In this document: positions 1 to 64,000 of the stretch, in pieces | Position numbering within the stretch: the first letter of the stretch is position 1 | Layout of the letters: each line of letters begins with the position of its first letter | Sequence record: PQ306573.1 | Source of the DNA: Escherichia phage vB_EcoM_PTE-Eco05 | Reading direction: 5' to 3' (one strand) | Length of the DNA stretch: 64,000 nucleotides | Position numbers and translations under genes: made by a program | Notes under the pieces: model-generated | Database searches by the model: none | Told to the model about the DNA's origin: nothing | The model's input: only the letters and a program-made list of their open reading frames with translations

Positions 1-2
1 AA

Positions 3-467
3 ATGCGTCGTACTGATGTTGCTCTTGAAGCGATTAAAGCACTAGGCGAAAATGGTGTAGGATACTGTCCTAGTAAATGGGCACCACCGGCTAAGTATCC
101 TGTTATTATTGATGCTCCACACAGTGAAATCATGGAACGTCTTAAAACAGCTAAAGCACTTATCAATACGTGTCCTGACACGGGTACGGTAGAGAATAGT
201 TCTATTGAAGCCATCTCTAAAGGTGTCCCTGTGATTCAGTTAGTTTTTAAGGATTATCCGCACGCGACATTCGAATACGACCCAGATACTGTGCGTGTAG
301 AAATTGATTCCTCTACTCCTAAGAAAGAAGTAGTTGCGCTTTACACAAAAGCTGTATTAGAATTCACTGACACATACGAAGCTCGAGTTAAACGTGCTGA
401 AGCCGTATGGAAGAAGTATAACCGAGATGCAGTTGTTGCGATGTGGGATAAAATCTTCACAGCGTAA
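3..467 (+). CDS. Hypothetical protein, possibly 5'-truncated by window edge; occupies the position of the gene 60/39 topoisomerase region upstream of rIIA
   Basis: ATG at 3, 154-aa ORF; synteny only, no motif recognised. Confidence 0.3.
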   Translation: MRRTDVALEAIKALGENGVGYCPSKWAPPAKYPVIIDAPHSEIMERLKTAKALINTCPDTGTVENSSIEAISKGVPVIQLVFKDYPHATFEYDPDTVRVEIDSSTPKKEVVALYTKAVLEFTDTYEARVKRAEAVWKKYNRDAVVAMWDKIFTA

Positions 468-559
468 ATCCTGAATCGCCTGAGGCACTATTACACATAA
501 GATGATAGATTATATGGTCTTTAGTAATAGTGCCCTAGGAATCTACTGAAGAGAATATT

Positions 560-760
560 ATGAGAACATATAACGTGGACTTGGAACTTTTTGATAAAGC
601 AGTGCTCCGGGAATTCCGGCTTATCCAAAGATTTTTTGATATCGAATCAGCAGAGTCCTTTAAAGAACGCTTTAAAGAAATTCGATATAAAATACAAACC
701 GATACAGCTACTAAAGAAGAACTTCTTGAAGTAGCAGAAATTTTTAAACGTAACTTGTGA
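560..760 (+). CDS. Small protein at the rIIA.1 position
   Basis: 66-aa ORF directly upstream of rIIA. Confidence 0.4.
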   Translation: MRTYNVDLELFDKAVLREFRLIQRFFDIESAESFKERFKEIRYKIQTDTATKEELLEVAEIFKRNL

Positions 761-772
761 TGAGAGAAAAAT

Positions 773-2986
773 ATGATTATTGAAACGGCTAAAGAAACGA
801 TTATTGGTTCAGGCGGTAAGAGCACAGCATTCACTATTCAAGGCAATAGCAAAGTTTATAAGATTTTGTCTAATGACCTTTATACAAACAAAGAATTGGC
901 TTGTGTACGTGAATTAATCACAAACTGTATTGATGGACAAATTCTTAATGGTTGCACTGATAAGTTTATTGTTCAGGCTCCAGGTCGTTTAGACCCACGT
1001 TTTGTAGTTCGAGACTTTGGTCCTGGTATGAGCGATTTCACCATTCGAGGTAATGACGAAGAGCCAGGAATCTATAACTCATATTTTGCTTCAACTAAAA
1101 CATCGAGTAACGATTTCATTGGTGGATTCGGACTCGGCTCTAAAGCTCCACTAGCATATACTGATACGTTTAACCTTACGTCTTATCACAACGGTGAAGT
1201 TCGTGGTTACGTAATCTACCAAGATGACACGGGTCCCCAGATTAAGCCGACCTTCGTAGATAAGATGGGTCCTGATGACCGGACCGGCGTTGAAGTAGTT
1301 GTGCCTGTTAACCCAGAAGATTTTGAAAAGTTCGCATCCGAAATTGCTTATGTTATGCGTCCTCTCGGCGATATTGCAGAAGTTCGTGGTGTTAAAGATA
1401 TCAAATACTTCCCGGAATTCGATGATGTTTATTTAGCCAAGGAAGCTCCATGGGGTGAACGTGGTAATATCATGGCTGTTTATGGTGGTATTGTATATCC
1501 AATCGGAAGTGTTATTAAAGAACAAACATGGATGATGACGCGATGCACTACAGCTTATATTAAATTCCCTATGGGTGAACTAGATGTAGCCCCGTCTCGT
1601 GAAGCATTGTCATTTGATAAACGTACAGTAGCAAATATCCATAAACGTGTTGCAGAAATCGATGCAAAATTATTTGCTGAAGATTCTAAGAAATGGATTG
1701 ATTGTAAATACCCACGCCATGTGTTCCGTGAAATTGATTCTCTTGGTTATACCGCTCGTAAATACATGGAAAAGGCTGGGTCTAATATTGAATCACTGAA
1801 ATACTCTAAAGAACAGCTAACTTATTCCGAGTTGTACAAACGTTTTAAAATGGGACCTGAGTGGTGTAATCTTGGCATCGTATACGATATCGTTGAATCC
1901 CCTCGTCTTCGTCGTATTCGTGAAAGTGGTAGCTCATCATCAACCATTTCAATTAACAGCCTGATTGGCATTAACATTAAAAACGTTGAAATTGTTATTG
2001 ACGACGTTAAGGGACGCGTTCCATTAATGCGAGCTCTTAATTCAATTGAAATGTCTAAAGACGAGGTTAAATTAACCGGTAAAGTTCCACGCGGTTTTGG
2101 TAAAAGCGTACTATTCGTTGACCCTACAGACGAAGATGCAATGAAACTTCTGGAACGCCTTAAAGTTATCTTTGATGGCGATAACATTAACATGTACAAG
2201 ACTTCAGAGCTTTTACAAATCGTTAAGCCATGGATTGAAGTCAGGAAACGAACTAATGAGCCTCGTCCTAAATCCCCAAGTGCTCATCGGTTCTTTAAGA
2301 ATGAAAACGATGTTTGGGTATCGGAAGATCTCTTTATTCCAGCGAGTGAAGCTGATGAAATCCAAGGTTATGCTATAGTTCGTAATCGTTCTAATGCTGA
2401 ATGTCTTGACGCAGATAAAGGTTGGTTGAACTACGACTCTAATTTCTTGACCCGTATTGCCGATTTGTCAGGTATTAAAGAGTTCACTGTAGTCCGTCCA
2501 CAGATTGCTAAGAAAGTTCGTAAACTTGGTGAAGTAGAATGTTTGTTTGAAAAATCAATTAATGACTATATTATGCTAATCGATAAAGTAGATTATGATG
2601 AGTATGTATCACCAAGTCGTAGAGCACAGCCTTATTTGAATCATATTACTCGTAATGAAGAGCTTAACTTCCTTAGTAAGTATTTTAGCTCTAAGAACAA
2701 AGAAATCAGTAAAGACTTTGCAAAACTCTCAACAGTAAATAATCGTTGGGGATGGAATCGATTCGCAGGTGCTACTAATACAGACCTGAATAAGAAGTTA
2801 GAATTGTGTGCTAAAATTTTCGATAAGCTTAAAGATAATGCTTATGATAATGATAATAAAATGGTTATTGAATTCGAAACCAATTATCATATTGTGTCAG
2901 AATACATGGGACGACGTGGTACTCTTTCAAAAGAACAGGTCGCTCAAATCGTTAAATTCATGAAGGCCGTGGAAGCGGCCAAATAA
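773..2986 (+). CDS. rIIA: rIIA lysis-inhibition/membrane-integrity protein with N-terminal GHKL ATPase fold
   Basis: 737 aa; GHKL motifs ELITNCID, RDFGPGM, GGFGLGSKA; followed directly by rIIB. Confidence 0.85.
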   Translation: MIIETAKETIIGSGGKSTAFTIQGNSKVYKILSNDLYTNKELACVRELITNCIDGQILNGCTDKFIVQAPGRLDPRFVVRDFGPGMSDFTIRGNDEEPGIYNSYFASTKTSSNDFIGGFGLGSKAPLAYTDTFNLTSYHNGEVRGYVIYQDDTGPQIKPTFVDKMGPDDRTGVEVVVPVNPEDFEKFASEIAYVMRPLGDIAEVRGVKDIKYFPEFDDVYLAKEAPWGERGNIMAVYGGIVYPIGSVIKEQTWMMTRCTTAYIKFPMGELDVAPSREALSFDKRTVANIHKRVAEIDAKLFAEDSKKWIDCKYPRHVFREIDSLGYTARKYMEKAGSNIESLKYSKEQLTYSELYKRFKMGPEWCNLGIVYDIVESPRLRRIRESGSSSSTISINSLIGINIKNVEIVIDDVKGRVPLMRALNSIEMSKDEVKLTGKVPRGFGKSVLFVDPTDEDAMKLLERLKVIFDGDNINMYKTSELLQIVKPWIEVRKRTNEPRPKSPSAHRFFKNENDVWVSEDLFIPASEADEIQGYAIVRNRSNAECLDADKGWLNYDSNFLTRIADLSGIKEFTVVRPQIAKKVRKLGEVECLFEKSINDYIMLIDKVDYDEYVSPSRRAQPYLNHITRNEELNFLSKYFSSKNKEISKDFAKLSTVNNRWGWNRFAGATNTDLNKKLELCAKIFDKLKDNAYDNDNKMVIEFETNYHIVSEYMGRRGTLSKEQVAQIVKFMKAVEAAK

Positions 2987-2995
2987 GGAAACATT

Positions 2996-3922
2996 ATGTA
3001 CAATATCAAATGCTTGTCCAAAGAAGAACAGTTAGAAGCTTACAGACTGGTTGAATCAGATCAATGGACCCGTCGGGAAATTGCTGATTACTTCGACATT
3101 TCAACAGATACTCTTCGTAAGATTGTTAAGAATTTTAAAGCCGAAGATGAGACTTCGAAAGTTGAAGAAGTTCCAGAAAATGATGAACCTATTATCGGCG
3201 GCCATCGTCCTGAAATCGTATGGAATGCGTCATCTAAATTTATTTCAATTATTGAAGGACGCGTAGCATACAATGCGACTCCATCAAGTCATGCAAATTT
3301 TGAAGAAATTAAAGCTAATCTGGTCGCAGGAAACCTTAGTAAAGCTGTCGAACTTATTAACATCAAGAAAGCTATTAGTAAGTTTGTTGACGGTAATGTT
3401 GTTATTGAAGGTGGTAGTTTATTTTATCAAGGTATAGAAATTCGTTCAGGACTGGTTAATCGTATTATTGATTCTATGGAAAAAGGCGAAGACTTTAAAT
3501 TCTATCTGCCGTTCCTTGAAAACCTGTTAGAAAACCCAAGCGAAAAAGCTGTACAACGTTTATTCGACTTCTTGGTTGCAAACGATATTGAAATCACTGA
3601 AGATGGGCATTTCTATGCGTGGAAAGTAGTTCGTAAGGACTATTTAGACTGCTATAGTGGTACATTTGATAACTCCCCAGGTAAAGTTGTTTCAATGCCT
3701 CGTACTCGAGTTAACGACGATGATACTCAAACCTGTTCTCGCGGTCTCCATGTTTGTGCTAAATCTTATATTCGCCACTTTGGTTCAAGCTCAGATAAAG
3801 TTGTGAAAGTTAAAGTTCATCCACGTGATGTTGTATCCATCCCGGTTGACTATGGTGATGCTAAGATGCGTACATGTCGTTATGAAGTAATTTCAGACGT
3901 TACTGAATTGTTTGCAGAATAA
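2996..3922 (+). CDS. rIIB: rIIB protein
   Basis: 308 aa; N-terminus MYNIKCL and C-terminal region match remembered T4 rIIB. Confidence 0.9.
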   Translation: MYNIKCLSKEEQLEAYRLVESDQWTRREIADYFDISTDTLRKIVKNFKAEDETSKVEEVPENDEPIIGGHRPEIVWNASSKFISIIEGRVAYNATPSSHANFEEIKANLVAGNLSKAVELINIKKAISKFVDGNVVIEGGSLFYQGIEIRSGLVNRIIDSMEKGEDFKFYLPFLENLLENPSEKAVQRLFDFLVANDIEITEDGHFYAWKVVRKDYLDCYSGTFDNSPGKVVSMPRTRVNDDDTQTCSRGLHVCAKSYIRHFGSSSDKVVKVKVHPRDVVSIPVDYGDAKMRTCRYEVISDVTELFAE

Positions 3923-3927
3923 TAATT

Positions 3928-3949
3928 GGGGACTTCGGTCCCCTTTTTT
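3928..3949 (+). terminator. Rho-independent terminator, UUCG tetraloop hairpin
   Basis: GGGGAC-TTCG-GTCCCC followed by TTTTTT. Confidence 0.7.
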
Positions 3950-3963
3950 CTTTAGGGGTAATT

Positions 3964-4251
3964 ATGATTCATCCATTTGACGTATCAGAATCCAAAATTG
4001 CTAATCTTCGTGGTCATCATAAGTGTAAATCAGTTTATTGTGCTAAATTGGTAAAACATCCTGGCGATGCACACTACGGCTGGTTAGAATGCGACGAAGT
4101 TGTTATTGAAATTCCGCCTGTAGATGCAGAATATCTTGAAGAAGGTGACCGCATTTATTTTGGCGAACTACACATCAGAGGTATCTATGGTAAAGACGAA
4201 CTTGGGGCTGTTGAGGCTGAAGAGTCTTCCGACATTTATCCTGTCGAATGA
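3964..4251 (+). CDS. Hypothetical small protein
   Basis: 95-aa ORF with RBS AGGGG upstream; overlaps the next ORF. Confidence 0.35.
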   Translation: MIHPFDVSESKIANLRGHHKCKSVYCAKLVKHPGDAHYGWLECDEVVIEIPPVDAEYLEEGDRIYFGELHIRGIYGKDELGAVEAEESSDIYPVE

Positions 4252-4744
4252 GTTTTTGACTAGCGAAATGAAGGTTAAGATCGCTGATACTGCTCGGTAC
4301 TCGTTGAAACAAGATCCAGGTCAAATAAAAGAAGACGTTGTTCGACGTTGTAAGGTTGCAGTCTTTGCAGAGTATGTAGTAGCAAATTGGCTAGACGGAT
4401 ATGTTAATAAAGGTAATGAAGACGTAGAAGACCCGTACACGTATGCATGGGACGTTTTAGCTCATCCTAAGTACTGTGGTCTACGCGTAGAAGTAAAGAC
4501 CCATCAGATGGATTCGAAATGGATTTCGGTTACCACAGGATACAGTGGTGATTATCCGGGTGGTAATGGAATCAATATAGGGCCCTTCTTGAACCATCGA
4601 GTCGCAGATTGCATTATTATATTAGATGTCAAAGAAACCTCACCTGACGTCTTCTCTTATTCTATAAAGTTCGTGGGAGACCATGAAGACCTAAAGAAAA
4701 TCGTCCGCAAGAGCAACTACAACGGGTGGTATCTTCATCTTTAA
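4187..4744 (+). CDS. denB: Putative endonuclease IV (DenB-like) by position and length
   Basis: 185 aa from ATG 4187 with AGAGG RBS; sits where denB lies after rIIB in T4; no motif verified. Confidence 0.4.
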   Translation: MVKTNLGLLRLKSLPTFILSNEFLTSEMKVKIADTARYSLKQDPGQIKEDVVRRCKVAVFAEYVVANWLDGYVNKGNEDVEDPYTYAWDVLAHPKYCGLRVEVKTHQMDSKWISVTTGYSGDYPGGNGINIGPFLNHRVADCIIILDVKETSPDVFSYSIKFVGDHEDLKKIVRKSNYNGWYLHL

Positions 4745-4756
4745 TTTCATAAAAGT

Positions 4757-4786
4757 GTTTACAACTAAGTAGGACTATGATATAGT
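4757..4786 (+). promoter_or_regulatory. T4-type early promoter
   Basis: GTTTAC-N18-TATAGT; inverted repeat AGGACTA/TAGTCCT straddles the -10. Confidence 0.55.
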
Positions 4787-4812
4787 AGTCCTATCTAAAA
4801 GAAGATAACATC

Positions 4813-5076
4813 ATGAAATTTAAATTTTTCTACGCAAAACATAAAGTAACAGGCGAATTTGTTTCAATGTGCAACACTGCAGATGACGAAGGGATGATTT
4901 ATACCCATTTGGGTCTATCTCATTGGGACTCGGACGTGCCTTATATGTCATCTGAAGCCGAAATAACTCGTTTAGTTAACGGACATATGAACGACCATTT
5001 TGGTATTATTCTTTCTAAAGACCTTAAAGAGGTTATCAACAAAGGATATATGGAACTCGCGGAAGTTGAGATATGA
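4813..5076 (+). CDS. Hypothetical early protein
   Basis: 87-aa ORF downstream of early promoter. Confidence 0.45.
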   Translation: MKFKFFYAKHKVTGEFVSMCNTADDEGMIYTHLGLSHWDSDVPYMSSEAEITRLVNGHMNDHFGIILSKDLKEVINKGYMELAEVEI

Positions 5077-5268
5077 GCTCTAAAATGTGGATAGGAATAT
5101 GGTTGCTTAGTATCCCAATGATTTGTATAATATTTTCAATTGTGTTGAGGTACTTATGAAAAATGCACTTCTTATTGTACTAAGAACAATTTGTGATGCG
5201 TGGTTTTACATCGCATGTTCGTTCACTGGAACATGGTTGGCTTTAACATATTTTAATGTAATTTAATT

Positions 5269-5298
5269 GTTTACAACAAGGTAGGATTATGGTATAGT
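5269..5298 (+). promoter_or_regulatory. T4-type early promoter
   Basis: GTTTAC-N18-TATAGT with inverted repeat GTAGGATTA/TAGTCCTAC. Confidence 0.55.
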
Positions 5299-5326
5299 AG
5301 TCCTACTGAAACATGAGGAACACAAA

Positions 5327-5527
5327 ATGGCTAAGCTTTTTAAAGATGTTGAAATTGGTGAAAAATTTGTTCTGAATAACGGTCAGCAGCTTATTCGTGT
5401 AGCTTCTATCGCCGGACAAACTCATAACTGTATCGCCCCAACGTGTTGGACTCGATTCTTTATTGAAGATGACACTGAATGTTTAACTGTTGAAGAGCTT
5501 TTTGAACGTTCTGATATAGCCGAATAA
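5327..5527 (+). CDS. Hypothetical early protein
   Basis: 66-aa ORF with GAGGAA RBS. Confidence 0.45.
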   Translation: MAKLFKDVEIGEKFVLNNGQQLIRVASIAGQTHNCIAPTCWTRFFIEDDTECLTVEELFERSDIAE

Positions 5528-5529
5528 AA

Positions 5530-5559
5530 TTGTACAAACTCTTGAGAGCAGAGTATAAT
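5530..5559 (+). promoter_or_regulatory. T4-type early promoter
   Basis: TTGTAC-N18-TATAAT; inverted repeat GAGAGC/GCTCTC flanks the -10. Confidence 0.5.
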
Positions 5560-5605
5560 GCTCTCATGGATTACAAAAAAACATTAATCAATTGAGGAAA
5601 TTAGC

Positions 5606-6052
5606 ATGTCCAAATATTTAACTCGTAAAGACCTTCTGGCAGTTGGCGGTGAAGTTGTTGCAGTAGTTCGTAATGGCGAATACGGTTCTGAAGTTTCTAA
5701 AGAGTTTCGTTCTCGTGAAGGTTTTTACTTCTTCGTTAAAGGTTCATCTGATTGGCGACAAGTAGCAGCACGATTCTTTGTAGGACGTCAACGTTCTAAA
5801 CAAGGGTTGGATGCAATTCTTTCTCACATTCGTCAAGGCCGTTCGCAACTAGCCCGTACCATGGGCACTAACAATATTGAATATGATGTAATCTTTGTTG
5901 CAGCTAAGAACATGAAACCACTGACCACTGGTTATGGTAAAGGTCAATTGGCTCTGGCATTCACTCGCAACCATACATCAGAATATCAAACACTCACTGA
6001 AATGAACCGTCTTCTGGCTGATAATTTCAAATTCATTCTGCAGAGTTACTAA
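5606..6052 (+). CDS. ndd: Nucleoid disruption protein Ndd
   Basis: 148 aa; strong match to remembered T4 Ndd (e.g. RFYVGxQRSKQG, SHIRQxRSQLART, [20 protein letters not shown]). Confidence 0.85.
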
Positions 6053-6104
6053 TTTATACAGGCCTATTAAGTTAGGCCTTTAATTTATTTTTGAGGTAAT
6101 TAAA

Positions 6105-6251
6105 ATGGTATCATGGATTATTGCATTGTTGTGTTGGTCGTTTTTATTCGTTAACACTTTAGTTACAGGCGAAACAACGGTATTTCAACAGGCCGTATCA
6201 CAAGGCACCTTAGCGGTCTTAGCTCTTCTTAACGTGTTAAAAGGCGAGTAA
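6105..6251 (+). CDS. Small hydrophobic membrane peptide (48 aa), possibly ac/52.1-like
   Basis: Not in ORF track; ATG 6105, hydrophobic MVSWIIALLCWSFLFV; stop overlaps next start (TAATG). Confidence 0.35.
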   Translation: MVSWIIALLCWSFLFVNTLVTGETTVFQQAVSQGTLAVLALLNVLKGE

Positions 6252-6391
6252 TGATTAAGAAAATCTTAGCAGGAGCCTTCGGGCTCTTGTTGTTGCTTAC
6301 GGTTCTGTACTACGGTGTGATGTTTGGACTAATCCAAGTAGTGCTTTTCATTTCAGATGTTATAATGGTTATTCGTTCATTAATATGGTGA
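6251..6391 (+). CDS. Small hydrophobic membrane peptide (46 aa)
   Basis: Not in ORF track; MIKKILAGAFGLLLLLTVLYYGV; ends 4 nt before gene 52. Confidence 0.35.
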   Translation: MIKKILAGAFGLLLLLTVLYYGVMFGLIQVVLFISDVIMVIRSLIW

Positions 6392-6395
6392 AAAT

Positions 6396-7721
6396 ATGCA
6401 ATTGAATTCTCGTAATCTAAAAAGTATTATTGATAACGAAGCCTTAGCATATGCGATGTACACCGTTGAAAACCGTGCAATCCCAAACATGATTGATGGA
6501 TTTAAGCCGGTTCAACGTTTTGTGGTTCATCGTGCGTTAGATTTGGCTCGTGGTAATAAAGAAAAATTTCATAAACTTGCGTCAATTGCAGGAGGTGTTG
6601 CAGATTTAGGTTATCACCATGGTGAATCTTCTGCACAAGATGCAGGTGCATTGATGGCTAACACATGGAACAACAACTATCCACTGTTAGATGGCCAAGG
6701 CAACTTTGGTTCTAGAACAGTCCAAAAAGCTGCAGCATCTCGTTATATTTTTGCTCGTGTAAGTAAAAATTTCTATAACGTATATAAAGACACTGAATAT
6801 GCTCCAGCTCATGAAGATAAAGAACATATTCCACCAAAATTCTATCTTCCTATTATTCCGACAGTTCTTTTGAATGGTGTCTCTGGTATTGCAACCGGTT
6901 ACGCAACAAATATTCTGCCTCATAGTTTTAAATCAGTCAAAAAGGCTGTATTACAAGCTCTTCAAGGTAAAAATGTCACTAAGCCAAAAGTTGAATTCCC
7001 GGAATTCCGTGGTGAAGTACATGAAGTTGATGGGCGTTATGAGATTCACGGAACATATAAGTTCACGTCTCGCACTCAAATGCAGATAACTGAAATCCCA
7101 TATAAATTCGACCGTGAAACGTATGTGAGTAAGGTTCTTGACCCGTTGGAAGACAAAGGTCTAATCTCATGGGAAGATGATTGTGGTGAACACGGCTTTG
7201 GGTTTAAGGTGAAGTTCCGTAAAGAGTACTCGCTTCCTGATGATGAAGAGCTACGTCATGAAAAAATCATGAAAGATTTTAGTCTCATCGAACGTCGTTC
7301 ACAAAACATCACAGTGATTAATGAAAAGGGTAAATTAGCGGTCTACGATAACGTAGTGGACTTAATCAAAGATTTTGTTGAAGTCCGTAAGACTTACGTT
7401 CAGAAACGTATTGACAACAAAATCCTTGAATCTGAAAAAGCATTTAAACTGGCTTTTGCTAAGGCGCACTTCATCAAAAAAGTTATCAACGGTGAAATTG
7501 TGATTCAAGGCAAGACTCGTAAAGCTTTGACTGAAGAGCTAGCACAAATCGAAATGTATAAAGAACATGTCGATAAACTGGTAGGTCTTAACATCTTCCA
7601 TATCACTTCCGATGAAGCACGTAAATTAGCAGAAGAAGCTAAAGCTAAGAAAGAAGAAAATGAGTATTGGAAGTCTACTGATGTTGTGACAGAGTACACT
7701 AAAGACTTGGAGGCACTTTGA
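6396..7721 (+). CDS. 52: DNA topoisomerase II medium subunit (GyrA-like)
   Basis: 441 aa; FKPVQRFVVHRAL and YHHGESS motifs; T4 gp52 length. Confidence 0.9.
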   Translation: MQLNSRNLKSIIDNEALAYAMYTVENRAIPNMIDGFKPVQRFVVHRALDLARGNKEKFHKLASIAGGVADLGYHHGESSAQDAGALMANTWNNNYPLLDGQGNFGSRTVQKAAASRYIFARVSKNFYNVYKDTEYAPAHEDKEHIPPKFYLPIIPTVLLNGVSGIATGYATNILPHSFKSVKKAVLQALQGKNVTKPKVEFPEFRGEVHEVDGRYEIHGTYKFTSRTQMQITEIPYKFDRETYVSKVLDPLEDKGLISWEDDCGEHGFGFKVKFRKEYSLPDDEELRHEKIMKDFSLIERRSQNITVINEKGKLAVYDNVVDLIKDFVEVRKTYVQKRIDNKILESEKAFKLAFAKAHFIKKVINGEIVIQGKTRKALTEELAQIEMYKEHVDKLVGLNIFHITSDEARKLAEEAKAKKEENEYWKSTDVVTEYTKDLEAL

Positions 7722-7797
7722 GTGCCCTAGCCTTAGGATTTCTCGGTGCAATAGCTGCACTAGTGATTTGGCTGTATTGGTTGGACAAACATGATTA

Positions 7798-7817
7798 GGG
7801 AGCTTCGGCTCCCTTTT
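7798..7817 (+). terminator. Rho-independent terminator, UUCG hairpin
   Basis: GGGAGC-TTCG-GCTCCC + TTTTG. Confidence 0.65.
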
Positions 7818-7841
7818 GTGCATTTTTTTCCTCACAAAACA

Positions 7842-7870
7842 GTTTACATGTGCTTCAAACATGATATTAT
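7842..7870 (+). promoter_or_regulatory. Early/middle promoter upstream of motA
   Basis: GTTTAC-N17-TATTAT; TGCTTCA (MotA-box-like) in the spacer. Confidence 0.5.
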
Positions 7871-7909
7871 AGACCTATCAAAACAAAACAACCAAATTGG
7901 AGAAATAAA

Positions 7910-8542
7910 ATGTCTAAAGTTACTTACATCATCAAAGCTTCTGAAAACGCTCTGAATGAAAAAACTGCTGCAATAATGGTTTATATCATTAAGAACAACT
8001 TCACCACTGCTGCCAATGTCCGTGAAGCTCTGGAAGCGGAATACAACGCATCGGTTGTTAACTCTAACATTGGTGTATTGATTAAGAAAGGTTTAGTCGA
8101 AAAATCCGGTGATGGACTTGTAGCAACAGGCGAAGCAATGGATATTATCCAAAAAGCTGCAGACCTCTTTGCCCAAGAAAATGCTCCAGAACTTCTTCAG
8201 AAACGTAACACTAGAAAAGCACGTGGAGTTACTCCTGAAATGCATGAATTAGCAAACTTTGTTTTTGAAAATATTAAAGATAAAGTTGAAGTTAAAGAAA
8301 TTGGTGAAAACCGTAGTAACTTGGAAGTTCGATTTGCAAAACGAGTTCTAGGTATTCGTCAGATCGAAATTCGTCGAGATGGTTCTCTTAGAATCTTTGC
8401 ATACAACATGTCAGAAACTGAATCAAAGCTGTTTACTTCTCTTGAAAATGATGTTAAGATTAAGATCGGTGGTAAATATACTTACATTGACTTCCCTAAT
8501 GTGTCCAAAGAAATCATTACCCTTGTAACTAATGTACTGTGA
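7910..8542 (+). CDS. motA: Middle-transcription activator MotA
   Basis: 210 aa; N-terminus MSKVTYIIKAS and internal NSNIGVLIKKGLVEKSGDGL match T4 MotA. Confidence 0.9.
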   Translation: MSKVTYIIKASENALNEKTAAIMVYIIKNNFTTAANVREALEAEYNASVVNSNIGVLIKKGLVEKSGDGLVATGEAMDIIQKAADLFAQENAPELLQKRNTRKARGVTPEMHELANFVFENIKDKVEVKEIGENRSNLEVRFAKRVLGIRQIEIRRDGSLRIFAYNMSETESKLFTSLENDVKIKIGGKYTYIDFPNVSKEIITLVTNVL

Positions 8543-8552
8543 GGAATACATA

Positions 8553-8882
8553 ATGAATAAGCTGAATATTATTAACGAACTTCGTAAATGTGCAGAACCT
8601 ACTCAGGAAGGATGGGATATTTGGTACCACGGGGCTTATTTAGGGACAATTGTAAAGATTAAAGCAGGCCAATATACGGTTATTCGTGAAAATAATGACG
8701 CACCATTTGGCCTTCGTAAAAACTACATGGCAGCGATCAGTTCATTTGTTGATGCAGCTTACGAAATCTATAAAGAAGATTATAAAGAATATCAGCAGTC
8801 ACAACCGGTTATTCGTTCGATTGGTGTAAATAAACAAGCACAAAAATCTATTTGGCAACGTATTAAAGGATGGTTTAAATGA
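8553..8882 (+). CDS. Hypothetical early protein
   Basis: ORF-track frame 8532..8882; ATG 8553 preferred (GAGG RBS, clears motA stop). Confidence 0.45.
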
Positions 8883-9340
8883 AAACTTTTAAAGAACGTT
8901 TAGCTCTGTTAGATAAAGCTTTGTCGCGTGAGACTCCGGAAAGTCTGGCTGCTAAATTAGCTTCTTACGGCGGCGAATATACAGAACAAAATGTTTTAGA
9001 TGAAGTTCCTGAAATCTGTTGGCAGACTCTGTATTGGGATGAAAACCAAAAGTATCAACGTCGAATTGTCTGTGCAGCCAACCGTTTTAAATTAAAAGAT
9101 GGACGAACTCTTATTATTCCAGGTGCTCGTCATTATTCTAAAGATATGGCAGAAGTTTTAGATGTAGTTAAACCTCAATTAGTTACTCAACAAGTTTGTG
9201 GTGACGACCAAGGCTTTATCGACCAATATAGTAATTATTGGACACGTGAAGAAGCAATGATTATTGCAACTTACGCTGGACAAGTACGTATTGAACGTGG
9301 TGGTAATGAAAAAGAACTTTACTCTGAGGACCTTTACTAA
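8879..9340 (+). CDS. Hypothetical early protein
   Basis: 153-aa ORF, start overlaps upstream stop (ATGA). Confidence 0.5.
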
Positions 9341-9621
9341 TGAATCTTAAACAACTCCAGATTGATGCTATTGAAGCCCACATTAATCATATCAAACGCC
9401 TGAATGCTATGATGGAAGAAAATTATGGTATGTATGCTAATCAGCCTGGTTGGGATGCTTTAGACCATCCTTATTTGGTTAATTTATGTAAAGGTGATAC
9501 GTTAGCAATTATTCGTGATGGGTTAAAACCTTTCTTGCGCGACATGTATATTAAAATGAACGAAGAAATTATTAGCTCGTTGCAATATCAATTAAGGAAA
9601 TTAGATGATGAGAATAATTGA
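9340..9621 (+). CDS. Hypothetical early protein
   Basis: 93-aa ORF, coupled to upstream ORF. Confidence 0.5.
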   Translation: MNLKQLQIDAIEAHINHIKRLNAMMEENYGMYANQPGWDALDHPYLVNLCKGDTLAIIRDGLKPFLRDMYIKMNEEIISSLQYQLRKLDDENN

Positions 9622-9823
9622 TTCTAAAGCAGATTATTTTAATTCTGTTAATGATAAGAATAAAGCTTTAATTCGCCACTTTATTACTGAGATGGGATAT
9701 ACCGACTCTAAAGATTTGAAAGAGCACATTATCGAATGTTCTGTGGCTAAAAAGTTTTCTTTCACAGACAAATGTTTAAACGAGGTTATAAATCATTATG
9801 AACAATCTTGTAGCAAAACATGA
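9605..9823 (+). CDS. Hypothetical early protein
   Basis: 72-aa ORF. Confidence 0.45.
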   Translation: MMRIIDSKADYFNSVNDKNKALIRHFITEMGYTDSKDLKEHIIECSVAKKFSFTDKCLNEVINHYEQSCSKT

Positions 9824-9905
9824 TTTCAATAAGGCTTCTGTTCATAAGGACAAGAAGAAATCGGAACTTCAATCTAAACGCAAACAAAAACATAAGGGTA
9901 AAGAC

Positions 9906-10194
9906 TATGCTTACTAAAATCAAAGAAAATCCTGCCACTGAACTTGTTATTCGATGTGAAGAACTTGCAGAGCTTTATCAGGTTAACCGAGAAGTGTATC
10001 GTAGTGTTGTTGTAGATATGGCAGACGAAGTATGTTCTCGTATTCCTTTTAGTGTCGATTTCAATCACATGAAGCCTGGTGAAATCACTATCGTCTTTGG
10101 TTCTGACTATACTGAAGAACGGGCTCTTAATGTCCTAGAATATGAAATGTCATTCTTTGACATACAGGACTACATTGATAGTTATAAGGAATGA
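9906..10194 (+). CDS. Small acidic protein; candidate Arn-like anti-restriction protein by position and composition
   Basis: 96 aa from ATG 9906 (AAGGG RBS); alternative in-frame start 9820; acidic; arn lies near asiA in T4. Confidence 0.35.
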
Positions 10195-10195
10195 T

Positions 10196-10357
10196 ATGAG
10201 CCATAATCTTCAGAACGTAGTAGAGGCAGAACGTGAGCGTGAGGCTTTAGTCTATAATGAACTATTAGCCACGTTCTTGGCCTTACACTCGTATGAACAG
10301 GAAGACTACACTGATTACGTTAAAAGTGTAGAAAAAGCTGTTTACAATCAACACTGA
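10196..10357 (+). CDS. Hypothetical small acidic protein
   Basis: 53 aa from ATG 10196, directly after previous stop. Confidence 0.35.
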   Translation: MSHNLQNVVEAEREREALVYNELLATFLALHSYEQEDYTDYVKSVEKAVYNQH

Positions 10358-10403
10358 TAATGGTACTATACTCATATCAACTAAATGGAATGAATAAAAC
10401 GTT

Positions 10404-10676
10404 ATGAATAAAGATATTGAAATTGTACGTGAAATTATTACGGTTGCTTCTATTTTGATTAAATTCTCGAGGGAAGATATTGTTGAAGACCGAGCAAATT
10501 TCATCGGATTCTTGAATGAGATTGGAATTAAAAAAGATGGTCGGCAGCTAAATCAGAATTCGTTCAGAAAACTAATTACAAATTTAACCGCCGAAGAAAA
10601 GAAAACACTGATTAGTGAATTCAATGAAGGTTTTGAAAATATTTATCGCCATTTGACGATGTATTCTAACAACTAA
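10404..10676 (+). CDS. asiA: Anti-sigma70 factor AsiA
   Basis: 90 aa; near-identical to remembered T4 AsiA (MNKNIDxVREIITVASILIKFSREDIVE...). Confidence 0.92.
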   Translation: MNKDIEIVREIITVASILIKFSREDIVEDRANFIGFLNEIGIKKDGRQLNQNSFRKLITNLTAEEKKTLISEFNEGFENIYRHLTMYSNN

Positions 10677-11348
10677 TTATTTAGCCCGCCCTAATATCCT
10701 TGCTGCTTGGTTGCATATTGCAGCCAAGCGTTCTTCATTTAACACATCCGACCCCTTATACCAATACATAGAAACAGTTCCAGCATATATGTTATCCAAA
10801 TTGAAGTAAGGACAACTATACATATACGCCAGTTCCGGAGTTTTTGATTTGGTAGGTAAGAAAGCAAAATCTGTTTTAGAAGTAAAGTGAAGTCCACTTA
10901 AATGGACCGAATATTCTGCTGTCGTTTTATCAACAGGAAATCCTCCCATAGATTTTTCAGTTACTGTGCTAGGTAACTTACCTTCATACGCAATAAGGTC
11001 GACGAAATAATTTAGATTTTTAGGTCTGAAAGAATACACCGAACTAAAATCCGCCCTTGATGTGACGTGGACTATTTGTAGTTGTTCTAAAGCCGCAGAT
11101 TCAAATCGTGTATTTCTTTCTTTTTGAATTACTTCTGTGTAAGTATCATATTTCGACCTCACGTAATAATCCATAAAAATATTCCCTTTGTACCATATTA
11201 GTGCCATTAGGAACAAAAGAACTACAACAGCAACTCTTGAAATAAGAATATTTCCGGAGGCGTTATCTTTGAAAATGCGGTCTAGCAACCCAAATAAAAT
11301 ATCACTAGGCGAAAATGATACTTTTGGTGCTGCCATATTACCTCCCAT
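10677..11348 (-). CDS. t: Holin (lysis-inhibition-sensing holin T)
   Basis: 223 aa; N-terminal TM segment, large periplasmic domain, C-terminus ICNQAARILGRAK as in T4 T. Confidence 0.9.
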   Translation of the reverse strand: MGGNMAAPKVSFSPSDILFGLLDRIFKDNASGNILISRVAVVVLLFLMALIWYKGNIFMDYYVRSKYDTYTEVIQKERNTRFESAALEQLQIVHVTSRADFSSVYSFRPKNLNYFVDLIAYEGKLPSTVTEKSMGGFPVDKTTAEYSVHLSGLHFTSKTDFAFLPTKSKTPELAYMYSCPYFNLDNIYAGTVSMYWYKGSDVLNEERLAAICNQAARILGRAK

Positions 11349-11355
11349 TTATCAA

Positions 11356-11363
11356 TATTTATA
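11356..11363 (-). promoter_or_regulatory. Late promoter (TATAAATA) for t
   Basis: TATAAATA on - strand upstream of t start. Confidence 0.6.
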
Positions 11364-11381
11364 ATTGAGAGGTATTATCGT

Positions 11382-12167
11382 TTAAATCCAGGAGCCGTAG
11401 ATTGTGCCTGTAGCACCCCATGACGGTGAACTTCCGAATACTGCTCTGCCAGGAGAACCACCGCCGGATCTAGATAAGTGTTTACCCCATCCATCTCCGC
11501 CCCGACCTCCAGCATCACCGCCATTGCCTCCGCCGTATTGGGAAGTGTAACCGGCACTGCCCGGGGCGTCATAACTAGCATTACCGCCAGGCCAATTAAC
11601 GCCACCGCCGCCGAGGCCAAATGGTCTGCCGCCACCGCCACCTGCTGTAGCATTTGGCGCCCAGCTATTCTGTAATGACACTGCACCACCACCACCACCA
11701 CCTGATGCAATAACGCCATAGTTCCAAATACGAAGTCTTCCGCCGATATCATTTTGGATTACATCGCCACCATTTGTGCCTGGGTTTCCGTTTACAGTAC
11801 CGTTACCACCTCGTCCCCACATATGAACTCCACCATGAATATTCAAAGTAACATATTCATTTGGCGTATCGCCATACATAAAGAATAATGGAACATCTTT
11901 ACTATATGATACTAAATTTCCAGTGATATTAAACACTATAGGTGCACTACCTGCCTCAAAACATCTATCTCGGAACCATTGACCATTGAAGTTATGGTCT
12001 GCTCCAAGTGTGTGAATTACTTCAACAGATCGACCTATCATATTACTCATCCAAAACGGAATTCCCATTCTCAATCTCTGTGCGGCACCACCCATCCAAT
12101 TTTGTCCTGTATTAACTACTGCAGACGATCCTACCCACGGTCCTGTTACTGCCATATAAACCTCCAA
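11382..12167 (-). CDS. 38: Glycine-rich gp38 receptor-recognising adhesin (T2/T6 type)
   Basis: 261 aa; multiple poly-Gly runs (GGGGG) separating variable segments; sits between 37 and t. Confidence 0.75.
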
Positions 12168-12180
12168 GGGCCGAAGCCCC
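12168..12180 (-). other. Intercistronic UUCG-tetraloop RNA hairpin between 37 stop and 38 RBS
   Basis: - strand GGGGC-TTCG-GCCC followed by GGAGG RBS. Confidence 0.5.
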
Positions 12181-12185
12181 TCTTA

Positions 12186-15100
12186 TTATTTTAACAATGA
12201 TTTAACTAATGCTTTAAGTTCTTCAATTTCTGATTTAAGTTCCGCAATTTCTGTAGTATGTTCATTTATTGCAGCTGTATTTAAACCAATTACACCGTTA
12301 TAGTTCAAACGAAGTAAAGCTTCGCCATCGGGGTCACCTTCAACTAATTCTGGTAAAATAGCTTGAACTTCTTGGGCTATCAAACCGGCGTTAGGTTCCC
12401 ATTTCTGATTGCCTTCTTCGTCCGTTCCACGTTTCTGCATATAAGTGTAACCGTTAATTTTAGAAAGCTTCTCAGAAGCATTTTCAAATTTAACAAGGTC
12501 TTTTTTAACACGAATATCAGAACGGACATAAACATCACGGACAAACGTTGAATAACTATCATTTGCCTGAACGAGATGCCCATGAGAAACGATAGCTCTT
12601 CCAACTTCTGTCCAAAAAGCACCGGTTGAATCCCAAAGCCCAGGATGAGATTGATAGCCTGCTCCCCAGTTTGCAATATGTATACCATTGGCAACCATAT
12701 TGATTCGGCCGTCACCACCATGAACTAATCCGGTGTCATTATCACCAATAACAACACATGCGCCTGTCCATGCAGGGTCACCTCCACCAGCTGATATTCT
12801 TACTCCAGCTTTAACCATGTCAGGAACGTACATGTTTCCATTATGGTGGAATTCGAAGATAGCTTGTGGGTCGGAACCGTTTTCCTGATTACCTACACGA
12901 ATAATACCTTGTGCCCAGTTATTAGGAATGCGTCGCATACCAAAATCAACACCAGATACGTATCCATCATTCGTAATAACAGATTTTCCTTTGATAATTG
13001 GATAATAACTATCATTACCGACGTAGCCAAAATCCACAAATACGGGAGCTTCCTGGCGCCATTGATTTCCCCAATCGCCGGCCTGGTGTGCGGTCCAGAC
13101 CGACCCATTTATATAAATTCGGTCCCTATTAAAATTAAAAGTGGCAGTCCCTTCCGGGTTTAAAGCAATATCACCACCATTATTAACATATATGCCTGAT
13201 CTATTTTGGAAACTATAAAACGATATGGCATTATCAGCACCACCATTACCTACATACCAGTTATCAACGCCTGCTTTTTGTCCTTTCAAATAGCCAGATT
13301 CGGTTGCCGTGCTATTAATAACGATGGCATCAGAGTTTGCATTAAGAGTTAAGCGACCTGTCATCGTGTCGCCTTCTTTAGAAACACGGGTAGCTATTGC
13401 ATCGCGAATATTTGTAGTGTCTCCTGCTGAAGTAAACGATTTCCAAATATCCGAGAAAATATTACCATTACGAGCAATAGTAGCTTCACCGCCGCCGACC
13501 TGAACGTTATCTGGGAAGTTAACAGTACCGTCTTGATTAAAACGAGACGTATGGCCTTGTGAACCATCTTCTTTCAGATGATGAATAACGAATGTACCCG
13601 AACTAATTTCAGTACCTAAAGACCAAACAGCTTTACCATTTAAAAACTTCTGTTTAACAATAGGATAATATTTGCTTACAGCATCATCATCAATTTCCTG
13701 GAAAATAGGAGCCGCTTGAGCATATTGAATATCATAACCACCAGCGCCTGCGCCATGACCAGTAAATTTAATATAGCCGTTTGCTGCGAACGTATTGTAA
13801 CTTGATTGTAAATCTGGAATAGTAACTTTACCAGTATCTAAAGCCATACTAAACGGGCGAAGTGGACCGATATCACCATTTTTGCCTTCACCATAAGCAG
13901 TCGGAATAATATGAAGACTACCTTCTGAACGTCTAAAAATGGCTCCATAATCTGCGTTCCAAATACGAAGCGCATTCACTGCTCCAGATGAAATTTCGCC
14001 TGTTGTGTGAACTCCTCTATTTCCAGCAGTAACACCAGATGATTCAAATGAACCGTTAACGTTCATTTCTACTTCACCTGTTGTAAGTCTTTGAATATAG
14101 CTCATCCAACTAGTTGCATCAGAAATTTCCATGACGTTTTTACGATTACCTACACTAGGATTAGTAAACGTATTGCCCCACACAGAAATTGTCATATTAT
14201 CAACTGAACTAGCTCCGGTCGTGTTACCTCTAAACATCAGTGTAGAAGCATTATTTCTACCATCGATATTAACAGAACCACCAATAACGTCAATATTACC
14301 AGGAGTAACTAACAAACCGCCGTGAGTATTAATGTTTGTGGTACCCTTGCCGCGGAAATAATGATGATAGTTACCGCCTTGATAATATCCTAAAAGAGTC
14401 TGACCATCTCCAAACGCGTTATTATCGTGATATGTCACGACAGTAGCGAGAGCATAGTTTTCAGTTGGAGGAGTAGTTAAATCGGTTCCGTTAGTAGAAT
14501 ATCCAGCTACAAATTTTCTTAGGCTAGTTGTTTCGCTGGGACTAAATAAAAATGTTTTCGTTCCATTATTAACGCTAAAATAATATCCATCTTGATGCCA
14601 TTTAAATCCAGTATCATTATCGCCAAGAGAAATTGAAGCAGTCCCTAATTCAGAGTATCCTTTATTGCCACCAGGAGTACCAACAGAAATAGAATGGCCT
14701 GCTTTCAATCCACCTGACCAGGTAAACGACCAAAGATAAGTGTCTAAGCCATCTCCAGTATACCAAGTTATTCCATCATTATCTTTAACTTCATGGAATA
14801 CACCAGCGCCTACAGCATTGCGCATAACACGGAGATGATTAATAGCAGTAGTGCTTTCAGACAATGGAACGTTGTCTGCCATAGAATAAATGTCATAATC
14901 GCTCGTAGATTTATTATTAGTAATAACTCTATTTGTCAAAATCTGAGGAGTTGACATAGATTTCCATGCTGATACTTCAGGTGAAGTAAATAGTCCACTG
15001 CCCGAAAATGCATAGGTGCTTTCATCACCAGCGGCGTAGTCTTTAACGCGGATATTAACTACTTGCGTAGTTAATCCATCATTAGCCGGTGCATAAATAA

Positions 15101-15497
15101 TGCCACGTTCACGATCAGCCGAATCATGAAAACGAACATGTGCTGTACCTGAACTTTTTGTAATAAGTTCACCGCCTTCGGTCATAATCTGCCCAGCGGC
15201 AATAATATCACGAGTTACTCGAGCAATACCGGTTAAATTAAAATTACCTGTCTGAGTGAAGGTGCCATTTAAAGTATAATCGCCAGTTTGGTTATAATTG
15301 CCAGTATGAATAACATTCCCGTCAATACTACCACCTTTAGCAAAACCCAGATCAATAATATTTCCTTGGTCATCTTTAGTAAAAAGTACACGGTCTTTTA
15401 AGTTTATAGCCAATTCACCTTCGGCTAATACTGAAGCGGCAGGACGTGCTCCTGCAGTTTTGCTTCTTTTAAATTGTATTTGTTTTAAAGTAGCCAT
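12186..15497 (-). CDS. 37: Long tail fibre distal subunit gp37 with C-terminal intramolecular chaperone (peptidase S74-like) domain
   Basis: 1103 aa; C-terminal ~112 aa beginning SDIRVKKDL...NAGLIAQEVQ, coiled-coil tail; gene order 34-35-36-37. Confidence 0.9.
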   Translation of the reverse strand: MATLKQIQFKRSKTAGARPAASVLAEGELAINLKDRVLFTKDDQGNIIDLGFAKGGSIDGNVIHTGNYNQTGDYTLNGTFTQTGNFNLTGIARVTRDIIAAGQIMTEGGELITKSSGTAHVRFHDSADRERGIIYAPANDGLTTQVVNIRVKDYAAGDESTYAFSGSGLFTSPEVSAWKSMSTPQILTNRVITNNKSTSDYDIYSMADNVPLSESTTAINHLRVMRNAVGAGVFHEVKDNDGITWYTGDGLDTYLWSFTWSGGLKAGHSISVGTPGGNKGYSELGTASISLGDNDTGFKWHQDGYYFSVNNGTKTFLFSPSETTSLRKFVAGYSTNGTDLTTPPTENYALATVVTYHDNNAFGDGQTLLGYYQGGNYHHYFRGKGTTNINTHGGLLVTPGNIDVIGGSVNIDGRNNASTLMFRGNTTGASSVDNMTISVWGNTFTNPSVGNRKNVMEISDATSWMSYIQRLTTGEVEMNVNGSFESSGVTAGNRGVHTTGEISSGAVNALRIWNADYGAIFRRSEGSLHIIPTAYGEGKNGDIGPLRPFSMALDTGKVTIPDLQSSYNTFAANGYIKFTGHGAGAGGYDIQYAQAAPIFQEIDDDAVSKYYPIVKQKFLNGKAVWSLGTEISSGTFVIHHLKEDGSQGHTSRFNQDGTVNFPDNVQVGGGEATIARNGNIFSDIWKSFTSAGDTTNIRDAIATRVSKEGDTMTGRLTLNANSDAIVINSTATESGYLKGQKAGVDNWYVGNGGADNAISFYSFQNRSGIYVNNGGDIALNPEGTATFNFNRDRIYINGSVWTAHQAGDWGNQWRQEAPVFVDFGYVGNDSYYPIIKGKSVITNDGYVSGVDFGMRRIPNNWAQGIIRVGNQENGSDPQAIFEFHHNGNMYVPDMVKAGVRISAGGGDPAWTGACVVIGDNDTGLVHGGDGRINMVANGIHIANWGAGYQSHPGLWDSTGAFWTEVGRAIVSHGHLVQANDSYSTFVRDVYVRSDIRVKKDLVKFENASEKLSKINGYTYMQKRGTDEEGNQKWEPNAGLIAQEVQAILPELVEGDPDGEALLRLNYNGVIGLNTAAINEHTTEIAELKSEIEELKALVKSLLK

Positions 15498-15505
15498 AAG
15501 TCCTC

Positions 15506-16213
15506 TTAATAATAGCCGAAATCTTGAACAGAATCCTTAATAACAATTTGGTCAAATCGTGGAACATGTGAGGGTTGAGATGCAGGATTCTGTGAGAAAA
15601 AGTTTGGGGCAGTTAGCGCGCCGGTCATCGTATCTCCTGAACGGAGTACACGACTGTTTGCATTAGCATTAACTGTATTTATTTGACTATCAACATAATC
15701 TTTGCGAGTAAGGTCGTAATTATTTAAAGGTGCTAACGTTGTGGCTCTGAATTGAGATGCTTCAATAACGCCTTTAGAACTTATATTACCGGTGCGAGTA
15801 TCAATTACAACAGTTCTTTCACCTGTACCTTGAGATGATTTAAACCCAATACCATACCACGAAACAATATCCATGTTTGTTTGGTCGAATGTCGCGGCGT
15901 CAGCACCACCAGAAAAAATACCATTCGTTTGGTCATCTGCTGTTTTGACTGCAACACCTTCGTTAAAGATTACCTTTTTGAGATATGTCCCACCATTTGC
16001 TTTAGATACGAAATCGTTATCAGCCGCTTTTGGCTTGTTATATTCGGTGTATAATTTAAATGTTTTATATAGGATGTCATCGCCAGCTGGCATTAAAGGA
16101 AAATTGCCTTGATGCCATATGACGGAACCACCAACTGTACTTCCGGCTTTTAAATCGGCCATTTCGTGTCTCCTTATTAATATTAAAGTATTTATACGCG
16201 AAAAGGAGACCAA
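15506..16213 (-). CDS. 36: Long tail fibre distal connector gp36
   Basis: 235 aa; position between 35 and 37. Confidence 0.8.
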   Translation of the reverse strand: MVSFSRINTLILIRRHEMADLKAGSTVGGSVIWHQGNFPLMPAGDDILYKTFKLYTEYNKPKAADNDFVSKANGGTYLKKVIFNEGVAVKTADDQTNGIFSGGADAATFDQTNMDIVSWYGIGFKSSQGTGERTVVIDTRTGNISSKGVIEASQFRATTLAPLNNYDLTRKDYVDSQINTVNANANSRVLRSGDTMTGALTAPNFFSQNPASQPSHVPRFDQIVIKDSVQDFGYY

Positions 16214-16221
16214 AGTCTCCT

Positions 16222-17346
16222 TTATTCTGTGTACTCTTTAAATTCCTGCCCAAATACCTTACCTGTGTCGTTAGATAACTGAGTAGGCAAGTCCATTATA
16301 TCATTACCGGTTAATGATTCATCAATGTAATTAACACGAATACCGTTTATACCAAACTCGGCGGGTTTTGCTATACTTCCGTTACATGATACTTCAGTGA
16401 AAATAACATTTCTTAGTCCACCTTGACCGACTGAGGCCGTACGGTAACAATATACTGTAAAGCCATCAGCTTCAGCTGGTATTTCAACGTATTCTTCATA
16501 TAGCTTCCACTCCCGGGCAGTTCCATCAAAGTTTATATCTTTAGATGATATAGGAGAGCTAGATGGAGACTTAAAGAAACGAATTGAAAGTCTTGTGGTT
16601 CCTTCCTCTAATAATTCTTCATCAGCCATTAATTGAAATTTCAAATAAAGAAAATCTGTAGGCTTTAATCCATAGTTTGCGATAGGAGTAACAAGGGATG
16701 ATGTAGGCATCCTTTTTATTTCATTGTTAGTTCCTCCAACAGGAGATAAAAACGTTTCTAGAGCTTCATATGTACGTCTAGGATAGCCGGTAGCACCTAT
16801 ATCAGCAATAGAGTCATATACAATATCTAATGGAGTTGCGTAATCAGAAATTGTTTTCTTATTACTGTATTTTATGTGTTCTAATGCAATAGTATTTTTA
16901 CCTGAAACATAAAACGCTGAATATGAAATATCAACAAGACTAGCAACTTCAATCGACGGTATAACTGAACTCCCAGCAGCTTTAAACCATTCAATTATTT
17001 CTGGCGGCAAATTAAATTTGTTATTAGAAATAAATGCGAAAATGAAATTATCTGCGTATGTGTTAACAAACGAAATAAATGCAGCTGAAGTTGCATTATT
17101 TGTAGGCGCAAAATTGTATAATTTACTATCAACTATAGTTCCATTTTCCGGATTTATCACCCTAACATTTAGTCCAATACCAAAAGACTGCAACCCTAAA
17201 GGCTCATTTTGGAATAAAATATACGGATTAGTTGTTGAAAGCGGGCATGAACCCGCTATACTTAGCTTAAATCTAACTGAATTGCTTTCCGATAAAAACG
17301 GCGTTTGGACGTATCCCTGTCCAAACCTTGCCATAAATTTTTCCAT
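16222..17346 (-). CDS. 35: Long tail fibre hinge protein gp35
   Basis: 374 aa; position between 34 and 36. Confidence 0.8.
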   Translation of the reverse strand: MEKFMARFGQGYVQTPFLSESNSVRFKLSIAGSCPLSTTNPYILFQNEPLGLQSFGIGLNVRVINPENGTIVDSKLYNFAPTNNATSAAFISFVNTYADNFIFAFISNNKFNLPPEIIEWFKAAGSSVIPSIEVASLVDISYSAFYVSGKNTIALEHIKYSNKKTISDYATPLDIVYDSIADIGATGYPRRTYEALETFLSPVGGTNNEIKRMPTSSLVTPIANYGLKPTDFLYLKFQLMADEELLEEGTTRLSIRFFKSPSSSPISSKDINFDGTAREWKLYEEYVEIPAEADGFTVYCYRTASVGQGGLRNVIFTEVSCNGSIAKPAEFGINGIRVNYIDESLTGNDIMDLPTQLSNDTGKVFGQEFKEYTE

Positions 17347-17354
17347 ATAACCTC

Positions 17355-20300
17355 TTATTCAACCCATATAAATTTAACTGTTTTGTTAACCGGGTCTGGA
17401 ACAATTCTCACATTTCCTAATTGTAAGAAGTCTCGAACAGTAAGGTTTCCAATAACAGCATTATCAGATGGGATAGCACCGACATCGCTAGGTGAAGGTG
17501 GGTTGCCACTATCAAATACCATTGCAAATGAAGTCCAAGCATCTTTATTTTTCTGCCAGGTACGAGTATAACGAATACTACCACCATTTGCACCTGTAGG
17601 ATAACAAATCCAATCCTGATAAAGCGAATCTAAGCTATTGCCGAATTGAGTCAAAGTACCAGGATATTTAATTTCTTGGTCACGGTTACCTTTGTTATCA
17701 CGCGTCCAGTATCCAGGGAATTGGCTATATACAGCAGAATCGTTAATGTCAATAGACCAAAAACCTACAGTAGAAGCTGTTGGTTTATCGGTATAAACAG
17801 TGGCAGTTTGAACGCCGTTAGAAATAATTCTGTTATTTACAGTTAACCCACCGGTAGTTATTGTTGCACCACTTGTGATTTGAACACCATTGTCAAGACG
17901 AACTAAGCCTGTGGCGTTGTTAATCGTGATCGGGCGTAAGTTATTAAACGTCCCGGTCTGGTCACCTGAGTTAGTTAATGCAATATAAGAACTGTTACCA
18001 GCGTTATAAAGCATAACACCATAGTTACCGTTAATAGCTCTGAATGCAATAGGAGAACTAGAAACAATTTCGCCTGTAGCACTAATAGGCCCGGTAAAAG
18101 TAGAAACACCTGTAACATTTAATCCATTTGTAGAAACAATACCTGTTGAATAAAGTGTTCCATTAATATTAAATGATACTTTATTATCAGCAGCGCGCTG
18201 AGAATAGAAATGGTATCCGGTTTCGTCACCCGCTTCAAATACTGTATCACGGGCACCATCTGTAGCGCTATTGCCCCATGCTCTAACAACGAAATTCTCT
18301 TTATTACTAAGAGATTGGGTTCCTTTAGTGAAAACTATTTCGGAACCGCTAGAGTCATTAAGAGTTAATCTACGAGTAACAGATGCTTCGGAACCAAAAG
18401 AAGCAGTGCTTGTAGATACTAAAGGAGCACTCAGGTTGGTCTGTTTAGTAAGACTTAAAGAACCATTAACCGTCTGGTCGATGTCTCTACGGATGAACTG
18501 AAGAGAATCTAGACCATCTAACAAATTACTATCAGCTGCTTTAGCTTTCAACGGTAAGTAGTTAGCAAGTACACGGTTTAATTCATATGGAGAAATAGCA
18601 TAACTATTTTTCTCATAAAGATTCAAATCCTGGGTATTACCTTGAGTATCGTCACCGACAAATGTAATAGAACCAGATGAAGTTTTAACGAATCCACGAA
18701 TTGCCGTAGTAGCAGTCCATGATGGTTCTGATTGAACAATCCATTTTAAATTCTTAGGTGATACAGCAGTATTAGCAGAAGTTCCCGTTACAGTTTCATC
18801 TTGAGTAGCAACCTTAATCACGCCTTCAGACGTTTCAGTGGACTTAGTCCCTAAAAGCTTTTTAGGAGTAATAAGAACATCATCTAAAGTTCCTGCATTA
18901 GATTCTGCCTGGGTCGCTACGCGAAGTGTACCGCGTTGTGTTTCATTTGCTTTAGAAATATCAAGAGTATAATGGTTCCACAAGGTTCCTTCTTCAATAA
19001 GTCCGGAATCAGAATTAACACTGGTACGGTCAGAAGAATCAAAATGAGTTTTAATTTTCAGTGGAGACGAGATACGAGTATCGTCAGTTCCAGTATCAAA
19101 TTCAACTTGCGTAGCAATTTCGGCTATGCCAGATAATCCTTCCGTAGCTTTCCTATCATTTAACGTCTTAGGCGTTACTGCTCTAGTATAATCAGTTCCA
19201 GTGTTAGTTTCTGCTTGCGTAGCAATTTCAATTAAACCAATACGACCATCAGTAGAAGTTTTCTTATGCAGAGTTTCAGGGGTCACTACAGCATTAGCCC
19301 AACCGGCTTGTGATTCGCCAGCGATAACTTCACTTTCAATAGCAAGAATTACTGCACCCTGCTGAGTAGGGGTAGCTTTATACTGGTCAAGAGCCTTTGG
19401 AGAAATAGTTAAATTATCTACGGCTTTGTTATAAACGTTAGTCCCAGCATTACCGCGAATAGTAGCAGCTGTAGTACCAGTCGTAGATGTGTATTTTACA
19501 ATACCAGATAAAACTTCAGAACCTTGACGGGCATCCAATTTCTTAGGAGTAATAATAGTGGTATCATCTGTGCCAGCATTAGTTTCAGCCTGAGTTGCAA
19601 CTTCAGCAACACCTCTACGGGTTTCAGTTGCTGTACGTTCATTCAATTTCTTAGGAGAAATAATCAAATCATCCTGGAATGCAAAATCGGTATTCTGGTT
19701 AACTTGTGCAGTTGTTGCAATACGAGCAATACCACGACGAGTTTCAGTTGCTGTACGATTTGCTAATGTTTCTGGAGTAATAGCCAGTTCTTTACCAGGA
19801 GCATTTTCTAAATCAACATTTGCTTGCGCTTGAGAAGCAAGAGCAATAACACCTAAACGAGCTCGAGTTGTATTGCTCGATGCATCGACTCGTTCGACGG
19901 TTACAGTGTTTTGTTGAACTACCCAATATTTTGTTTCAGATGAATAATCTTCTATATAAGCTAACTCAAGTACAGGTACATACGAAGTATCACCATTAAA
20001 TTCCAGCTCACTAACAGAAACCCATTGTGCATCAGGTGGATACTCCGAACGTTTTGGGAACTGTAATAAAGAAATACTGCTAGCAATTGTATCGCCTTCA
20101 GCAGCTTTAATTTTTACAGTTTGCCCTTTACGCATGTAATTCAACGATATTTTAACAGTATCGCCAGACAAAATATCTGTAGGCAAAGTAAGATTTACCG
20201 TCGAGATTGTATTATTATCAGTTCCAAAAACAAGAACTTCTTCATTAGGGTGTAAATCAGTATCATTACGAACTATACGTAAACGAGATTTCTGGTCACC

Positions 20301-21188
20301 TTCCCAAACTCTCCACAAACTAGATGCTGCATCAAAAATAAAAAGAGCATCAGCAAAATTACGTCCTTCTGCTACATGAACACCGGCTTCTCGTATAGAA
20401 GTTGTATCATCGTAAGTTTTGACAATTGTGTGATATAATGGGTTTAATTTGTCTAAATCCACTAAATTAATAATATCGCCATTATTAGCATTACGAGGCA
20501 ATGTAATATTAATAGGAGCGGCTGATGTAAAACGTCGAATGATAAAATCATTAGGTTGCGCTTGATATGGCGTAGCAGGAGTTACTGTGACTGCATTACG
20601 TTCGTAATCAGAAACATACATTTGCCATAGGCGGTTGCTAAAAATGAAGACCATTTTAGATTTTGGGTGCGTCATTAAAACTGAACGAACCTGTTGTCCT
20701 CTAAAGTTTACAATACTTTGAGCCGCTGCAGTAATTTGAACTTTTACATAGCCTACTCTACCGCCAATATCAGACAAAATAACTGTATCGCCATCTAAAG
20801 GATTTTGAGGCAAAGTGAAATTAATATCAGTGCCAGCTGAAGTATCAACCGCAATAGAGTTACCTACTGATAATTGGAAATCTCCGCCTTGAACTGTAAT
20901 CCATTCTGCATCAGCACGAGTTGCCTTCCATTTAGCCAAAGAGAAAGGGCCTGCCGGAGCTGGAATATCGCTTAAAGCTTGATAAAAACGATTATTATAA
21001 AGAACAATAAAATCTTTTGTATACGCGCGCGTCTCGTCATAATTCTGTACGGTGTTTTCTTGCACCAAAAAGTCAACGTTCACGCCATCGGTGCCAACTG
21101 TGCGGTCGGCAAGCGCAACGTTAACTATCTTATCACCGCCTGCGTCAAGACCATCTTCGGCCCTGAACTTACGTTTGATGTCAACCAT
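17355..21188 (-). CDS. 34: Long tail fibre proximal subunit gp34
   Basis: 1277 aa; N-terminus FRAEDGLDAGGDKIVNVALADRTVGTDGVNVD matches T4 gp34. Confidence 0.92.
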   Translation of the reverse strand: MVDIKRKFRAEDGLDAGGDKIVNVALADRTVGTDGVNVDFLVQENTVQNYDETRAYTKDFIVLYNNRFYQALSDIPAPAGPFSLAKWKATRADAEWITVQGGDFQLSVGNSIAVDTSAGTDINFTLPQNPLDGDTVILSDIGGRVGYVKVQITAAAQSIVNFRGQQVRSVLMTHPKSKMVFIFSNRLWQMYVSDYERNAVTVTPATPYQAQPNDFIIRRFTSAAPINITLPRNANNGDIINLVDLDKLNPLYHTIVKTYDDTTSIREAGVHVAEGRNFADALFIFDAASSLWRVWEGDQKSRLRIVRNDTDLHPNEEVLVFGTDNNTISTVNLTLPTDILSGDTVKISLNYMRKGQTVKIKAAEGDTIASSISLLQFPKRSEYPPDAQWVSVSELEFNGDTSYVPVLELAYIEDYSSETKYWVVQQNTVTVERVDASSNTTRARLGVIALASQAQANVDLENAPGKELAITPETLANRTATETRRGIARIATTAQVNQNTDFAFQDDLIISPKKLNERTATETRRGVAEVATQAETNAGTDDTTIITPKKLDARQGSEVLSGIVKYTSTTGTTAATIRGNAGTNVYNKAVDNLTISPKALDQYKATPTQQGAVILAIESEVIAGESQAGWANAVVTPETLHKKTSTDGRIGLIEIATQAETNTGTDYTRAVTPKTLNDRKATEGLSGIAEIATQVEFDTGTDDTRISSPLKIKTHFDSSDRTSVNSDSGLIEEGTLWNHYTLDISKANETQRGTLRVATQAESNAGTLDDVLITPKKLLGTKSTETSEGVIKVATQDETVTGTSANTAVSPKNLKWIVQSEPSWTATTAIRGFVKTSSGSITFVGDDTQGNTQDLNLYEKNSYAISPYELNRVLANYLPLKAKAADSNLLDGLDSLQFIRRDIDQTVNGSLSLTKQTNLSAPLVSTSTASFGSEASVTRRLTLNDSSGSEIVFTKGTQSLSNKENFVVRAWGNSATDGARDTVFEAGDETGYHFYSQRAADNKVSFNINGTLYSTGIVSTNGLNVTGVSTFTGPISATGEIVSSSPIAFRAINGNYGVMLYNAGNSSYIALTNSGDQTGTFNNLRPITINNATGLVRLDNGVQITSGATITTGGLTVNNRIISNGVQTATVYTDKPTASTVGFWSIDINDSAVYSQFPGYWTRDNKGNRDQEIKYPGTLTQFGNSLDSLYQDWICYPTGANGGSIRYTRTWQKNKDAWTSFAMVFDSGNPPSPSDVGAIPSDNAVIGNLTVRDFLQLGNVRIVPDPVNKTVKFIWVE

Positions 21189-21222
21189 GGTAGTCCTCTT
21201 ATCATTATGTGTTCTATTTTAC

Positions 21223-21230
21223 TATTTATA
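21223..21230 (-). promoter_or_regulatory. Late promoter (TATAAATA) for gene 34
   Basis: TATAAATA on - strand ~35 nt upstream of gene 34 start. Confidence 0.6.
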
Positions 21231-21245
21231 AATGAGTAAAAGACT

Positions 21246-21275
21246 ATTTACGCTTTCGAACTAGTATGTTACTAT
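21246..21275 (+). promoter_or_regulatory. Early-type promoter upstream of rnh
   Basis: ATTTAC-N18-TACTAT. Confidence 0.45.
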
Positions 21276-21308
21276 GGTCTAAGTTGACTAACTGAACAAG
21301 AGGTTCAT

Positions 21309-22226
21309 ATGGATTTAGAAATGATGTTGGATGAAGATTACAAAGAAGGTATTGCGCTTGCAGACTTTAGTAACATTGCATTGGCAGCTGCATTAAACAA
21401 CTTTGAAGACGGCGATAAAATTACTGTTCCGATGGTTCGCCATGTAATCTTGAATTCAATTCGTAAAAACGTAGTGATGTTCCGTAAGCAAGGCTATACA
21501 AAATTTGTATTGTGTATGGATAATGCTACTTCAGGTTATTGGCGTCGTGACTTTGCTTACTATTACAAGAAAAATCGTAAAACCGATCGTGAAGCTTCAA
21601 AGTGGGATTGGGAAGGATATTTTACTGCACTCCATCAAGTTGTTGATGAGATTAAGAAATACATGCCATACGTTGTAATGGATATTGACAAGTATGAAGC
21701 GGATGACCATATCGGTGTATTAACTAAATATTTGTCATTAGCCGGTCATAAGGTATGTATTGTTGCATCAGACGGTGACTTTACACAATTACACAAATAT
21801 CCTAACGTTAAACAGTGGTCGCCACCACAGAAAAAATGGGTTAAAATTAAGAATGGTTCTGCTGAAATTGATTGCATGACTAAAATTCTTAAAGGTGACC
21901 GTAAAGACGGCGTTGCATCTGTTCGAGTTCGTGGCGACTTCTGGTTTACCAGAGTTGATGGTGAACGAACTCCGAGCATGAAAACAACGATTATTGAAGC
22001 AATTGCCAATGACCGTTCTCAATCTGAAGTATTATTAAGTGCAGAAGAATATAAACGGTATCAAGAAAATTTGGTTCTCATTGATTTTGATTATATCCCT
22101 GATAATATTGCTTCAACCATTATAGAGTATTATAACTCATATAAACCACAACCTAAAGGCAAGATTTATTCATACTTTGTAAAATCCGGTCTTTCTAAAT
22201 TAACAAGTGTAATTAATGAATTCTGA
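21309..22226 (+). CDS. rnh: RNase H (5'-3' exonuclease / flap endonuclease)
   Basis: 305 aa; MDLEMMLDEDYKEG start and length match T4 RNase H. Confidence 0.92.
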   Translation: MDLEMMLDEDYKEGIALADFSNIALAAALNNFEDGDKITVPMVRHVILNSIRKNVVMFRKQGYTKFVLCMDNATSGYWRRDFAYYYKKNRKTDREASKWDWEGYFTALHQVVDEIKKYMPYVVMDIDKYEADDHIGVLTKYLSLAGHKVCIVASDGDFTQLHKYPNVKQWSPPQKKWVKIKNGSAEIDCMTKILKGDRKDGVASVRVRGDFWFTRVDGERTPSMKTTIIEAIANDRSQSEVLLSAEEYKRYQENLVLIDFDYIPDNIASTIIEYYNSYKPQPKGKIYSYFVKSGLSKLTSVINEF

Positions 22227-22233
22227 GGTAAAC

Positions 22234-22503
22234 ATGGCTAAGAAAGAAGCAGTTGAATTTAATCAAGATGTGCATGGTGAAGAACTGGCTAAACTAGTCA
22301 AGGAAGCTTCCGATAACAAACTTAAAATTTCTGGTTATAATGAACTGATTAAAGACATTCGTACTCGTGCTAAAGAAGAGCTTGGTGTCGATGGAAAAAT
22401 GTTTAATCGTTTGTTAGCTCTTTATCATAAAGACGCTCGTGACCAATTTGAAGCTGAAAACGAAGAGGTAGTCGAGCTTTATGACACAGTTTTCACTAAG
22501 TGA
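22234..22503 (+). CDS. dsbA: dsDNA-binding late-transcription enhancer DsbA
   Basis: 89 aa from ATG 22234 (GAGG RBS); position between rnh and 33. Confidence 0.7.
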   Translation: MAKKEAVEFNQDVHGEELAKLVKEASDNKLKISGYNELIKDIRTRAKEELGVDGKMFNRLLALYHKDARDQFEAENEEVVELYDTVFTK

Positions 22504-22819
22504 TATTAAACCGGTTGATGAGGCCGGTTTATCTGAACAAGAATTAGCAGTAAAACACGATAAAGATGATATCGCTAAATTGCTTGATCGGCAAGAAAAC
22601 GGATTTATTATCGAATCCATGGTTGAACAATTTGGTATGTCTTATTTAGAAGCAACAACTGCTTTCTTGGAAGAAAATTCTATTCCAGAAACACAATTTG
22701 CTAAATTTATTCCTACAGGAATTGTTGAAAAAATTACAAGCGAAGCAATTGACGAAAACATGCTTCGCCCATCAGTTGCTCGTGGTGAAAAAACTAATAC
22801 GTTAGATTTCTTATTATGA
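22481..22819 (+). CDS. 33: Late transcription co-activator gp33
   Basis: 112 aa; MTQFSL...ENGFIIE...TLDFLL matches T4 gp33. Confidence 0.88.
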   Translation: MTQFSLSDIKPVDEAGLSEQELAVKHDKDDIAKLLDRQENGFIIESMVEQFGMSYLEATTAFLEENSIPETQFAKFIPTGIVEKITSEAIDENMLRPSVARGEKTNTLDFLL

Positions 22820-23469
22820 TTAAAATACGCATGCCTCCTGATGGAGAACGTTATATTAACGGAAAATCGGTATACAAACTATACTTGATGTGCAAACAAC
22901 ATTTTAATGGTCGGTATGACGTAATCAAATATAACTGGTGCATGCGTGTTTCGGATAATGCGTACCAAAAACGCCGAGATAAATATTTCTTTGAAAAACT
23001 AGCAGAGAAATATAAATTGAAGGAACTCACCTTGATATTCATAAGCAACTTAGTTGCTAACCAAGACGCATGGATTGGTGAGATATCAGACGCTGATGCA
23101 TTAGTTTTCTATAGGGAATATATTGGACGTCTCAAACAAGCCAAGGAGACGTTTGCTGAAGATGTACGTAACATCTACTATTTCAGTAAGAAAGTTGAAG
23201 TTAGTGCGCTTCAAGAGATATTTGATTATAATAACAACGTTCAGTCGAGCTACATATTCAAATTGCTACAAAGCAATATAATTTCATTTGAGACTTTCTT
23301 ATTGTTGGACTCATTTTTGAATATTATAGATAAGCACGACGAACTCACCGATAACTTAGTCTGGCAAAATTATTCTACCAAATTAAAGGCATATCGAAAA
23401 ATACTTCAAATCGATGGAAATGCTGCTAAGAAATTGTTCATAGAAACAATCAAATCATGTAAGTATTAA
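22816..23469 (+). CDS. 59: Helicase loader gp59
   Basis: 217 aa; position between 33 and 32. Confidence 0.85.
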   Translation: MIKIRMPPDGERYINGKSVYKLYLMCKQHFNGRYDVIKYNWCMRVSDNAYQKRRDKYFFEKLAEKYKLKELTLIFISNLVANQDAWIGEISDADALVFYREYIGRLKQAKETFAEDVRNIYYFSKKVEVSALQEIFDYNNNVQSSYIFKLLQSNIISFETFLLLDSFLNIIDKHDELTDNLVWQNYSTKLKAYRKILQIDGNAAKKLFIETIKSCKY

Positions 23470-23498
23470 GCTTTATTTCTTGTGTGTTAAAATTACTT

Positions 23499-23506
23499 TA
23501 TAAATA
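23499..23506 (+). promoter_or_regulatory. Late promoter (TATAAATA) upstream of gene 32
   Basis: Exact TATAAATA. Confidence 0.55.
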
Positions 23507-23514
23507 AATCATAC

Positions 23515-23586
23515 CAGCTACGAGGTATAAGTGTCGTAGCAACCAACTGTAAAATTTAATTAATAATCTAAATAAAGGCAAATAAA
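23515..23586 (+). promoter_or_regulatory. Gene 32 translational operator (5' hairpin/pseudoknot plus unstructured A/U-rich gp32 binding tract)
   Basis: GCTACGA...TCGTAGC stem followed by ~35 nt A/U-rich leader ending at the ATG. Confidence 0.6.
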
Positions 23587-24486
23587 ATGTTTAAACGTAA
23601 AAGTACCGCAGACCTCGCAGCTCAGATGGCTAAACTGAATGGTAACAAAGGTTTCTCTTCAGAAGATAAAGGTGAATGGAAGCTGAAACTCGACGCATCC
23701 GGTAATGGCCAAGCGGTAATTCGTTTCCTGCCGGCAAAAACAGATGACGCACTTCCGTTTGCAATTCTTGTTAACCACGGGTTCAAGAAAAATGGCAAAT
23801 GGTATATTGAAACCTGTTCATCTACACACGGCGATTATGACTCTTGTCCTGTATGTCAGTACATTAGTAAAAATGACCTGTACAATACCAACAAAACTGA
23901 ATATTCTCAACTGAAACGTAAAACTTCTTATTGGGCTAATATCCTGGTTGTTAAAGACCCTCAAGCTCCAGATAATGAAGGTAAAGTATTCAAATATCGT
24001 TTCGGTAAAAAGATTTGGGACAAAATCAATGCAATGATTGCAGTCGATACTGAAATGGGTGAAACTCCTGTTGATGTAACTTGCCCGTGGGAAGGTGCTA
24101 ACTTTGTGCTGAAAGTTAAACAGGTTTCTGGTTTCAGTAACTACGACGAATCTAAATTCCTGAATCAATCTGCGATTCCAAACATTGATGATGAATCTTT
24201 CCAGAAAGAATTGTTCGAACAAATGGTTGACCTTTCTGAAATGACTTCTAAAGATAAGTTCAAATCGTTTGAAGAATTGAATACTAAATTTAATCAAGTT
24301 CTTGGTACTGCCGCTCTGGGCGGTGCAGCAGCTGCCGCAGCTTCTGTTGCAGATAAAGTTGCTTCTGACCTTGACGATTTTGATAAAGACATGGAAGCCT
24401 TTAGTTCTGCAAAAACTGAAGATGACTTCATGAGTTCCTCGTCTTCTGACGATGGCGACCTCGATGACCTGTTAGCTGGTCTATAA
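23587..24486 (+). CDS. 32: Single-stranded DNA-binding protein gp32
   Basis: 299 aa; [23 protein letters not shown], zinc site CxxxxC...CPVC, acidic C-terminus. Confidence 0.95.
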
Positions 24487-24492
24487 TAAATT

Positions 24493-24514
24493 GGGAGACT
24501 TCGGTCTCCCTTTT
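24493..24514 (+). terminator. Rho-independent terminator, UUCG hairpin
   Basis: GGGAGAC-TTCG-GTCTCCC + TTTTG. Confidence 0.7.
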
Positions 24515-24541
24515 GAGTATCTGTAAATTGCCGAAAAAGTT

Positions 24542-24570
24542 GTTTACTTCTTCCCTGGATGTGTTAGTAT
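24542..24570 (+). promoter_or_regulatory. T4-type early promoter
   Basis: GTTTAC-N17-TAGTAT. Confidence 0.5.
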
Positions 24571-24599
24571 AGACCTATCAACAACATGAGGAAATCAAA

Positions 24600-24992
24600 A
24601 TGGAAATCGGAAAATCTTATATCATTAACCCTTTATTTAAAGATGACTTTGTTCAAGAAGCACCACACAATAACGCTAAGATGTTAAAATTGATTGAACT
24701 CCACGGGCCTAGTTTTGTTGTAAACGGAATGAAACCTGATTATGATAGCGATACGTCAAACGTAGTAAGTGTAACTATGGAAGATGGTACTGTATGTTCT
24801 GCCGGTGGTGAAATTGAAACTTATTTTGAGATTTATTATGATGAGTTCAAATACTTTACTGAGGTAGATTTAGTAAAGCCTCAACCTACTAACGAAGGTA
24901 TAACTTTAGGTATAACAAAAATCCATTGTATCGTAGATGAAACTAACGTCGACGAAATCATCAAACTTTTGCAAAAAACTTTTAAAAAGTAG
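24600..24992 (+). CDS. Hypothetical protein (frd.3 position)
   Basis: 130-aa ORF with GAGGAAA RBS. Confidence 0.5.
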   Translation: MEIGKSYIINPLFKDDFVQEAPHNNAKMLKLIELHGPSFVVNGMKPDYDSDTSNVVSVTMEDGTVCSAGGEIETYFEIYYDEFKYFTEVDLVKPQPTNEGITLGITKIHCIVDETNVDEIIKLLQKTFKK

Positions 24993-25021
24993 TTTATAAC
25001 AAGATAGGGCTATGTTATAGT
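24992..25021 (+). promoter_or_regulatory. T4-type early promoter
   Basis: GTTTAT-N18-TATAGT. Confidence 0.5.
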
Positions 25022-25054
25022 AGTCCTATCAAATCAAAAGTGAAGGAGAATAAA

Positions 25055-25303
25055 ATGAGATTGCAACGCCAGAGCATCAAAGATTCTGAAGTTAGAGGTA
25101 AATGGTACTTCAACATCGTTGGTAAAGATTCTGAACTTGTTGAAAAAGCTGAACATCTTTTACGCGATATGGGATGGGAAGATGAATGCGATGGATGTCC
25201 TCTTTATGAAGACGGAGAAAGCGCAGGATTCTGGATTTACCATTCTGACGTCGAGCAGTTTAAAGCTGATTGGAAAGTTGTTAAGAAAAATCTGAGGAAA
25301 TAA
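25055..25303 (+). CDS. Hypothetical protein (frd.2 position)
   Basis: ATG 25055 with GAAGGAG RBS; track start 25040 is GTG. Confidence 0.45.
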   Translation: MRLQRQSIKDSEVRGKWYFNIVGKDSELVEKAEHLLRDMGWEDECDGCPLYEDGESAGFWIYHSDVEQFKADWKVVKKNLRK

Positions 25304-25305
25304 AA

Positions 25306-25893
25306 ATGCTTAAATTAGTATTCGCATGTGCTCCGACTAAAACAGTTGATGATAAACTGGAATATGCTTTTGGATTAGGTGATGGACTTCCATGGAAGCA
25401 TATCAAACAAGATATGAGTAACTTTGTTGCTCGCACTAAAAACACTGTAATGGTTATGGGTGCTAAGACATTTGCATCATTACCTCGTCTACTCCCAGAT
25501 CGTACTCATGTGGTTGTCACTGATATGGCCAGAGAACTGCCTAGGACCAAAACCAACGAACTTGCGCGTTTCTATATCACCCAATCTGAATTTATTACCT
25601 TGGTAATGGGTGGTGAAATTAACCTGTTTAGCACTGCAACTGACGTACCATTTAAACTTTCTACTGAACATGTTGATGTATCTGTTATTGGTGGCCCTGC
25701 TTTATTGAAACAAGCATTGCCTTATGCTGATGAAATCGTGATGACTAAAATCATTAAGAAATGTCGTGTTAATTCCGATGTTCAACTTGATAAAGATTTC
25801 GTCCAAGATATTATGCTTCAACGTTCTATGGTAGAATCTCATTACTACAGAATCGATGAACTCACCGAAATTACTGAGAGCGTTTATAAATGA
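25306..25893 (+). CDS. frd: Dihydrofolate reductase
   Basis: 195 aa; GLGDGLPW, VIGGPALL motifs; precedes td. Confidence 0.88.
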   Translation: MLKLVFACAPTKTVDDKLEYAFGLGDGLPWKHIKQDMSNFVARTKNTVMVMGAKTFASLPRLLPDRTHVVVTDMARELPRTKTNELARFYITQSEFITLVMGGEINLFSTATDVPFKLSTEHVDVSVIGGPALLKQALPYADEIVMTKIIKKCRVNSDVQLDKDFVQDIMLQRSMVESHYYRIDELTEITESVYK

Positions 25894-26438
25894 AACAATA
25901 CCAATACCTGATTAAAGATATCTTAGAAAATGGCTACGAAACAGACGACCGTACAGGTACAGGCACTATTGCCCTGTTCGGAACTAAATTGCGATGGGAT
26001 CTGACTAAAGGATTCCCTGCGGTAACAACTAAGAAATTAGCATGGAAAGCTTGTATTGCCGAGTTACTGTGGTTCATGTCTGGCTCTACCAATGTTAATG
26101 ATTTGCGTATTCGTACTCATGGTAGTCTTATTCAAGGTAAAACTATTTGGGACGACAACTATGAAAATCAGGCAAAAGACCTTGGATATCATAGCGGCGA
26201 ACTTGGTCCTATTTATGGTAAGCAATGGCGTGATTTTGGTGGTGTAGACCAATTGGTCAAAACTATCGACCGTATTAAAGCTCTTCCTAATGATCGTCGT
26301 CAAATAGTTTCTGCATGGAACCCGGCTGAAATTGACCAAATGGCTCTTCCTCCTTGTCATATGTTCTATCAATTTAATGTGCGTAATGGACATCTTGATT
26401 TACAATGGTACCAACGCAGTGTTGATGTTTTCTTAGGT
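25890..26438 (+). CDS. td: Thymidylate synthase, exon 1
   Basis: 183 codons ending ...QRSVDVFLG; in-frame TAA immediately follows at intron start; exon 1 + exon 2 = 286 aa. Confidence 0.88.
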
Positions 26439-27454
26439 TAATTTAGGCCTAGGTATAAGGTGACTTATACTTGTAATCTATCTAAACGGGGGACCTCTCT
26501 AGTAGACAATCCCGTGCTAAATTGTAGGACTACCCTTTAATAAATACTTCTATATAAAAAGAGGTGTTTATGAAAAGCGGAATTTATCAGATTAAAAACA
26601 CTTTAAACGGTAAAGTGTATGTTGGAAGTGCTAAAGATTTTGAGAAAAGATGGAAGAGGCGTTTTAAAGACCTTGAAAACGGTGTTCACTCTTCTATAAA
26701 ATTTCAAAGGTCTTTTAATAAACATGGTAATGTTTTTGAATGCTCTGTACTGGAAGAAATTCCATATGAGAAAGATTTGATTATTGAACGAGAAAATTTT
26801 TTGATTAAAGAGCTAAATTCTAAAATTAATGGATATAATATTGCTGATGCGTCTTTTGGCGATGTGCTTTCAAATCATCCATTAAAAGAAGAAATTGCTA
26901 AGAAACGAGCTGAAACTGTTAAAGCTAAGATGCTTAAGCTTGGTCCTGACGGTCGGAAAGCTCTTTATGGTAAACACGGAAGTAAAAATGGCCGATGGAA
27001 TCCAGAAAACCACAAGTTTTGTAAATGCGGTGTTCGCATACCATCTTCGGCCGATACTTGTGGAAAGTGCCGAAAACGTTCAGGTGAAAATAACCCGTTC
27101 TTTAATCACAAACATTCAGAAAAAACTAAAACTAAACTATCTGAAAAGATGAAAGGCAAAAAGCCAGCTAACATCAAAAAGATTTCATGCGATGGGATTA
27201 TTTTTGAATGTGCAGCCGATGCGGCTAGACATTTTGAAATTTCATCAGGATTAGTTACTTACCGTGTAAAATCTGATAAGTGGAATTGGTTCTACATAAA
27301 TGCCTAACGACTATCCCTTTAGGGAGTAGGGTCAAGTGACTCGAAACGATAGACAACTTGCTTTAACAAGTTGGAGATATAGTCTGCTCTGCATGGTGAC
27401 ATGCAGCTGGATATAATTCCGGGATAAGATTAACGACCTTATCTGAACATAATG
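26439..27454 (+). ncRNA. td group I self-splicing intron (1016 nt) carrying the I-TevI ORF
   Basis: Begins TAATT.AGGCCT.GGTATAAGGTGACTTATAC..., ends ...GAACATAATG before exon 2; length equals T4 td intron. Confidence 0.85.
26570..27307 (+). CDS. I-TevI: GIY-YIG homing endonuclease I-TevI
   Basis: 245 aa from ATG 26570; GIYQIKN...KVYVGSAKDFEKRW GIY-YIG motif; C-terminal DNA-binding region; inside td intron. Confidence 0.9.
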   Translation: MKSGIYQIKNTLNGKVYVGSAKDFEKRWKRRFKDLENGVHSSIKFQRSFNKHGNVFECSVLEEIPYEKDLIIERENFLIKELNSKINGYNIADASFGDVLSNHPLKEEIAKKRAETVKAKMLKLGPDGRKALYGKHGSKNGRWNPENHKFCKCGVRIPSSADTCGKCRKRSGENNPFFNHKHSEKTKTKLSEKMKGKKPANIKKISCDGIIFECAADAARHFEISSGLVTYRVKSDKWNWFYINA

Positions 27455-27766
27455 CTACCGTTCAACATTGCCTCGTACGCTGCCTTGACGCATATTGTAG
27501 CGAAGATGTGTAACCTTATCCCAGGTGATTTAGTGTTCTCAGGCGGCAACACGCATATCTACAGCAATCATGTAGAACAATGCAAAGAAGTTCTTCGTCG
27601 TGAACCTAAAGAGTTGTGTTCTCTTGAAATTAATTGGCCTAGTAATTTTGAGAATTGGCCTACAAAAATCCAAATGGACTGGGTTACTGGAACGATGACA
27701 CATTCTGATTTCGTTCTTAAAAATTACGAATCTCATCCAACTATCAAAGCTAAAATGGCGGTATAA
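27455..27766 (+). CDS. td: Thymidylate synthase, exon 2
   Basis: Frame resumes LPFNIASYAALTHIV... directly after intron-terminal G. Confidence 0.85.
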   Translation, partial: LPFNIASYAALTHIVAKMCNLIPGDLVFSGGNTHIYSNHVEQCKEVLRREPKELCSLEINWPSNFENWPTKIQMDWVTGTMTHSDFVLKNYESHPTIKAKMAV

Positions 27767-28021
27767 ATGATTTTACGTTTTATTAATTCATATGGCACCA
27801 CAATTTTTGAAATGAAAAATCCAAGTGAACTGGATATCCCTTCACCGAATAGTGAAATCACAGTTAAAGGTGAACGATTCATTTGTTATTCACATGAACG
27901 AATTTATGAATATCGTGAATTTTGTGGTGGTTACGGTATGGAAAAAGAACCATTGGTTTATTTCGATATCACGGTCTTGACACCTAAAGAATACGAAGAA
28001 ATTATTGCTGAGGATAATTAA
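27767..28021 (+). CDS. Hypothetical protein (nrdA.1 position)
   Basis: 84-aa ORF overlapping td stop (TAAATG). Confidence 0.45.
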   Translation: MILRFINSYGTTIFEMKNPSELDIPSPNSEITVKGERFICYSHERIYEYREFCGGYGMEKEPLVYFDITVLTPKEYEEIIAEDN

Positions 28022-28108
28022 CGCTTCAGTTTAAAAGTGTATAATAAATTAACGGGATAAATACTATCCCGTTTGGAGTAATGTCTATCAACCTATACTG
28101 AGGAATAT

Positions 28109-29533
28109 ATGCAAGTAACTAAGAGCAGTGGTGTATCCCAAAATTTTGATGCACAGAAAATTATTCAAGTCTTAACTTGGCAATGTGAAGGAACACAAAT
28201 TGACCCATATGAATTGTACGAAGAAATTAAGACCCATCTTGTCGACGGGATGAGCACCAAAGATATCCAGAAGATTTGTATTAAAGTTGCAGCTAACTCG
28301 ATTTCTGTCGAAGAACCTGATTATCAGTATGTCGCCGCCAAAGGGCTAATGTTTGCACTTCGTAAAGATGTATATGGGCAGTTTGAACCGCCTGCTTTTA
28401 TCGACCATATTTCTTATTGTGTTAATGAAGGCAAATATGACCCTGAGCTGTTGTCTAGATATTCTGCAGAAGAAATCATTTATCTTGATTCTCGGATTAA
28501 ACATGAGCGAGATTTTGACCTGACTTATGCTGGTGCTATGCAGCTTAAAGAAAAATACCTGGTTAAAGATAAAACAACTGGGAAGATTTATGAAACTCCA
28601 CAGTTTGCTATCATGGCTATCGGTATGGCCTTACACCAAGACGAAACTCATGACCGTTTGAAACATATTATTCGTTTTTATGATGCCGTTTCTACTCATC
28701 AAGTTTCATTGCCAACCCCAATTATGGCAGGTGCTCGTACTCCAACTCGCCAGTTCTCTAGTTGTGTAGTTATTGAAGCCGGTGATTCGTTAAAATCTAT
28801 TAACAAAACTTCAGCATCAATTATTGAATATATTTCTAAACGAGCTGGTATTGGTATCAACGTTGGTATGCTTCGTGCAGAAGGTTCTAAGATTGGTATG
28901 GGTGAAGTTCGACATACAGGTGTTATTCCATTTTGGAAACATTTCCAAACTGCAGTAAAATCTTGTTCTCAAGGTGGTATTCGTGGTGGTGCTGCTACAG
29001 CGTATTATCCGATGTGGCACTTAGAAGTAGAGAACCTATTAGTTCTGAAAAATAACAAAGGCGTGGATGAAAACCGTATTCGACATATGGACTACGGAAT
29101 TCAGATTAATGACCTCATGATGGAACGCCTTGGTAAAAATGATTATATTACTTTATTTAGCCCTCACGAAATGTCAGGCGAACTATACTACTCGTTCTTT
29201 GAAGATCAAGATAAATTCCGTGAGCTTTATGAGAAAGCTGAAAAAGACCCAACAATCAGAAAGAAAAGAATCAAAGCACTAGAACTCTTTGAATTGTTCA
29301 TGACTGAACGTTCTGGTACTGCTCGAATTTATCCACAGTTTGTTGATAACACGAATAACTACACTCCGTTTATTCGTGAAAAAGCTCCAATTCGTCAGAG
29401 TAACTTATGTTGTGAAATCGCTATTCCAACTAATGATGTGAATAGCCAACAAACCCGTTTAATCAAAATTAAGAAGTCGGATGTAGCTAAGTTTTATGAA
29501 GCTAATCCTGGCGGTATAATTCAAAGCAAATAA
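28109..29533 (+). CDS. nrdA: Ribonucleotide reductase large subunit, N-terminal piece (NrdA-a): ATP cone through NLCCEI active-site motif
   Basis: 474 aa; contains NLCCEIAIPT (E. coli C439/E441 equivalent) then a 28-aa tail and stop. Confidence 0.85.
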   Translation: MQVTKSSGVSQNFDAQKIIQVLTWQCEGTQIDPYELYEEIKTHLVDGMSTKDIQKICIKVAANSISVEEPDYQYVAAKGLMFALRKDVYGQFEPPAFIDHISYCVNEGKYDPELLSRYSAEEIIYLDSRIKHERDFDLTYAGAMQLKEKYLVKDKTTGKIYETPQFAIMAIGMALHQDETHDRLKHIIRFYDAVSTHQVSLPTPIMAGARTPTRQFSSCVVIEAGDSLKSINKTSASIIEYISKRAGIGINVGMLRAEGSKIGMGEVRHTGVIPFWKHFQTAVKSCSQGGIRGGAATAYYPMWHLEVENLLVLKNNKGVDENRIRHMDYGIQINDLMMERLGKNDYITLFSPHEMSGELYYSFFEDQDKFRELYEKAEKDPTIRKKRIKALELFELFMTERSGTARIYPQFVDNTNNYTPFIREKAPIRQSNLCCEIAIPTNDVNSQQTRLIKIKKSDVAKFYEANPGGIIQSK

Positions 29534-29578
29534 AGTACACAGACCGTTAATAAATAATCCATAACAAGAGGAAAAGTT

Positions 29579-30289
29579 ATGGATTATTCTAAAATTTACA
29601 ATAACCTTATTTCTAAAGCTAAGAATAGAAAATTAGATTGCTATACCGAATCACACCATATTATACCTCTGTGTATTGGTGGTTCTGATACAAAGGAAAA
29701 CCTGGTAGATTTGACACCAGAAGAGCATTACATAGCTCATCAATTATTAGTAAAGATATATCCAGATAATCATAAATTGATATTTGCCGCTAATATGATG
29801 TGTGTTTATTCTAAAGATAATATTGAACGAAAGAACACCAATAAACGCCATGGGTGGCTTAGAAGAAAATTGGCTATTTCTGTATCTGAAAATAATAAAG
29901 GCAAACCAGCTTGGAACAAAGGTATTCCTATGTCTCCAGAAGTTAAATCTCGACTTCAAACATCTTGGGTGTTTACATTTCCGGATGGTCATGAGGAAAT
30001 TCATCGAGGTCTTAACGAATTTTGTAAAGAGCATAATTTAAATCCATCTGCAATGTCAGCCGTTTGTAAAGGTAAACGGGCGCATCACAAAGGATTTAAG
30101 TGTAAGAAATTGGATAAGATTTCAGAGCTTGATAATTTAGTTTTCGTCAGTAAACCTCATCCAAAGGGATTAAAACCCCATAACTTAATTGCTGTAAAAA
30201 TAAACGGTATAGAATATCAATCAATACATCGAGCATCTAAAGCTTTAGGAATTACTAGAAAAAAGGTAGAAGAATTAAATGAATATTGA
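29579..30289 (+). CDS. Free-standing HNH homing endonuclease (MobE/Hef-like) inserted within nrdA
   Basis: 236 aa; HNH motif ESHHIIPLCIGGSDTKENLVDLTPEEHYIAH; C-terminal HTH-like IEYQSIHRASKALGITRKKV; own RBS AAGAGGA. Confidence 0.85.
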   Translation: MDYSKIYNNLISKAKNRKLDCYTESHHIIPLCIGGSDTKENLVDLTPEEHYIAHQLLVKIYPDNHKLIFAANMMCVYSKDNIERKNTNKRHGWLRRKLAISVSENNKGKPAWNKGIPMSPEVKSRLQTSWVFTFPDGHEEIHRGLNEFCKEHNLNPSAMSAVCKGKRAHHKGFKCKKLDKISELDNLVFVSKPHPKGLKPHNLIAVKINGIEYQSIHRASKALGITRKKVEELNEY

Positions 30290-31268
30290 TTATGAATTTG
30301 TAGATGAATTTTACGAAGATGATGAGTATACTACAATAAAAGTTATTGAAAACAAGGGAGAAGTGGGGCTTTGTACTCTCTCTGCATTCGTATTAGATAA
30401 ATTTGATTGGCAAGACCAAGATAAAATTAATGAACTTGCTGAAGTACAAGTACGTGCACTTGATAACCTGTTAGACTATCAAGATTATCCGGTTCCAGAA
30501 GCTTTAAAAGCTAAAAAGCGTCGTAATCTTGGTGTTGGTGTTACGAACTATGCTGCATGGTTAGCTTCTAACTTTGCTTCATATGAAGACGCTAACGATT
30601 TGACTCATGAATTGTTTGAGAGATTGCAATATGGCCTTATCAAAGCATCAATCAAACTCGCCAAAGAAAAAGGATGTTGCGAGTATTATTCAGACACTAA
30701 ATGGTCTAGAGGCGAATTACCTATCGACTGGTACAATAAAAAGATTGACCAAATCGCAGCCCCGAACTACGTCTGTGACTGGGAAGAACTTCGAGCTGAA
30801 CTCAAAGAACATGGAATTCGTAACTCAACGTTGTCTGCACTCATGCCTTGTGAGTCAAGCAGTCAAGTATCGAACTCTACAAACGGGATTGAGCCCCCAC
30901 GTGGTCCAGTAAGTATTAAAGAATCTAAAGAAGGCAACTTCCGACAGGTTGTTCCTAATATCGAACATAACATGAGTCTTTACGACTACGCGTGGAAACT
31001 TGCTAAGAAAGGTAATAAACCTTATTTGACCCAAGTTGCTATCATGTTGAAATGGGTGTGCCAATCTGCTTCTGCTAATACTTACTACGACCCTGCAGTA
31101 TTTGAGAAAGGTAAAGTGCCAATGTCAGTAATGCTTGACGATCTGCTTTACTTCTGGTACTTTGGCGGAAAAAACCTCTACTATCATAACACCCGTGATG
31201 GGTCAGGTACAGATGACTATGAATTAGAAACACCTAAAGCTGAAGATTGCTCTGCTTGTAAGCTTTAA
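30279..31268 (+). CDS. nrdA: Ribonucleotide reductase large subunit, C-terminal piece (NrdA-b)
   Basis: 329 aa; GLCTLSAF (E. coli C462 equivalent), C-terminal CSACKL redox tail; ATG embedded in HNH gene 3' end with AAGGTAG RBS. Confidence 0.85.
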   Translation: MNIDYEFVDEFYEDDEYTTIKVIENKGEVGLCTLSAFVLDKFDWQDQDKINELAEVQVRALDNLLDYQDYPVPEALKAKKRRNLGVGVTNYAAWLASNFASYEDANDLTHELFERLQYGLIKASIKLAKEKGCCEYYSDTKWSRGELPIDWYNKKIDQIAAPNYVCDWEELRAELKEHGIRNSTLSALMPCESSSQVSNSTNGIEPPRGPVSIKESKEGNFRQVVPNIEHNMSLYDYAWKLAKKGNKPYLTQVAIMLKWVCQSASANTYYDPAVFEKGKVPMSVMLDDLLYFWYFGGKNLYYHNTRDGSGTDDYELETPKAEDCSACKL

Positions 31269-31323
31269 GACTTTTGATTATAATTTACTCATGGATGAGT
31301 TAATAACTAAGTGAGAAAATATA

Positions 31324-31999
31324 ATGAGTACAGTTTTTAATACACAACAAGTCGATGTTTTGAACGAACCGATGTTCTTTGGTTCTGGTCTTGGTCTTGC
31401 ACGGTATGATATTCAGCGTCATAAAGTTTTTGAAGAACTTATAGAAAAATCCTTGTCATTTTTCTGGCGCCCCGAAGAGGTAAACTTAATGTTGGACTCT
31501 GCACAGTTCAATAAGCTTCCTCAGTTCCAACAGGACATCTTTACAAACAATCTTAAGTATCAATCATTATTGGATTCTATCCAAGGCAGGGCCCCATCTG
31601 CGGTACTTATGGCACTGCTTTCCGACCCTTCATTAGATACGTGGGTTGCAACATGGACATTCAGTGAAACTATTCACTCTCGTTCATATACTCATATTAT
31701 GCGAAATCTTTATACCGATCCATCCAAAGTATTTGATGAGATTGTATTAGACGAAGCAATCATGAAACGAGCTGAATCAATAGGTAAATATTACGATGAT
31801 GTTCTAGTCAAGACTCGTAATTGGGAAAATGCTAAAGAATTTGTAGAACTAGCTAAAGAATCTCCTGATGCCGACTTTCGTTTAAACCGAGCTATTAAAC
31901 AAGAAGCCGAAGCTAAACGTGCTTTAATGAAATCTCTTTACCTCTGTTTGCACGTTATTAATGCCTTAGAAGCTATTCGTTTTTATGTATCTTTTGCGT
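31324..31999 (+). CDS. nrdB: Ribonucleotide reductase small subunit, exon 1
   Basis: Ends ...EAIRFYVSFA + first nt of Cys codon; in-frame TAA at intron start. Confidence 0.85.
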
Positions 32000-33090
32000 A
32001 AAATGCGCCTTTAAACGGTAACGTTTATCGAAAACTCCTTTAATTGCTGGAAAGTCCTTTATAGGAAAACTAGCAGCCAAGGTTTTGCTTGCACCTTTAA
32101 TTAGTATAATATAAATATGATTATACTTTTAAGAGGATGCACAATTGAACTATAGAAAAATTTGGATAGATGCTAACGGACCTATACCTAAAGATTCTGA
32201 TGGAAGAACATACGAAATCCATCATAAAGACGGTAACCGTGAAAATAATGATTTAGATAATTTGATGTGCCTTTCTATACAGGAACATTATGATATACAT
32301 TTAGCTCAAAAAGATTACCAGGCTTGTCATGCTATAAAGCTTAGAATGAAATATTCTCCTGAAGAAATTTCTGAATTAGCTTCTAAAGCCGCAAAATCTA
32401 GAGAAATCCAGATTTTTAATATCCCTGAAGTACGAGCTAAAAATATTGCCTCTATTAAATCTAAGATAGAAAATGGTACATTTCATCTTTTAGACGGTGA
32501 AATACAGCGTAAATCTAATTTAAATAGAGTTGCATTAGGTATACATAATTTTCAACAAGCTGAGCATATTGCAAAAGTTAAAGAACGCAATATTGCAGCT
32601 ATAAAAGAAGGTACTCATGTATTTTGCGGTGGTAAAATGCAGTCAGAAACTCAATCAAAACGGGTAAATGACGGTTCACATCATTTCTTGTCAGAAGACC
32701 ATAAGAAAAGAACATCAGCAAAAACATTAGAAATGGTTAAGAACGGAACCCATCCTGCACAAAAAGAAATCACATGTGATTTCTGCGGTCACATTGGTAA
32801 AGGTCCTGGATTTTATCTAAAACATAATGACAGATGTAAATTAAATCCAAATAGAATTCAATTGAATTGTCCATATTGTGATAAGAAAGATTTATCACCA
32901 TCAACATATAAACGATGGCACGGCGACAATTGCAAAGCAAGGTTCAACGACTAGTCTTCGGACGTAGGGTCAAGCGACTCGAAATGGGGAGAATCCCTCT
33001 GGGATTGTGATATAGTCTGGTCTGCATAGTAATATGTAGCAGTTCATAAGAGAACGGGTTGAGAATTAGCGAGCTCAATCGAACATAACG
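32000..33090 (+). ncRNA. nrdB group I intron (~1091 nt) carrying full-length I-TevIII
   Basis: Exons 31999/33091 rejoin to give FAC-TFNFHKNMEIMEGNAK; intron 3' end GAACATAACG resembles the td intron 3' end; boundaries inferred. Confidence 0.75.
32145..32954 (+). CDS. I-TevIII: HNH-family homing endonuclease I-TevIII (full length, 269 aa)
   Basis: TTG start 7 nt after AAGAGGA RBS; EIHHKDGNRENNDLDNLMCLSIQEH HNH motif; C-terminal Cys-rich zinc finger; inside nrdB intron. Confidence 0.8.
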   Translation: MNYRKIWIDANGPIPKDSDGRTYEIHHKDGNRENNDLDNLMCLSIQEHYDIHLAQKDYQACHAIKLRMKYSPEEISELASKAAKSREIQIFNIPEVRAKNIASIKSKIENGTFHLLDGEIQRKSNLNRVALGIHNFQQAEHIAKVKERNIAAIKEGTHVFCGGKMQSETQSKRVNDGSHHFLSEDHKKRTSAKTLEMVKNGTHPAQKEITCDFCGHIGKGPGFYLKHNDRCKLNPNRIQLNCPYCDKKDLSPSTYKRWHGDNCKARFND

Positions 33091-33593
33091 GTACCTTTAA
33101 CTTCCATAAGAACATGGAAATTATGGAAGGTAATGCAAAGATTATGAAGTTCATTGCTCGTGACGAACAACTCCATCTCAAGGGTACTCAGTACATTATC
33201 CGTCAACTTCAATCTGGTACTGATGGCGATGAGTGGGTTCAAATTGCTAAAGAATGTGAACAAGAAGCAGTTGACATTTTTATGGAAGTAAATCGTCAAG
33301 AGAAGGAATGGGCTGCACACCTCTTTAAAGACGGTACATGTCCAGGTATCAATACGCAGAGTATGTGTGCTTTTGTTGATTACTTGACTGTGTCTCGTAT
33401 GAAACAGTGTGGTTTGCCATGCCCAATCACTGATGCTCCGACCAAGCATCCGTATCCTTGGATTCGTGAATATCTTAACTCTGATTTAGTTCAAGCAGCT
33501 CCTCAGGAAGTTGAAATCAGTTCTTATCTTGTTGCACAAATTGATAATGATGTGGACCAAAATGTAATCAATTCATACAAAAAATATTTCTAA
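33091..33593 (+). CDS. nrdB: Ribonucleotide reductase small subunit, exon 2
   Basis: MEGNAKIMKFIARDEQLHL; exon 1 + exon 2 ~392 aa. Confidence 0.8.
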
Positions 33594-33597
33594 GGAC

Positions 33598-33611
33598 GGG
33601 ACTTCGGTCCC
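33598..33611 (+). terminator. UUCG-tetraloop hairpin downstream of nrdB (weak U tract)
   Basis: GGGAC-TTCG-GTCCC. Confidence 0.45.
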
Positions 33612-33619
33612 ACTTTATT

Positions 33620-34030
33620 ATGAAAGATATTGCCGCCGAATATTCCTTTATTAAATATATAGAATTGGAGCTATTAGAAGATGCAACAATTAAAACAGTT
33701 GATGTCCCTAATAAGAAAAATGTCATATATGCTATTGCTATAGATGACGAACTTGTGTATATTGGTAAAACCAAGAATTTAAAGAAACGCATTAACTATT
33801 ATCGAACAGCCATAAATCGAAAAGACCAGACTTCAGATTCAAGAAAATCACTTATGATTTTGGATGCCTTAATGCAAGGCAAAAAGGTTGAATTCTGGGC
33901 CCGCCAATGTTTTGACCTTTCAGTCACCAACGAACTTGGTTCAATGACCATCGCAACAATGGACCTTGAAGAACCACTTTTTATCAAAAAGTTCAACCCG
34001 CCTTGGAATATCCAACATAAGAAAAAGTAG
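33620..34030 (+). CDS. denA: Endonuclease II (DenA), GIY-YIG-like
   Basis: 136 aa; VYIGKTKNLKKRINYY motif; T4 DenA length and position. Confidence 0.85.
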   Translation: MKDIAAEYSFIKYIELELLEDATIKTVDVPNKKNVIYAIAIDDELVYIGKTKNLKKRINYYRTAINRKDQTSDSRKSLMILDALMQGKKVEFWARQCFDLSVTNELGSMTIATMDLEEPLFIKKFNPPWNIQHKKK

Positions 34031-34059
34031 TTTACATACCACAAGGATTGTGGTACAAT
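34030..34059 (+). promoter_or_regulatory. T4-type early promoter
   Basis: GTTTAC-N18-TACAAT; inverted repeat CCACAA/TTGTGG in spacer. Confidence 0.5.
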
Positions 34060-34076
34060 TTAAAAAAACTAACTGA

Positions 34077-35210
<1,134 letters not shown>

Positions 35211-35212
35211 TG

Positions 35213-35242
35213 GTTTACAAACACCAAGGAAGGTGTTACTAT
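35213..35242 (+). promoter_or_regulatory. T4-type early promoter
   Basis: GTTTAC-N18-TACTAT. Confidence 0.5.
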
Positions 35243-35272
35243 GGCTTTTATCAACAACATGAGGAGAAAATT

Positions 35273-35773
35273 ATGAATATGCAATTGATTACTAATGATA
35301 TGGTCGTAACCACTTTTGGAGACACAACTGACGGAATCCGGGTCTTTAAGAAAGGACGTCCAGTTGGTTATCTTACTGACCTCCGTGTTACACTGGCCAA
35401 AAATCTTAAAAAGAAAGTAAAACAAAAAGAGTATTCCACCCGATACGCTGAAGAGAAACGCGAAGCGATGCCGGAAGCAGTTAATGCCATGGTAGAATTT
35501 CTTCAAAACAATTTGACTAAATACGACGCTAATGTGTTTATTAATATTAGTCAACCAAACGTACATATCGCAGGTATAAAATTCTACATTATTTGCGACC
35601 CTCTTACCGACAAATTCAACCGCCTCGGAATTTCAAGCCCGTATCATACAGCAGAAGAGTTGTGTGTATTGTTTGAATCGTACAAAATCCAGTGTGATGG
35701 TTTGAAAACCGTTCTTATCAATGGATTATCCCGAGATGAAATCATTGAGATTATTAAAACATGCTTAAAGTAA
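35273..35773 (+). CDS. alc: Alc (host transcription unfolding/termination protein)
   Basis: 166 aa from ATG 35273 (GAGGAG RBS); position after rnlA; track ORF starts upstream at 35210. Confidence 0.7.
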   Translation: MNMQLITNDMVVTTFGDTTDGIRVFKKGRPVGYLTDLRVTLAKNLKKKVKQKEYSTRYAEEKREAMPEAVNAMVEFLQNNLTKYDANVFINISQPNVHIAGIKFYIICDPLTDKFNRLGISSPYHTAEELCVLFESYKIQCDGLKTVLINGLSRDEIIEIIKTCLK

Positions 35774-36117
35774 ATCCTATTTACGCTATAGTAGCAGCTT
35801 TTGCTCTAGTTTCTACGGTAACAATAGTTGTCTTAAACAACAAAGTTGATTCGTTGAATACTGAATTAGCTTCTGTCAAAGAGACTGCTAAAAACAATGC
35901 TAAAGTATTAGATGACTTCAAGGTTCAATATCAGTCAATCGAAGAAATGACTTATAAGAACCGTGTTTTAGTTGACCAACTTAAGGCTGAAAATGAAAAG
36001 CTCCGTAAGGATTCGAAGAAGAAGAACGTGGTGGCAAGTAAACCAGGATTGGTCGAAAAACAAATCAACAGGTCCTTCGATTCCTTTGCAGAAGACCTCA
36101 GGAAGCTCTCAGAATGA
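35761..36117 (+). CDS. Membrane-anchored coiled-coil protein (pseT.3 position)
   Basis: 118 aa; N-terminal TM helix IYAIVAAFALVSTVTIVVL then charged helical region. Confidence 0.45.
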   Translation: MLKVNPIYAIVAAFALVSTVTIVVLNNKVDSLNTELASVKETAKNNAKVLDDFKVQYQSIEEMTYKNRVLVDQLKAENEKLRKDSKKKNVVASKPGLVEKQINRSFDSFAEDLRKLSE

Positions 36118-36404
36118 TTAAATTAACCGCAGTTGTATTATCTATTGGCATTTTGGCTGGATGTGCCCAGGATGTGCTCTTAAGCCCTAAAGAAACTTTA
36201 CATCCGCCATGGCCTGAATCTATTGTTGAATATAACCAGAAATGGCAAGTAAAGGTTATTGATGGTAATCCGTGGGTTGGAATGCCATTTGAAGACTCTC
36301 AAGAATTTCGTATCTGGTTAAACGACGTAAAAAGATATGTACATGACCAGAAGACTATGTTATGTTATTATCGTAGTGGTTTAAAAGAGGAAAAATGCCA
36401 ATGA
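36114..36404 (+). CDS. Predicted lipoprotein (signal peptide with LAGC lipobox)
   Basis: 96 aa; MIKLTAVVLSIGILAGC; two further Cys. Confidence 0.5.
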   Translation: MIKLTAVVLSIGILAGCAQDVLLSPKETLHPPWPESIVEYNQKWQVKVIDGNPWVGMPFEDSQEFRIWLNDVKRYVHDQKTMLCYYRSGLKEEKCQ

Positions 36405-36619
36405 CTAAAGAACAGCATGAATACATTAAAGGGCTTATCTATGAATCTGAAATGGCGGCTATGATTTATGGACGCCAGATTCAACGATTAGAATCTTTGC
36501 CTCCGACTAATGACCGCTTGTTAGTTCAGTCTCGTGCTAATCTGAAAAATGAATATCAGAATAAGTGGGCAGTAGCGACTAAAGCTCTTCATGAGTATAT
36601 TGAATCTTTAGTAAAATAG
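36395..36619 (+). CDS. Hypothetical protein
   Basis: 74-aa ORF coupled to upstream ORF. Confidence 0.45.
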   Translation: MPMTKEQHEYIKGLIYESEMAAMIYGRQIQRLESLPPTNDRLLVQSRANLKNEYQNKWAVATKALHEYIESLVK

Positions 36620-36648
36620 TTTACAAACTCTCGGGAGCAGAGTATAAT
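36619..36648 (+). promoter_or_regulatory. T4-type early promoter
   Basis: GTTTAC-N18-TATAAT; inverted repeat GGAGCA/TGCTCC flanks -10. Confidence 0.5.
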
Positions 36649-36676
36649 GCTCCTATGGATAATTGAGGAAATCTAA

Positions 36677-36975
36677 ATGAAAACATTACTAGAGAATTAC
36701 ATCAAACGGTCTGATGAGTATATTGATATCTGCCGTGGAATGTCACTTGTAGATTATGGCAAAGATGCAGCAAAGGCACTAGATGAAGCAGGTAAAGCTC
36801 TTCGTAAAGCTGCTAAAGAAAAAGGGTTGGATTTGCAACAACTCAAAAGTCATATGATTAAATTTATTTCTTCAAACGTTAGAAGTACGTCAATTAATAA
36901 AAACGTTGCTGAAATTAATAAAGACCGGCGCGAGCATAACATTCGTATTCTTGAAACTTTCTTAGGAATAAAATA

Positions 36976-36976
<1 letters not shown>
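36677..36976 (+). CDS. Hypothetical protein
   Basis: 99-aa ORF. Confidence 0.45.
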
Positions 36977-38063
<1,087 letters not shown>

Positions 38064-38255
38064 ATGAAACGATTATATGAAGTGATTGAGGCCATCGAAC
38101 ATCATAAAGAATATTTGTTTGTAGCCTGGCCTTTAGTAAATGGACAGTTCGGTATTGATGTGCTGGACTATGAGCATGAAGAACGTTTGGACGGCGGTAT
38201 ATTTGATAACGTCGACCAGGCAATTGAATGGTTAAATGAAAACTATGTACGATAA
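38064..38255 (+). CDS. Hypothetical small protein
   Basis: 63-aa ORF directly after pseT stop. Confidence 0.4.
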   Translation: MKRLYEVIEAIEHHKEYLFVAWPLVNGQFGIDVLDYEHEERLDGGIFDNVDQAIEWLNENYVR

Positions 38256-38460
38256 ACATCATGAAATAGAAGATGAAGCATACAAAATGCTTCGTAAACT
38301 AGTGGGACTTAATATGAGTCCTACATTAATCAACAAACTCGCAGGAATTCGTAATGATCTGAATACTCGTTACAAAGGTGAATATCATGTAGAGTTTGTT
38401 CCTGTAGGTGAACCAACCGAGCGATTTGTTGTTCGAGTTAAAGTAAATACTGTGCACTGA
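38236..38460 (+). CDS. Hypothetical small protein
   Basis: 74-aa ORF. Confidence 0.4.
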   Translation: MKTMYDKHHEIEDEAYKMLRKLVGLNMSPTLINKLAGIRNDLNTRYKGEYHVEFVPVGEPTERFVVRVKVNTVH

Positions 38461-38467
38461 GGTAATT

Positions 38468-38743
38468 ATGTTCCCTAAATATTCTGAAATTGTAAAGGTA
38501 GTCTTCAGTCAGATTATTGCTAATAATATGTTTGAAGTGCTTGATAATGCAGCCGAACTCAGAGTTCATGCTCAACTAACTCATGTACTCAATGCTTTGC
38601 TCCCAGACCAAGTAGATTCTATTGCTATTACTCTTCTCCCTGGGTCTGCACACGTCATAGTGGTATTTGATCTTGACGGCGATTTAGTTATCCAATGTGA
38701 TATCAATTTCGGTACACAAAAAATTGAATGCAAAGCAATTTAA
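38468..38743 (+). CDS. Hypothetical small protein
   Basis: 91-aa ORF. Confidence 0.4.
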   Translation: MFPKYSEIVKVVFSQIIANNMFEVLDNAAELRVHAQLTHVLNALLPDQVDSIAITLLPGSAHVIVVFDLDGDLVIQCDINFGTQKIECKAI

Positions 38744-38745
38744 TG

Positions 38746-38775
38746 GTTTACAACATGGTGGAGTTGTGATACTAT
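38746..38775 (+). promoter_or_regulatory. T4-type early promoter
   Basis: GTTTAC-N18-TACTAT. Confidence 0.5.
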
Positions 38776-38803
38776 AACTCTACCAACAAATGAGGAAATA
38801 GAA

Positions 38804-39040
38804 ATGCTAAGTGAAAACCCAATTACAGTACACGAATTTCAGATTAAAGTAAAAGAATTTGCTCAAGCACTCATCAATAAAGTGTCTGAACGTTTCCAAG
38901 ATGCAACATTACGAGTTATTCAAGAATCTCCACGTTCTTTTCTCATAATCGTTAATCCTAAAGATGGTGACCAAATTACTAATCTTAAATTAGGCAGTGA
39001 TGGTCTTGTTGAAGCAACTCGAGTATATGGAACACTATAA
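38804..39040 (+). CDS. Hypothetical small protein
   Basis: 78-aa ORF with GAGGAAA RBS. Confidence 0.45.
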   Translation: MLSENPITVHEFQIKVKEFAQALINKVSERFQDATLRVIQESPRSFLIIVNPKDGDQITNLKLGSDGLVEATRVYGTL

Positions 39041-39160
39041 TGAGAGCTATCTCATTACTATCGAGAATGGTCATAAATCTGAGCACTACCAACTTAGCCT
39101 GTCTAATCCGGTTAAAGGTATTGTTGAATCAGAATCTGTTTATATCTCCTAAGGATTGTT

Positions 39161-40153
39161 ATGTTACCTGTCGTCAGAAAACTTATTTCTCCAAAAGAAC
39201 TGGCTGAGATTATTCCTTTGTCGGAAGCTTACGCATCACAAGTGGCTTCTCATCGCGAACAAGTTAATTCGATTATGAACGGTGAAGACCCACGCAAACT
39301 TATTGTTGTAGGTCCTTGTTCAATTCATGACCCTATTGCTGCTGTTGAATACGGCAAACGTCTGGCTGAACTTCAAACTCGTCTTCCTAATGTTCTGTTA
39401 GTGATGCGCGTTTATTTTGAAAAGCCTCGAACTACCGTAGGTTGGAAAGGTCTTGTAAATGATCCATATCTTGACGGAAGTTTTGATATGAACCACGGTC
39501 TTATAGTTGCACGAACATTGTGTCGTAAACTTCTACGTATGGGACTTCCATTAGCAACTGAAGTATTAGACCCATTCACGATTAAGTATCTTTCTGGTAT
39601 TTTCTCATGGGTTGCTATTGGCGCCCGTACGACTGAAAGTCAGACACATCGTGAAATTGCTTCAGGTCTACCGATGTGCGTAGGCTTCAAGAACGCAACC
39701 AATGGTTCTATTAAAGTAGCTACAGACGCGATGTATAGTGCCGCGCGGCCTCATCGGTATATGGGTATGGACGTCGATGGTACTGTAGGCATTGTTGAAG
39801 CTGAAGGTAATCAGAATACGCATATCGTATTGCGTGGCGGGACTAACGGCCCGAACTATCATTCTTCTGATATTCAAGAAGCTTCTAACAAAGCAAGTGC
39901 AGTAGGTCTGAATCATTATGTAATGGTTGACTGTAGCCATGCAAACGCTGCTGGGCATTATAGCAATCAAATTGGTATTGGTAAAAATTTAGCAGCTAAT
40001 GATTTGGTCAAAGGAATTATGATAGAATCATTCCTACATGAAGGAAATCAAAAAATTTCTGATAATATGTCCTATGGCGTTTCCGTTACTGATGCGTGCA
40101 TCAGTTGGGAACAAACTAAAGAGCTGTTAACTTATATTAATAAGGTTCAATAA
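39161..40153 (+). CDS. 3-deoxy-D-arabino-heptulosonate-7-phosphate (DAHP) synthase, class I (AroG/AroF/AroH-like)
   Basis: 330 aa; motifs VVGPCSIHD, MRVYFEKPRTTVGWKGL, IGARTTESQTHREIASGL, GFKN, RGG, DCSHAN, IESxLHEGNQ, ITDACISWE align with E. coli AroG. Confidence 0.85.
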   Translation: MLPVVRKLISPKELAEIIPLSEAYASQVASHREQVNSIMNGEDPRKLIVVGPCSIHDPIAAVEYGKRLAELQTRLPNVLLVMRVYFEKPRTTVGWKGLVNDPYLDGSFDMNHGLIVARTLCRKLLRMGLPLATEVLDPFTIKYLSGIFSWVAIGARTTESQTHREIASGLPMCVGFKNATNGSIKVATDAMYSAARPHRYMGMDVDGTVGIVEAEGNQNTHIVLRGGTNGPNYHSSDIQEASNKASAVGLNHYVMVDCSHANAAGHYSNQIGIGKNLAANDLVKGIMIESFLHEGNQKISDNMSYGVSVTDACISWEQTKELLTYINKVQ

Positions 40154-40734
40154 TGAAAGCTAGCACATACCTTCAGATTGCATATCTGATTTCTCAAGAA
40201 TCAAAATGTTGTTCATGGAAAGTTGGTGCCGTCATTGAAAAAGATGGACGCATTATTTCTACAGGTTATAATGGCTCTCCTTCAGGTGGTACAAACTGTT
40301 GCGAACATGCATCCGAAAACGGCTGGTTGAAGAATAAACCAAGCCCGGTCATCGTTGCTGGACATAAAGAAGGCACTACAGCATTTGGACGGGCAGATAA
40401 TTTTGTTTTGGCTAAAGAACATCGGGCCGCTCATAGTGCATGGTCTGCTAATAACGAAATCCATGCTGAATTGAATGCCATTTTGTTTGCAGCTCGTAAA
40501 GGTAATTCTATTGAAGGTGCTACGTTATATACGACACTTTCTCCATGTCCTGATTGCACTAAAGCTATCACACAGTCAGGCATTAAAAAGGTTGTATATG
40601 CAGAATTATATGACCGGTCTCCTGAAAATTGGGCAGACATTCTAAAACAAGCCGGTATTGAAGTAATTCAGTACTCTCGTAATAATCTTCGTTCTCTGAA
40701 TTGGGAACAAATTCGAAACTTTTGTGGTGAATAA
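40153..40734 (+). CDS. cd: dCMP deaminase
   Basis: 193 aa; zinc-binding HAELNA ... SPCPDC deaminase motifs; T4 Cd length. Confidence 0.88.
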   Translation: MKASTYLQIAYLISQESKCCSWKVGAVIEKDGRIISTGYNGSPSGGTNCCEHASENGWLKNKPSPVIVAGHKEGTTAFGRADNFVLAKEHRAAHSAWSANNEIHAELNAILFAARKGNSIEGATLYTTLSPCPDCTKAITQSGIKKVVYAELYDRSPENWADILKQAGIEVIQYSRNNLRSLNWEQIRNFCGE

Positions 40735-41032
40735 TATGATTTTAACTGAACAAGAAACTATGGTTCTTCGTGAACGTATTAAAACTATTCTGTCTGTAGG
40801 TGTTCATTGTGTTGTATTTGAAAAGGCTAATGGTGATGTTCGTACGATGTTTGCCTCCCGTGATGAACTTGAAGTCAAATATGAAAATAGTAACCCATCA
40901 ACAGAAGTTCGTTCTGAACCTCGTGAATCAGTTCGAGCATTCGATACCAAGTTAGGTCAGTGGCGTTCTTTCCGCCTTGATAAAGTAATTTCGGTTGATG
41001 GTACTCCGGTAGAACGTTTGCTTCTTATGTAA
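40724..41032 (+). CDS. Hypothetical protein (31.x position)
   Basis: 102-aa ORF. Confidence 0.45.
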   Translation: MVNNMILTEQETMVLRERIKTILSVGVHCVVFEKANGDVRTMFASRDELEVKYENSNPSTEVRSEPRESVRAFDTKLGQWRSFRLDKVISVDGTPVERLLLM

Positions 41033-41089
41033 TATGCTTTACGAATAGTATGGTATTATTAATCTATCGTCAAACAACAAGGAAATAAG

Positions 41090-41422
41090 ATGTCTGAAGT
41101 ACAACTCCCAATTCGTGCTGTTGGTGAATATGTCATTCTGGTTTCTGAACCCGCTCAAGCAGGTGATGAAGAAGTTACCGAATCAGGACTTGTGATTGGT
41201 AAACGTGTTCAAGGTGAAGTTCCTGAACTATGTGTAGTTCATTCTGTAGGTCCTGATGTTCCTGAAGGTTTTGTTGAAGTCGGTGATTTGACTCCACTAC
41301 CAGTTGGACAAATTCGAAATGTTCCACATCCATTTGTGGCTTTGGGACTTAAACAACCTAAAGAAATTAAACAGAAATTCGTAACATGTCACTATAAAGC
41401 TATTCCGTGTCTTTATAAGTGA
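41090..41422 (+). CDS. 31: Co-chaperonin gp31 (GroES functional homologue)
   Basis: 110 aa; [29 protein letters not shown] matches T4 gp31. Confidence 0.92.
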
Positions 41423-41546
41423 TATAAATAACTATATGAAGAGAACACTCTTCTAAGCGGTAGCCTACAACTGAGAGACTTGTCGAAAGAAGGTGAAATT
41501 CAGACGAACGTGGCTACTAAATATTATCTCGAATTGAGAATTTAAA

Positions 41547-41795
41547 ATGATTAAACAATTACAACACGCTCTTGAACTGCAACGAAACGCATGGAATAAC
41601 GGTCACGAAAACTACGGCGCGTCAATTGATGTTGAAGCCGAAGCACTGGAAATCCTGCGTTATTTCAAACATCTGAACCCGGTACAGGCAGCTTTGGCCT
41701 CTGAACTGGAAGCAAAAGATGAACTGAAATATGCTAAGCCTTTGGCTTCTGCAGCTCGTAAAGCAGTACGTCATTTTGTTATTACCCTTAAATAA
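41547..41795 (+). CDS. rIII: rIII lysis-inhibition accessory protein
   Basis: 82 aa; MIKQLQHALELQRNAWNNGHENYGASIDVEAEALEILRYF matches T4 rIII. Confidence 0.88.
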   Translation: MIKQLQHALELQRNAWNNGHENYGASIDVEAEALEILRYFKHLNPVQAALASELEAKDELKYAKPLASAARKAVRHFVITLK

Positions 41796-42089
41796 GTTTT
41801 AGGTGATTCGCTACCTTAGTGCGGCTAGAAAATCGAGGAGCCGTCGAACTGTCTGATTAATGATTTGCGAATCATTATAGTTTTAAGACCCCGACAGTTT
41901 TACGGTGTACCTCTTGAATGTATTTTGTACTATCACGCGTCAGAAAAAGGTTATCTGTCTAAGTCGTGGTTGGTATGATGACGGGTTTATGGTTATCCTG
42001 TCGTTAAATATCCAAAACCTATGTTCCCCTTGAGGGCTTGCGCAGGCAATGTCAATAAGTCCTGCATTTTCATTTAAAGAGAATTTATA

Positions 42090-42269
42090 ATGGCAAAACA
42101 AGCTAAAGCAAAGAAAGCAGTCGAAAAGAAAGTTGATGGTACCTCTAAACGCGCTGGATACAAGCGTGGGTCGAACTCTCGTATTAATCAAACAGTTGAG
42201 AAGATCATGCGCAGAGCACGTGCAGTTCTTCGAGATGATGCTTCTCGTTTTGGAAAGGTTGTTGCATAA
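42090..42269 (+). CDS. Small lysine-rich basic protein (59 aa)
   Basis: Not in ORF track (<60 aa); ATG 42090; followed by a strong terminator. Confidence 0.4.
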   Translation: MAKQAKAKKAVEKKVDGTSKRAGYKRGSNSRINQTVEKIMRRARAVLRDDASRFGKVVA

Positions 42270-42274
42270 TTTTA

Positions 42275-42296
42275 GGGAGACTTCGGTCTCCCTTTT
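42275..42296 (+). terminator. Rho-independent terminator, UUCG hairpin
   Basis: GGGAGAC-TTCG-GTCTCCC + TTTTG. Confidence 0.7.
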
Positions 42297-42329
42297 GTGA
42301 GTTTAGGGCAGAAAAAGTTTAAAAAAGAT

Positions 42330-42359
42330 GTTTACTCTCCTGTAGGATGTGTTACTATA
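42330..42359 (+). promoter_or_regulatory. T4-type early promoter
   Basis: GTTTAC-N18-TACTAT. Confidence 0.5.
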
Positions 42360-42399
42360 GACTTGTACCACCTAATCAATAAAACAACCGGAGAATAAA

Positions 42400-42765
42400 A
42401 TGAACTACATCAACTTCGAACGCAAATATGTTTCTAACGGTATCGCTGGTTCTATCGATATGGTTTGCTTGTGGAAGCATAAAAATGGTTCAGTATGTGA
42501 AATTGAGCAGTATATGACTCCTAATTACGTTTATATGCGCTTTGAAAATGGTATCACGGTTTCAATCACGATGGAAGGTTCCAACTTCAAAATTGCATTA
42601 GATGACGATTTCCGTCAACGTGATTTAGGTACTCATCCTTGCTGGAACGGTGTTAATCGTAAACTTCTGGTTAAAACTTGGATTCGTCATATCCTGAGTA
42701 ACCGAGCTAAACCTGAACATCTCGAAGCAATCTTTGATGTAGTTCTTAACGAATTCGATATCTAA
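42400..42765 (+). CDS. Hypothetical protein
   Basis: 121-aa ORF with GGAGAA RBS. Confidence 0.5.
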   Translation: MNYINFERKYVSNGIAGSIDMVCLWKHKNGSVCEIEQYMTPNYVYMRFENGITVSITMEGSNFKIALDDDFRQRDLGTHPCWNGVNRKLLVKTWIRHILSNRAKPEHLEAIFDVVLNEFDI

Positions 42766-42772
42766 TTTAACT

Positions 42773-42788
42773 GGGAGCCGAAGCTCCC
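42773..42788 (+). other. RNA hairpin (GNRA-type loop)
   Basis: GGGAGC-CGAA-GCTCCC, no clear U tract. Confidence 0.35.
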
Positions 42789-42804
42789 TATTGAGGAAAA
42801 TATT

Positions 42805-43092
42805 ATGTTTATGACCACTTATTTCGATACTCGTAAAAATTTCTGTGAAGTTGTTTTCTCTAAAGCAGGTAAAGATGTTCCTGCCGACAAACAGCCCACT
42901 CGTGAATCCATTAAGGCTTATGCTGATGTGGTTTGTCCAGTAGAATTCCGTACAGTCAATGGTCGTGACACCCTAGCAATCACTAAGCTCAACTATGATA
43001 TTAACATCGACCCTAGCGCCGCAAGTGAAGTCAATACCTCTGACATCTATGGCGGTAATGTTAAATCACACGGATTTCAGATGAGGTTCTAA
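42805..43092 (+). CDS. Hypothetical protein
   Basis: 95-aa ORF. Confidence 0.45.
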   Translation: MFMTTYFDTRKNFCEVVFSKAGKDVPADKQPTRESIKAYADVVCPVEFRTVNGRDTLAITKLNYDINIDPSAASEVNTSDIYGGNVKSHGFQMRF

Positions 43093-43286
43093 TGCAACTA
43101 TTCTTATCACAAACTGTCCAGTTAAAAGGTATAGGTATCCCCGGAATGATTTCAAAGGTTTTACATGCTTTTAAAATTAACGGTAATGTAATTAAAGAAG
43201 CCTATGCAGTCCTGTGGGTTGATGGAACTGAAGACGTCCGCATGAGCCAAGAACTGTCTGTAATCAAATGTTTAAAGCGAGGATAA
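43092..43286 (+). CDS. Hypothetical protein
   Basis: 64-aa ORF. Confidence 0.4.
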   Translation: MQLFLSQTVQLKGIGIPGMISKVLHAFKINGNVIKEAYAVLWVDGTEDVRMSQELSVIKCLKRG

Positions 43287-43287
43287 T

Positions 43288-43506
43288 ATGTTTAAGAAAC
43301 TGATGCAGAAATTGTTTGGTACGGAAATGATCGAAGTTACTTATCGTGTAACAGACGTTTTTCCATATTATGCAGAAAACCGTTTAGAACCATACGTTAC
43401 GTCAATTAAAATGCCTAAAAACGATGGAAATTTATCTATCGAAGACCGTATACCTGGATACGGTCATTGGGCTGATGTTGAAATTATAAGTGTTAAAGAT
43501 GTCTGA
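43288..43506 (+). CDS. Hypothetical protein
   Basis: 72-aa ORF. Confidence 0.4.
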   Translation: MFKKLMQKLFGTEMIEVTYRVTDVFPYYAENRLEPYVTSIKMPKNDGNLSIEDRIPGYGHWADVEIISVKDV

Positions 43507-43957
43507 ATTAGAAATAAGAAGTAATTTCAAGTGGCCGTCATGTGCATTAAGTAACTTTGCTCAATGGTCTTTTGTTATGGATGGTATTCAATTCGGAGGT
43601 CTTGAAGGATTTCTCCAAGGATGTAAGGTGAAAAATGTTGAACAACAAAGACGTATATTTGGGCTGTCTGGATTGGCTGCACAGCAAGCTGGAAGGTCTT
43701 ATGCAAGAGCTCAGGACCGTGGGACTCTCTTCTGGTTAGGAGTTCCATTTTCAAGATACTCCGAAGCATGGAAAGAATTATACACAAATGCATATTTTGA
43801 AGCCGCGATCCAAAACAAAGGGTTTCGTGATGCGTTACAAGCCTCTAAAGGAAAAATTTTGAAGCACAGCATGGCCAGCCACCTAACAAAAGATGATACA
43901 ATACTAACTGAAGCTGAATTTATTGATGTGTTAAACCTATTAAGAGACTCTTTATGA
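43490..43957 (+). CDS. Hypothetical protein (30.3 position)
   Basis: 155-aa ORF. Confidence 0.5.
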   Translation: MLKMSELEIRSNFKWPSCALSNFAQWSFVMDGIQFGGLEGFLQGCKVKNVEQQRRIFGLSGLAAQQAGRSYARAQDRGTLFWLGVPFSRYSEAWKELYTNAYFEAAIQNKGFRDALQASKGKILKHSMASHLTKDDTILTEAEFIDVLNLLRDSL

Positions 43958-44778
43958 AGCCTACTATTTTGACTGATATTGATGGTGTATGTTTAAGCTG
44001 GCAATCTGGACTTCCTTATTTTGCCCAAAAATATAATCTCCCATTAGAACATATTTTAAAAATGATTCAGGACGAAAAATTTATTTCTCCTGGTAAACTA
44101 TTCAATACCGACGATAACCTTGGTAAACAATTAATAGAAAAATATAATAGCTCTGATTTTATTCGTTACTTAGCGCCTTATTCGGATGCTCTTCGAGTTA
44201 TCAATAAACTAAAAGAAGACTATAATTTTGTAGCCGTGACGGCGCTAGGTGATTCAATTGATGCTCGATTGAATAGACAATTTAATTTGAATGCTTTGTT
44301 CCCAGGCGCTTTCTCTGAAGTAATGATGTGTGGTCATGATTCTTCAAAGGAACAATTATTTGAACTAGCTAAAACAAAATATAACGTGATTTGTTACGTT
44401 GACGATTTAGCTCATCACTGTGACCATGCAGCAGAAATTCTTAATGTACCGATTTATTGGTTGGCTCGTGGTGAACGTGATGCCATTCCTCGTACTGCAC
44501 AACGTGTACACACGTGGGATGATATTGAATCTCATTTGGTTCCACCTGAGCATAATTCAGATTCAGATCGTGAAGACCTTTTAAAACGATTGGCGGATTT
44601 GCTTAAAGAATCTGGTGCAACAAGTCCAGGTGCATGGCCTAATCAAATTGGTGGCCCCTCGACAACACGTACTCCATATACCTGGCGAACCCCAGGACCA
44701 ACTGATATGCAGCCGTGGTGGACGATTCAAAACTTTCCTTTAGATTCGTCTAAATGGACTTGGTCTATAAATTGTTAA
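43954..44778 (+). CDS. HAD-superfamily hydrolase-like protein (30.2 position)
   Basis: 274 aa; N-terminal DIDGV motif. Confidence 0.5.
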   Translation: MKPTILTDIDGVCLSWQSGLPYFAQKYNLPLEHILKMIQDEKFISPGKLFNTDDNLGKQLIEKYNSSDFIRYLAPYSDALRVINKLKEDYNFVAVTALGDSIDARLNRQFNLNALFPGAFSEVMMCGHDSSKEQLFELAKTKYNVICYVDDLAHHCDHAAEILNVPIYWLARGERDAIPRTAQRVHTWDDIESHLVPPEHNSDSDREDLLKRLADLLKESGATSPGAWPNQIGGPSTTRTPYTWRTPGPTDMQPWWTIQNFPLDSSKWTWSINC

Positions 44779-44787
44779 GGGTTAATT

Positions 44788-45057
44788 ATGTTTGTAGTTC
44801 ATGATATTACAGATGGCAAAAATACCACACGTGACTACGGTCACGTTAACATGTTCTTTCGAGACTGGCCATTGTTTCGTTCAGTAAAAGACGCAGAAAT
44901 ATTTAAAGAGTGTGTTGAACAAGGGTTCATCTACATTTCAGAATACTATGTTGAAGGACTCGGTAAATGGATTACCACTTATCAGAAAACGCTGAAATCG
45001 CTTCTAGATGAAGTGGCTTATAATAGAACCGTAACCAAAATCGAGGACATCAAATGA
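44788..45057 (+). CDS. Hypothetical protein (30.1 position)
   Basis: 89-aa ORF. Confidence 0.45.
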   Translation: MFVVHDITDGKNTTRDYGHVNMFFRDWPLFRSVKDAEIFKECVEQGFIYISEYYVEGLGKWITTYQKTLKSLLDEVAYNRTVTKIEDIK

Positions 45058-46547
45058 TTTTAGATATTTTAAACCAAATAGCTGCGATCGGTTCTACTAA
45101 AACAAAACAAGAAATCCTTAAGAAAAATAAGGACAACAAATTACTTGAACGTGTGTATCGTTTAACATATGCACGTGGTATCCAGTATTATATTAAGAAA
45201 TGGCCAGGACCAGGTGAAAGGTCTCAAGCGTATGGTCTTCTCGAATTAGATGACATGTTGGATTTTATTGAGTTCACATTAGCCACTCGTAAACTCACTG
45301 GTAATGCTGCAATTAAAGAGCTCATGGGTTATATCGCTGACGGTAAACCTGATGATGTAGAAGTCCTTCGTCGTGTAATGATGCGCGACCTTGAAGTAGG
45401 TGCTTCAGTGTCTATCGCGAATAAGGTGTGGCCTGGACTTATTCAATTGCAACCACAGATGTTAGCATCTGCATATGATGAGAAATTGATTACTAAAAAT
45501 ATTAAATGGCCTGCATTTGCTCAATTAAAAGCCGATGGTGCTCGTTGTTTCGCTGAAGTTCTCGATGATGGTGTTCAATTCTTTTCTCGTGCCGGTAACG
45601 AATACCATGGTCTTACTCTATTAGCGGATGAACTAATGGAAATGACTAAAGAAGCTCGTGAAAGACACCCTAATGGGGTTTTAATCGACGGCGAATTAGT
45701 TTATCATTCATTTGATATTAAAAAGGCTGTGAGCTCAGGAAATGACCTGTCGTTCTTATTTGGTGATAATGAAGAATCCGAAGAAGTACAGGTTGCAGAC
45801 CGTAGCACTTCAAATGGTTTAGCAAATAAATCTCTTCAAGGGACTATTTCTCCTAAAGAAGCGGAAGGTATGGTTCTTCAAGCCTGGGACTATGTTCCTT
45901 TAGATGAAGTCTATTCTGATGGCAAAATTAAAGGTCAGAAATACGATGTTCGTTTTGCTGCTCTTGAAAATATGGCTGAAGGCTTTAAGCGAATTGAGCC
46001 GATTGAAAATCAGTTAGTTCGTAATCTTGATGAAGCTAAATTGGTTTATAAAAAATATGTTGACCAAGGTCTTGAAGGTATTATCCTTAAAAACCGTGAT
46101 TCATATTGGGAAAACAAACGCTCTAAGAACCTAATTAAATTTAAAGAAGTTATTGATATCGCTTTAGAAGTTGTAGGATATTATGAACACTCTAAAGACC
46201 CTAACAAATTAGGTGGTGTCGAACTCGTATCACGTTGTCGTCGTATTACAACCGATTGTGGTTCAGGGTTTAAAGATACAACTCATAAAACAGTTGATGG
46301 TGTAAAGGTTCTTATTCCTTTAGATGAGCGTCATGATTTAGACCGTGAACGATTAATGTCCGAAGCTCGTGAAGGTAAATTGATTGGACGTATTGCTGAT
46401 TGTGAATGCAATGGTTGGGTTCATTCTAAAGGACGTGAAGGCACTGTAGGTATTTTCCTTCCAATTATTAAAGGGTTCCGTTTTGATAAAACAGAAGCGG
46501 ATTCATTTGAAGACGTATTTGGACCGTGGTCCCAGACAGGTTTATAA
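45054..46547 (+). CDS. 30: ATP-dependent DNA ligase
   Basis: 497 aa; adenylation motif AQLKADGARC (KxDG); position after 30.x ORFs. Confidence 0.9.
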   Translation: MILDILNQIAAIGSTKTKQEILKKNKDNKLLERVYRLTYARGIQYYIKKWPGPGERSQAYGLLELDDMLDFIEFTLATRKLTGNAAIKELMGYIADGKPDDVEVLRRVMMRDLEVGASVSIANKVWPGLIQLQPQMLASAYDEKLITKNIKWPAFAQLKADGARCFAEVLDDGVQFFSRAGNEYHGLTLLADELMEMTKEARERHPNGVLIDGELVYHSFDIKKAVSSGNDLSFLFGDNEESEEVQVADRSTSNGLANKSLQGTISPKEAEGMVLQAWDYVPLDEVYSDGKIKGQKYDVRFAALENMAEGFKRIEPIENQLVRNLDEAKLVYKKYVDQGLEGIILKNRDSYWENKRSKNLIKFKEVIDIALEVVGYYEHSKDPNKLGGVELVSRCRRITTDCGSGFKDTTHKTVDGVKVLIPLDERHDLDRERLMSEAREGKLIGRIADCECNGWVHSKGREGTVGIFLPIIKGFRFDKTEADSFEDVFGPWSQTGL

Positions 46548-46735
46548 TGAAAGCTTATTTAGAAACAGTTATTGTAGCTAAGAAGGATGGTGGAGATGTT
46601 TCCACCTCTTGCTCTCAGATTATATTAGATTTTCCTAATGAAAATTCGTATCGGGTTTTCGTAGATAACGTTAATGGGTACGAAAAAGGCCCCAATTTTG
46701 AAGTTTATCGTACTTTGCTCCCGATTGTGGATTAA
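46547..46735 (+). CDS. Hypothetical small protein
   Basis: 62 aa from ATG overlapping ligase stop (TAATG). Confidence 0.4.
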   Translation: MKAYLETVIVAKKDGGDVSTSCSQIILDFPNENSYRVFVDNVNGYEKGPNFEVYRTLLPIVD

Positions 46736-46754
46736 GAGCCTTCGGGCTCTTTTT
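46736..46754 (+). terminator. Rho-independent terminator, UUCG hairpin
   Basis: GAGCC-TTCG-GGCTC + TTTTT. Confidence 0.65.
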
Positions 46755-46762
46755 GGCATAAA

Positions 46763-46770
46763 TATAAATT
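46763..46770 (+). promoter_or_regulatory. Late-promoter-like element upstream of alt
   Basis: TATAAATT (7/8 to TATAAATA). Confidence 0.4.
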
Positions 46771-46790
46771 ATTACTAAAAGGAAAACACT

Positions 46791-48878
46791 ATGTCTGAAC
46801 AATTAAATGAAGTGTTTGAATCTGAAGGCAGTCTTCCTGTCGTCAATTTGAACCCTAAAGCTAAAGTTCCACAAGTCTGGAAAATTGGTGATATCGATAC
46901 AAACATCGTAGTTCGCTTATTCTCTTACCTTTCTGAAGGCGATGCTGTAAAACAAGTTAAACTTGGCGACAAATACGCTCATGTTGTTATTATGAGTCTG
47001 TCTGAAAAGGGTAATCTCGCTGAATTGAAAAATGGCCTTGGTCCTACTCCTATTGATGCAATCAACACCATTTTCAATACAGTATATGAACAGGTTAAAG
47101 CTCTTCGTATGGATGCAGTTCTGTTCCGATTCCCTACCAAGAAATTGAAAGGACGTGGACAGCAGCTTCAAACTCTTCTTGCTCGTTTAGTTTCTACTAA
47201 AACCGGTGGTCGTTTTAAAGTATTGTCGGCAATGTATCAATTCACAGGTAAACACACCTATGTGATGATGGTTCGTAAAAATGCCAACATTGAAGATATT
47301 AAAGGCATCCCTAACATTAACACAGAGTTGTACACGAAAGTAGATTCTGATGTTGGCGAAGTTTATGTGAGTAAAAAGACTGGCGAAAAGGTCACCAAAG
47401 AAACGGCTATCGCTGGTTCTATTGCTGCTGTAGAAGAAAAACGTAAAGATAAGCCTGTTATTGCTCGTACTAAAATTTCTCGTCGCGCTATTGCCGCAAG
47501 CCAATCTTTAGAAGCTGACCGCCAAGAAGGTGAGTTATTCCAGAAATATGAAAATTCTGCTAAAGAAGTTAGTGGCCCGGCTACAGCCGAATTACTTCCT
47601 GAAGCATATGAAATCGTACTAGCCCAAGCATCGTCCACAGCAAAAGGCACTTTAGTTGCTGATATCGAAAATAAGATTTATAATCGTATTGATGAATCCT
47701 TTAGATTTGCTGATGAAGTTTCTTATGGTAGTGTTATTAAGCCAACTTTAGAAAAGTTTGCTAAAAAAATTAAAACTGAAAAAACAACATCTGTTAAAGC
47801 ATTAGCTGCTTTTGTTGAAGCTGCAAATGAAATTGCAGACTCTATTAAAGACGAATGGTTTGAAGATTTTAGACGTGATAATTTCCAACTGGCCGACGAT
47901 GTTTTAGCTGAAGTATCTGAAAAAACTTGGAAACAACGTAAATCAGCGTTCTTGTCTAATGTGATGTATACTTATGCACGAGAATCGGCTAGAGGCACCT
48001 TTAATATAACAATGAATCGGGACCCTAAACAATACTCTGTTGCTGAAAAACGAGCTATTCGTGAATATGCCTCTTCTGCGTATACCGATATCAATAATAT
48101 GTTGTTAGGTCGTTATAAACCAGATTTTTACGATGTTGCGGATGAAGATGAAGTTAAACGCGCTATTGATGGTCTTGATTCGGCGTTTTTAAATGGAGAC
48201 CGTTTACCTGAAGGACTAACGTTATATAGAGCTCAGTCTATCAGAATGCCTATTTACGAAGCAATGGTTAAAAATAAGGTATTCTACTTCAGAAACTATG
48301 TTTCCACTTCACTAGCTCCTATTATTTTTGGTGGGTTTAAAGAGAACGTTGCCCTTGGACTTGCTCCTGAAGAAGTTCGCAAAGAGCTTAACATTGACAA
48401 TAATGACGAAGGTGTTACTATTTCTCCTAGTCAAGTAAGAACAGCTATGCATGCTCCAGAACAAATCCGTGTTAACGTTGGATGGGCTATTGATGGCGCC
48501 CATAAAGTTAACGTGATTTATCCAGGACAGTTGAGTAATCACCCTAATGAGCAAGAAATTATTTTGCCTAGAGGCATTCTCTTGCAGATAAATAAAATTA
48601 CAGATGCGTCATCTGACACCGGTGCAGGTTTAGAATCCAACCTTAAATTTATTCAAGCTGAAGTCATGTCCTCAGACCAGTTGGATGAAGCCGTCATTTA
48701 TGATGGTGATGTTCTCATGGAAACAGGCGAGGTGGTTGCTATGACGGGTGAAATCGAATCGGATGAGCCGGTATCGTTCTCCTCATTTGTAGAAAAAACT
48801 AGTGCACCTAAAGGTTTGAAATTGTTAGCATCTTTAATGGATTTAGAATCAGTTCCGTTTAAATTTGTCCAAGGATAG
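46791..48878 (+). CDS. alt: ADP-ribosyltransferase Alt (packaged head protein)
   Basis: 695 aa; C-terminal ART-like R / STS / E spacing; position between 30 and 54. Confidence 0.8.
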   Translation: MSEQLNEVFESEGSLPVVNLNPKAKVPQVWKIGDIDTNIVVRLFSYLSEGDAVKQVKLGDKYAHVVIMSLSEKGNLAELKNGLGPTPIDAINTIFNTVYEQVKALRMDAVLFRFPTKKLKGRGQQLQTLLARLVSTKTGGRFKVLSAMYQFTGKHTYVMMVRKNANIEDIKGIPNINTELYTKVDSDVGEVYVSKKTGEKVTKETAIAGSIAAVEEKRKDKPVIARTKISRRAIAASQSLEADRQEGELFQKYENSAKEVSGPATAELLPEAYEIVLAQASSTAKGTLVADIENKIYNRIDESFRFADEVSYGSVIKPTLEKFAKKIKTEKTTSVKALAAFVEAANEIADSIKDEWFEDFRRDNFQLADDVLAEVSEKTWKQRKSAFLSNVMYTYARESARGTFNITMNRDPKQYSVAEKRAIREYASSAYTDINNMLLGRYKPDFYDVADEDEVKRAIDGLDSAFLNGDRLPEGLTLYRAQSIRMPIYEAMVKNKVFYFRNYVSTSLAPIIFGGFKENVALGLAPEEVRKELNIDNNDEGVTISPSQVRTAMHAPEQIRVNVGWAIDGAHKVNVIYPGQLSNHPNEQEIILPRGILLQINKITDASSDTGAGLESNLKFIQAEVMSSDQLDEAVIYDGDVLMETGEVVAMTGEIESDEPVSFSSFVEKTSAPKGLKLLASLMDLESVPFKFVQG

Positions 48879-48907
48879 TTTACAAACACACAGATGTGTG
48901 ATACTAT
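48878..48907 (+). promoter_or_regulatory. T4-type early promoter
   Basis: GTTTAC-N18-TACTAT; inverted repeat ACACA/TGTGT in spacer. Confidence 0.5.
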
Positions 48908-48936
48908 CATCCCATCAACAACATGAGGAAAACGTT

Positions 48937-49230
48937 ATGAAATCTATGCTTCGCTTTAATGGTCAAGAACTAGTAGTTGAAGATGCTATCCCAGCGGATG
49001 ATGCTTTTAACGAAGCTGTGATTGACGAATTGAATCGAGTATTCCCAGGTGCATTCCATATTGCTATGGAACCTCTTAAAAACTTTCGTGACCCTGAGCA
49101 CACTGATCAAATTTTTATCGGTGTAGTGACAGGTCATTTAGAAACAGAGGTACCAATGGTCGTATTAGTTAAATACTCTAAAGATGATACTCCATTTCGA
49201 GCACCAGCATTCCTTTCATTCCGTAAATAA
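48937..49230 (+). CDS. Hypothetical protein
   Basis: 97 aa from ATG 48937 (GAGGAAA RBS); track ORF begins upstream at 48865. Confidence 0.45.
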   Translation: MKSMLRFNGQELVVEDAIPADDAFNEAVIDELNRVFPGAFHIAMEPLKNFRDPEHTDQIFIGVVTGHLETEVPMVVLVKYSKDDTPFRAPAFLSFRK

Positions 49231-49239
49231 ACCCCTAAA

Positions 49240-49261
49240 GGGAGACAACGTCTCCCTTTTT
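49240..49261. terminator. Bidirectional terminator between convergent genes
   Basis: GGGAGAC-AAC-GTCTCCC flanked by A run upstream and T run downstream. Confidence 0.65.
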
Positions 49262-49262
49262 C

Positions 49263-50225
49263 TTATAGTCCTAAAACTCTTGACGCAGAATTCACCACAC
49301 CTGTCAATGTGTTTATATTAGACACACCACCGGCAGTCCCACCTAATCTAGAAAGTCTTGATACTGCACTTCCTAGTCCAGAATCATTCTGATTATTTCC
49401 AAACATTCCTGAAACACTACTAATAAGTCCTGATTCCAGCCATTCTAAAGCAGCCTGTCTATTTACAGCACCTGATTGCATAACGCGATAAGCAAATGTT
49501 ACGTCAAAAACTGTTATCTGATTATCACCATCATACGTTAACTCAGGAGAAGAGACACTAACAGGAATACATCCGGTGAACATGACAGCGGTATGTGGTA
49601 AACCATTTCTCGCATGTAAATTAACCTGAATATCTGCTTCGACGTCTTGTGGTAAAGCGCGAAGACCTGTTACAGGGTCTTGGACTGAGTTTACCCAGTC
49701 CTGCATTGCTCTAAAGTTAGATGCTTCGGAATCCATTCTAAAGCTTATTACTAACGGATCCATTTCTCGACCGGTAATTCGGATGTTCGGGGAGTTATAG
49801 TTGAAATCCGTTTCATAAGATAATCGGTTCTCAGGCATTTTTACAGAATAAATCATTAAACCTGTATTATTATATGCCATATTGAAGAAGTCTATCAGAT
49901 AAGCTCCTACTGTGAACTCACCTAACAAGCTTTGTACCGTACGTTGACTCATTGCTCCAATCAGATATTTACTTACACCTGATTTTCGAATTAATTTCTG
50001 TGTTCCTGCTGTAATCAGGGTTGTTACGCCCTGATTGATATCACCTTGAGTCAATCCTAGCCAATCTGAATCCAACCCTAAGTTATTATAAGCAAAACTA
50101 CCAATTGACGAAATTAGTGAAGACGATTTGGTCGATGGCGTAGTAGCAAATACACAACTAAACATATTGTTTCGTTGGAAATCTGCATTTATAGCTTGGT
50201 TATTAAATTCTTCTAAAGAGTACAT
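49263..50225 (-). CDS. 54: Baseplate tail tube initiator gp54
   Basis: 320 aa (T4 gp54 length); position in baseplate cluster. Confidence 0.85.
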   Translation of the reverse strand: MYSLEEFNNQAINADFQRNNMFSCVFATTPSTKSSSLISSIGSFAYNNLGLDSDWLGLTQGDINQGVTTLITAGTQKLIRKSGVSKYLIGAMSQRTVQSLLGEFTVGAYLIDFFNMAYNNTGLMIYSVKMPENRLSYETDFNYNSPNIRITGREMDPLVISFRMDSEASNFRAMQDWVNSVQDPVTGLRALPQDVEADIQVNLHARNGLPHTAVMFTGCIPVSVSSPELTYDGDNQITVFDVTFAYRVMQSGAVNRQAALEWLESGLISSVSGMFGNNQNDSGLGSAVSRLSRLGGTAGGVSNINTLTGVVNSASRVLGL

Positions 50226-51334
50226 TAGAAAGTCCCCGCATAAAGTGAAGAACGGTTTAATGTAATAATTTCTCGCATTGTTATCTCTAACGTAAATGTT
50301 GACGGTAAGTTAGGAGCAACAGCGAGACCATTAAATTGTCCATTTGGAGTTTTATCAAAACGTACGCTTTGAATTTGACACGGGCCAAATACATCAGTTA
50401 ACCCGTCAAATTTAGATGTGTGTCCAAAGTTTTTAACCATCCAAATTGTAGGGTTGCTTACAACTAATACATTTGTTAATGACGCAGTAATCTTTTCAAA
50501 CAATGTCTTATTTTTTACTGCATCGTCTGGTGTCATAGGCTCAATAAACGTTGAACGGTACCATTCGTCTAAATAACTTTTAATCTCTTGGGCGTACTGC
50601 GATTTACCAGTCTCACCATATGAGAAATAGTTAAAATACTGGTAAATGTTTATAATAGCCATAAGGTCTTCAGTTGAACGTGGAGTTAAATCCCATGTAA
50701 AGACTTTAGTACGGTTCTCAGCACCGCCATACATACTACGAGAAGTCGTATAAATCTGTTCGTTATTATCAGCCATAAGCCCTTGAGTAATAGAATCTAA
50801 TGCACCAAAAACTGCAGTAGAAGCAATGTTACTTAAAACACCCGTAGCAGTACCTCCACCTTTAGTAATAAGGCTATCACCGATATCATTAAAACGATGT
50901 GAAGTTGTATCAACGTCAGATTTGGAACGTGGCAAAAGGATATTGGCAACAGGAGTTTTATTTATAGTAGATTTATTAGCTCCAGCAGGAAGCAATCCAT
51001 TTGAGAATTTAGTCACTGCATCTTTCACATTATCAGTTAAATCTGATATGATACCATTAGATGAAGTCCCGGCATACGCCGGACGTAAATTCCTGAGGGA
51101 TCCTGAATCGCGTGCAGACATATTGTACGCGGTAAATAATAATCCATTCTTATAAAGGTCTGTTACCTGGAAGTCTCCTGTGGAGTCATTTCCGGCTGCT
51201 CTTCCTGTAGGAAATTGAGCAACATAAGTTTTAGTAGTTGTTTCGGTTTTAGTGCTTTGCCCAGCACTTTCTGAGACTGGGATTGCTTTATTTAAATCCT
51301 TTGCATCTACTACTATTTCTTTTACACTAATCAT
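50225..51334 (-). CDS. 48: Baseplate tail tube cap gp48
   Basis: 369 aa; position between 29 and 54. Confidence 0.85.
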   Translation of the reverse strand: MISVKEIVVDAKDLNKAIPVSESAGQSTKTETTTKTYVAQFPTGRAAGNDSTGDFQVTDLYKNGLLFTAYNMSARDSGSLRNLRPAYAGTSSNGIISDLTDNVKDAVTKFSNGLLPAGANKSTINKTPVANILLPRSKSDVDTTSHRFNDIGDSLITKGGGTATGVLSNIASTAVFGALDSITQGLMADNNEQIYTTSRSMYGGAENRTKVFTWDLTPRSTEDLMAIINIYQYFNYFSYGETGKSQYAQEIKSYLDEWYRSTFIEPMTPDDAVKNKTLFEKITASLTNVLVVSNPTIWMVKNFGHTSKFDGLTDVFGPCQIQSVRFDKTPNGQFNGLAVAPNLPSTFTLEITMREIITLNRSSLYAGTF

Positions 51335-51342
51335 AATAATCC

Positions 51343-53115
51343 TTAATTAACACCGGTGGCATGGAAAATTCCAGGAGCCGTTGTACTTGTTACAGGGGTC
51401 ATATTCTGGACTACGGTATTCTTTTTGACGACATTATTTGTGTTACTAATCGCCGCTACCGGTTGCTGTTGTTTAGATTCAGAAGCACGTCCTTTCTCTA
51501 TTGACTGAACTTGTTTTGCTTCCGGAGATTTAGACGAAGATTCAGGCTTAACTGTTGTCTGAGCCTTTTTGGCTTCAGCCATTTTATTATTTAGCTTTTC
51601 AAATCTAGCATCTAGTTCCTTTTTAACAACAGGAGTTTTATTAAGTTCAGGGTCTTTAATAAGTTTACTTAAATCAGCATAAGACTTCTCGACGTTTTTA
51701 GCATTTTCCGGATTAGTCATATCGATTTTATCGATATAATCCTCAAATCTAACTAGTGCCGCACGAGTTTCATTAGCTTTTATATACGCCTCTTTACGCT
51801 CCTCTTCAGGTAACTCTTTTAATTTTGCTGATTCCGCAGCACGCTCATCGCTTGTACTAAACTCTTCTTTATTGTCATTACCACGAACCCAGTTAGTAAC
51901 GAATGTTTTGCCGCGTTGTAACATATCAAGACCTTTAGAAACGGTTCCTAATTCCCCATCGTCACGTTTCATTTGATATTTAGCGACTTTCTCTTGGTCT
52001 TCTTTCTTTAATTTGTTCCCAGTAGTTTCTTGGAATCCTTCTAAAGCACGTCCTTCTATTTCGTCCGCGGTATCGCCAAAACCTATAGCACGCAATATAG
52101 ACGCAGAGAGTTTAGCCATTCCTAATTGAATTAGTTCACCTAAGTTCATTAATGCTGTTCTTACACCTTTGACAATAGCAACGGTTAAACCACCCCAGTC
52201 TCCAGCTTCCCACAATTGTTTTATAGAGTCAATAGAAGTGAATATATCACTTAAGAATTTACCCCACTCTTTAGCTTCATCGGAGAATTTAGTAAAGTTT
52301 TCATCAAATAAATCCCAGGCAGAAGTGAACTTGTCTGTCCAATATTTGAAATGGACTATCAATAAATCAATACCGATAACAATACCAAGAATAAGTGCGG
52401 CCATTTTTGCTGCTTCAATAGCAGCCGTTATAGTGTATTTGAAAAGCATTCCAGCAATTCTGTCTGAAATTGATATTGATTTATTAAACCCGGTTTGAAC
52501 TGTTTTGGTGAGCATTGCAATTTTATCGCTCAATTTAAAGCTAATTCCGCCTTTAGAATCGGAAGTAGAATTAGCACTTTCTTGAACCGGTGTTGGGAAG
52601 AAATCTTCGTCTGGCTTATTATCAATCTTTTCAGGTGTAGGGAATGCTTTAAACAACTCATCAGAAGTTTCATTCTCAACCACTTTAACAGGTATTGCGT
52701 TCTCAATTACTTCAAGAGAGGTGCCTCCTGTATTTTGAATAGCGGTAGATGTTTGTAATTTTTGCTCTAATAATGTAGCTAATCGGTCTAACTTAGAGCT
52801 TATTGCACTAGAAACTTCGTTTATACTTTTAGTGACTTCAGTTTGTTTTTCAATAACTTCTGCGATAAGCTCTGTGCCTTCAGCAGTATTATCTGTCGAA
52901 TTCTTTAAGTCTCCAATTGATTCAATAATTCCATTGCCTTTATCTTCTACACTTTGTGATGTGAGTTCAGACGCGGCTTGGACATCGTCTAGTTTTGATG
53001 AAATGTTATTCAATGCTTCTAATGAATCGGTAGCTGCATCAGCAGCTACTTTTTGTGGTTTATTATCGGCAATGACCTTATTTCTACGCATGGATTTCAT
53101 TTCTTCAGGTTTCAT
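51343..53115 (-). CDS. 29: Baseplate hub / tail length determinator gp29
   Basis: 590 aa (T4 gp29 length), extended helical/low-complexity character. Confidence 0.85.
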   Translation of the reverse strand: MKPEEMKSMRRNKVIADNKPQKVAADAATDSLEALNNISSKLDDVQAASELTSQSVEDKGNGIIESIGDLKNSTDNTAEGTELIAEVIEKQTEVTKSINEVSSAISSKLDRLATLLEQKLQTSTAIQNTGGTSLEVIENAIPVKVVENETSDELFKAFPTPEKIDNKPDEDFFPTPVQESANSTSDSKGGISFKLSDKIAMLTKTVQTGFNKSISISDRIAGMLFKYTITAAIEAAKMAALILGIVIGIDLLIVHFKYWTDKFTSAWDLFDENFTKFSDEAKEWGKFLSDIFTSIDSIKQLWEAGDWGGLTVAIVKGVRTALMNLGELIQLGMAKLSASILRAIGFGDTADEIEGRALEGFQETTGNKLKKEDQEKVAKYQMKRDDGELGTVSKGLDMLQRGKTFVTNWVRGNDNKEEFSTSDERAAESAKLKELPEEERKEAYIKANETRAALVRFEDYIDKIDMTNPENAKNVEKSYADLSKLIKDPELNKTPVVKKELDARFEKLNNKMAEAKKAQTTVKPESSSKSPEAKQVQSIEKGRASESKQQQPVAAISNTNNVVKKNTVVQNMTPVTSTTAPGIFHATGVN

Positions 53116-53645
53116 TCAAGCAATCCAATAATTTCTGCTATACCCTTAATAGGACCATTAGGGCCGGGAATAGCAATAGTTGTCGAAAGGTCTTCTGCCC
53201 ATTTGATTACAAAAGCAGGCATCTCAAGGAAAGAAATTTCTTTCTCTTCGTCATTAACTTTTATTAAGCAATTTGATAGCATTTCACTGATTGTAGCGAA
53301 TTGTTCAAATTTGCCTGGGGGTCTAAAATAAAAAGTATTACCTTGAAATTGGAATTCTGTTCGTTGGCATACATAGACGTCATCTAGTCTATAAGTGAAT
53401 CCATCTTTTTCAACTTCAGACTTAAGTTTGTTATTAAATTCCAATATGTGTAGACATGCAAAATCAAAATCTGCGGGACTCATATTTTTACAAATAGAAT
53501 CGGCTAAGATTTTCATGTTTTCGTCAGGACCTTTAACGTCCTTTAAAAGATTATAATGTTTGAGTCCAAATTTGGGAATCATTACTTTTTTATTAGACTG
53601 TGGTAGAATTATTTTCTTTAGAGGTAGAATCAGATTTAAGTTCAT
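53112..53645 (-). CDS. 28: Baseplate hub distal subunit gp28
   Basis: 177 aa (T4 gp28 length). Confidence 0.8.
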
Positions 53646-54765
53646 TTTTAACCTTAACTGGGTTAACAGGTTCTAACACCATTGAGTTGGTAAACATGTA
53701 CAGATGAGTTTGTGAGTTGTTATTTGATAACTCATGAATAACTTCATCTACGTAAAATTCGGATTTGAATTGGTTCTTTTGGTCGACAAATATAATTTTA
53801 GTAGCAGGCGTTATGTTAAAATTACCTGTAGTAGTGCATTTAGCATATCCATCATATTGAGCCATTGTCTGAAGACGACTTGCTTCTTCAAATCCATTAC
53901 GATAGGTCATTTCAGAATATCCACCGGATCTTGACACAAGAATAGCATTATCACCATCGCCTGTAACAATAACCGGAATAGATGTATCTAAAAATGAATG
54001 AGCGAATATCGTGGCGTTTTTAATAGGGTCTCGTGTAAATTGGTTAGCTTTAGTCATCCAGGTGAAATCCCATACTAATGGATACTCAAGCTCTTGAATA
54101 TACTGACCTACGGTATTTGGCTCGCCTACAACCATCTTAATGCCTTCCTGACCAATAAGAGTATCGTAGTCAATCATGTTTACGCCTAAAATATCTTGCC
54201 ATACGAATACGAACTTATCACTCGCTGTAGCAAGTCCTAATTCTCTGACATATGCCAAATAATCATCAAATGTGCTTGTCCAAGGAATATCAGGAACATA
54301 AGCATTAATAGTGTTTATTGGCGGAGTAATTAACGTACGGTCTTTATATATGACACCTAACATTTCACGTATAGATTCTCCTGCGTCTGGGAAGAATGGT
54401 CGCCCAAATTTAAGGTTCTCTATAGAATGTATTGTTCCAAGCTCAATTGCAATAATATTGTCGCCTTTTGAGTCCACAGACACAGAATAATGTCTACATC
54501 CGTAAATTCGAGTTCTAACTTGGAGAGGTGTGTTTGAATTTGAAACAGAGATTTGGACTATCTGTCTACCATCCATTTTAGTGTGGATGTTTTTAGTGTC
54601 ATAAAATTGAAGAATCCCTTCATTTCTTCCATATAACGAATCTCGCATGGTTAAAGTTGTTATTGTTGCCGCGAGTTCAACGTATCTATTTTCTTGCCAA
54701 GCCGAATAATCTTGATATAATTTAACGCTTAAGTTAGGATATCCTGGACGTTGGAATACTGTCAT
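53593..54765 (-). CDS. 27: Baseplate hub subunit gp27
   Basis: 390 aa; position and length. Confidence 0.85.
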
Positions 54766-55514
54766 TTTTTATGGTCCTTTTCTACTAATGTTAAAGCAAT
54801 ACCACGTTCAACAGGAATCATTTGCATAATAGAATCCAATGTGTATTGACTCTTTACTAGTGAATGGTTTATCTGATAGAATGTAAAAATCTCATCAGGG
54901 TTAACTAACAATTTAAAAACCTCTAAGATATCAGTATATGTTTTAACATGACGTTCACAACAACCTAATCTAAGGGTCAAATTAATAGGATTCATAGAAG
55001 CAATAACCTTCTCGAGCGAGTCAATGTCTATTGCTTCTATTACTTGGATTTGGTTCTCTTCAGTCAAATCATTCCATGGGTACCATTCATCATTATAATA
55101 TATTTCTTTTATGTTTTCACTTATCATTAATGCCTTGTTGTCATAAAACTTTTCAGGGAAAGAAAAACGTATTTTTATACCAGCAACATCAAGTTCAGGT
55201 TCGACTAGTTCTTTTTGATATATCTCAAATGGTGCAGTTTTTTCTTTAGAGCATTTAGGGCAAGTGAAAATAACGGGAACTTTTGTTTTGCCTATAGAGC
55301 CTGCAAAAACTTGCAGGAATATAAATGGTTGCCATGTTTTAGGGTATTCGTTAAAATAATCATCAATCAGATCGGCAATTATTTCTTTTTGTTCTTGTGG
55401 CGAACGATGTTCGATATCATTTCTAACTAGTAAAAAGTCTCTATAATCCGCTACGGTGAACGGCTTGAAACGATGAACACCATCCGGTAATTTACAACGA
55501 ATTATATTAGCCAT
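54762..55514 (-). CDS. 51: Baseplate hub assembly catalyst gp51
   Basis: 250 aa; divergent from gene 26. Confidence 0.8.
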
Positions 55515-55531
55515 AATTACTCCTTTTCTAT

Positions 55532-55543
55532 TATTTATAAATA
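55532..55543. promoter_or_regulatory. Palindromic divergent late promoter shared by genes 51 (-) and 26 (+)
   Basis: TATTTATAAATA is a perfect palindrome containing TATAAATA on both strands. Confidence 0.65.
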
Positions 55544-55561
55544 CACAATAAAGGAGTTAAC

Positions 55562-56188
55562 ATGTACAAATATACGTTTACCGTACGTTTAGGCGATAAA
55601 GAAGTGAATTGTAGAGCCTTTACTTTAAAAGAATATTTAGGACTCATAGGTGCGCGGGCTACCGGTACTATTGAATCAGCAGTGAACAATATTATCACTA
55701 ATTGCTCTAACGCTAAAAACTTGACTAAACAAGAAGCCGAGTTATTGTTGGTAAATCTGTGGGCACATTCATTAGGTGAAGTGAATCAAGAACACACCTG
55801 GAATTGTTCCTGTGGGCATTCATTTCAAGTCTATATGAATTTATTGCACACTCAATTAGATGAACAGGCCGATCCCTGGTATTCGTTTAGTGGTATTAAA
55901 ATTAAGTTCCGTCAACCTAAATTATTTGACGATAAAAATATCGCATTAATGATTGCTTCATGTATTGAGGCCGTTTTTGTCAATGGAGAGTCCATCCCTG
56001 TTGAAGATTTAACTGAAGCAGAAATAAACGACCTTTATGGCCTTATAACGGAAGATGACATGATCAATATTAAAAATCTTTTAGTATCACCATCAATTTA
56101 TCTAGCAACCCCTATTAAATGTCCCAAATGTGGGGCGTCACACGTTCACACAATACGAGGCCTCAAAGAATTCTTTGAGTTACTATAA
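55562..56188 (+). CDS. 26: Baseplate hub subunit gp26
   Basis: 208 aa (T4 gp26 length); AAGGAG RBS. Confidence 0.8.
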   Translation: MYKYTFTVRLGDKEVNCRAFTLKEYLGLIGARATGTIESAVNNIITNCSNAKNLTKQEAELLLVNLWAHSLGEVNQEHTWNCSCGHSFQVYMNLLHTQLDEQADPWYSFSGIKIKFRQPKLFDDKNIALMIASCIEAVFVNGESIPVEDLTEAEINDLYGLITEDDMINIKNLLVSPSIYLATPIKCPKCGASHVHTIRGLKEFFELL

Positions 56189-56586
56189 TGTCTAATATCA
56201 ATAAACTTTATTCAGATATCGACCCAGAAATGCGTATGGATTGGAACAAGGACGTTGCTCGTTCTGTAGGACTTCGTTCTATTAAAAATAGTCTTCTTGG
56301 CATAGTGACAACTAGAAAAGGCTCACGCCCCTTCGACCCTGAATTTGGATGCGATTTGGTTGATGAACTTTTCGAGAATATGACACCACTTACAGCCGAT
56401 ACGATTGAGCGTAATATCCAGGCAGCTGTTCGTAACTACGAGCCACGCATCGACAAACTTTCTGTAAGTGTAACGCCAGTATATGATGACTATACGGTTA
56501 TAGTAGAGATTAGATTTTCGGTCGTAGACAACCCTGACGATATTGAACAAATTAAACTTCAGTTAGCGTCAAGCAATAGAGTGTAA
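56188..56586 (+). CDS. 25: Baseplate wedge protein gp25
   Basis: 132 aa; MSNINKLYSDIDPEM start as in T4 gp25. Confidence 0.88.
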   Translation: MSNINKLYSDIDPEMRMDWNKDVARSVGLRSIKNSLLGIVTTRKGSRPFDPEFGCDLVDELFENMTPLTADTIERNIQAAVRNYEPRIDKLSVSVTPVYDDYTVIVEIRFSVVDNPDDIEQIKLQLASSNRV

Positions 56587-56666
56587 TGCTTCAAGGCAAC
56601 CTATGTATAATGGTTTTAGGTCCTTCCGATACAGCCGGGAGATTATTAGTTAAAAGAGAGAATATT

Positions 56667-57080
56667 ATGAAGCTGGAAGATTTACAGGAAGAGTTAGACG
56701 CAGACTTAGCTATTGATACGACAAAGTTGCAATATGAGACGGCGAATAATGTTAAGTTATACAGCAAATGGCTACGTAAGCACTCATTTATTCGTAAAGA
56801 AATGTTGCGTATAGAGACTCAGAAGAAAACTGCTCTAAAAGCAAGATTAGACTACTACTCGGGACGAGGTGACGGTGATGAATTCAGTATGGACCGATAC
56901 GAGAAATCTGAAATGAAAACTGTCCTGGCTGCAGATAAAGATGTGCTTAAAATAGAGACTACTTTACAATACTGGGGAATTTTACTTGAGTTCTGTAGTG
57001 GTGCACTTGACGCAGTTAAATCTCGTAGTTTTGCACTTAAACATATCCAGGATATGCGAGAATTTGAAGCGGGGCAATAA
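56667..57080 (+). CDS. uvsY: Recombination mediator UvsY
   Basis: 137 aa from ATG 56667; strong match to T4 UvsY (LEDLQEEL, KLQYE, ANNV, LRIE, KARLDYYSGRGDGDEFSMDRYEKSEMKTVL). Confidence 0.88.
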   Translation: MKLEDLQEELDADLAIDTTKLQYETANNVKLYSKWLRKHSFIRKEMLRIETQKKTALKARLDYYSGRGDGDEFSMDRYEKSEMKTVLAADKDVLKIETTLQYWGILLEFCSGALDAVKSRSFALKHIQDMREFEAGQ

Positions 57081-57304
57081 TGCGTTATTCAATTGAAGAT
57101 GCCTTTAATAATGATGAAGAATTTGAAACTGAAATTAAATTCTTAATGGAAAAGTATCGTCTACGTCGTCAGGATATTCGTATCCTGGCAGACCACCCTT
57201 GTGGCGAAGACGTCCTTTATATTAAAGGAAAATTTGCCGGATATCTTGATGAATATTTTTATTCTAAAGATATGGGCATTGATATGCATATGAGAGTTGT
57301 ATAA
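57080..57304 (+). CDS. Hypothetical protein (uvsY.-1 position)
   Basis: 74-aa ORF coupled to uvsY (TAATG). Confidence 0.45.
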   Translation: MRYSIEDAFNNDEEFETEIKFLMEKYRLRRQDIRILADHPCGEDVLYIKGKFAGYLDEYFYSKDMGIDMHMRVV

Positions 57305-57307
57305 ATA
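57300..57307 (+). promoter_or_regulatory. Late promoter (TATAAATA)
   Basis: Exact TATAAATA 30 nt upstream of the ATG at 57337. Confidence 0.5.
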
Positions 57308-57336
57308 GATATGTAATTTCAACTTAGGAGGCAATC

Positions 57337-57504
57337 ATGTCAGATAAGATTTGTGTTGTCTGTAAAACTCCAATCGATTCTGCATTGGTTGTTGAAACAG
57401 ACAAAGGTCCAGCACATCCTGGTCCTTGTTATAATTATGTCCAACAATTGCCGGTTTCAGAAAGTTCAGAAGAGCAATTGAACGAAACCCAACTTTTACT
57501 ATAG
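57337..57504 (+). CDS. Hypothetical small Cys-containing protein (55 aa)
   Basis: Not in ORF track; ATG 57337 with TAGGAGG RBS; CVVC...PGPC. Confidence 0.45.
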   Translation: MSDKICVVCKTPIDSALVVETDKGPAHPGPCYNYVQQLPVSESSEEQLNETQLLL

Positions 57505-57530
57505 TGTTACCTTTTTTGCCTATGGTTTTT

Positions 57531-57560
57531 GGCCCTTCCAAAAAGGTCGGGCCTTTTTTT
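57531..57560 (+). terminator. Rho-independent terminator
   Basis: GGCCC...GGGCC stem followed by TTTTTTT. Confidence 0.55.
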
Positions 57561-57562
57561 AA

Positions 57563-57793
57563 TTAGAAGTCTTCTTCCGCATCCTCATCATCGCCTTCAA
57601 GTTCGGCACGCTTACCTGCTAAGGCATCCCTGACAGAAATATCATCTGTATCTTTTAATTCCGTTTCTTTTATACGTTTCTTATAATAAGCTTCCAATTC
57701 TTCAAGCCCTTCTAGGGTATGACAACTAGCAATTTTACTCATGAATTCGTCAATAGATGCTTCGTATAAAAATTGTTTAAATTCAAGTACCAT
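57563..57793 (-). CDS. uvsW.1: UvsW.1 small acidic protein
   Basis: 76 aa; MVLEFKQFLYEASIDEFM start as in T4 UvsW.1. Confidence 0.75.
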   Translation of the reverse strand: MVLEFKQFLYEASIDEFMSKIASCHTLEGLEELEAYYKKRIKETELKDTDDISVRDALAGKRAELEGDDEDAEEDF

Positions 57794-57805
57794 TTTTATC
57801 TCCTA

Positions 57806-57819
57806 AGGGCCGAAGCCCT
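57806..57819 (-). other. Intercistronic UUCG-tetraloop hairpin between uvsW stop and uvsW.1 RBS
   Basis: - strand AGGGC-TTCG-GCCCT. Confidence 0.45.
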
Positions 57820-59333
57820 TATAAATTAATTGTTTTCATTACATAGTTAAATTTCTCATCAGCGTATCGTTGGATACGATCAATACCGTGTTTTAACAAG
57901 TAATTAAGATGAGTATACTTCTTTTTAGTATTTAATGATTTAGGTTTTACACCTGCATCGTCGATGAGATCCCAAACTGTAGCAACAGATTTAGAACCAT
58001 GCTTACGAAGCACGCGACCTACGGTTTGAAGTACGATAATTTTTGATTTAACACCATGGGCAAAAATAACATGATGAAGATTCTTGACTGAAATACCAGT
58101 AGAGAATACTCCATATGATGCAACAATAATAATGCCTTTACCATTTTCTGCCATGACTTTAAGCGCGTTACGTGTTTCAGTATCAACTTCACCTGATACG
58201 TAATAAACTTTTTCGTATCCAAGCTCTTTAATAGCTTCAAATATTTCTTTACCGTGTGTAACGTGTTTAAACATTACAAAGGCGTTCTCGTCTTTCTTAG
58301 CCAATTTGACCGAAAGTTGAGCAATCCACTTTGTACGTCGTTTTAGTCCGGTAATAATTTTAACTTCTTCTTGGTATGTTTTACCTTTTAATTTAATGGT
58401 GAATTCGTCCGGATAACGAAGGAAAATACTATTAATCTTAAGCTCAGTTACCTGTCCGTCTTCCATTAATTTAGACGTGCTAACAGGACGGAAGATTTCG
58501 CCGAACATACCTACGTACTGCATTACATTGGCTTTTCCGTCTCTTAATGAGCCAGATAAACCGAATTTAAACATGCAATTATTTAATCCCGAGATGATTG
58601 AAGAAATACTTTTGCCTGTTGCTAAGTGGCATTCATCGTTCATCATCATACCGAACTGAGAGAACCATTCTTTAGGCTGCTTAACTACTGTTTGCCATGT
58701 GCCAACAATAATTGGAGCGTCGTTTTTAGATTTGTCTGCTTTATCAGCACCACCGCCAATTTTCTTAATCATCGAATGACTAAACAAGCGATAATCAACA
58801 AAATCATTAGCCATCTGGGTTGTCAATGCTGTTGTAGGGACGATAATGAGAATTTTACCTTCATAATTCTCTAGATAATATCGAGCTAAAAGTGCTTGGA
58901 TTAGTGATTTACCTGCTGATGTCGGAAGGTTTAAAATTCGACGACGATTAACCAGACCTTCATATACTGCATCTTTTTGATACCAATGTGGTTCGATTTT
59001 GGCGTTGCCTGAATAAATTTCTTGTTTAGAAAGCCACGCGTCAAAATCTTCCCTGGTAAGGTCTTCGGTCTCAAAGATTTTAGGGTCAATCCATACAGAA
59101 TAACTCATATTGCTACAGAACTTTTTTATTTGTCCTACAAGTCCATATGGTAACAAACGGTTGTAATCTAAAAGTCGAATTCTACCATCCCAGTTCCCAT
59201 AGCGATATTTTGGGTTAAATTTATACCCGTCAGCTTCAAAGCTAAAAAAGTCACGAAGTTCGTAAAACGTACTTTCGTCGCATTCAATGCGCACGTGACT
59301 AAAATCATAAAAATGTACTTTAATGTCAGTCAT
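57819..59333 (-). CDS. uvsW: UvsW SF2 DNA helicase
   Basis: 504 aa; Walker A PTSAGKS, DECH box, motif VI QTVGRVLR. Confidence 0.9.
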   Translation of the reverse strand: MTDIKVHFYDFSHVRIECDESTFYELRDFFSFEADGYKFNPKYRYGNWDGRIRLLDYNRLLPYGLVGQIKKFCSNMSYSVWIDPKIFETEDLTREDFDAWLSKQEIYSGNAKIEPHWYQKDAVYEGLVNRRRILNLPTSAGKSLIQALLARYYLENYEGKILIIVPTTALTTQMANDFVDYRLFSHSMIKKIGGGADKADKSKNDAPIIVGTWQTVVKQPKEWFSQFGMMMNDECHLATGKSISSIISGLNNCMFKFGLSGSLRDGKANVMQYVGMFGEIFRPVSTSKLMEDGQVTELKINSIFLRYPDEFTIKLKGKTYQEEVKIITGLKRRTKWIAQLSVKLAKKDENAFVMFKHVTHGKEIFEAIKELGYEKVYYVSGEVDTETRNALKVMAENGKGIIIVASYGVFSTGISVKNLHHVIFAHGVKSKIIVLQTVGRVLRKHGSKSVATVWDLIDDAGVKPKSLNTKKKYTHLNYLLKHGIDRIQRYADEKFNYVMKTINL

Positions 59334-59362
59334 GTCAAATTACCATGTAATAAATATAGTTA

Positions 59363-59370
59363 TATTTATA
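59363..59370 (-). promoter_or_regulatory. Late promoter (TATAAATA) for uvsW
   Basis: TATAAATA on - strand 30 nt upstream of uvsW ATG. Confidence 0.55.
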
Positions 59371-59383
59371 ATGAGGAAATACC

Positions 59384-60052
59384 ATGATCGATAAAGACTA
59401 TATTGAAGAGTTACGTGCTCTTTCTGATAAAAAGGAAGCCAAAGCTAAACTGTTCGAATATGCGAAACAATTTGGCATTAGCGTTAAGAAAACAAAATCA
59501 TTCGATAATATTGTTATTGATATCGAAGAAGCTCTTAACGCACTGGCTGATGAACCATTACCTGAAACCGATGGATTATCTATCACTGATTTAATTACTG
59601 CCGCAGATGATGTGGACGGTGTTAATTTCACCAACGAAGAAGTTAAAGAAGAAGCTATTCTGTTGTTTGATTCTCCAACAGAACAAGTTGAAGTATTAGA
59701 AGTTGTCGAACAAGAAAAAGAATTCGACCATGATAAATTCGAAGACGCAATTACTCAGGTTGTTGAATCTGAAAAAGAGCCTGAGACAGAGGTAAATAAA
59801 GAAGTAAAATTTGTTCTGCCTGAAAATTTTAGTCCTACACTCATTAAATTAGGCAAAGGCCCAGGATATGTTACTGTTCCTTGGTGGATTTATCAATGGA
59901 TAGCCGAAACCCCAGATTGGAAATCTCGTCCAACCAGTTTTGTGCACGCTTCTGCTCACCAAACATTATTTAGCTTAATTTATTATATTAATCGCGATGG
60001 ATCAGTTCTAATTCGTGAAACTCGTAATTCTTCTTTCGTAACATTAAAATAA
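59384..60052 (+). CDS. Acidic protein at the inh position (possible prohead-protease inhibitor)
   Basis: 222-aa ORF between uvsW and hoc; synteny only. Confidence 0.4.
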   Translation: MIDKDYIEELRALSDKKEAKAKLFEYAKQFGISVKKTKSFDNIVIDIEEALNALADEPLPETDGLSITDLITAADDVDGVNFTNEEVKEEAILLFDSPTEQVEVLEVVEQEKEFDHDKFEDAITQVVESEKEPETEVNKEVKFVLPENFSPTLIKLGKGPGYVTVPWWIYQWIAETPDWKSRPTSFVHASAHQTLFSLIYYINRDGSVLIRETRNSSFVTLK

Positions 60053-60061
60053 GGATAACTT

Positions 60062-61192
60062 ATGGCTTTTACAGTTGATATAACTCCTAAAACACCTACT
60101 GGAGTTATAGATGAGACTAAGCAGTTTACTGCTACTCCCGGTGGTGAAACTGGAGGTGGAACTATTACCTATGCATGGAGTGTAGACGATGCTCCTCAAG
60201 TAGGATCGGCCGAAACTTTTGATTACGTGTTAAAAGGACCTGCTGGAACAAAAACAATTAAAGTTGTTGCAACAAATACTATTCCTGATACTGATGCTGA
60301 AACAGCAGAAATTACTACGACTATCACGGTTAAAAATAAAACTCAGTCAACTACGTTGGCAGTAACTCCAAATAGTCCTTCAGCTGGAGTAATTGGAACC
60401 CCAGTTCAATTTACTGCTGCCTTAGCTTCTCAACCGGCTGGAGCGTCTGCTACGTATCAGTGGTATGTAGATGATTCACAGGTTGGTGGAGAAACTAACT
60501 CTACATTTAGCTATACTCCAACTACAAGTGGAGTAAAAAGAATTAAATGTGTAGCCCAAGTAACTGCGACAGATTATGATGCAAAGGAAGTTATTTCGAA
60601 TGAAGTATCATTAACGGTTAATAAGAAGTCAATGAATCCACAGGTTACATTGACTCCTCCTTCTATTAACGTTCAGCAAGATGCTTCGGCTACATTTACG
60701 GCTAATGTTACGGATGCTCCAGAAGAAGCGCAAATTGCGTATTCATGGAAGAAAGATTCTTCTCCTGTAGAAGGGTCAACTAATGTATATACCGTTGATA
60801 CCTCGTCTATTGGAAGTCAAACTATTGAAGTTACTGCAACTATTATTGCAACTGATTACGATAGCAAAACTATTACAGCAGAAGGTCAAGTTCAGGTAAC
60901 TGATAAAGTTGCTCCGGAACCAGAAGGTGAACTACCTTATGTTCATCCTCTTCCACATCGTACTTCAGCTTACATCTGGTGCGGTTGGTGGGTTATGGAT
61001 GAAATCCAAAAAATGACTGAAGAAGGTAAAGATTGGAAAACTGAAGATCCAGATAGTAAATACTACCTACATCGTTACACTCTTCAGAAGATGATGAAAG
61101 ACTATCCAGAAGTTGATGTTCAAGAATCACGTAATGGATACATCATCCATAAAACTGCTTTGGAAACTGGTATCATCTATACATATCCATAA
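60062..61192 (+). CDS. hoc: Highly immunogenic outer capsid protein Hoc (Ig-like repeats)
   Basis: 376 aa (T4 Hoc length); repeated ~90-aa Thr/Val-rich Ig-like modules; conserved C-terminal capsid-binding region. Confidence 0.8.
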   Translation: MAFTVDITPKTPTGVIDETKQFTATPGGETGGGTITYAWSVDDAPQVGSAETFDYVLKGPAGTKTIKVVATNTIPDTDAETAEITTTITVKNKTQSTTLAVTPNSPSAGVIGTPVQFTAALASQPAGASATYQWYVDDSQVGGETNSTFSYTPTTSGVKRIKCVAQVTATDYDAKEVISNEVSLTVNKKSMNPQVTLTPPSINVQQDASATFTANVTDAPEEAQIAYSWKKDSSPVEGSTNVYTVDTSSIGSQTIEVTATIIATDYDSKTITAEGQVQVTDKVAPEPEGELPYVHPLPHRTSAYIWCGWWVMDEIQKMTEEGKDWKTEDPDSKYYLHRYTLQKMMKDYPEVDVQESRNGYIIHKTALETGIIYTYP

Positions 61193-61198
61193 TCGTAA

Positions 61199-61218
61199 GG
61201 GGCTTCGGCCCCTTTCTT
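61199..61218 (+). terminator. Rho-independent terminator, UUCG hairpin
   Basis: GGGGC-TTCG-GCCCC + T-rich tract. Confidence 0.6.
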
Positions 61219-61287
61219 CGTTTTTAAAGCATACAAAACACAACTTGAGATTGATGTATATAATGGCACAAACCAAATAATACGGGA

Positions 61288-61488
61288 TTGATTATGAGAG
61301 CTGAAGTTGAAGTTTATACATTACATGAGGCGGGATTTTCATTCGTAGAAATTGCTCAAAAAATTGGTTTACAACCTAAAGAAGTTGGATTACTATGGAC
61401 TAAAGCCGAGACAGCTCGGTCAAAGTTTAAAGCAAAAGAAAAAGTTGTATACCGTAAACGTTTGATTAACAAAAAGGTGAAGAAATGA
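61288..61488 (+). CDS. Hypothetical small basic protein
   Basis: 66-aa ORF. Confidence 0.4.
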   Translation: MIMRAEVEVYTLHEAGFSFVEIAQKIGLQPKEVGLLWTKAETARSKFKAKEKVVYRKRLINKKVKK

Positions 61489-61736
61489 GTTTTGCACAGG
61501 AATTAAGAGAAAGGGCTCTGGCCACTAAAGCTAATTTGTTGAGTGATTTTATTACTAACTTCTCTGCGATGGCAGAGAAAGCCGCTGACAAAGGTCAGAC
61601 ACAATTCACGTACTACCCGTCAAAGAACGATTTAACTATAACTGAACAAGTCGGTCAATGGCTTCGTGATAACGGCTTTCAGTACAAAATTAATCACGAC
61701 CAGCGTGATGGTCATTGGATAGAAATCAAGTTCTAA
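61485..61736 (+). CDS. Hypothetical protein
   Basis: 83-aa ORF coupled (ATGA). Confidence 0.4.
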   Translation: MSFAQELRERALATKANLLSDFITNFSAMAEKAADKGQTQFTYYPSKNDLTITEQVGQWLRDNGFQYKINHDQRDGHWIEIKF

Positions 61737-61855
61737 TATGCTTTACATTTTTTGATGGTATAATGAATCTAGGTTCTATCCATTCAAATTAAACATTGGG
61801 CCGAAGATAGAGTCTCTGCTAATTATTTTGATATTATTATTTATAATGGTGATTT

Positions 61856-62854
61856 ATGTTTAAGAAATACAGCAGTCTTGAAAACCACTACAACTCTAAG
61901 TTTATTGAAAAACTCTACACTAATGGTTTGACTACTGGTGTTTGGGTAGCACGTGAGAAAATCCATGGGACCAACTTCTCGTTAATAATTGAACGTGACA
62001 ACGTCACATGCGCCAAGCGCACAGGCCCTATTCTTCCAGCAGAAGATTTTTATGGTTATGAAATCGTACTCAAGAAGTATGATAAAGCTATTAAAGCCGT
62101 TCAGAAATTCATGTACACAGCTCGAGCCGTATCATATCAAGTATTCGGTGAATTCGCTGGTGGTGGAATCCAGAAAGGTGTTGACTATGGTGAAAAAGAT
62201 TTTTATGTGTTCGATATCCTTATCAATACAGAAAGTGGTGATAATACGTATTTGACTGATTACGAAATGCAAGATTTCTGTAATGAATTCGGTTTTAAAA
62301 TGGCACCAATGCTTGGTCGTGGCACATTTGATGCTCTTATCATGATTCCAAACGACCTTGATTCTGTCTTAGCCGTTTATAATGCTACAGCGTCAGAAGA
62401 CCTTGTCGAAGCAAATAATTGCGTATTTGATGCTAATGTTATTGGTGATAATACTGCGGAAGGTTATGTTCTGAAGCCTTGTTTCCCTAAATGGCTGCCA
62501 AACGGTACTCGTGTAGCTATTAAGTGCAAGAACTCTAAATTCAGTGAAAAGAAAAAGTCTGATAAGCCTATTAAAACTCAGGTTCAATTAACCGAAATTG
62601 ACAAAAACTTGCTTGATGTTCTAGCTTGTTATGTTACATTAAATCGTGTTAATAATGTTATTTCTAAGATTGGGACTGTAACGCCAAAAGATTTTGGCAA
62701 AGTGATGGGATTGACTGTTCAAGATATTCTGGAAGAAACTTCTCGTGAAGGTATTGTATTAACATCATCTGATAATCCGAATCTTGTTAAGAAAGAATTA
62801 GTCCGAATGGTGCAAGATGTTCTGCGTCCTGCATGGATTGAATTAGTATCATAA
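61856..62854 (+). CDS. rnlB: RNA ligase 2
   Basis: 332 aa; [12 protein letters not shown] start, nucleotidyltransferase KIHGTN lysine motif. Confidence 0.92.
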
Positions 62855-62856
62855 CG

Positions 62857-62882
62857 AAAAAGGGACCGTAAGGTCCCTTTTT
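62857..62882. terminator. Bidirectional terminator between rnlB (+) and gene 24 (-)
   Basis: AAAAA-GGGACC-GTAA-GGTCCC-TTTTT. Confidence 0.7.
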
Positions 62883-62885
62883 CGT

Positions 62886-64000
62886 TTATTCATCTATAAT
62901 AATTTTAGGCAATTTAACACCGAGTAAAACAGACAAGTCTGAACGTCCCGCCATTTTATCCATGTCCCCGCCATCAATTATTCTCGCTTCTTTTTCATCT
63001 TTTGCTACTGTGTAAGGATTTGCTGATAAAGCGTATCTAACCAATAAACCAATAGACGGTTGCAAGCTTTCTGGATCAACTACAACTTTAAAAGCACCGA
63101 CATGTTCCGGGTCATCTAAATCTACTCCTTCAGTGTATGGAGCATAAAAGATGGACCCTACAATTTCTTTTTCGCCGATATTTTCTACAACACCCACAAT
63201 AACATAATCTAACGGACTGTTGGTATCGCAGTAAAGAGGTAATCCATTTGCCAAGAATCCATAAGCATTTTGTGAAAGATACTTGTCATCTTCGGGCTTA
63301 TGTTTTAACCAACCAGAAGCAGCAAGAATAGCAGCTGCACGAGCTGAGGCTACACAAAACGTCGCAGTATAAGTTGACTCTTTTTGAATGTGTGATACCA
63401 TTTCACACACCATTCGATATAATGAACGACCTGCTTCTGGAGCTGATGCATAGCTCAAGTCAATAAATCCAGTGTCAGTAATTCCAGTAACTTTATAACG
63501 TTTCGATACAGTAATTAAAGACTGAAGAATATCTTTATTAATTTCATCTGCCATTTCAGTAGCAAGCAAATCTTCTAAGAAGTTAGGGGCATCAAATCCA
63601 TTCGCTTCCAAATCTTGCGCTAATTCAACCGTGAGACCAGTTTTAAGTTTACGAGATTTGACTGAAGTTTGCCATTTATTAATCTGGAATCTTGCATCAG
63701 AAATTTCGCTACCAGAGCTTTCAAATTTGCTTGTTACCGCTGCATCTGAAAATAACCGTACCTTTAAATGAACGACTGCAATCTGAAGAGCTAATTCTAG
63801 ATCACTTTCTTGAATATCTGCAAATGGTGTATCTTCTAACACTTTATAGACGATATTATTATATTTGAAAAAATCGCCTTTATTTAGTGTGACTTTTGAT
63901 TCTTCTGTGAGCTCAGTAATTTTTTCTCGGTCTACATATCCAACTTCACCCGCATAAGTAGCGCCAGTTTTAAATGTGAATTCGTTATCTGGGTTAAGAT
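62886..64000 (-). CDS. 24: Head vertex protein gp24, 3' portion (N-terminus beyond window end)
   Basis: Open - strand frame runs to the window edge; major-capsid-like fold region; follows rnlB as in T4. Confidence 0.75.
   Translation of the reverse strand, partial: LNPDNEFTFKTGATYAGEVGYVDREKITELTEESKVTLNKGDFFKYNNIVYKVLEDTPFADIQESDLELALQIAVVHLKVRLFSDAAVTSKFESSGSEISDARFQINKWQTSVKSRKLKTGLTVELAQDLEANGFDAPNFLEDLLATEMADEINKDILQSLITVSKRYKVTGITDTGFIDLSYASAPEAGRSLYRMVCEMVSHIQKESTYTATFCVASARAAAILAASGWLKHKPEDDKYLSQNAYGFLANGLPLYCDTNSPLDYVIVGVVENIGEKEIVGSIFYAPYTEGVDLDDPEHVGAFKVVVDPESLQPSIGLLVRYALSANPYTVAKDEKEARIIDGGDMDKMAGRSDLSVLLGVKLPKIIIDE

Follow-up and report, generated by a model that had tools for sequence, protein, structure and literature searches.

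Two intron-borne endonucleases and a MobE-like cassette splitting nrdA within the td-nrdA-nrdB region of a Mosigvirus-like T-even phage

Three endonuclease genes lie within ~7.7 kb of the td-nrdA-nrdB cluster in a 64,000-nt stretch (hereafter, the window) of the genome of Escherichia phage vB_EcoM_PTE-Eco05. Which elements brought them there, and does their concentration set this phage apart? Our analysis shows that the set of elements is real and well explained, each of the three being of an already known kind, and we consider it very probable that the cluster of this Mosigvirus-like T-even phage holds three independent mobile elements. Their anatomy, boundaries, homology, intact motifs, tail conservation and horizontal-transfer signature are directly observed. 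The initial annotation described the locus as a homing-endonuclease hot spot. The genes are present as described, but such clustering is the normal state of the T-even td-nrd locus: the T4 equivalent holds I-TevI, mobE and a deleted I-TevIII inside ~7.2 kb. Paralogue and motif searches across the 64-kb window found no further homing-type nuclease genes.

We placed the boundaries against relatives that lack the element in question: FL31 for td without an intron, AV110 for nrdB without an intron, and JM10, FL31, AV110 and T4 for nrdA without an insert (Table 1). Comparison with the td, nrdB and nrdA alleles of other phages, which had been proposed as a check, defines the insertion boundaries to the base, and the element coordinates given at the outset match the extra sequence.

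Table 1. Features of the td-nrdA-nrdB cluster, in window coordinates
Feature	Position	Strand	Basis
td exon 1, 183 codons	25890..26438	+	collinear with FL31 td up to 26438
td group I intron, 1016 nt	26439..27454	+	absent from FL31; RF00028 match
Hairpin sequestering I-TevI ribosome-binding site and AUG; 5' arm overlaps late-promoter-like TAATAAATA	26533..26580	+	folding
I-TevI, 245 aa, GIY-YIG homing endonuclease	26570..27307	+	Pfam and PDB matches; ATG matching T4 start
td exon 2	27455..27766	+	FL31 comparison, spliced translation
nrdA-a, N-terminal 474 aa of RNR large subunit	28109..29533	+	alignment to E. coli R1
Mobile cassette: tail-coding DNA, spacer, mobE-like gene, leader-coding DNA	29444..30365	+	absent from JM10, FL31, AV110, T4
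NrdA-a basic tail, residues 447-474	29447..29530	+	net charge +4; homologous to Aeh1 tail
Hairpin: mobE-like Shine-Dalgarno in loop, AUG in 3' arm; directly 3' of late-promoter-like TAATAAATA	29553..29588	+	folding
MobE-like HNH endonuclease, 236 aa	29579..30289	+	Aeh1/T4 MobE similarity; Pfam
nrdA-b, C-terminal 329 aa	30279..31268	+	alignment to E. coli R1
NrdA-b acidic leader, residues 1-29	30279..30365	+	net charge -8; motif YEDDEYTT
nrdB exon 1	31324..31999	+	collinear with AV110 intron-less nrdB; junction as in T4
nrdB group I intron, 1091 nt	32000..33090	+	absent from AV110; RF00028 match
T4 late-promoter consensus TATAAATA upstream of I-TevIII	32110..32117	+	sequence match
I-TevIII, 269 aa, HNH and two zinc fingers, TTG start	32145..32954	+	RB3 match; Pfam HNH_3
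nrdB exon 2	33091..33593	+	AV110 comparison
denA (endonuclease II), not a homing element	33620..34030	+	Pfam GIY-YIG 28 bits; position as T4 denA

The spliced td translation is a complete 286-aa thymidylate synthase. Exon 1 ends in ...CTTAGGT and the intron starts TAATTT, which puts an in-frame TAA directly 3' of the 5' splice site, as had been pointed out. The same had been said of nrdB, where a TAA is present but straddles the site (31999-32001), the T still belonging to the exon as its final base. The 3' ends of the two introns (...GAACATAATG in td, ...GAACATAACG in nrdB) are alike, as the annotation had held, and the splice junctions of both are the same as T4's. Matches to RF00028 in this region are confined to the two introns and cover their 3' cores: 36.1 bits (E 1.8e-6) at 27176-27406 in td and 33.9 bits (E 8e-6) at 32799-33039 in nrdB, both under the gathering score of 50 bits. 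Such scores are expected for introns holding a large ORF, yet they are not a pass, and a gathering-score Rfam scan of the whole window returned no match. The td intron cores are 93.9% and 98.6% identical to those of T4, and in P1 the exon and the guide have changed jointly (CUUAGGU with GCCUAGG here, CUUGGGU with GCCUGAG in T4 and fPS-2). Relative to T4, a stem in the nrdB 3' region has changed on both sides with its pairing kept (G-C to A-U). Judged by sequence, both introns should splice.

The td intron carries a full 245-aa I-TevI, as claimed, in an uninterrupted ORF with three Pfam domains (GIY-YIG, I-TevI_ZnF and I-TevI_DNA-bd) each over its cut-off and PDB matches to 1MK0, 1LN0 and 1I3J at E 1e-54 to 1e-66; the program-made ORF list opens it two codons upstream, at a GTG at 26564. 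The proposed 269-aa I-TevIII read from TTG also holds, as the annotated RB3 copy opens at the identical TTG, at the same intron offset (146), and differs by a single residue (D23Y). An RB3 nrdB intron with full-length I-TevIII has long been known (Eddy and Gold 1991; Robbins et al. 2007, PMC1865063), and it differs from the intron here at 2 of 1091 nt (99.8% identity). The T4 ORF is without about 490 nt, in line with the stated contrast between a truncated T4 copy and a full-length one in RB3. I-TevIII scores 48.7 bits against Pfam HNH_3 and retains H26, H27, N39, H48, C211, C214, C242 and C245, whose roles were addressed by mutation (PMC1865063). A MotA-box-like TGCTTG at 32086 lies upstream of the gene, and the fPS-2 record has a middle promoter annotated at the equivalent place.

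The third element had been described as an HNH gene splitting nrdA. The split is real; what had been overlooked is that the insert is a homologue of the mobE "genes-in-pieces" cassette of Aeromonas phage Aeh1, in the same active-site loop, and that it comes with charged tails. It stands in for about 5 codons (PDAEI) of uninterrupted nrdA and has a GC content of 32% versus 38-40% in the flanks. The MobE-like protein shares 45% identity with Aeh1 MobE across 227 aa (E 1e-57), the two being reciprocal best relatives, and 45% with T4 MobE across the N-terminal 130 aa. It scores 37.5 bits against Pfam I-HmuI_NUMOD-like and 18.2 bits against Pfam HNH, under the cut-off of 21.4, and its gene ends 11 nt inside the start of nrdA-b.

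Residues 3-447 of NrdA-a align to E. coli R1 7-455, including the C225, N437, C439 and E441 equivalents, and residues 24-323 of NrdA-b align to 454-751, including C462, Y730/Y731 and the C-terminal Cys pair; between them, the halves hold every catalytic residue. The tail and leader resemble their Aeh1 counterparts well beyond chance (scores of 42 versus 19.4 +/- 3.9 and 63 versus 26.1 +/- 5.1 for shuffled sequence; 0/2000 shuffles reach either), and the motifs L[IVF]K[IV][KR]KS[DE]VxKF and YEDDEYTT are common to five lineages. Because the tails are nearly invariant among the coliphage group, selection on them is visible only in deeper comparisons: against the metagenomic relative L011, the NrdA-a tail shows 11 synonymous and 8 non-synonymous codon changes, a ratio like that of the NrdA core (169:113). 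In Aeh1, tail deletion lowers reductase activity ~2000-fold (Crona et al. 2010, PMC3045599). By analogy, the split reductase here would be expected to assemble and be active.

How widely are the elements shared? Counted singly, each is common: the td intron occurs in 198 phage records, the nrdB intron in 84 and the nrdA insert in 34. The suggestion of an unusually complete set is borne out, as JM17 and fPS-2 alone among 909 matching records cover at least 95% of the 7.7-kb query. The mosaic character proposed for the genome is equally apparent: compared with Yersinia phage fPS-2, a Tequatrovirus, the exons share 70-86% identity (nrdA cores 78%), while values reach 99-100% in the nrdA cassette, 99.8% in the nrdB intron and 94-98% in the cores of the td intron. 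Element identity of 94-100% across genera, with exons at just 70-86%, points to recent horizontal spread. Immediately right of the nrdA cassette, 30366-30392 carries Tequatrovirus-type bases inside a Mosigvirus gene. The exon 5' of the nrdB intron is 93-98% identical to fPS-2 over ~200 nt, which fits the cleavage by I-TevIII 14-16 bp upstream of where the intron inserts (PMC1865063).

A mechanism can be proposed from these features. Each intron carries its endonuclease gene in a peripheral loop (I-TevI in td, I-TevIII in nrdB). During mixed infection, this enzyme would cleave the allele that lacks the intron, a few bases upstream of the site of insertion, and recombinational repair would then copy into the broken genome the intron and a small amount of adjoining exon (homing); cleavage by all three endonucleases is predicted from their sequences. 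The free-standing mobE-type HNH cassette would not be spliced out of nrdA. Placed within the loop that separates the Cys439/Glu441 equivalents from that of Cys462, it supplies a stop codon, the endonuclease gene and a fresh start codon, and nrdA thus becomes two genes. About 28 codons added per side give NrdA-a its basic C-terminal tail and NrdA-b its acidic N-terminal leader, and NrdA-a and NrdA-b, together with NrdB, may assemble into an active reductase that requires the tails, as homology with Aeh1 suggests. I-TevI and the mobE-like gene are probably expressed from late transcripts only: in both cases a hairpin would hide the ribosome-binding site, and its 5' arm contains a late-promoter-like element. 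The I-TevI hairpin folds at -16.2 kcal/mol (z -4.4; 0/200 shuffles fold as well), and that of the mobE-like gene (-13.8 kcal/mol, z -4.9) is kept in L011 via compensatory changes. Hairpin-type regulation of I-TevI has been described (PMC2988022).

Other readings of the locus have to be weighed. The intervening sequence in nrdA could be removed, be it an unrecognised intron, a degenerate (split) intein or a stretch that ribosomes bypass, leaving one NrdA chain. Both other interruptions in the cluster are introns, split-intein nrdA genes are nearby in sequence space (P0006, P0036), a degenerate-intein origin was raised by Crona et al. (PMC3045599), and bypassing in T4 gene 60 is linked to MobA, a relative of the MobE-like endonuclease. 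We nevertheless see next to no room for removal: neither RF00028 nor any other RNA family matches 29444-30365 at E up to 10, a stop codon closes NrdA-a and an ATG of its own opens NrdA-b, Pfam places an intein domain in neither half, the acidic leader resembles a C-intein no more closely than shuffled sequence does, the cut in the split-intein genes lies ~17 residues upstream, and mass spectrometry found both tails on the mature Aeh1 proteins (PMC3045599). That the RNA-family search detects no splicing element in the insert would also suit an inactivated nrdA, with the halves as decaying fragments and the phage dependent on the host reductase. T4 nrdA is dispensable in laboratory hosts, so phage viability is no proof of a working split enzyme, and some records (e.g., HY01) leave the halves unannotated. 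Inactivation is still very unlikely, as both halves are full-length with complete catalytic residues, both halves and the NrdA-a tail have more synonymous than non-synonymous changes, the split arrangement is retained in at least 34 phage records and in five diverged lineages, and the homologous Aeh1 split enzyme is active (PMC3045599).

It is also conceivable, if unlikely, that at least one endonuclease is inactive or kept for another role such as regulation, making the hot spot a fossil. I-TevI here has H31R, on the catalytic surface, relative to T4's; I-TevI is known to act as a repressor too; the I-TevIII start codon is a weak TTG; and degenerate copies are common, with the T4-type deleted I-TevIII and ORF-less introns in many records. 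Against this, all three ORFs are full-length with the needed motifs and known catalytic residues intact, and the frameshifts or stops named at the outset as potential refutation are absent from this sequence. That the elements are almost identical in different genera speaks for very recent transfer, and RB3 I-TevIII, one residue away, is active and drives homing (PMC1865063). We favor three independent mobile elements of known kinds.

Each has a close counterpart among known systems. The nrdA-a/mobE/nrdA-b arrangement of Aeh1 (Friedrich et al. 2007; Crona et al. 2010, PMC3045599) occupies the same loop and is similar in gene sizes (473/237/323 aa versus 474/236/329 aa here); both have a mobE stop overlapping the nrdA-b start, a basic tail on NrdA-a and an acidic leader on NrdA-b, with motifs in common, and an AT-rich cassette with a hairpin over the mobE ribosome-binding site. 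Identity is 45% for the endonuclease and 53-61% for NrdA, and nrdA here keeps the T4-like td-nrdA-nrdB order, whereas the Aeh1 nrd genes lie elsewhere in its genome. The split-intein "fractured" nrdA (Dassa et al. 2009, PMC2677866) likewise consists of two genes divided near the active site, and association of the halves via opposite charges has been proposed for both. However, its cut falls before Cys439 rather than after, and intein blocks (...VHN|C) can be recognised in its halves, which are joined by protein splicing; the tails here show no significant similarity to inteins by Pfam or shuffled-sequence comparison. T4 mobE, which targets nrdB, belongs to the same HNH family and neighbourhood, but is 141 aa, lacks the NUMOD-like C-terminal region and sits between nrdA and nrdB, an interval that here is 55 nt and geneless.

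The T4/TuIa td intron shares the gene, insertion site, three-domain GIY-YIG enzyme, and late promoter and hairpin before the ORF with the one described here, which is 1016 nt long (1017 in T4 record NC_000866.4) and over its whole length 99.7% identical to TuIa and 90% to T4; its enzyme has 30 substitutions relative to T4 I-TevI, H31R among them, and its P1 guide is adapted to an exon codon unlike T4's. The RB3 nrdB intron has the same TTG and 269-aa enzyme, whose HNH residues and pair of zinc fingers are intact, in a Tequatrovirus host genome rather than a Mosigvirus-like one.

The region at 25890-33593 carries three elements, a td intron with I-TevI, an nrdB intron with I-TevIII, and a MobE-like HNH gene in nrdA, and all three belong to known kinds. 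The ~7.7-kb sequence matches 909 phage records, nearly all of them T-even phages of enterobacteria. Among these, Escherichia phage JM17 (Mosigvirus) ranks first, with 97.5% identity across the full query (100%) and an identical gene layout; several Mosigvirus genomes share 97-98% identity with a further 24 kb of the window. Gene order is T4-like (32 - frd - td - nrdA - nrdB - denA - rnlA). As the initial annotation had proposed, we compared the td, nrdB, and nrdA alleles with those of other T-even phages, and relatives free of each interruption (FL31 for td; AV110 for nrdB; JM10, FL31, AV110, and T4 for nrdA) delimit all three elements by BLAST and by inspection of the junction sequences. The resulting features are collected in the table. 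Searches with phmmer and motifs found no other homing-type nuclease genes in the 64-kb window. A scan of the region for sigma-70 promoters and terminators returned the same counts as shuffled sequence and is thus uninformative.

Features of the td-nrdA-nrdB region, with identity to Yersinia phage fPS-2 (Tequatrovirus)
Feature	Coordinates	Size	Remark	Identity to fPS-2
td exons				83% and 71%
td intron	26439..27454	1016 nt	extra relative to FL31	
td intron cores				94-98%
I-TevI	26570..27307	245 aa	GIY-YIG intron endonuclease	88% (ORF)
nrdA cores				78-79%
NrdA-a	28109..29533	474 aa		
nrdA cassette	29444..30365		tail, spacer, gene, leader	99-100%
MobE-like HNH gene	29579..30289	236 aa		
NrdA-b	30279..31268	329 aa		
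nrdB exons				86% and 80%
nrdB intron	32000..33090	1091 nt	extra relative to AV110	99.8%
I-TevIII	32145..32954	269 aa	TTG start, AAGAGGA just before	
denA	33620..34030		GIY-YIG relative; not a mobile element	

Between nrdA-b and nrdB, the gap is 55 nt (31269-31323), and the genes found at the same place in T4, mobE and nrdB.1, are absent in the window. One 84-aa DUF5496 gene (27767-28021) lies between td and nrdA, at the counterpart positions of T4 nrdA.2 and nrdA.1; this stretch has the lowest conservation in the region (55% identity to fPS-2). On the T4-like metagenomic contig L011, an extra HNH and NUMOD3 gene (202 aa; L011:6616-7224) sits between a denA-like gene and rnlA, a site that is empty in the window. 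The thymidylate synthase product of a second such contig, L013 (201-1439), has 412 aa versus the usual ~286, with ~125 additional residues.

Spliced in silico, td translates into a complete thymidylate synthase, and the splice junctions of both introns are identical to those of T4 (td, ...AGGU/UAA...AAUG/CUA; nrdB, ...GCGU/AAAAUGCGC...AACG/GUA; slashes mark splice sites). Together with the boundaries obtained from relatives, this places both introns exactly where the initial annotation had put them. Each has a U before the 5' splice site and a G as the last intron base, and the similar 3' ends that had been noticed are present as GAACATAA(T/C)G. A TAA directly after the 5' splice site had been described for both introns; the td intron does start with an in-frame TAA, but in nrdB the T of the TAA (31999-32001) is still exonic, as the final base of the exon, and the splice site falls within the triplet.

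At gathering thresholds, an Rfam scan of the whole window gave no match. In a relaxed scan, matches to RF00028 were confined to the two inserts, in their 3' cores (td, 36.1 bits, E 1.8e-6; nrdB, 33.9 bits, E 8e-6), short of the gathering score of 50 bits; such sub-threshold scores are usual when an intron holds a large ORF. Homology gives stronger evidence. The td intron cores are 93.9% and 98.6% identical to T4 while the td exons reach only 72-79%, and over the full length of the td intron identity to TuIa is 99.7%. The nrdB intron differs from RB3 at 2 of 1091 bases, and the T4 nrdB intron is the same sequence minus ~490 nt of the ORF, a deletion that makes T4 I-TevIII the truncated remnant it had been taken for. 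The T4 and RB3 introns are known to self-splice. In the predicted P1 of td, exon CUUAGGU pairs with guide GCCUAGG; the corresponding exon and guide in T4 and fPS-2 are CUUGGGU and GCCUGAG. In the nrdB 3' region, one stem stays paired despite the replacement of G-C by A-U. These pairings support intron function in this genome, and we expect both introns to splice.

The reading of both intron endonucleases as full length also stands. All three Pfam domains of I-TevI score above cut-off (PF01541, 51.6 bits; PF22635, 63.4 bits; PF20987, 107.3 bits), giving an N-terminal GIY-YIG domain, a linker zinc finger, and a C-terminal DNA-binding domain, and the protein matches the solved domains of T4 I-TevI (PDB 1MK0, 1LN0, 1I3J). 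Thirty residues differ from the T4 protein; Y6, Y17, R27, E75, N90, and the four zinc-finger cysteines are retained. Codon 31 (26660-26662) encodes Arg for T4 His31 (H31R), on the catalytic surface. For I-TevIII, the annotated RB3 gene has the identical TTG start, and the two proteins differ solely at D23Y. Residues H26, H27, N39, H48, C211, C214, C242, and C245, which matter according to mutagenesis (PMC1865063), are all at their published positions, and the protein carries two CX2CX12-13HX3C zinc fingers.

A late-promoter consensus, TATAAATA, lies at 32110 ahead of I-TevIII, and the I-TevIII start region has no hairpin that beats shuffles. The ribosome-binding site of I-TevI is hidden in an upstream hairpin (-16.2 kcal/mol, z -4.4) whose 5' arm overlaps the late-promoter-like TAATAAATA; a late promoter combined with a hairpin of this type has already been described for T4 homing endonucleases. 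The I-TevI (26536-26580) and mobE-like (29544-29588) genes have a common upstream design, with TAATAAATA followed by a strong hairpin over the ribosome-binding site or start codon. We infer that the endonucleases probably cleave and home, and that I-TevI and the mobE-like gene are probably expressed only late.

The HNH gene had been said to split nrdA, and this is what we find: alleles in JM10, FL31, AV110, and T4 are uninterrupted (...NLCCEIAIPTNDVNS-PDAEI-GLCTLSAF...), and the window has an insert of ~920 nt between 29444 and 30365. NrdA-a ends in ...NDVNS-QQTRLIKIKKSDVAKFYEANPGGIIQSK-stop, 45 nt separate this stop from the HNH gene, and NrdA-b, which starts with MNIDYEFVDEFYEDDEYTTIKVIENKGEV-GLCTLSAF, overlaps the HNH stop by 11 nt. 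Aligned to E. coli R1, NrdA-a corresponds to residues 7-455 and NrdA-b to 454-751. The gene is divided into two separate genes between the equivalents of Cys439/Glu441 and Cys462, and the catalytic residues are all present, shared out between the two products. No RNA family matches inside the insert even at E up to 10, and Pfam detects no intein domain in NrdA-a or NrdA-b.

Lying outside any intron or intein, the MobE-like gene has its own Shine-Dalgarno sequence and an ATG at 29579. Its product scores 18.2 bits against Pfam HNH, below the 21.4 cut-off, with an HH-x14-N-x8-H motif visible. The start is covered by a hairpin (-13.8 kcal/mol, z -4.9) straight after TAATAAATA. L011 retains this hairpin via compensatory changes; L013 and the Aeromonas phage Aeh1 have strong hairpins of their own at the mobE start. 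At the nrdA-b start, no hairpin beats shuffles. The GC content of the cassette is 32%, versus 38-40% in the flanks. Coliphage cassettes come in two variants whose differences are limited to endonuclease residues 117-189, a NUMOD-like DNA-binding region, which suggests exchange of a module within the endonuclease. Compared with HY01 and F2, nearly all cassette differences fall at 29927-30145 (residues 117-189), and the basic NrdA-a C-terminus ("tail"), spacer, nuclease domain, and acidic NrdA-b N-terminus ("leader") are almost invariant.

We examined mobility by comparing the window with fPS-2, in which the same three elements are present (table). The cassette has sharp edges. Mosigvirus sequence runs to about 29431 on the left; on the right, 30366-30392 has Tequatrovirus-type bases, after which the Mosigvirus pattern resumes. 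This short segment is in all probability a co-converted flank of <30 nt and, with the 99-100% identity across genera, offers indirect support for homing of the cassette into an insert-less allele. The abrupt difference between empty and filled alleles at both edges makes the cleavage site and co-conversion tract testable in crosses (JM17 or fPS-2 versus JM10 or FL31). In the 200 nt that precede the nrdB intron, identity to fPS-2 is 93-98%, which fits the cut that I-TevIII makes 14-16 bp upstream of its insertion site (PMC1865063).

How unusual is the set? Phage records contain the td intron with its ORF 198 times, the full-length nrdB intron 84 times, and the nrdA cassette 34 times, and cassette carriers show every combination of intron states. 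Only JM17 and fPS-2 cover at least 95% of the whole query; the complete set is therefore rare, and its single parts are ordinary. T4 has I-TevI, mobE, and the deleted I-TevIII within about 7.2 kb. The observation made in the initial annotation is thus confirmed and its interpretation right in outline, although it overstates the unusualness of the set and assumes endonuclease activity. Homing endonucleases are classically found in the nucleotide-metabolism genes of T-even phages, and each of the two introns has a nearly identical published counterpart; the finding as first noted adds little. The useful part is the nrdA cassette, which provides an Aeh1-type split reductase in easily handled E. 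coli phages.

Protein searches and contig look-ups revealed more lineages with a split nrdA. Both L011 and L013 have the split gene together with an endonuclease. On a third metagenomic contig, L015 (2478-5008; ENA ERZ27315285 k141_73620), the split falls in the same nrdA loop and yields genes of 481 and 335 aa, which again encode a basic tail and an acidic leader. A gap of 77 nt without an endonuclease gene separates the two, and the neighbors are non-T4-like (5'-3' exonuclease, RuvC, RNase H, MazG); here, the split has apparently persisted after loss of the endonuclease. The motif L[IVF]K[IV][KR]KS[DE]VxKF on NrdA-a is common to all five lineages, and YEDDEYTT on NrdA-b occurs in all but L015, the most distant; the comparison pinpoints conserved tail residues. 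Codon changes between the window and L011 are 11 synonymous and 8 non-synonymous in the tail versus 169 and 113 in the NrdA-a core, so the tail behaves in evolution as coding sequence under constraint. As an unpublished observation, a 2022 preprint mentions "several other Myoviridae" with such insertions and conserved extensions; the limited literature collection searched contained no published analysis of the form present in coliphages.

Two ideas on the origin of the charged ends lack statistical support. In the metagenomic protein P0112, the MobE-site loop holds a continuous insertion of ~55 residues; descent of the tails from an insertion of this kind was rejected, as 977-1985 of 2000 shuffles reach the similarity (355 for Aeh1). 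Six metagenomic proteins (P0006, P0013, P0036, P0048, P0115, P0116) are NrdA C-terminal halves opening with a C-intein (...VHN/C[LMAQ]EI), and in these split-intein genes the break in nrdA precedes Cys439, lying ~17 residues upstream of the MobE site. An origin of the acidic leader by decay of a C-intein is unsupported, the leader resembling a C-intein no more than shuffles do. A 71-aa leader query in a word-indexed protein search returned a single fragment, and a 44-aa query against a 1.8-billion representative library returned the same fragment and a low-complexity false match (P0242), a result uninformative as to unsplit ancestors.

The comparison that remains is with Aeh1, to our knowledge the only biochemically studied reductase that is split without splicing. 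Gene sizes are 473/237/323 aa in Aeh1 and 474/236/329 aa in the window, and the insertion point is the same. Aeh1 MobE is 45% identical to the window endonuclease over 227 residues (E 1e-57), and T4 MobE is also 45% identical to it, over 130 residues; searched against the phage collection, Aeh1 MobE finds its closest relatives in precisely these coliphage genes, and identity drops to ~31% for the hits that follow. The Aeh1 stretch with td and denA carries no nrdA, its nrd genes lying in a different stretch. In Aeh1, the NrdA-a tail is basic and that of NrdA-b acidic, and deletion of both lowers activity ~2000-fold (PMC3045599). The window tail and leader have net charges of +4 and -8, and align to those of Aeh1 with scores of 42 (shuffle mean, 19) and 63 (shuffle mean, 26), scores that 0 of 2000 shuffles reach in either case. 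Judged by their sequences, the two sets of tails are homologous, and the split reductase is probably active in the window phage. The nrdA cassette is a new, uncharacterized member of the Aeh1 type. We lean, by a modest margin of confidence, toward viewing the mobE-type endonuclease and charged tails as one portable cassette that neutralizes its own damage: a conserved tail module would travel with the endonuclease and permit invasion of the nrdA active-site loop across genera (Mosigvirus, Tequatrovirus, the Aeh1 group, and two metagenomic lineages), leaving a split that can outlive the endonuclease. If this is true, the Aeh1 solution represents a family of single origin, not a one-off.

Follow-up and report, generated by a model that had tools for sequence, protein, structure and literature searches.

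[quoted passage not shown] The nrdAB operon occupies the td-nrdA-nrdB-denA position typical of T4, the 55-nt gap between nrdA-b and nrdB contains no ORF in the ORF list, and no second copy of nrdA was seen in the window. The initial annotation had placed these genes in a coliphage-T4-like backbone with a normally 754-aa NrdA; the backbone is that of a Mosigvirus (RB69-like) with a 751-aa NrdA and not that of T4 itself. When aligned with MZ234025, a 98–99% identical relative serving as the intact-nrdA reference, the split allele differs, as far as the split is concerned, solely by one 916-nt insertion replacing 12 nt (the GPDA codons). This insert, the MobE_split cassette (29444..30359, +, with ends taken from alignments against the intact nrdA of Mosigvirus and of T4), comprises, in this order, the codons of a C-terminal tail of NrdA-a (tail-a) with their stop, a 45-nt spacer, the HNH gene, and the start and N-terminal tail codons (tail-b) of nrdA-b; its GC content is 32%, vs. 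39% for the nrdA core.

Outside of the cassette, the nrdA-a core (28109..29443, +; codons 1–445) encodes the ATP-cone and all-alpha domains along with the N-terminal half of the barrel (Pfam barrel positions 1–221), its product being 99.6% identical to residues 1–445 of the MZ234025 NrdA, and the nrdA-b core (30360..31268, +) encodes the C-terminal half of the barrel (Pfam positions 219–523), with 99.0% identity to residues 449–751 of the intact protein. All of the catalytic NrdA residues are retained across the two pieces: C219, N432, C434, and E436 of NrdA-a correspond to E. coli C225, N437, C439, and E441, while C32, Y301 and Y302, and C324 and C327 of NrdA-b correspond to C462, Y730 and Y731, and C754 and C759, respectively. 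The split does fall between the catalytic cysteines, as had been claimed, with NLCCE at residues 432–436 of the first piece and LCTLS at residues 31–35 of the second, leaving Cys434 (E. coli C439) on NrdA-a and Cys32 (C462) on NrdA-b. NrdA-a aligns to E. coli NrdA through residue 453–455 and NrdA-b from residue 454 (to 751), the insertion point being the loop that connects two neighbouring barrel strands at E. coli NrdA residues ~453/454.

Tail-a (29444..29533, +) consists of 29 codons (SQQTRLIKIKKSDVAKFYEANPGGIIQSK) followed by TAA and is basic (net +4, pI 10.0); tail-b (30279..30359, +; 27 codons, MNIDYEFVDEFYEDDEYTTIKVIENKG) is acidic (net −7, pI 4.05), and this charge polarity is the same in 10/10 lineages (+3 to +7 for the NrdA-a tail and −7 to −14 for the NrdA-b tail). 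Both tails are conserved in these ten lineages, tail-a keeping the motif L.K[IV][KR]K.[DE][IV]..F and tail-b an invariant ED.EYTT; as this amino acid conservation goes together with saturated synonymous sites and dN/dS values of 0.05–0.3 (0.05–0.28 for tail-b), the tails can be taken for translated sequence and not for a ribozyme. Aligned to its Aeh1 counterpart, tail-a scores 42 (shuffles 19.6 ± 3.8) and tail-b 63 (shuffles 25.2 ± 5.0), neither score being reached by any of 5000 shuffles, and by this measure the tails are homologous to those of Aeh1. The initial annotation had instead regarded SDVAKFYEA of the first tail and EFVDEFYED of the second as diverged copies of a single nrdA segment, and had envisaged a target duplication, which had to be rejected: tail-a and tail-b are not significantly similar to each other (p ~0.10 for the window pair, 0.70 for the Aeh1 pair), each tail is conserved across the ten cassette lineages, and the segment is absent from intact nrdA alleles, which are devoid of either tail and have GPDA or SPDA alone at the site. 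A word-indexed protein search with the 71-aa NrdA-b N-terminus returned one fragment only, and no solved structure of a split RNR was found.

According to Pfam, the middle ORF combines an HNH domain (catalytic residues H27, N41, and H50) with an I-HmuI NUMOD-like domain, the NUMOD-like DNA-binding region being in the C-terminal half. The expression signals proposed initially are all present: AAGAGGA lies six bases 5′ of the HNH ATG, the HNH stop codon (30287–30289) overlaps the nrdA-b ATG (30279) by 11 nt, and an SD-like purine-rich element is found 5′ of the nrdA-b start in every lineage, though the ribosome-binding site is weak in that of the window (AAGGTAGAAG). A 13-bp RNA hairpin (29553..29588, +; arms 29553–29565 and 29576–29588, loop AAGAGGAAAA), with a folding energy of −13.8 kcal/mol (z = −4.1), holds the HNH start codon (29579–29581) and the first codons in its 3′ arm and the Shine-Dalgarno sequence of the HNH gene in its loop. 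The same hairpin is seen in 7 lineages, with 96.6% of the cells paired, compensatory changes in 3/13 pairs and a covariation score that was reached by 0/500 shuffles, and we infer that this conserved, covarying structure occludes the HNH start codon, with a predicted effect on translation. Its 5′ arm is overlapped by the promoter-like motif AATAAATA (29549..29556, +), which is one mismatch away from the T4 late-promoter consensus TATAAATA (7/8 match), has only three + strand occurrences in the 64-kb window and is, judging by this resemblance, a candidate late promoter; ATAAATA is invariant in the 7 lineages, and an exact TATAAATA is present in 3/7. The same regulatory logic is documented (PMC2988022) for Aeh1 mobE, I-TevI, I-TevII, and I-TevIII, although the Aeh1 hairpin sequesters the Shine-Dalgarno sequence, whereas the one in the window buries the AUG, and the regulatory details may thus differ.

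The precedent named by the initial annotation, the “genes-in-pieces” RNR of phage Aeh1 (nrdA-a/mobE/nrdA-b; Friedrich 2007; Crona 2010, PMC3045599), located at 41.5–44.6 kb of the Aeh1 genome, was well chosen. The same loop is interrupted in both phages, with the C439 equivalent on piece a and the C462 equivalent on piece b, and the parts follow in the same order and are of nearly the same sizes (474/236/329 aa in the window vs. 473/237/323 aa in Aeh1), as are the spacer (45 vs. 46 nt) and the overlap of the HNH ORF with the nrdA-b start (11 vs. 14 nt); both have a hairpin at the endonuclease translation start, and their tails are homologous and alike in charge polarity. The window HNH protein shares 44.6% identity with Aeh1 MobE along its whole length (233 aligned residues; 236 vs. 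237 aa) and recovers it at E = 1.8e-45; in a reciprocal tblastn with Aeh1 MobE, the top matches other than itself are the coliphage copies. The window element is therefore homologous to that of Aeh1, not merely similar, and the arrangement adds nothing new in kind, the Aeh1 version having already been worked out: its two separate polypeptides carry unprocessed tails, the loss of which results in ~2000-fold lower activity (PMC3045599). What differs is the backbone, Aeh1 being an Aeromonas Cinqassovirus and the window belonging to an E. coli Mosigvirus; the version in the window is, in addition, one that demonstrably moves from genus to genus.

Other systems resemble the locus in part. T4 mobE, which also resides within the RNR operon, encodes a related N-terminal HNH catalytic domain, but it is intergenic (nrdA-nrdB) and interrupts no gene, whereas the window HNH ORF lies inside nrdA; as the 46% identity is confined to the first 133 aa (56% of the protein) and the C-terminal half of T4 MobE is unrelated to that of the window HNH, the latter is set apart from canonical T4 MobE both by its position and by the extent of homology. 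The T4 topoisomerase genes 39 and 60, in turn, represent an essential enzyme gene likewise split by an HNH cassette (mobA), its two products bearing C- and N-terminal extensions of opposite charge, as in the window, but the host gene is another one, the endonuclease belongs to a different clade, and the gene 60 translational bypass element of that cassette has no counterpart here. Mobile endonuclease genes are also seated in the catalytic-site regions of genes of nucleotide metabolism in the split-intein “fractured” nrdA (Dassa 2009), td/I-TevI and nrdB/I-TevIII; in such intein and intron systems, examples of which exist in the same window and in related loci, the damage is neutralised by protein or RNA splicing, whereas the window nrdA has neither a ribozyme nor a Hint domain, and its function would be restored by non-covalent assembly.

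The arrangement is less rare than the initial annotation implied, as the cassette is carried by ~34 deposited records of coliphages and of Yersinia, Salmonella, and Shigella phages, the recurrence of the same structure in which also rules out an assembly artefact. Three of the coliphage cases, F2, ZQ3 (vB_EcoM-ZQ3) and HY01, are listed as “MobE_split” in a 2022 preprint (bioRxiv 10.1101/2022.08.31.505936), which treats them in one sentence as unpublished and in a supplementary alignment; their cassette is the same as that of the window, the insert of which matches those of F2, ZQ3, HY01 and ~30 other phages at 95–100% identity across most of its extent. That preprint describes neither the junctions nor the inter-genus transfer, the cross-lineage conservation of the tails or the regulatory hairpin. 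Between Mosigvirus and Tequatrovirus, the cassette copies are 98–100% identical, while their nrdA flanks are only 75–85% identical. Directly 3′ of the cassette, moreover, lies a T4-like, apparently donor-derived exon tract of 36–41 nt (30360..30400, +), which is 97.6% identical to e11/2 vs. 70.7% to the intact Mosigvirus allele: near the junction, there are five substitutions within nine bases (ATT GGA TTG to GTG GGG CTT), positions 30372–30395 match T4 and e11/2 and not the intact Mosigvirus allele in a site-by-site alignment, and Mosigvirus-like sequence resumes at 30401. A near-identical cassette within diverged flanks and a T4-like tract 3′ of the insert together indicate recent homing between genera.

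That the split nrdA might be a disrupted and decaying gene, with the phage relying on the host RNR or on its own anaerobic NrdD, is very unlikely, even if T4 can do without its nrdA in nrd+ hosts and both nrdA pieces were left unannotated in the GenBank record of HY01. Both pieces are full length, 99.0–99.6% identical in protein to the intact relative and in possession of every catalytic residue; dN/dS between Mosigvirus and Tequatrovirus split alleles is 0.04 for the nrdA-a core and 0.03–0.06 for the nrdA-b core (0.03–0.06 for the split cores overall), vs. 0.05 between intact alleles, and the split form has been kept in 10 lineages with no frame disruption despite NrdA divergence to ~55–60% identity. 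The Aeh1 enzyme, furthermore, is fully active (PMC3045599). A pseudogene, one of the outcomes by which the annotation would have had the split enzyme doubted, was thus rejected on the dN/dS values and the intact catalytic residues, and the nrdA cores, the tails and the HNH gene (dN/dS of 0.12–0.29 between lineages) are all under purifying selection.

Another reading would have the tails as the (possibly degenerate) halves of a split intein, with protein trans-splicing restoring a single NrdA chain, and it has some precedents: split-intein nrdA genes whose halves flank an endonuclease gene exist (Dassa 2009, as cited in PMC3045599), many metagenomic NrdA C-terminal fragments open, at C439, with the C-half of an intein (...ILVHN|C), and split inteins, too, typically carry oppositely charged halves (PMC3045599). 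The tails, however, are just 29 and 27 aa long, and neither the whole ORFs nor the isolated tails have a Hint or intein domain match in Pfam even at E ≤ 10; the junction of tail-b with the putative extein reads ...NKG|EVG, a C-terminal HN followed by Cys/Ser/Thr is seen in no lineage, and the mature Aeh1 proteins keep their tails (PMC3045599). Genuine inteins of nrdA occupy a different site, C439, as do the clear CLSGDS...VHN|C inteins of two loci (L016 and P0122), the former of which has the C439 intein and the MobE cassette together. The missing Pfam match and the junctions lacking splice residues led to the rejection of an intein or split intein, which can be considered highly improbable, and the intein signature that the annotation had named as contrary evidence is not there.

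An Rfam scan of positions 25500–34500 (E ≤ 1) recovered group I introns (RF00028) at 27176–27406 (td, 36 bits) and 32799–33039 (nrdB, 34 bits) and gave no group I match within 28109–31268, in agreement with the initial claim that no ribozyme core follows the HNH ORF, 3′ of which there is nothing. A group I intron with an HNH ORF, the splicing of which would join the nrdA pieces as in td and nrdB, deserves next to no credence and was rejected, in spite of RNR genes being classic intron targets and of two true endonuclease-encoding group I introns lying ≤4 kb away on either side, as the nrdA gap has no Rfam match while these two neighbours acted as positive controls, just 45 nt separate the nrdA-a stop from the HNH start with no room 3′ of the HNH ORF, the sequence flanking the HNH gene is protein-conserved in 10 lineages (dN/dS 0.05–0.3), and the Aeh1 homologue gives separate polypeptides retaining their tails (PMC3045599).

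It is thus highly probable that the cassette in the window is a coliphage version of the mobile element by which Aeh1 nrdA is split. By homology with Aeh1, the operon mRNA would stay unspliced, and NrdA-a (54 kDa) and NrdA-b (38 kDa) would be translated apart and then associate, the active site being rebuilt from C219 and C434 of one chain and C32 of the other; the basic tail-a and the acidic tail-b would be needed for an active (a/b)2 dimer with NrdB2, and the insertion, with the dimer so restored, would be phenotypically neutral. The endonuclease probably cuts the cassette-free nrdA of co-infecting phages, upon which repair would copy the entire cassette, tails included, along with a short donor exon stretch, and the window copy has apparently passed from a Tequatrovirus-like donor into a Mosigvirus backbone. 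On read-through early/middle transcripts, the AUG-burying hairpin would block HNH translation, whereas RNAs initiated at the late-promoter-like ATAAATA motif, which lies within the 5′ arm, would be free of that arm and may thereby permit late expression.

As the tails, the endonuclease and the translational hairpin are all conserved across lineages, the data support a view in which the tails move along with the endonuclease gene and serve as a portable repair of the enzyme that it fragments. In a broader reading, which seems likely, albeit with less assurance, tail-a, the endonuclease gene and tail-b would form a self-contained mobile module, equipped with a protein-level “antidote” in the form of the conserved basic and acidic tails and with a late-only expression switch, and spreading by homing among T4-like phage genera; such a module would constitute a third route, beside group I introns and inteins, by which homing endonuclease genes could reside within an essential gene at its catalytic core, and its homing range would take in Tequatrovirus, Mosigvirus, Klebsiella-phage-like and Erwinia-phage-like backbones as well as Aeh1. 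The Aeh1 split reductase has so far been regarded as the result of a single, accidental transposition, and its tails had no database matches in 2010; the same cassette, tails included, now appears as a recurrent, still-moving element of ordinary E. coli T4-like phages. This offers a tractable system, in which E. coli is the host and T4 or RB69 can act as the cassette-free partner, for homing measurements, for cleavage-site mapping and for learning how two short charged peptides restore the active dimer of a radical enzyme, the latter being of interest for split-protein engineering as well; were the module reading true, the E. coli versions would make both tail assembly and homing testable in standard genetics. 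Among metagenomic sequences, all of the full-length HNH relatives (8/8) sit in an nrdA that is split at the same site.

The coordinates initially annotated for the three open reading frames at the split nrdA are matched exactly by the ORF list: nrdA-a at 28109..29533 (474 aa), an HNH endonuclease frame at 29579..30289 (236 aa) and nrdA-b at 30279..31268 (329 aa), with no second nrdA copy present in the 64-kb window. According to Pfam, NrdA-a carries the ATP-cone, the all-alpha domain and positions 1-221 of the RNR barrel, NrdA-b carries barrel positions 219-523, and the middle frame combines an HNH with an I-HmuI NUMOD-like domain. Upstream of the HNH ATG lies AAGAGGA, and the HNH stop codon (30287-30289) lies 11 nt past the nrdA-b ATG. 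The split indeed separates the catalytic cysteines, as had been claimed, with C219, N432, C434 and E436 (E. coli C225, N437, C439 and E441) residing on NrdA-a, and C32, Y301, Y302, C324 and C327 (E. coli C462, Y730, Y731, C754 and C759) on NrdA-b.

The backbone, described initially as coliphage-T4-like, has to be corrected, the phage being a Mosigvirus (RB69-like) whose closest record is JM17 (98.3% identity across the locus). Alignment to an intact nrdA, as proposed in the initial annotation, was possible with the relative MZ234025, whose 751-aa NrdA is 99.6% and 99.0% identical to the a and b cores of the window, respectively, and revealed a single 916-nt insertion at 29444..30359 in place of 12 nt encoding GPDA, the break falling between E. 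coli NrdA residues 453 and 454 (E. coli structure sequence). This cassette (AT-rich, 32% GC vs. 39% in the nrdA core) lengthens NrdA-a by 29 codons plus a stop (tail-a); a 45-nt spacer and the HNH gene follow, and NrdA-b gains a start codon with 27 further codons (tail-b). The tails had been taken for diverged copies of one nrdA segment, which is contradicted both by the intact-nrdA alignments and by the comparison of tail-a with tail-b; the remaining claims on the split gene hold, the backbone aside.

That the split nrdA is a decayed “wreck” was rejected, as the dN/dS of its cores between the window and the Tequatrovirus split alleles (0.03-0.06) is level with that between intact Mosigvirus and T4 nrdA (0.05). 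A group I intron in nrdA was likewise rejected: an Rfam scan of 25500-34500 (E <= 1) gave no match in the gap, in keeping with the initial statement that no room is left for a ribozyme core after the endonuclease ORF, while the same scan detected the neighboring td intron at 27176-27406 (RF00028, 36 bits) and nrdB intron at 32799-33039 (RF00028, 34 bits). An intein was rejected as well, given that Pfam recorded no Hint/intein domain, whether in the ORFs or, at E <= 10, in the tails taken alone, and that the tail/core junction residues are unlike those of an intein.

As to the neighboring elements themselves, td is interrupted within 26564-27766, its intron encoding a full I-TevI-type GIY-YIG endonuclease (26564-27307, 247 aa, zinc-finger and DNA-binding domains included) and its exon 2 lying at 27452-27766. 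The nrdB gene is interrupted within 31324-33593, and its intron ORF is a full-length 269-aa HNH_3 (32145-32954), whereas the I-TevIII of T4 is merely a truncated one. Together, td, nrdA and nrdB thus provide three endonuclease-bearing elements in 7 kb.

The initially noted match to Aeromonas phage Aeh1 is borne out as homology, and the alignments argue that the window cassette is the Aeh1 element itself and not a mere look-alike. NrdA-a, HNH and NrdA-b measure 474, 236 and 329 aa in the window and 473, 237 and 323 aa in Aeh1 (locus L006, 21489-24628, minus strand), the spacer before HNH is 45 vs. 46 nt, the HNH/nrdA-b overlap is 11 vs. 14 nt, and the MobE proteins are 44.6% identical over their full length. 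The tails align too (tail-a, window LIKIKKSDVAKF vs. Aeh1 LFKVKKSEVDKF; tail-b, window YEFVDEFYEDDEYTT vs. Aeh1 HERIYEVYEDEEYTT), with scores of 42 for tail-a and 63 for tail-b that none of the 5000 composition-preserving shuffles per tail reached (19.6+-3.8 and 25.2+-5.0, respectively). Mature Aeh1 proteins keep their tails, which are basic (pI 10.4) and acidic (pI 3.8), had no database matches in 2010, and without which activity falls ~2000-fold via impaired dimerization of the a/b heterodimer (Crona et al., PMC3045599); the respective window pI values are 10.0 and 4.05.

Full-length metagenomic relatives of the HNH protein form a graded series of 50-67% identity, and each of the eight examined lies within an nrdA that is split at this very site, which, with the coliphage copies and Aeh1, makes ten lineages. 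All ten keep the tail-a motif L.K[IV][KR]K.[DE][IV]..F (net charge +3 to +7) and the tail-b motif ED.EYTT (net charge -7 to -14), and because synonymous sites are saturated while dN/dS is 0.05-0.3, the tails are both translated and under selection. The HNH-NrdA association is an old one, since HNH divergence tracks NrdA divergence over the lineages (r = 0.91). The backbones are varied: a first contig matches Klebsiella T4-like phages with intact nrdA at 98-99% identity, though only as far as the junction, a second shows 82% identity to Erwinia phages, and the best match of a third within the phage collection is only 76%.

Several further peculiarities were noted. The Klebsiella-phage-like contig L014, with the split nrdA, has a second ORF of 213 aa (4669-5310) between nrdA-b and nrdB, the canonical mobE position, whose sole recorded Pfam match is a faint NUMOD3. 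In the metagenomic L016 (1107-2951), a 141-aa mini-intein (CLSGDS...ILVHN|C) sits in nrdA-a exactly at catalytic C439, some 10 codons ahead of the MobE cassette, leaving two mobile elements in the one active-site stretch. In L022 (1072-4020), nrdA is split in the loop used by the MobE cassette, with unrelated tails and an intervening 146-aa ORF devoid of a Pfam match, which may represent an independent tail-type fragmentation. Many metagenomic C-terminal NrdA fragments of 345-382 aa (P0122, P0130, P0138, P0167, P0182, P0209, P0218, P0256 and P0258) start with a ~32-aa split-intein C-half (...VYDI.V....NFFAN.ILVHN) joined to C439; they resemble the “fractured gene” type and are split at a different site from the loci with the MobE cassette.

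The cassette, found in ~34 of ~820 nrdA-matching phage records, bears traces of recent movement. Compared by segment with the Tequatrovirus copies (e11/2, Manna and 236Ecol005PP), the window shows 75-85% identity in flanking nrdA and 98-100% in tail-a, spacer, HNH and tail-b. Site by site, its nrdA follows Mosigvirus as far as 29431, with an AGC codon of the T4 type at the left junction; T4-like sequence spans 30360 to ~30395, and the Mosigvirus character returns at 30401. A transfer into the window from a Tequatrovirus-like donor is shown by this short donor exon tract. At the right-hand junction, five out of nine adjoining bases are unlike both intact alleles (ATT GGA/GGT TTG/TTA to GTG GGG CTT), as would be expected if the endonuclease target lay there and cassette-bearing alleles were immune. 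The middle of the HNH gene (29901-30150, the DNA-binding region) exists as two ~72% identical alleles, each in both Mosigvirus-type and Tequatrovirus-type backbones with the cassette remainder 97-100% identical, a pattern that points to variants of the cassette having recombined.

A perfect 13-bp hairpin (29553-29565 with 29576-29588; -13.8 kcal/mol, z = -4.1) holds the AUG and first HNH codons in its 3' arm and the Shine-Dalgarno in its loop. The same hairpin occurs in seven lineages (96.6% of cells paired, slid controls <= 47%), with compensatory changes on both sides in 3 of 13 pairs and a covariation score above all 500 shuffles; in Aeh1 and one other lineage it is the Shine-Dalgarno that is sequestered, in contrast to the AUG in the 3' arm in the window. 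Overlapping the 5' arm is an invariant ATAAATA, which forms the core of the T4 late-promoter consensus TATAAATA, itself present exactly in three lineages. For I-TevI, I-TevII, I-TevIII, segB and Aeh1 mobE, the literature documents a late promoter embedded in a hairpin that prevents translation of earlier read-through transcripts (PMC2988022), and such a switch would presumably operate on the window HNH gene. The nrdA-b start region is unstructured, and the purine-rich element found upstream of nrdA-b in every lineage is weak in the window.

Aeh1 is already well characterized as an example of this kind, and the window details refine a known story and open no new one: both nrdA pieces and the endonuclease are already annotated in deposited genomes, and F2, ZQ3 and HY01 are listed in the supplement of a preprint (bioRxiv 10.1101/2022.08.31.505936). 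In the literature searched, no write-up was found of the precise cassette junctions, the inter-genus transfer and the co-conversion tract that goes with it, the tail consensus from ten lineages, the selection analysis of split nrdA and tails, or the covarying hairpin with its promoter switch. Regarding the records themselves, both nrdA pieces are unannotated in the HY01 GenBank record (L009), F2 (L008) is filed under Tequatrovirus with nrdA flanks 93-98% identical to the Mosigvirus-type window, and a near-identical HNH protein labeled “Bacillus cereus” in File S4 of the preprint (WP_100771429.1) probably owes that label to a contaminant.

Follow-up and report, generated by a model that had tools for sequence, protein, structure and literature searches.

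Two adjacent genes of Escherichia phage vB_EcoM_PTE-Eco05, at positions 35761 to 36117 and 36114 to 36404 of the 64,000-nucleotide stretch analyzed here (the window; record PQ306573.1), almost certainly encode the two-component spanin PseT.3/PseT.2 of an RB69-like T-even phage. The pair is already known and already annotated, and it does not represent a novel exclusion factor. We base the assignment on orthology to T4 and on the names of the matching PHROGs; this analysis supplies the evidence from orthology, protein anatomy, conservation, and genomic context, and the complementation data and the cysteine requirement are taken from the T4 literature. The finding offers little beyond correct annotation, the label being already in RefSeq for RB69 and many related genomes. 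Its lesson is a general one: where a lipoprotein gene lies directly downstream of a gene for an N-anchored coiled-coil protein, the first reading should be an i-spanin/o-spanin pair, and this applies even far from holin and endolysin genes and within an early transcription unit.

The functional evidence comes from Kongari et al. (2018), who showed that an induced lambda RzamRz1am lysogen regains lysis when supplied with T4 pseT.3 and pseT.2 on a plasmid (PMC6139136). T4 PseT.3, described as two helices with a short linker, is without cysteine, and T4 PseT.2 has two periplasmic cysteines, C87 and C98 (PMC6139136). The C87S and C98S variants of PseT.2 are lysis defective; both cysteines are essential and form homotypic disulfide links, and a reducible PseT.2 dimer is seen only when PseT.3 is present (PMC6139136). 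RB69 is listed in that study in both the T4 i-spanin family (40 members) and the T4 o-spanin family (47 members) (PMC6139136).

Genomic context

The 1-kb stretch from 35700 to 36700 matches 270 phage records, nearly all of them Escherichia or Shigella T-even phages, with DNA identities of 99.3% to phage 348Ecol098PP and 98.6% to RB69 (genus Mosigvirus). Judged by sequence, the window is that of an RB69-like T-even phage. In the RB69 RefSeq record, the counterpart genes are pseT.3 and pseT.2, each annotated as "Rz-like spanin," in the gene order nrdB-denA-rnlA-alc-pseT.3-pseT.2-pseT.1-...-pseT. The gene order is the same in T4 and RB69, and the 4 nucleotides (ATGA) shared by the 118-aa and 96-aa open reading frames (ORFs) on the + strand of the window have their equivalent in a 4-nt overlap between T4 pseT.3 and pseT.2. 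The placement of the pair between alc and pseT, made in the first-pass annotation, held: Pfam recognized both flanking genes (ALC, 4e-42, and HAD_PNKP, 2.5e-58, respectively), along with T4 RNA ligase 1. From 34086 to 36619, genes are packed or overlapping.

T4 PseT.3/PseT.2 is the paradigm of the "separated" spanin architecture, and the pair in the window has the same neighbors, with alc upstream and pseT.1 downstream. It also lies far from the holin and endolysin genes and is probably expressed early rather than late, both of which are unusual for lysis genes, but the same is true of the T4 pair. In several deposited genomes near-identical to the window (e.g., KP869101, KF562341, MH992122, and KY703222), both spanin genes are labeled "hypothetical protein," and in some others the lipoprotein alone is named ("Rz1") and the i-spanin carries no name. 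The assignment can be propagated to relatives that still bear the hypothetical label.

Features of the two proteins

The pseT.3 orthologue (35761 to 36117, + strand) encodes the 118-aa i-spanin, the inner-membrane subunit, laid out as a transmembrane domain (TMD), a first helix (alpha1), a linker, and a second helix (alpha2). The TMD comprises residues 6 to 25 (35776 to 35835, + strand; PIYAIVAAFALVSTVTIVVL), and the Kyte-Doolittle mean over 19 residues peaks at 2.56 for the segment starting at residue 7. Past the TMD, a single unbroken register places hydrophobic residues at 13 of the 19 a/d heptad positions, and only 0.05% of shuffles reach the 3.5-residue periodicity. In a single-sequence AlphaFold2 model (mean pLDDT of 85), helices at residues 6 to 88 and 96 to 117 are separated by a 7-residue break, and the linker joining alpha1 and alpha2 is NVVASKP; the model matches the two-helix, short-linker description of T4 PseT.3. 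An N-terminal membrane anchor followed by a coiled coil had been proposed for this ORF at the outset, and the TMD, the heptad periodicity, and the modeled helices all bear this out. The topology is presumably N-in/C-out. No cysteine is present.

In BLASTP, the 118-aa protein aligned with T4 PseT.3 at 48% identity (E = 3e-33), and it matched PHROG 739, "Rz-like spanin," over residues 1 to 117 (E = 1.2e-34). The Pfam scan returned only subthreshold coiled-coil and DUF matches for the i-spanin; we rejected these, together with a PADLOC match to PbeC (E = 0.008), as coiled-coil noise. For both proteins, searches of Pfam above cutoff, NCBIfam, and PDB sequences gave no meaningful family.

The pseT.2 orthologue (36114 to 36404, + strand) encodes a 96-aa precursor of a predicted outer-membrane lipoprotein of ~80 aa in its mature form. 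In the N terminus, MIKLTAVVLSIGILAGC, a short n-region containing K3 is followed by a hydrophobic core and then by the lipobox LAGC, and this signal peptide with its lipobox (36114 to 36164, + strand) can be read directly from the sequence. Cys17 (codon at 36162 to 36164) is predicted to be acylated and to begin the mature protein. The residue at position +2 is Ala18, and the lipoprotein therefore lacks the Asp inner-membrane retention signal. Similarity to T4 PseT.2 extends to 70% identity (BLASTP, E = 7e-52), and PHROG 812, also "Rz-like spanin," matched over residues 1 to 96 (E = 4.4e-42). The protein is 100% identical to a phage JM17 product annotated as "outer membrane lipoprotein Rz1," and the T4 PseT.2 antigen peptide WLNDVKRYVHDQKT (PMC6139136) is present in it exactly. 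Scans of Pfam, NCBIfam, and PADLOC gave no match for the lipoprotein.

Two periplasmic cysteines lie near the C terminus of the lipoprotein (36363 to 36398, + strand): Cys84 (36363 to 36365) and Cys95 (36396 to 36398), which correspond to C87 and C98 of T4 PseT.2 and have the same 11-residue spacing. Single-sequence AlphaFold2 produced a poor model of the o-spanin (pLDDT of 51), in which a disordered linker, a beta-hairpin at residues 46 to 56, a helix at residues 63 to 79, and a short strand are placed with low confidence; their order agrees loosely with the beta-alpha-beta pattern published for T4 PseT.2, an agreement to which we give no weight. The pair resembles that of T4 in having an i-spanin without cysteine, an o-spanin with a lipobox cysteine and two C-terminal cysteines 11 residues apart, and the same predicted secondary structure. 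The differences are those of ordinary sequence divergence only: relative to T4, the linker of the o-spanin lacks 3 residues, and divergence is seen in the TMD and alpha1 of the i-spanin.

The likeness to lambda Rz/Rz1 is of another kind. Both systems combine a type II inner-membrane protein with a coiled-coil periplasmic domain and an outer-membrane lipoprotein, both need homotypic disulfide links, and T4 pseT.3/pseT.2 can replace Rz/Rz1 (PMC6139136). Unlike the embedded genes of lambda, however, the two genes here are separated, the disulfides are confined to the o-spanin, and the o-spanin is predicted to be beta-alpha-beta rather than an unstructured proline-rich peptide. Sequence homology to Rz/Rz1 is not detectable, and the i-spanin weakly matches a second Rz-like PHROG (214, 6e-7). 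Neither protein matched the Pfam models of the lambda Rz and Rz1 families (Phage_lysis and Rz1) above the gathering score. The relation to lambda Rz/Rz1 is one of functional analogy, homology not being demonstrable.

Conservation across phages

A tblastn search with the 96-aa protein found 1319 phage records, 1217 of which cover at least 80% of the query, with hosts ranging from Escherichia and Klebsiella to Aeromonas and Pseudomonas. We examined seven diverged relatives, namely, T4, Salmonella phage STML-198, Klebsiella phages F48 and KP15, Aeromonas phage AsSzw2, Escherichia phage vB_Eco_SAP, and Pseudomonas phage Lauda. In every one of the seven, the gene directly upstream of the lipoprotein gene encodes a protein that has a hydrophobic segment at its N terminus and then a helical region. 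Cys17, Cys84, and Cys95 are invariant in the lipoprotein alignment (A1; eight diverged members), and position +2, next to the lipobox cysteine, is occupied by Ala, Ser, or Thr in all eight relatives and never by Asp. The original call of a lipoprotein signal peptide and lipobox in the 96-aa ORF is confirmed both by the LAGC motif and by the invariance of Cys17. In the alignment of the upstream i-spanin-like proteins (A2), the N-terminal hydrophobic segment is present in 8/8, and the best-conserved part is a C-terminal motif, KPxLVEKxINxSF, which by analogy with lambda may be the segment of PseT.3 that binds the o-spanin.

The pair in Pseudomonas phage vB_PpuM-Lauda matches PHROG 739 (5e-16) and PHROG 812 (5e-18), with an overlap of 104 nt between the two genes. 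They lie directly 3′ of genes for an Amidase_2 endolysin and a small membrane protein and form with them a classical lysis cassette at 343 to 1911 (endolysin, 343 to 837; small membrane protein, 815 to 1135; i-spanin, 1128 to 1631; o-spanin, 1528 to 1911). This context is an independent pointer to lysis function. Since the Lauda pair is overlapped, the T4 spanin families appear to span both separated and overlapped arrangements. The small membrane protein of the Lauda cassette, annotated as hypothetical, is a holin candidate, and the i-spanin is not annotated as a coding sequence in the Lauda record.

Expression and proposed mechanism

The T4-type late-promoter motif TATAAATA does not occur on the + strand between 32110 and 41423, and its absence near the pair fits early expression of the lipoprotein gene. 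In T4 omics classes, pseT.2 has early RNA and early protein, and pseT.3 has early RNA and middle protein (PMC9697503, supplementary tables). The description of the lipoprotein as early expressed thus holds for the T4 orthologues, and the missing late-promoter motif is in keeping with it here. The holin gene t (10677 to 11348, − strand; PHROG 860, 4.6e-101) has TATAAATA directly upstream (11356 to 11363, − strand). As in T4, this functional partner of the spanin is ~25 kb away, on the opposite strand, and in a different temporal class.

An early-promoter-like site at 34030 to 34059 (+ strand; GTTTACA-17-TACAAT with TG), upstream of rnlA, is likely the start of an rnlA-alc-pseT.3-pseT.2-pseT.1 transcription unit. 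The best promoter-like site of the region, at 36619 to 36648 (+ strand; GTTTACA-17-TATAAT, 11/12 matches), falls in the 57-nt gap after pseT.1 and probably starts a separate early unit consisting of two small ORFs and pseT. Both sites are leads only, because promoter-like matches are no commoner in the sequence than in shuffles (18 sites found in a sigma-70-type scan versus 17.9 expected).

In the general model of spanin action, complexes build up across the periplasm, threaded through the murein mesh, and are released when endolysin removes the murein, whereupon the inner and outer membranes meet and fuse (PMC6139136). Applied to the present pair, the N-terminal TMD of PseT.3 would hold this protein in the inner membrane, with ~93 mostly helical, coiled-coil-prone residues extending into the periplasm, and PseT.2 would be processed at Cys17, acylated, and presumably sorted to the outer membrane. 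The two would bind through what are probably the membrane-distal parts of their periplasmic domains, forming a bridge through the peptidoglycan mesh. A rough length estimate (~63 helical residues of alpha1, 22 of alpha2, a lipoprotein linker of 17 residues in extended form, and a small domain) suggests that the pair can span the ~20-nm periplasm. Homotypic disulfide links through C84 and C95 would stabilize o-spanin dimers, and the complex would need such links. As long as the murein is intact, complexes, which in T4 are made from early transcripts, would accumulate harmlessly; once the murein has been degraded by the endolysin that holin T releases, they would be able to move and change conformation. 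To complete lysis, the freed complexes would destroy the outer membrane, with fusion to the inner membrane as the probable route. The spanin model accommodates early synthesis, since a complex restrained by intact murein stays inert until the endolysin acts.

Alternative explanations

The function originally proposed for the lipoprotein was superinfection exclusion in the manner of T5 Llp, in which an early lipoprotein, alone or together with the membrane protein encoded upstream, would hide a receptor or keep the DNA of later phages from entering. A small, outer-membrane-directed lipoprotein whose T4 orthologues are early in both RNA and protein, and near which the late-promoter motif is missing, would suit such a role. 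However, the orthologous pair in T4 has a demonstrated function in lysis, and the homologous pair in Lauda sits within a lysis cassette. T5 Llp is a superinfection-exclusion lipoprotein that binds FhuA and acts alone on this receptor, whereas PseT.2 is always coupled to a periplasm-spanning inner-membrane partner, which a receptor mask would not need. A PDB sequence search at E ≤ 1, covering solved structures including Llp, gave only two unrelated chains, the lipoprotein is likewise without a Pfam or PADLOC match, and the gene context gives no hint of a masked receptor or of blocked DNA entry. Exclusion in T-even phages is attributed to imm and sp, genes other than pseT.2 and pseT.3. We consider an exclusion function extremely unlikely. 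The broader notion of a paired envelope module survives insofar as the two proteins act as an envelope pair, but their function is that of a lysis spanin and not of immunity.

It is also conceivable that a genuine spanin has an additional function before lysis, for instance in exclusion, or in lysis inhibition as a tether or stabilizer of the envelope. With early RNA and early or middle protein, as in the T4 orthologues, the complex would span both membranes for most of the infection, and the genes are physically apart from holin t, which has a late-promoter motif of its own. Nevertheless, nothing that we found supports such a dual role, the genes may sit in an early operon for purely historical reasons, and restraint by murein explains early synthesis well enough (PMC6139136); we regard a dual role as highly unlikely. 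The probability that the two are chance ORFs, or a miscalled gene that merely resembles a lipoprotein signal, is practically nil. Small size is all that speaks for it, and we rejected it on the strength of conservation, given the homologues in more than a thousand phage records, the invariant cysteines, and the strong profile matches.

Other features of the region

The longest ORF for alc (35210 to 35773, + strand; 187 aa) has a start that overlaps the rnlA stop. The alignment to the Pfam ALC model begins only at residue 22 of this ORF, and RB69 alc is annotated with a start equivalent to 35279; translation probably begins at the ATG at 35273 or 35279. Downstream, pseT.1 and pseT are separated by two small ORFs of unknown function (36677 to 36976 and 36976 to 37167, + strand; PHROG 2364 and 8683), the counterparts of RB69ORF231c and RB69ORF230c. 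Neither is present in T4, whose pseT.1 abuts pseT. For the first of them, a start at 36677 looks better than the shorter reading annotated in RB69 (start equivalent to 36740), since the match to PHROG 2364 begins at residue 1 of the 99-aa product. Farther upstream, just past the nrdB stop codon and ahead of denA, the sequence GGGACTTCGGTCCC (33598 to 33611, + strand) forms a hairpin with a UUCG tetraloop, apparently a stable RNA structure or a terminator-like element.

Follow-up and report, generated by a model that had tools for sequence, protein, structure and literature searches.

At positions 39161-40153 of the window, a stretch of 64,000 nucleotides from Escherichia phage vB_EcoM_PTE-Eco05 (PQ306573.1), lies an intact gene for a type I-α DAHP synthase (DAHPS), the entry enzyme of the shikimate pathway to aromatic amino acids, directly upstream of the dCMP deaminase gene cd. 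The features of the locus are listed below; all are on the plus strand.

37164-38063 (+): pseT, polynucleotide kinase/phosphatase, which marks the left side of the syntenic pseT-cd interval
38804-39040 (+): resident cd.2 homolog (DUF7320), the gene immediately 5' of the insert
39038-39055 (+): left insertion junction TAATGAGAGCTATCTCAT, from comparison with RB69
39042-39152 (+): donor cd.2 remnant, the 3' end of a foreign gene
39056-40149 (+): insert body of ~1.1 kb, absent from RB69
39151-39155 (+): Shine-Dalgarno-like AAGGA, 5 nt before the DAHPS ATG, read from the sequence
39161-40153 (+): DAHP synthase coding sequence, 330 aa, type I-α, AroF-like lineage, PHROG 5045 clade, from the ORF list, profiles, alignment and model
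40151-40168 (+): right insertion junction TAATGAAAGCTAGCACAT, where homology to RB69 resumes
40153-40734 (+): dCMP deaminase (cd), whose start overlaps the DAHPS stop

The DAHPS ORF opens with an ATG, and its short N-terminus is real, judging from an in-frame TGA 12 codons further 5' with no alternative start codon in between. The Shine-Dalgarno-like site shares bases with the stop codon that ends the remnant ORF upstream, while at the other end the DAHPS stop codon TAA (40151-40153) shares one base with the ATG of cd (40153-40155). DAHPS is probably translationally coupled to cd. From pseT through DAHPS to cd the ORFs are contiguous, tightly packed and on the same strand, and no plus-strand terminator was predicted in this gene string. 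Scans for sigma-70-like, MotA-box-like and late (TATAAATA) promoters found no site directly upstream of DAHPS, and a promoter of its own was therefore rejected. A sigma-70-like site was found at 36620-36648, in a scan that overall did not exceed the shuffled expectation. DAHPS would be expressed together with the other genes of the pseT-cd string, and the timing of its expression is likewise what we infer.

Catalytic identity of the phage enzyme

The assignment to class I had initially been made from seven sequence motifs. Six of them are present as quoted (residues 51-57, 88-98, 153-165, 175-178, 257-262 and 215-218 plus 294-297); the seventh is also found, at residues 309-317, where it reads VTDACISWE and not ITDACISWE. 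The assignment itself was borne out by profile searches and by a complete set of catalytic residues. The protein scores 253.5 bits against Pfam DAHP_synth_1 (PF00793; E=2e-75, cut-off 25.5), 428.8 bits against NCBIfam TIGR00034 aroFGH (cut-off 173.2) and 457.1 bits against PRK12755 (cut-off 343), and it matches the E. coli AroF structure 6AGM with E=5e-105. Its residues 1-330 align to positions 8-337 of the 341 positions of PHROG 5045, which is annotated as DAHP synthase (602.6 bits). Identity to the E. coli isozymes amounts to 51% for AroF, 47% for AroG and 44% for AroH.

In the alignment, the metal ligands C53, H260, E289 and D311 correspond to AroG Cys61, His268, Glu302 and Asp326 and are invariant in 25/25 phage-clade and 98/98 bacterial sequences. 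The PEP residues R83, K88, G154, A155, R156, K177 and R225 (AroG R92, K97, G163, A164, R165, K186 and R234) are also present, and the erythrose-4-phosphate (E4P) motif K88-P89-R90-T91-T92 is intact. All 25 members of the phage clade conserve the PEP residues and the P89-R90-T91 portion of the E4P motif. None of the metal- or PEP-binding residues is lost in the phage protein, and the first-pass annotation stands on this point. An AlphaFold2 model (pLDDT 92.4, pTM 0.92) predicts a (β/α)8 barrel with the β6a/6b insertion of subclass I-α, the hairpin region comprising strands 198-203, 209-214 and 220-224. Foldseek relates it to the DAHP synthases of N. meningitidis and E. coli (4HSO, 8E0U, 1GG1) with TM-scores of 0.94-0.96 and an r.m.s.d. 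of 1.5-1.8 Å. Judging from its sequence, the enzyme is predicted to be catalytically competent and metal-dependent, converting PEP and E4P to DAHP and Pi. A full-text literature search turned up neither an enzyme assay nor complementation or expression data for any member of the clade.

Origin and spread of the insertion

As had been stated in the first-pass annotation, T4 holds only cd.5, cd.4, cd.3, cd.2 and cd.1 between pseT and cd, and the insertion directly upstream of cd is genuine relative to both T4 and RB69. RB69 shows a clean cd.2/cd junction, and the ~1.1-kb DAHPS segment in Mosigvirus is a true insertion. Its left junction agrees with the true cd.2-stop/cd-start sequence (40151-40168) in 15 of 18 nucleotides and probably served as the microhomology for the left crossover. 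The remnant encodes ESYLITIENGHKSEHYQLSLSNPVKGIVESESVYIS followed by a stop codon and resembles the C-terminal half of cd.2 homologs, namely those of Enterobacter phage Entb_45 (51% over 39 aa, E=2e-7) and Klebsiella phage PhiKpNIH-6 (55% over 33 aa, E=8e-6). In view of this cd.2 match, we prefer a chimeric remnant to a real gene for the small upstream ORF (38997/39000-39152). GenBank labels the remnant ORF as a small 'hypothetical protein'.

Because the insert holds a fragment of a foreign cd.2, we take the donor to be another T4-like phage. We also considered that RB69 had lost the segment secondarily, by deletion between direct repeats. This is less likely than a gain, since the junction is also empty in the neighboring-genus phages WG01 and QL01 and a truncated cd.2 of foreign origin lies in the insert. 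Most plausibly, a 1.1-kb fragment consisting of the donor cd.2 3' end, DAHPS and the cd start would have arrived from another T4-like phage and then spread to about 93% of sequenced Mosigvirus.

The gene had been called unexpected for a phage of this type, a view that we cannot uphold. The phage DAHPS gene is already known, catalogued yet uncharacterised: an identical (100%) protein is deposited in GenBank for phage vB_EcoM_G2285, 212 phage records encode a homolog with a full-length, intact ORF in every one, PHROG 5045 carries the annotation, and one preprint lists the gene among Mosigvirus auxiliary genes, its function given as unknown. A full-text search found only passing mentions of the phage gene in the literature. 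Within Mosigvirus, 139 records (~93%) contain it at 98.7-99.7% nucleotide identity, and about six distinct phages have an uninterrupted cd.2/cd junction without it, i.e. RB69, ECO111 5-P, mar005P1 (LR0273xx records), JK42, JK36 and moha. What had been named at the outset as a ground for refutation, that the gene is ubiquitous core content of the genus, comes close to being true: it is near-ubiquitous, but those phages led us to reject a strictly core status. A survey of the pseT-cd junction in T4-like genomes found the gene in synteny in at least six genera (Mosigvirus, Kanagawavirus, Marfavirus, Winklervirus, Kagamiyamavirus and Bragavirus) and absent from the Mosigvirus phages named above and from WG01 and QL01. 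As RB69 and some five further Mosigvirus phages grow without it, any benefit of the gene would be conditional.

In a neighbor-joining (NJ) tree (Kimura distances computed in numpy, 200 bootstraps), the phage clade is monophyletic in 200/200 bootstraps and nested among AroF-like sequences, its sister being two bacterial metagenomic sequences, P0109 and P0110. The genomic context of P0110 is bacterial, and a closer donor is therefore not identified. The phage-specific clade would derive from an AroF-like (Tyr-type) bacterial enzyme. A recent capture from the E. coli host was rejected on account of the 44-51% identity to AroF/G/H and a mismatch in GC3, which is 0.287 for DAHPS and 0.50-0.57 for E. 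coli aroF/G/H. The GC comparison with flanking genes that had been proposed reveals no contrast, as the GC3 of DAHPS is like that of its neighbors.

Diversity of the insert is about ten times below that of its flanks. Values of π are 0.000-0.012 in the insert versus 0.076 immediately to the right, and in the same genomes dS is 0.018-0.031 for DAHPS, 0.14-0.31 for pseT and 0.15-0.25 for cd. Such low diversity is possible without a sweep, since related phages offer no homolog for exchange. The dN/dS of Mosigvirus DAHPS ranges from 0 to 0.37, with only 5-11 substitutions per comparison. Across genera, the amino-acid identity of DAHPS (58-77%) tracks that of the flanking pseT, cd and gp31.

The inhibitor pocket and the N-terminal segment

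Alignment of the allosteric residues, another step proposed at the outset, reveals a pocket remodelled at published feedback-resistance positions. AroG P150, Q151, D155, S180, F209 and K214 align with phage I141, K142, G146, P171, Y200 and V205, and AroG residues 1-9 have no counterpart. We scanned for columns that are at least 90% conserved within each of the 25 phage-clade and 98 bacterial sequences and differ in consensus. This yielded only six columns (AroG 150, 151, 155, 180, 209 and 223), corresponding to P150I, Q151K, D155G, S180P, F209Y and T223A, and five of the six are published inhibitor-site or feedback-resistance positions. The resulting clade-specific residues I141, K142, G146, P171, Y200 and A214 are fixed in 24-25 of the 25 members, which span 55-99% identity, while AroG position 214 drifts freely within the clade. 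F209Y is a conservative change, and D146 and L179 are retained. Only 0-3 residues precede the position of AroG I10 in the phage clade, compared to 7-44 in 97 of the 98 bacterial sequences.

In the regulated enzymes, the inhibitor main chain is contacted by the conserved Q151/Q152 and S180/S181, D155 forms a stabilizing salt bridge, and P150L, S180F and F209A/S are feedback resistant (PMC9529685). At the contact positions Gln151/152, Ser180/181 and Pro150/151 and at the Asp155/156 salt bridge, the phage protein instead has K142, P171, I141 and G146. It also lacks the N-terminal segment (AroG 1-9) of regulated isozymes and scores below the isozyme-specific NCBIfam equivalogs for AroG (365.6 bits versus 568) and AroH (385.6 bits versus 463). 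This segment, i.e. AroG 1-9 with D6 and D7 or the stretch with N8 in AroF, presumably supplies the missing part of the partner subunit's inhibitor site. Work by Jossek in 2001 and Zhang in 2014 reportedly points to a role of the N-terminus in the feedback of E. coli AroF/AroG. With a rebuilt inhibitor pocket and a deleted pocket-closing segment, the phage enzyme is therefore probably insensitive to Tyr, Phe and Trp, and the bypass of host feedback inhibition suggested in the first-pass annotation is the reading favored by the sequence. The replaced pocket residues are strictly conserved, although identity across the clade is only about 55% overall; if the site were simply dead, it should have drifted, and the pocket may therefore still function for something.

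Proposed role and relation to known systems

We consider it probable that DAHPS is a competent, AroF-derived and feedback-insensitive enzyme, which was acquired from a T4-like phage and keeps chorismate flowing during infection. In the infected cell, the host DAHP synthases would be feedback-inhibited and their resynthesis no longer possible. The phage enzyme would sustain the flow of chorismate to aromatic amino acids and possibly also to folate, quinones and prephenate-dependent tRNA modification, a physiological benefit that we infer.

An ordinary regulated isozyme that raises the amount of DAHP synthase and is still inhibited, most likely by Tyr given its AroF-like ancestry, appears unlikely. 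The closest solved relative is indeed the Tyr-sensitive AroF, the AroF-type residues P148 and G212 persist (phage P138 and G202) alongside D146 and L179, and the predicted model contains the regulatory β6a/6b hairpin. However, K and P now stand in place of the two residues with hydrogen bonds to the inhibitor backbone (Q151/Q152 and S180/S181), P150 has become I, at the position where P150L makes AroG fully feedback resistant, the D155 salt bridge and the N-terminal segment are gone, and the scores lie below the AroG and AroH equivalog cut-offs. The pocket might alternatively have been rebuilt for another, infection-relevant effector, with the anionic chorismate or prephenate or a nucleotide as candidates. 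This would fit the near-invariance of the six clade-specific residues while AroG 214 drifts, and the exchanges of Q to K and D to G may render the pocket more positive; the nucleotide idea draws on an analogy with the adjoining cd, annotated in the T4 and RB69 records as hm-dCTP/dCTP-activated. We nevertheless regard such re-tuning as rather improbable, as its ligand is purely hypothetical, the conservation could reflect dimer-interface packing after loss of the N-terminal strand, and no conserved partner gene suggesting a new metabolite travels with DAHPS.

It is very doubtful that the enzyme has a non-canonical chemistry or purpose, such as the use of another aldose phosphate, a drain on PEP/E4P or a part in a DNA-modification sugar pathway. 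PF00793 also includes KDO8P synthases, the gene lies among nucleotide-metabolism genes, and the Mosigvirus phage RB69 is reported to arabinosylate its hydroxymethylcytosine (hmC). Yet the E4P-binding KPRT(T/S) motif, which separates DAHPS from KDO8P synthase, is present as an invariant KPRTT, the Cys metal ligand is invariant too, the best NCBIfam matches are all DAHP synthase models, and no further sugar-pathway gene stands alongside in the six genera. The motif and the NCBIfam matches led us to reject a KDO8P synthase identity. A link to arabinosyl-hmC DNA modification was also rejected, because RB69 itself lacks the gene and DAHPS is thus not required for RB69-type modification. As for a functionless passenger, hitch-hiking or decaying in a plastic region, the pseT-cd interval is variable, with small ORFs of unknown function, and some Mosigvirus members do without the gene; but the ORF is full-length in all 212 records, no clade member has lost a catalytic residue, and the same locus is occupied in at least six genera and ~93% of Mosigvirus records with a divergence like that of the core neighbors, which makes this reading extremely unlikely.

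DAHPS is among the commoner host-like metabolic genes of Enterobacterales T4-like phages. If the feedback-insensitive role is correct, lytic coliphages would deliberately release the committed step of aromatic/chorismate biosynthesis from its control, which would point to a metabolic bottleneck in infection at the level of aromatic amino acids, folate, quinones or prephenate-dependent tRNA modification and provide a ready-made, evolution-tested feedback-resistant DAHPS scaffold for aromatic-compound production. Re-tuned allostery, if true, would represent a new allosteric logic for type I-α DAHP synthases and, together with the Mosigvirus-wide spread of the cassette, evidence of strong selection for phage-controlled shikimate flux. 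The insertion footprint records gene transfer between T4-like genera. Some phages naturally lack the gene (RB69, JK36, JK42, moha and others) and the rest carry it, so that near-isogenic phages are available for tests of the benefit.

Among known systems, the window protein belongs to PHROG 5045, the 'phospho-2-dehydro-3-deoxyheptonate aldolase' of T4-like phages in GenBank. Only Mosigvirus, among these genera, has the donor-cd.2 remnant and the one-base overlap with cd, whereas one or two small ORFs separate DAHPS from cd in Winklervirus, Kagamiyamavirus and Bragavirus. The non-T4-like Aeromonas phage HJ05 (79 kb) encodes a PF00793-type homolog in which the canonical Q151 and S180 are likewise missing (LDPTLAHLL, GLPY), but this protein is only 38% identical, is extended at its N-terminus by a long segment, diverges in the E4P motif region (EKPRTGQGWKG), and falls outside the T4-like clade in a different genomic context.

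E. coli AroF (PDB 6AGM/6AGL) is 51% identical over its full length and shares the metal, PEP and E4P residues, P148 and G212, and the (β/α)8 barrel with the β6a/6b hairpin, which is predicted on the phage side. The phage protein differs by the absence of about 9 N-terminal residues, by I, K, G, P and Y in place of AroF P151, Q152, D156, S181 and F210, by deletions of 5 and 3 residues near C-terminal barrel loops and by a shorter C-terminus; GC3 is 0.29 for the phage gene and 0.50 for aroF. It resembles engineered or selected feedback-resistant variants (AroG P150L, S180F, D146N, F209A and Q151 variants; C. glutamicum AroF P155L/E154N) in being naturally non-wild-type at 150, 151, 180 and 209 and in having lost the D155 salt bridge. 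Laboratory variants differ from a regulated parent enzyme at one or two positions, whereas five or six changes are fixed in the phage clade, on top of an N-terminal deletion; resistance of the phage enzymes is predicted.

A class I DAHP synthase gene upstream of cd

The DAHP synthase gene (DAHPS) lies in a run of + strand ORFs arranged head to tail (~36.4 to 41.0 kb) in the order pseT (polynucleotide kinase/phosphatase), cd.4, an unnamed ORF, cd.3 and cd.2 (four small DUF genes), DAHPS, cd (dCMP deaminase) and gp31.1. In T4, as the first-pass annotation had claimed, the pseT-cd interval holds cd.5 to cd.1 only. The ORF listing gives:

39161-40153, + strand: DAHPS ORF, 330 codons, ATG start

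An upstream shift of the start is impossible, because an in-frame TGA lies 12 codons 5' of the ATG with no ATG, GTG or TTG in between. An AAGGA is located 5 nt 5' of the ATG, and the final A of the TAA stop is the first base of the cd ATG. DAHPS is probably translationally coupled to cd. Moreover, no + strand terminator was predicted within ~36.4-41.0 kb, and thus, given the head-to-tail ORFs, DAHPS appears to share a transcript with pseT and cd, both of them prereplicative in T4. The best sigma-70-like site (11/12) is found at 36620-36648. MotA-box-like matches occur within both pseT and cd.3, a further, good match stands at 41035, 5' of gene 31, and the late-type TATAAATA has its sole nearby occurrence at 41423. 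The whole window has 24 copies of the MotA-box-like pattern TGCTT-N13-15-TANNNT, mostly on the + strand, versus 12.5 expected (0/100 shuffles reach 24), with a textbook-looking example at 41035-41059 before gene 31. The neighbouring gp31.1 homologue (40724-41032, +) matches Pfam WYL_2 (Sm-like SH3 barrel); its label in several GenBank records, 'tail fiber protein', seems to be a product of annotation drift.

DAHPS matches Pfam DAHP_synth_1 (E=2e-75), scores 428.8 against the NCBIfam aroFGH equivalog (cut-off 173.2) and passes the curated PRK12755 cut-off; the AroG- and AroH-specific NCBIfam cut-offs were not reached (365.6 vs 568 and 385.6 vs 463, respectively). Identity to the E. coli K-12 reference proteins (taken from NC_000913) is 51% for AroF, 47% for AroG and 44% for AroH, and the closest solved structure is that of Tyr-sensitive E. 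coli AroF (6AGM, E=5e-105; alignment beginning at AroF residue 16). Six of the seven motifs listed in the first-pass annotation were found as written, while the seventh reads VTDACISWE, not ITDACISWE. DAHPS retains all four metal ligands, the seven residues that bind PEP and the erythrose-4-phosphate motif KPRTT, and these residues are invariant across 25 members of the phage clade (the DAHPS proteins of T4-like phages) and 98 bacterial homologues. An AlphaFold2 model from a 43-sequence alignment (pLDDT 92.4, pTM 0.92) contains the β6a/6b hairpin and superposes on the N. meningitidis and E. coli DAHP synthases with TM 0.94-0.96 and an rmsd of 1.5-1.8 Å. The initial class I assignment was thus borne out by both the profile search and the fully kept metal and PEP residues. 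We conclude that DAHPS is a genuine type I-alpha DAHP synthase; this assignment is secure, and we infer the activity.

Spread among phages and insertion in Mosigvirus

The gene had been thought unexpected in such a phage, a view that does not survive comparison with existing records. PHROG 5045 ('phospho-2-dehydro-3-deoxyheptonate aldolase', category moron/AMG) covers DAHPS end to end with 602 bits. Megablast with the gene matched 145 phage records (≥95% identity in 139), the majority already labelled DAHP synthase, aroF or AroG. Tblastn returned 212 records, with a 100% identical protein in one (vB_EcoM_G2285, Mosigvirus) and homologues of 58-77% in Enterobacter, Edwardsiella, Klebsiella, Serratia, Erwinia, Escherichia (EcS1) and Proteus phages. 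The gene is therefore already known, being catalogued in hundreds of genomes, and its domain is mentioned in the phiC120 genome paper; our literature search found no experimental studies of phage DAHPS. In 5/5 other genera examined (Kanagawavirus, Marfavirus, Winklervirus, Bragavirus and Kagamiyamavirus), DAHPS occupies the pseT-cd interval. Its divergence across genera parallels that of its neighbours, with amino-acid identities to the window of 58-77% for DAHPS, 46-67% for pseT, 65-84% for cd and 44-86% for gp31. GC3 of DAHPS (0.287) is close to that of adjacent phage genes; E. coli aroF/G/H have 0.50-0.57. Bragavirus has a homing endonuclease gene between pseT and DAHPS (1106-1822 in Proteus phage PM2), which might drive gene conversion locally in this interval.

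A query spanning pseT to gp31.1 was fully covered in 139 records, and to 72%, in two pieces, in JK36 and RB69, a Mosigvirus phage lacking DAHPS. Homology between RB69 and the window spans 38400-39055 and resumes at 40150. The stop of cd.2 and the start of cd overlap in RB69 (CTATAATGAAAGCTAGCACAT); in the window, CTATAATGAAAGCTAGCACAT forms the DAHPS/cd boundary (40151-40168), with a 15/18 copy at the cd.2 stop (39038-39055). One frame of the 110 bases from the left junction to the DAHPS start encodes ESYLITIENGHKSEHYQLSLSNPVKGIVESESVYIS followed by a stop, a match to the cd.2 homologues of Enterobacter phage Entb_45 (51% over 39 aa, E=2e-7) and Klebsiella phage PhiKpNIH-6 (55% over 33 aa, E=8e-6) in their C-terminal half; in both phages, the homologue stands 5' of DAHPS. 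From the RB69 comparison and this remnant, we therefore conclude that the insert consists of the 3' part of a foreign cd.2, DAHPS and the cd start from another T4-like phage. Judging from the alignments, it was apparently joined at microhomology with the resident cd start on the left and by homology within cd on the right. The small 'hypothetical protein' ORF at 38997-39152 (+), annotated as such in GenBank Mosigvirus records (e.g. JK45 gp197), was rejected as a gene, as it is a cd.2 remnant chimera: its 5' part overlaps the resident cd.2 end out of frame, and its 3' two-thirds are the C-terminal foreign cd.2 remnant that arrived with the DAHPS cassette.

A query across the RB69 junction was uninterrupted at ≥94% in RB69, ECO111 5-P, vB_Eco_mar005P1, JK42, JK36 and moha, and at ~78% in WG01, QL01 and relatives, which makes it probable that the ancestral site was empty. 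DAHPS is present in ~93% of Mosigvirus records. It is thus near-ubiquitous, which goes some way towards the 'ubiquitous core' that the first-pass annotation had named as contrary evidence, but it is not core, as the six named phages have the empty junction. The vB_Eco_mar005P1 records (LR027383/86/87/90/91) have the empty cd.2/cd junction and OZ035759.1 ('Mosigvirus mar005p1') has the insert, so these are different phages or there is a naming problem. RefSeq assigns JK45 (NC_054940) to Tequatrovirus; across the pseT-cd region, it shares 97-99% identity with Mosigvirus phages and carries the Mosigvirus insert. RB69 (NC_004928) 2855-2915, equivalent to window 40640-40700 near the cd 3' end, has three single-base insertions within ~50 nt relative to the window, and its cd is annotated with 169 aa versus 193 aa; the reference genome may contain a sequencing error here, or the frameshift may be real.

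The 1,094-bp insert is 98.7-99.7% identical to the window in all 139 records, and the flanking 3.9 kb 94-98%. Synonymous divergence among four DAHPS-carrying phages (window, JK45, ESh27, p000v) is 0.018-0.031 for DAHPS, 0.14-0.31 for pseT and 0.15-0.25 for cd. Sliding-window diversity is 0.000-0.012 over 39112-40161 and 0.076 in the following 150 bases, the first variable sites to the right of the insert being at 40170; p000v cd.2 carries RB69-type variants up to the insert boundary. This trough fits a single, comparatively recent acquisition that recombination then carried into diverged backgrounds. The same trough is expected if the flanks import variation from DAHPS-less relatives and the insert has no recombination partner, and the data do not separate recent spread from flank import. 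The locus offers a clear footprint of inter-phage transfer and, together with the diversity trough, a natural polymorphism for presence or absence of the gene. Elsewhere in the region, patches at 37464-37613 (in pseT) and 38514-38811 (cd.3 and spacer) reach a π of 0.13-0.24 versus 0.02-0.04 nearby among otherwise close Mosigvirus genomes, which suggests mosaic replacement through recombination with more distant phages.

The inhibitor pocket and a proposed role of the enzyme

We mapped the Phe site of AroG and the positions known to confer feedback resistance onto DAHPS through a locally gap-free alignment (AroG numbering first). The replacements are P150 to I141, Q151 to K142, D155 to G146, S180 to P171, F209 to Y200 and K214 to V205, and AroG residues 1-9 have no counterpart in the alignment. 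In co-crystals of AroG with Phe and of AroF with Tyr, the conserved Q151/Q152 and S180/S181 contact the main chain of the inhibitor; D155/D156 forms a stabilising salt bridge, and feedback-resistant variants include P150L, D146N, S180F, L175D, L179A, F209A/S and V221A (PMC9529685). A column scan, run blind to the published positions, selected columns ≥90% conserved within the phage clade and within bacteria with differing consensus. Only 6 of ~340 qualified (AroG 150, 151, 155, 180, 209 and 223), five of which are published inhibitor-site or resistance positions, the remaining one lying two residues from V221. Furthermore, 0-3 residues precede the AroG I10 position in all phage-clade members, and 7-44 in 97/98 bacterial sequences. 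The phage clade is monophyletic (200/200 NJ bootstraps) and nested within AroF-like sequences, so a single ancestral AroF-like gene entered the T4-like phages; DAHPS keeps the AroF-type P148 and G212.

Since this entry, the catalytic machinery has stayed intact, and the inhibitor pocket bears a set of fixed replacements. On the simplest reading, feedback by Tyr, Phe and Trp would be lost in the phage clade. The pocket may instead have been re-purposed, because the replacement residues are themselves invariant, though we consider this unlikely. With loss of feedback as the preferred reading, the analysis leads to a specific prediction that is open to testing: the enzyme would be naturally insensitive to feedback, or its allostery re-tuned.

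In the proposed role, host transcription ceases after infection, with resident AroG/F/H open to feedback inhibition and their genes under TyrR/TrpR repression. A phage DAHPS carrying out the same flux-controlling step, deaf to end products, would then keep carbon flowing into the shikimate pathway. Candidate beneficiaries are aromatic amino acids for the phage protein burst, pABA/folate for making dTMP and hm-dCMP, quinones, and prephenate-dependent tRNA modification. DAHPS is dispensable in the laboratory, because RB69 is viable.

Other homologues with altered inhibitor sites

Q151 and S180 are also absent from the homologue of Aeromonas phage HJ05 and from two bacterial sequences grouping with the phage clade. 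A metagenomic sequence (P0110, JGI contig, 6001-7083) encodes a bacterial DAHP synthase beside UvrC, a response regulator and an ABC transporter. It groups with the phage clade by NJ and has two phage-clade indels in common. LQPMAAGY and GLPM replace its canonical inhibitor-site motifs, so it may represent a naturally differently regulated bacterial subgroup. HJ05 (79 kb, non-T4-like) encodes at 2899-4062 a distant DAHP synthase homologue (38% identity; hypothetical in the record), which is independently phage-borne, carries a long extra segment at its N-terminus and departs from the canonical residues at positions Q151 and S180.
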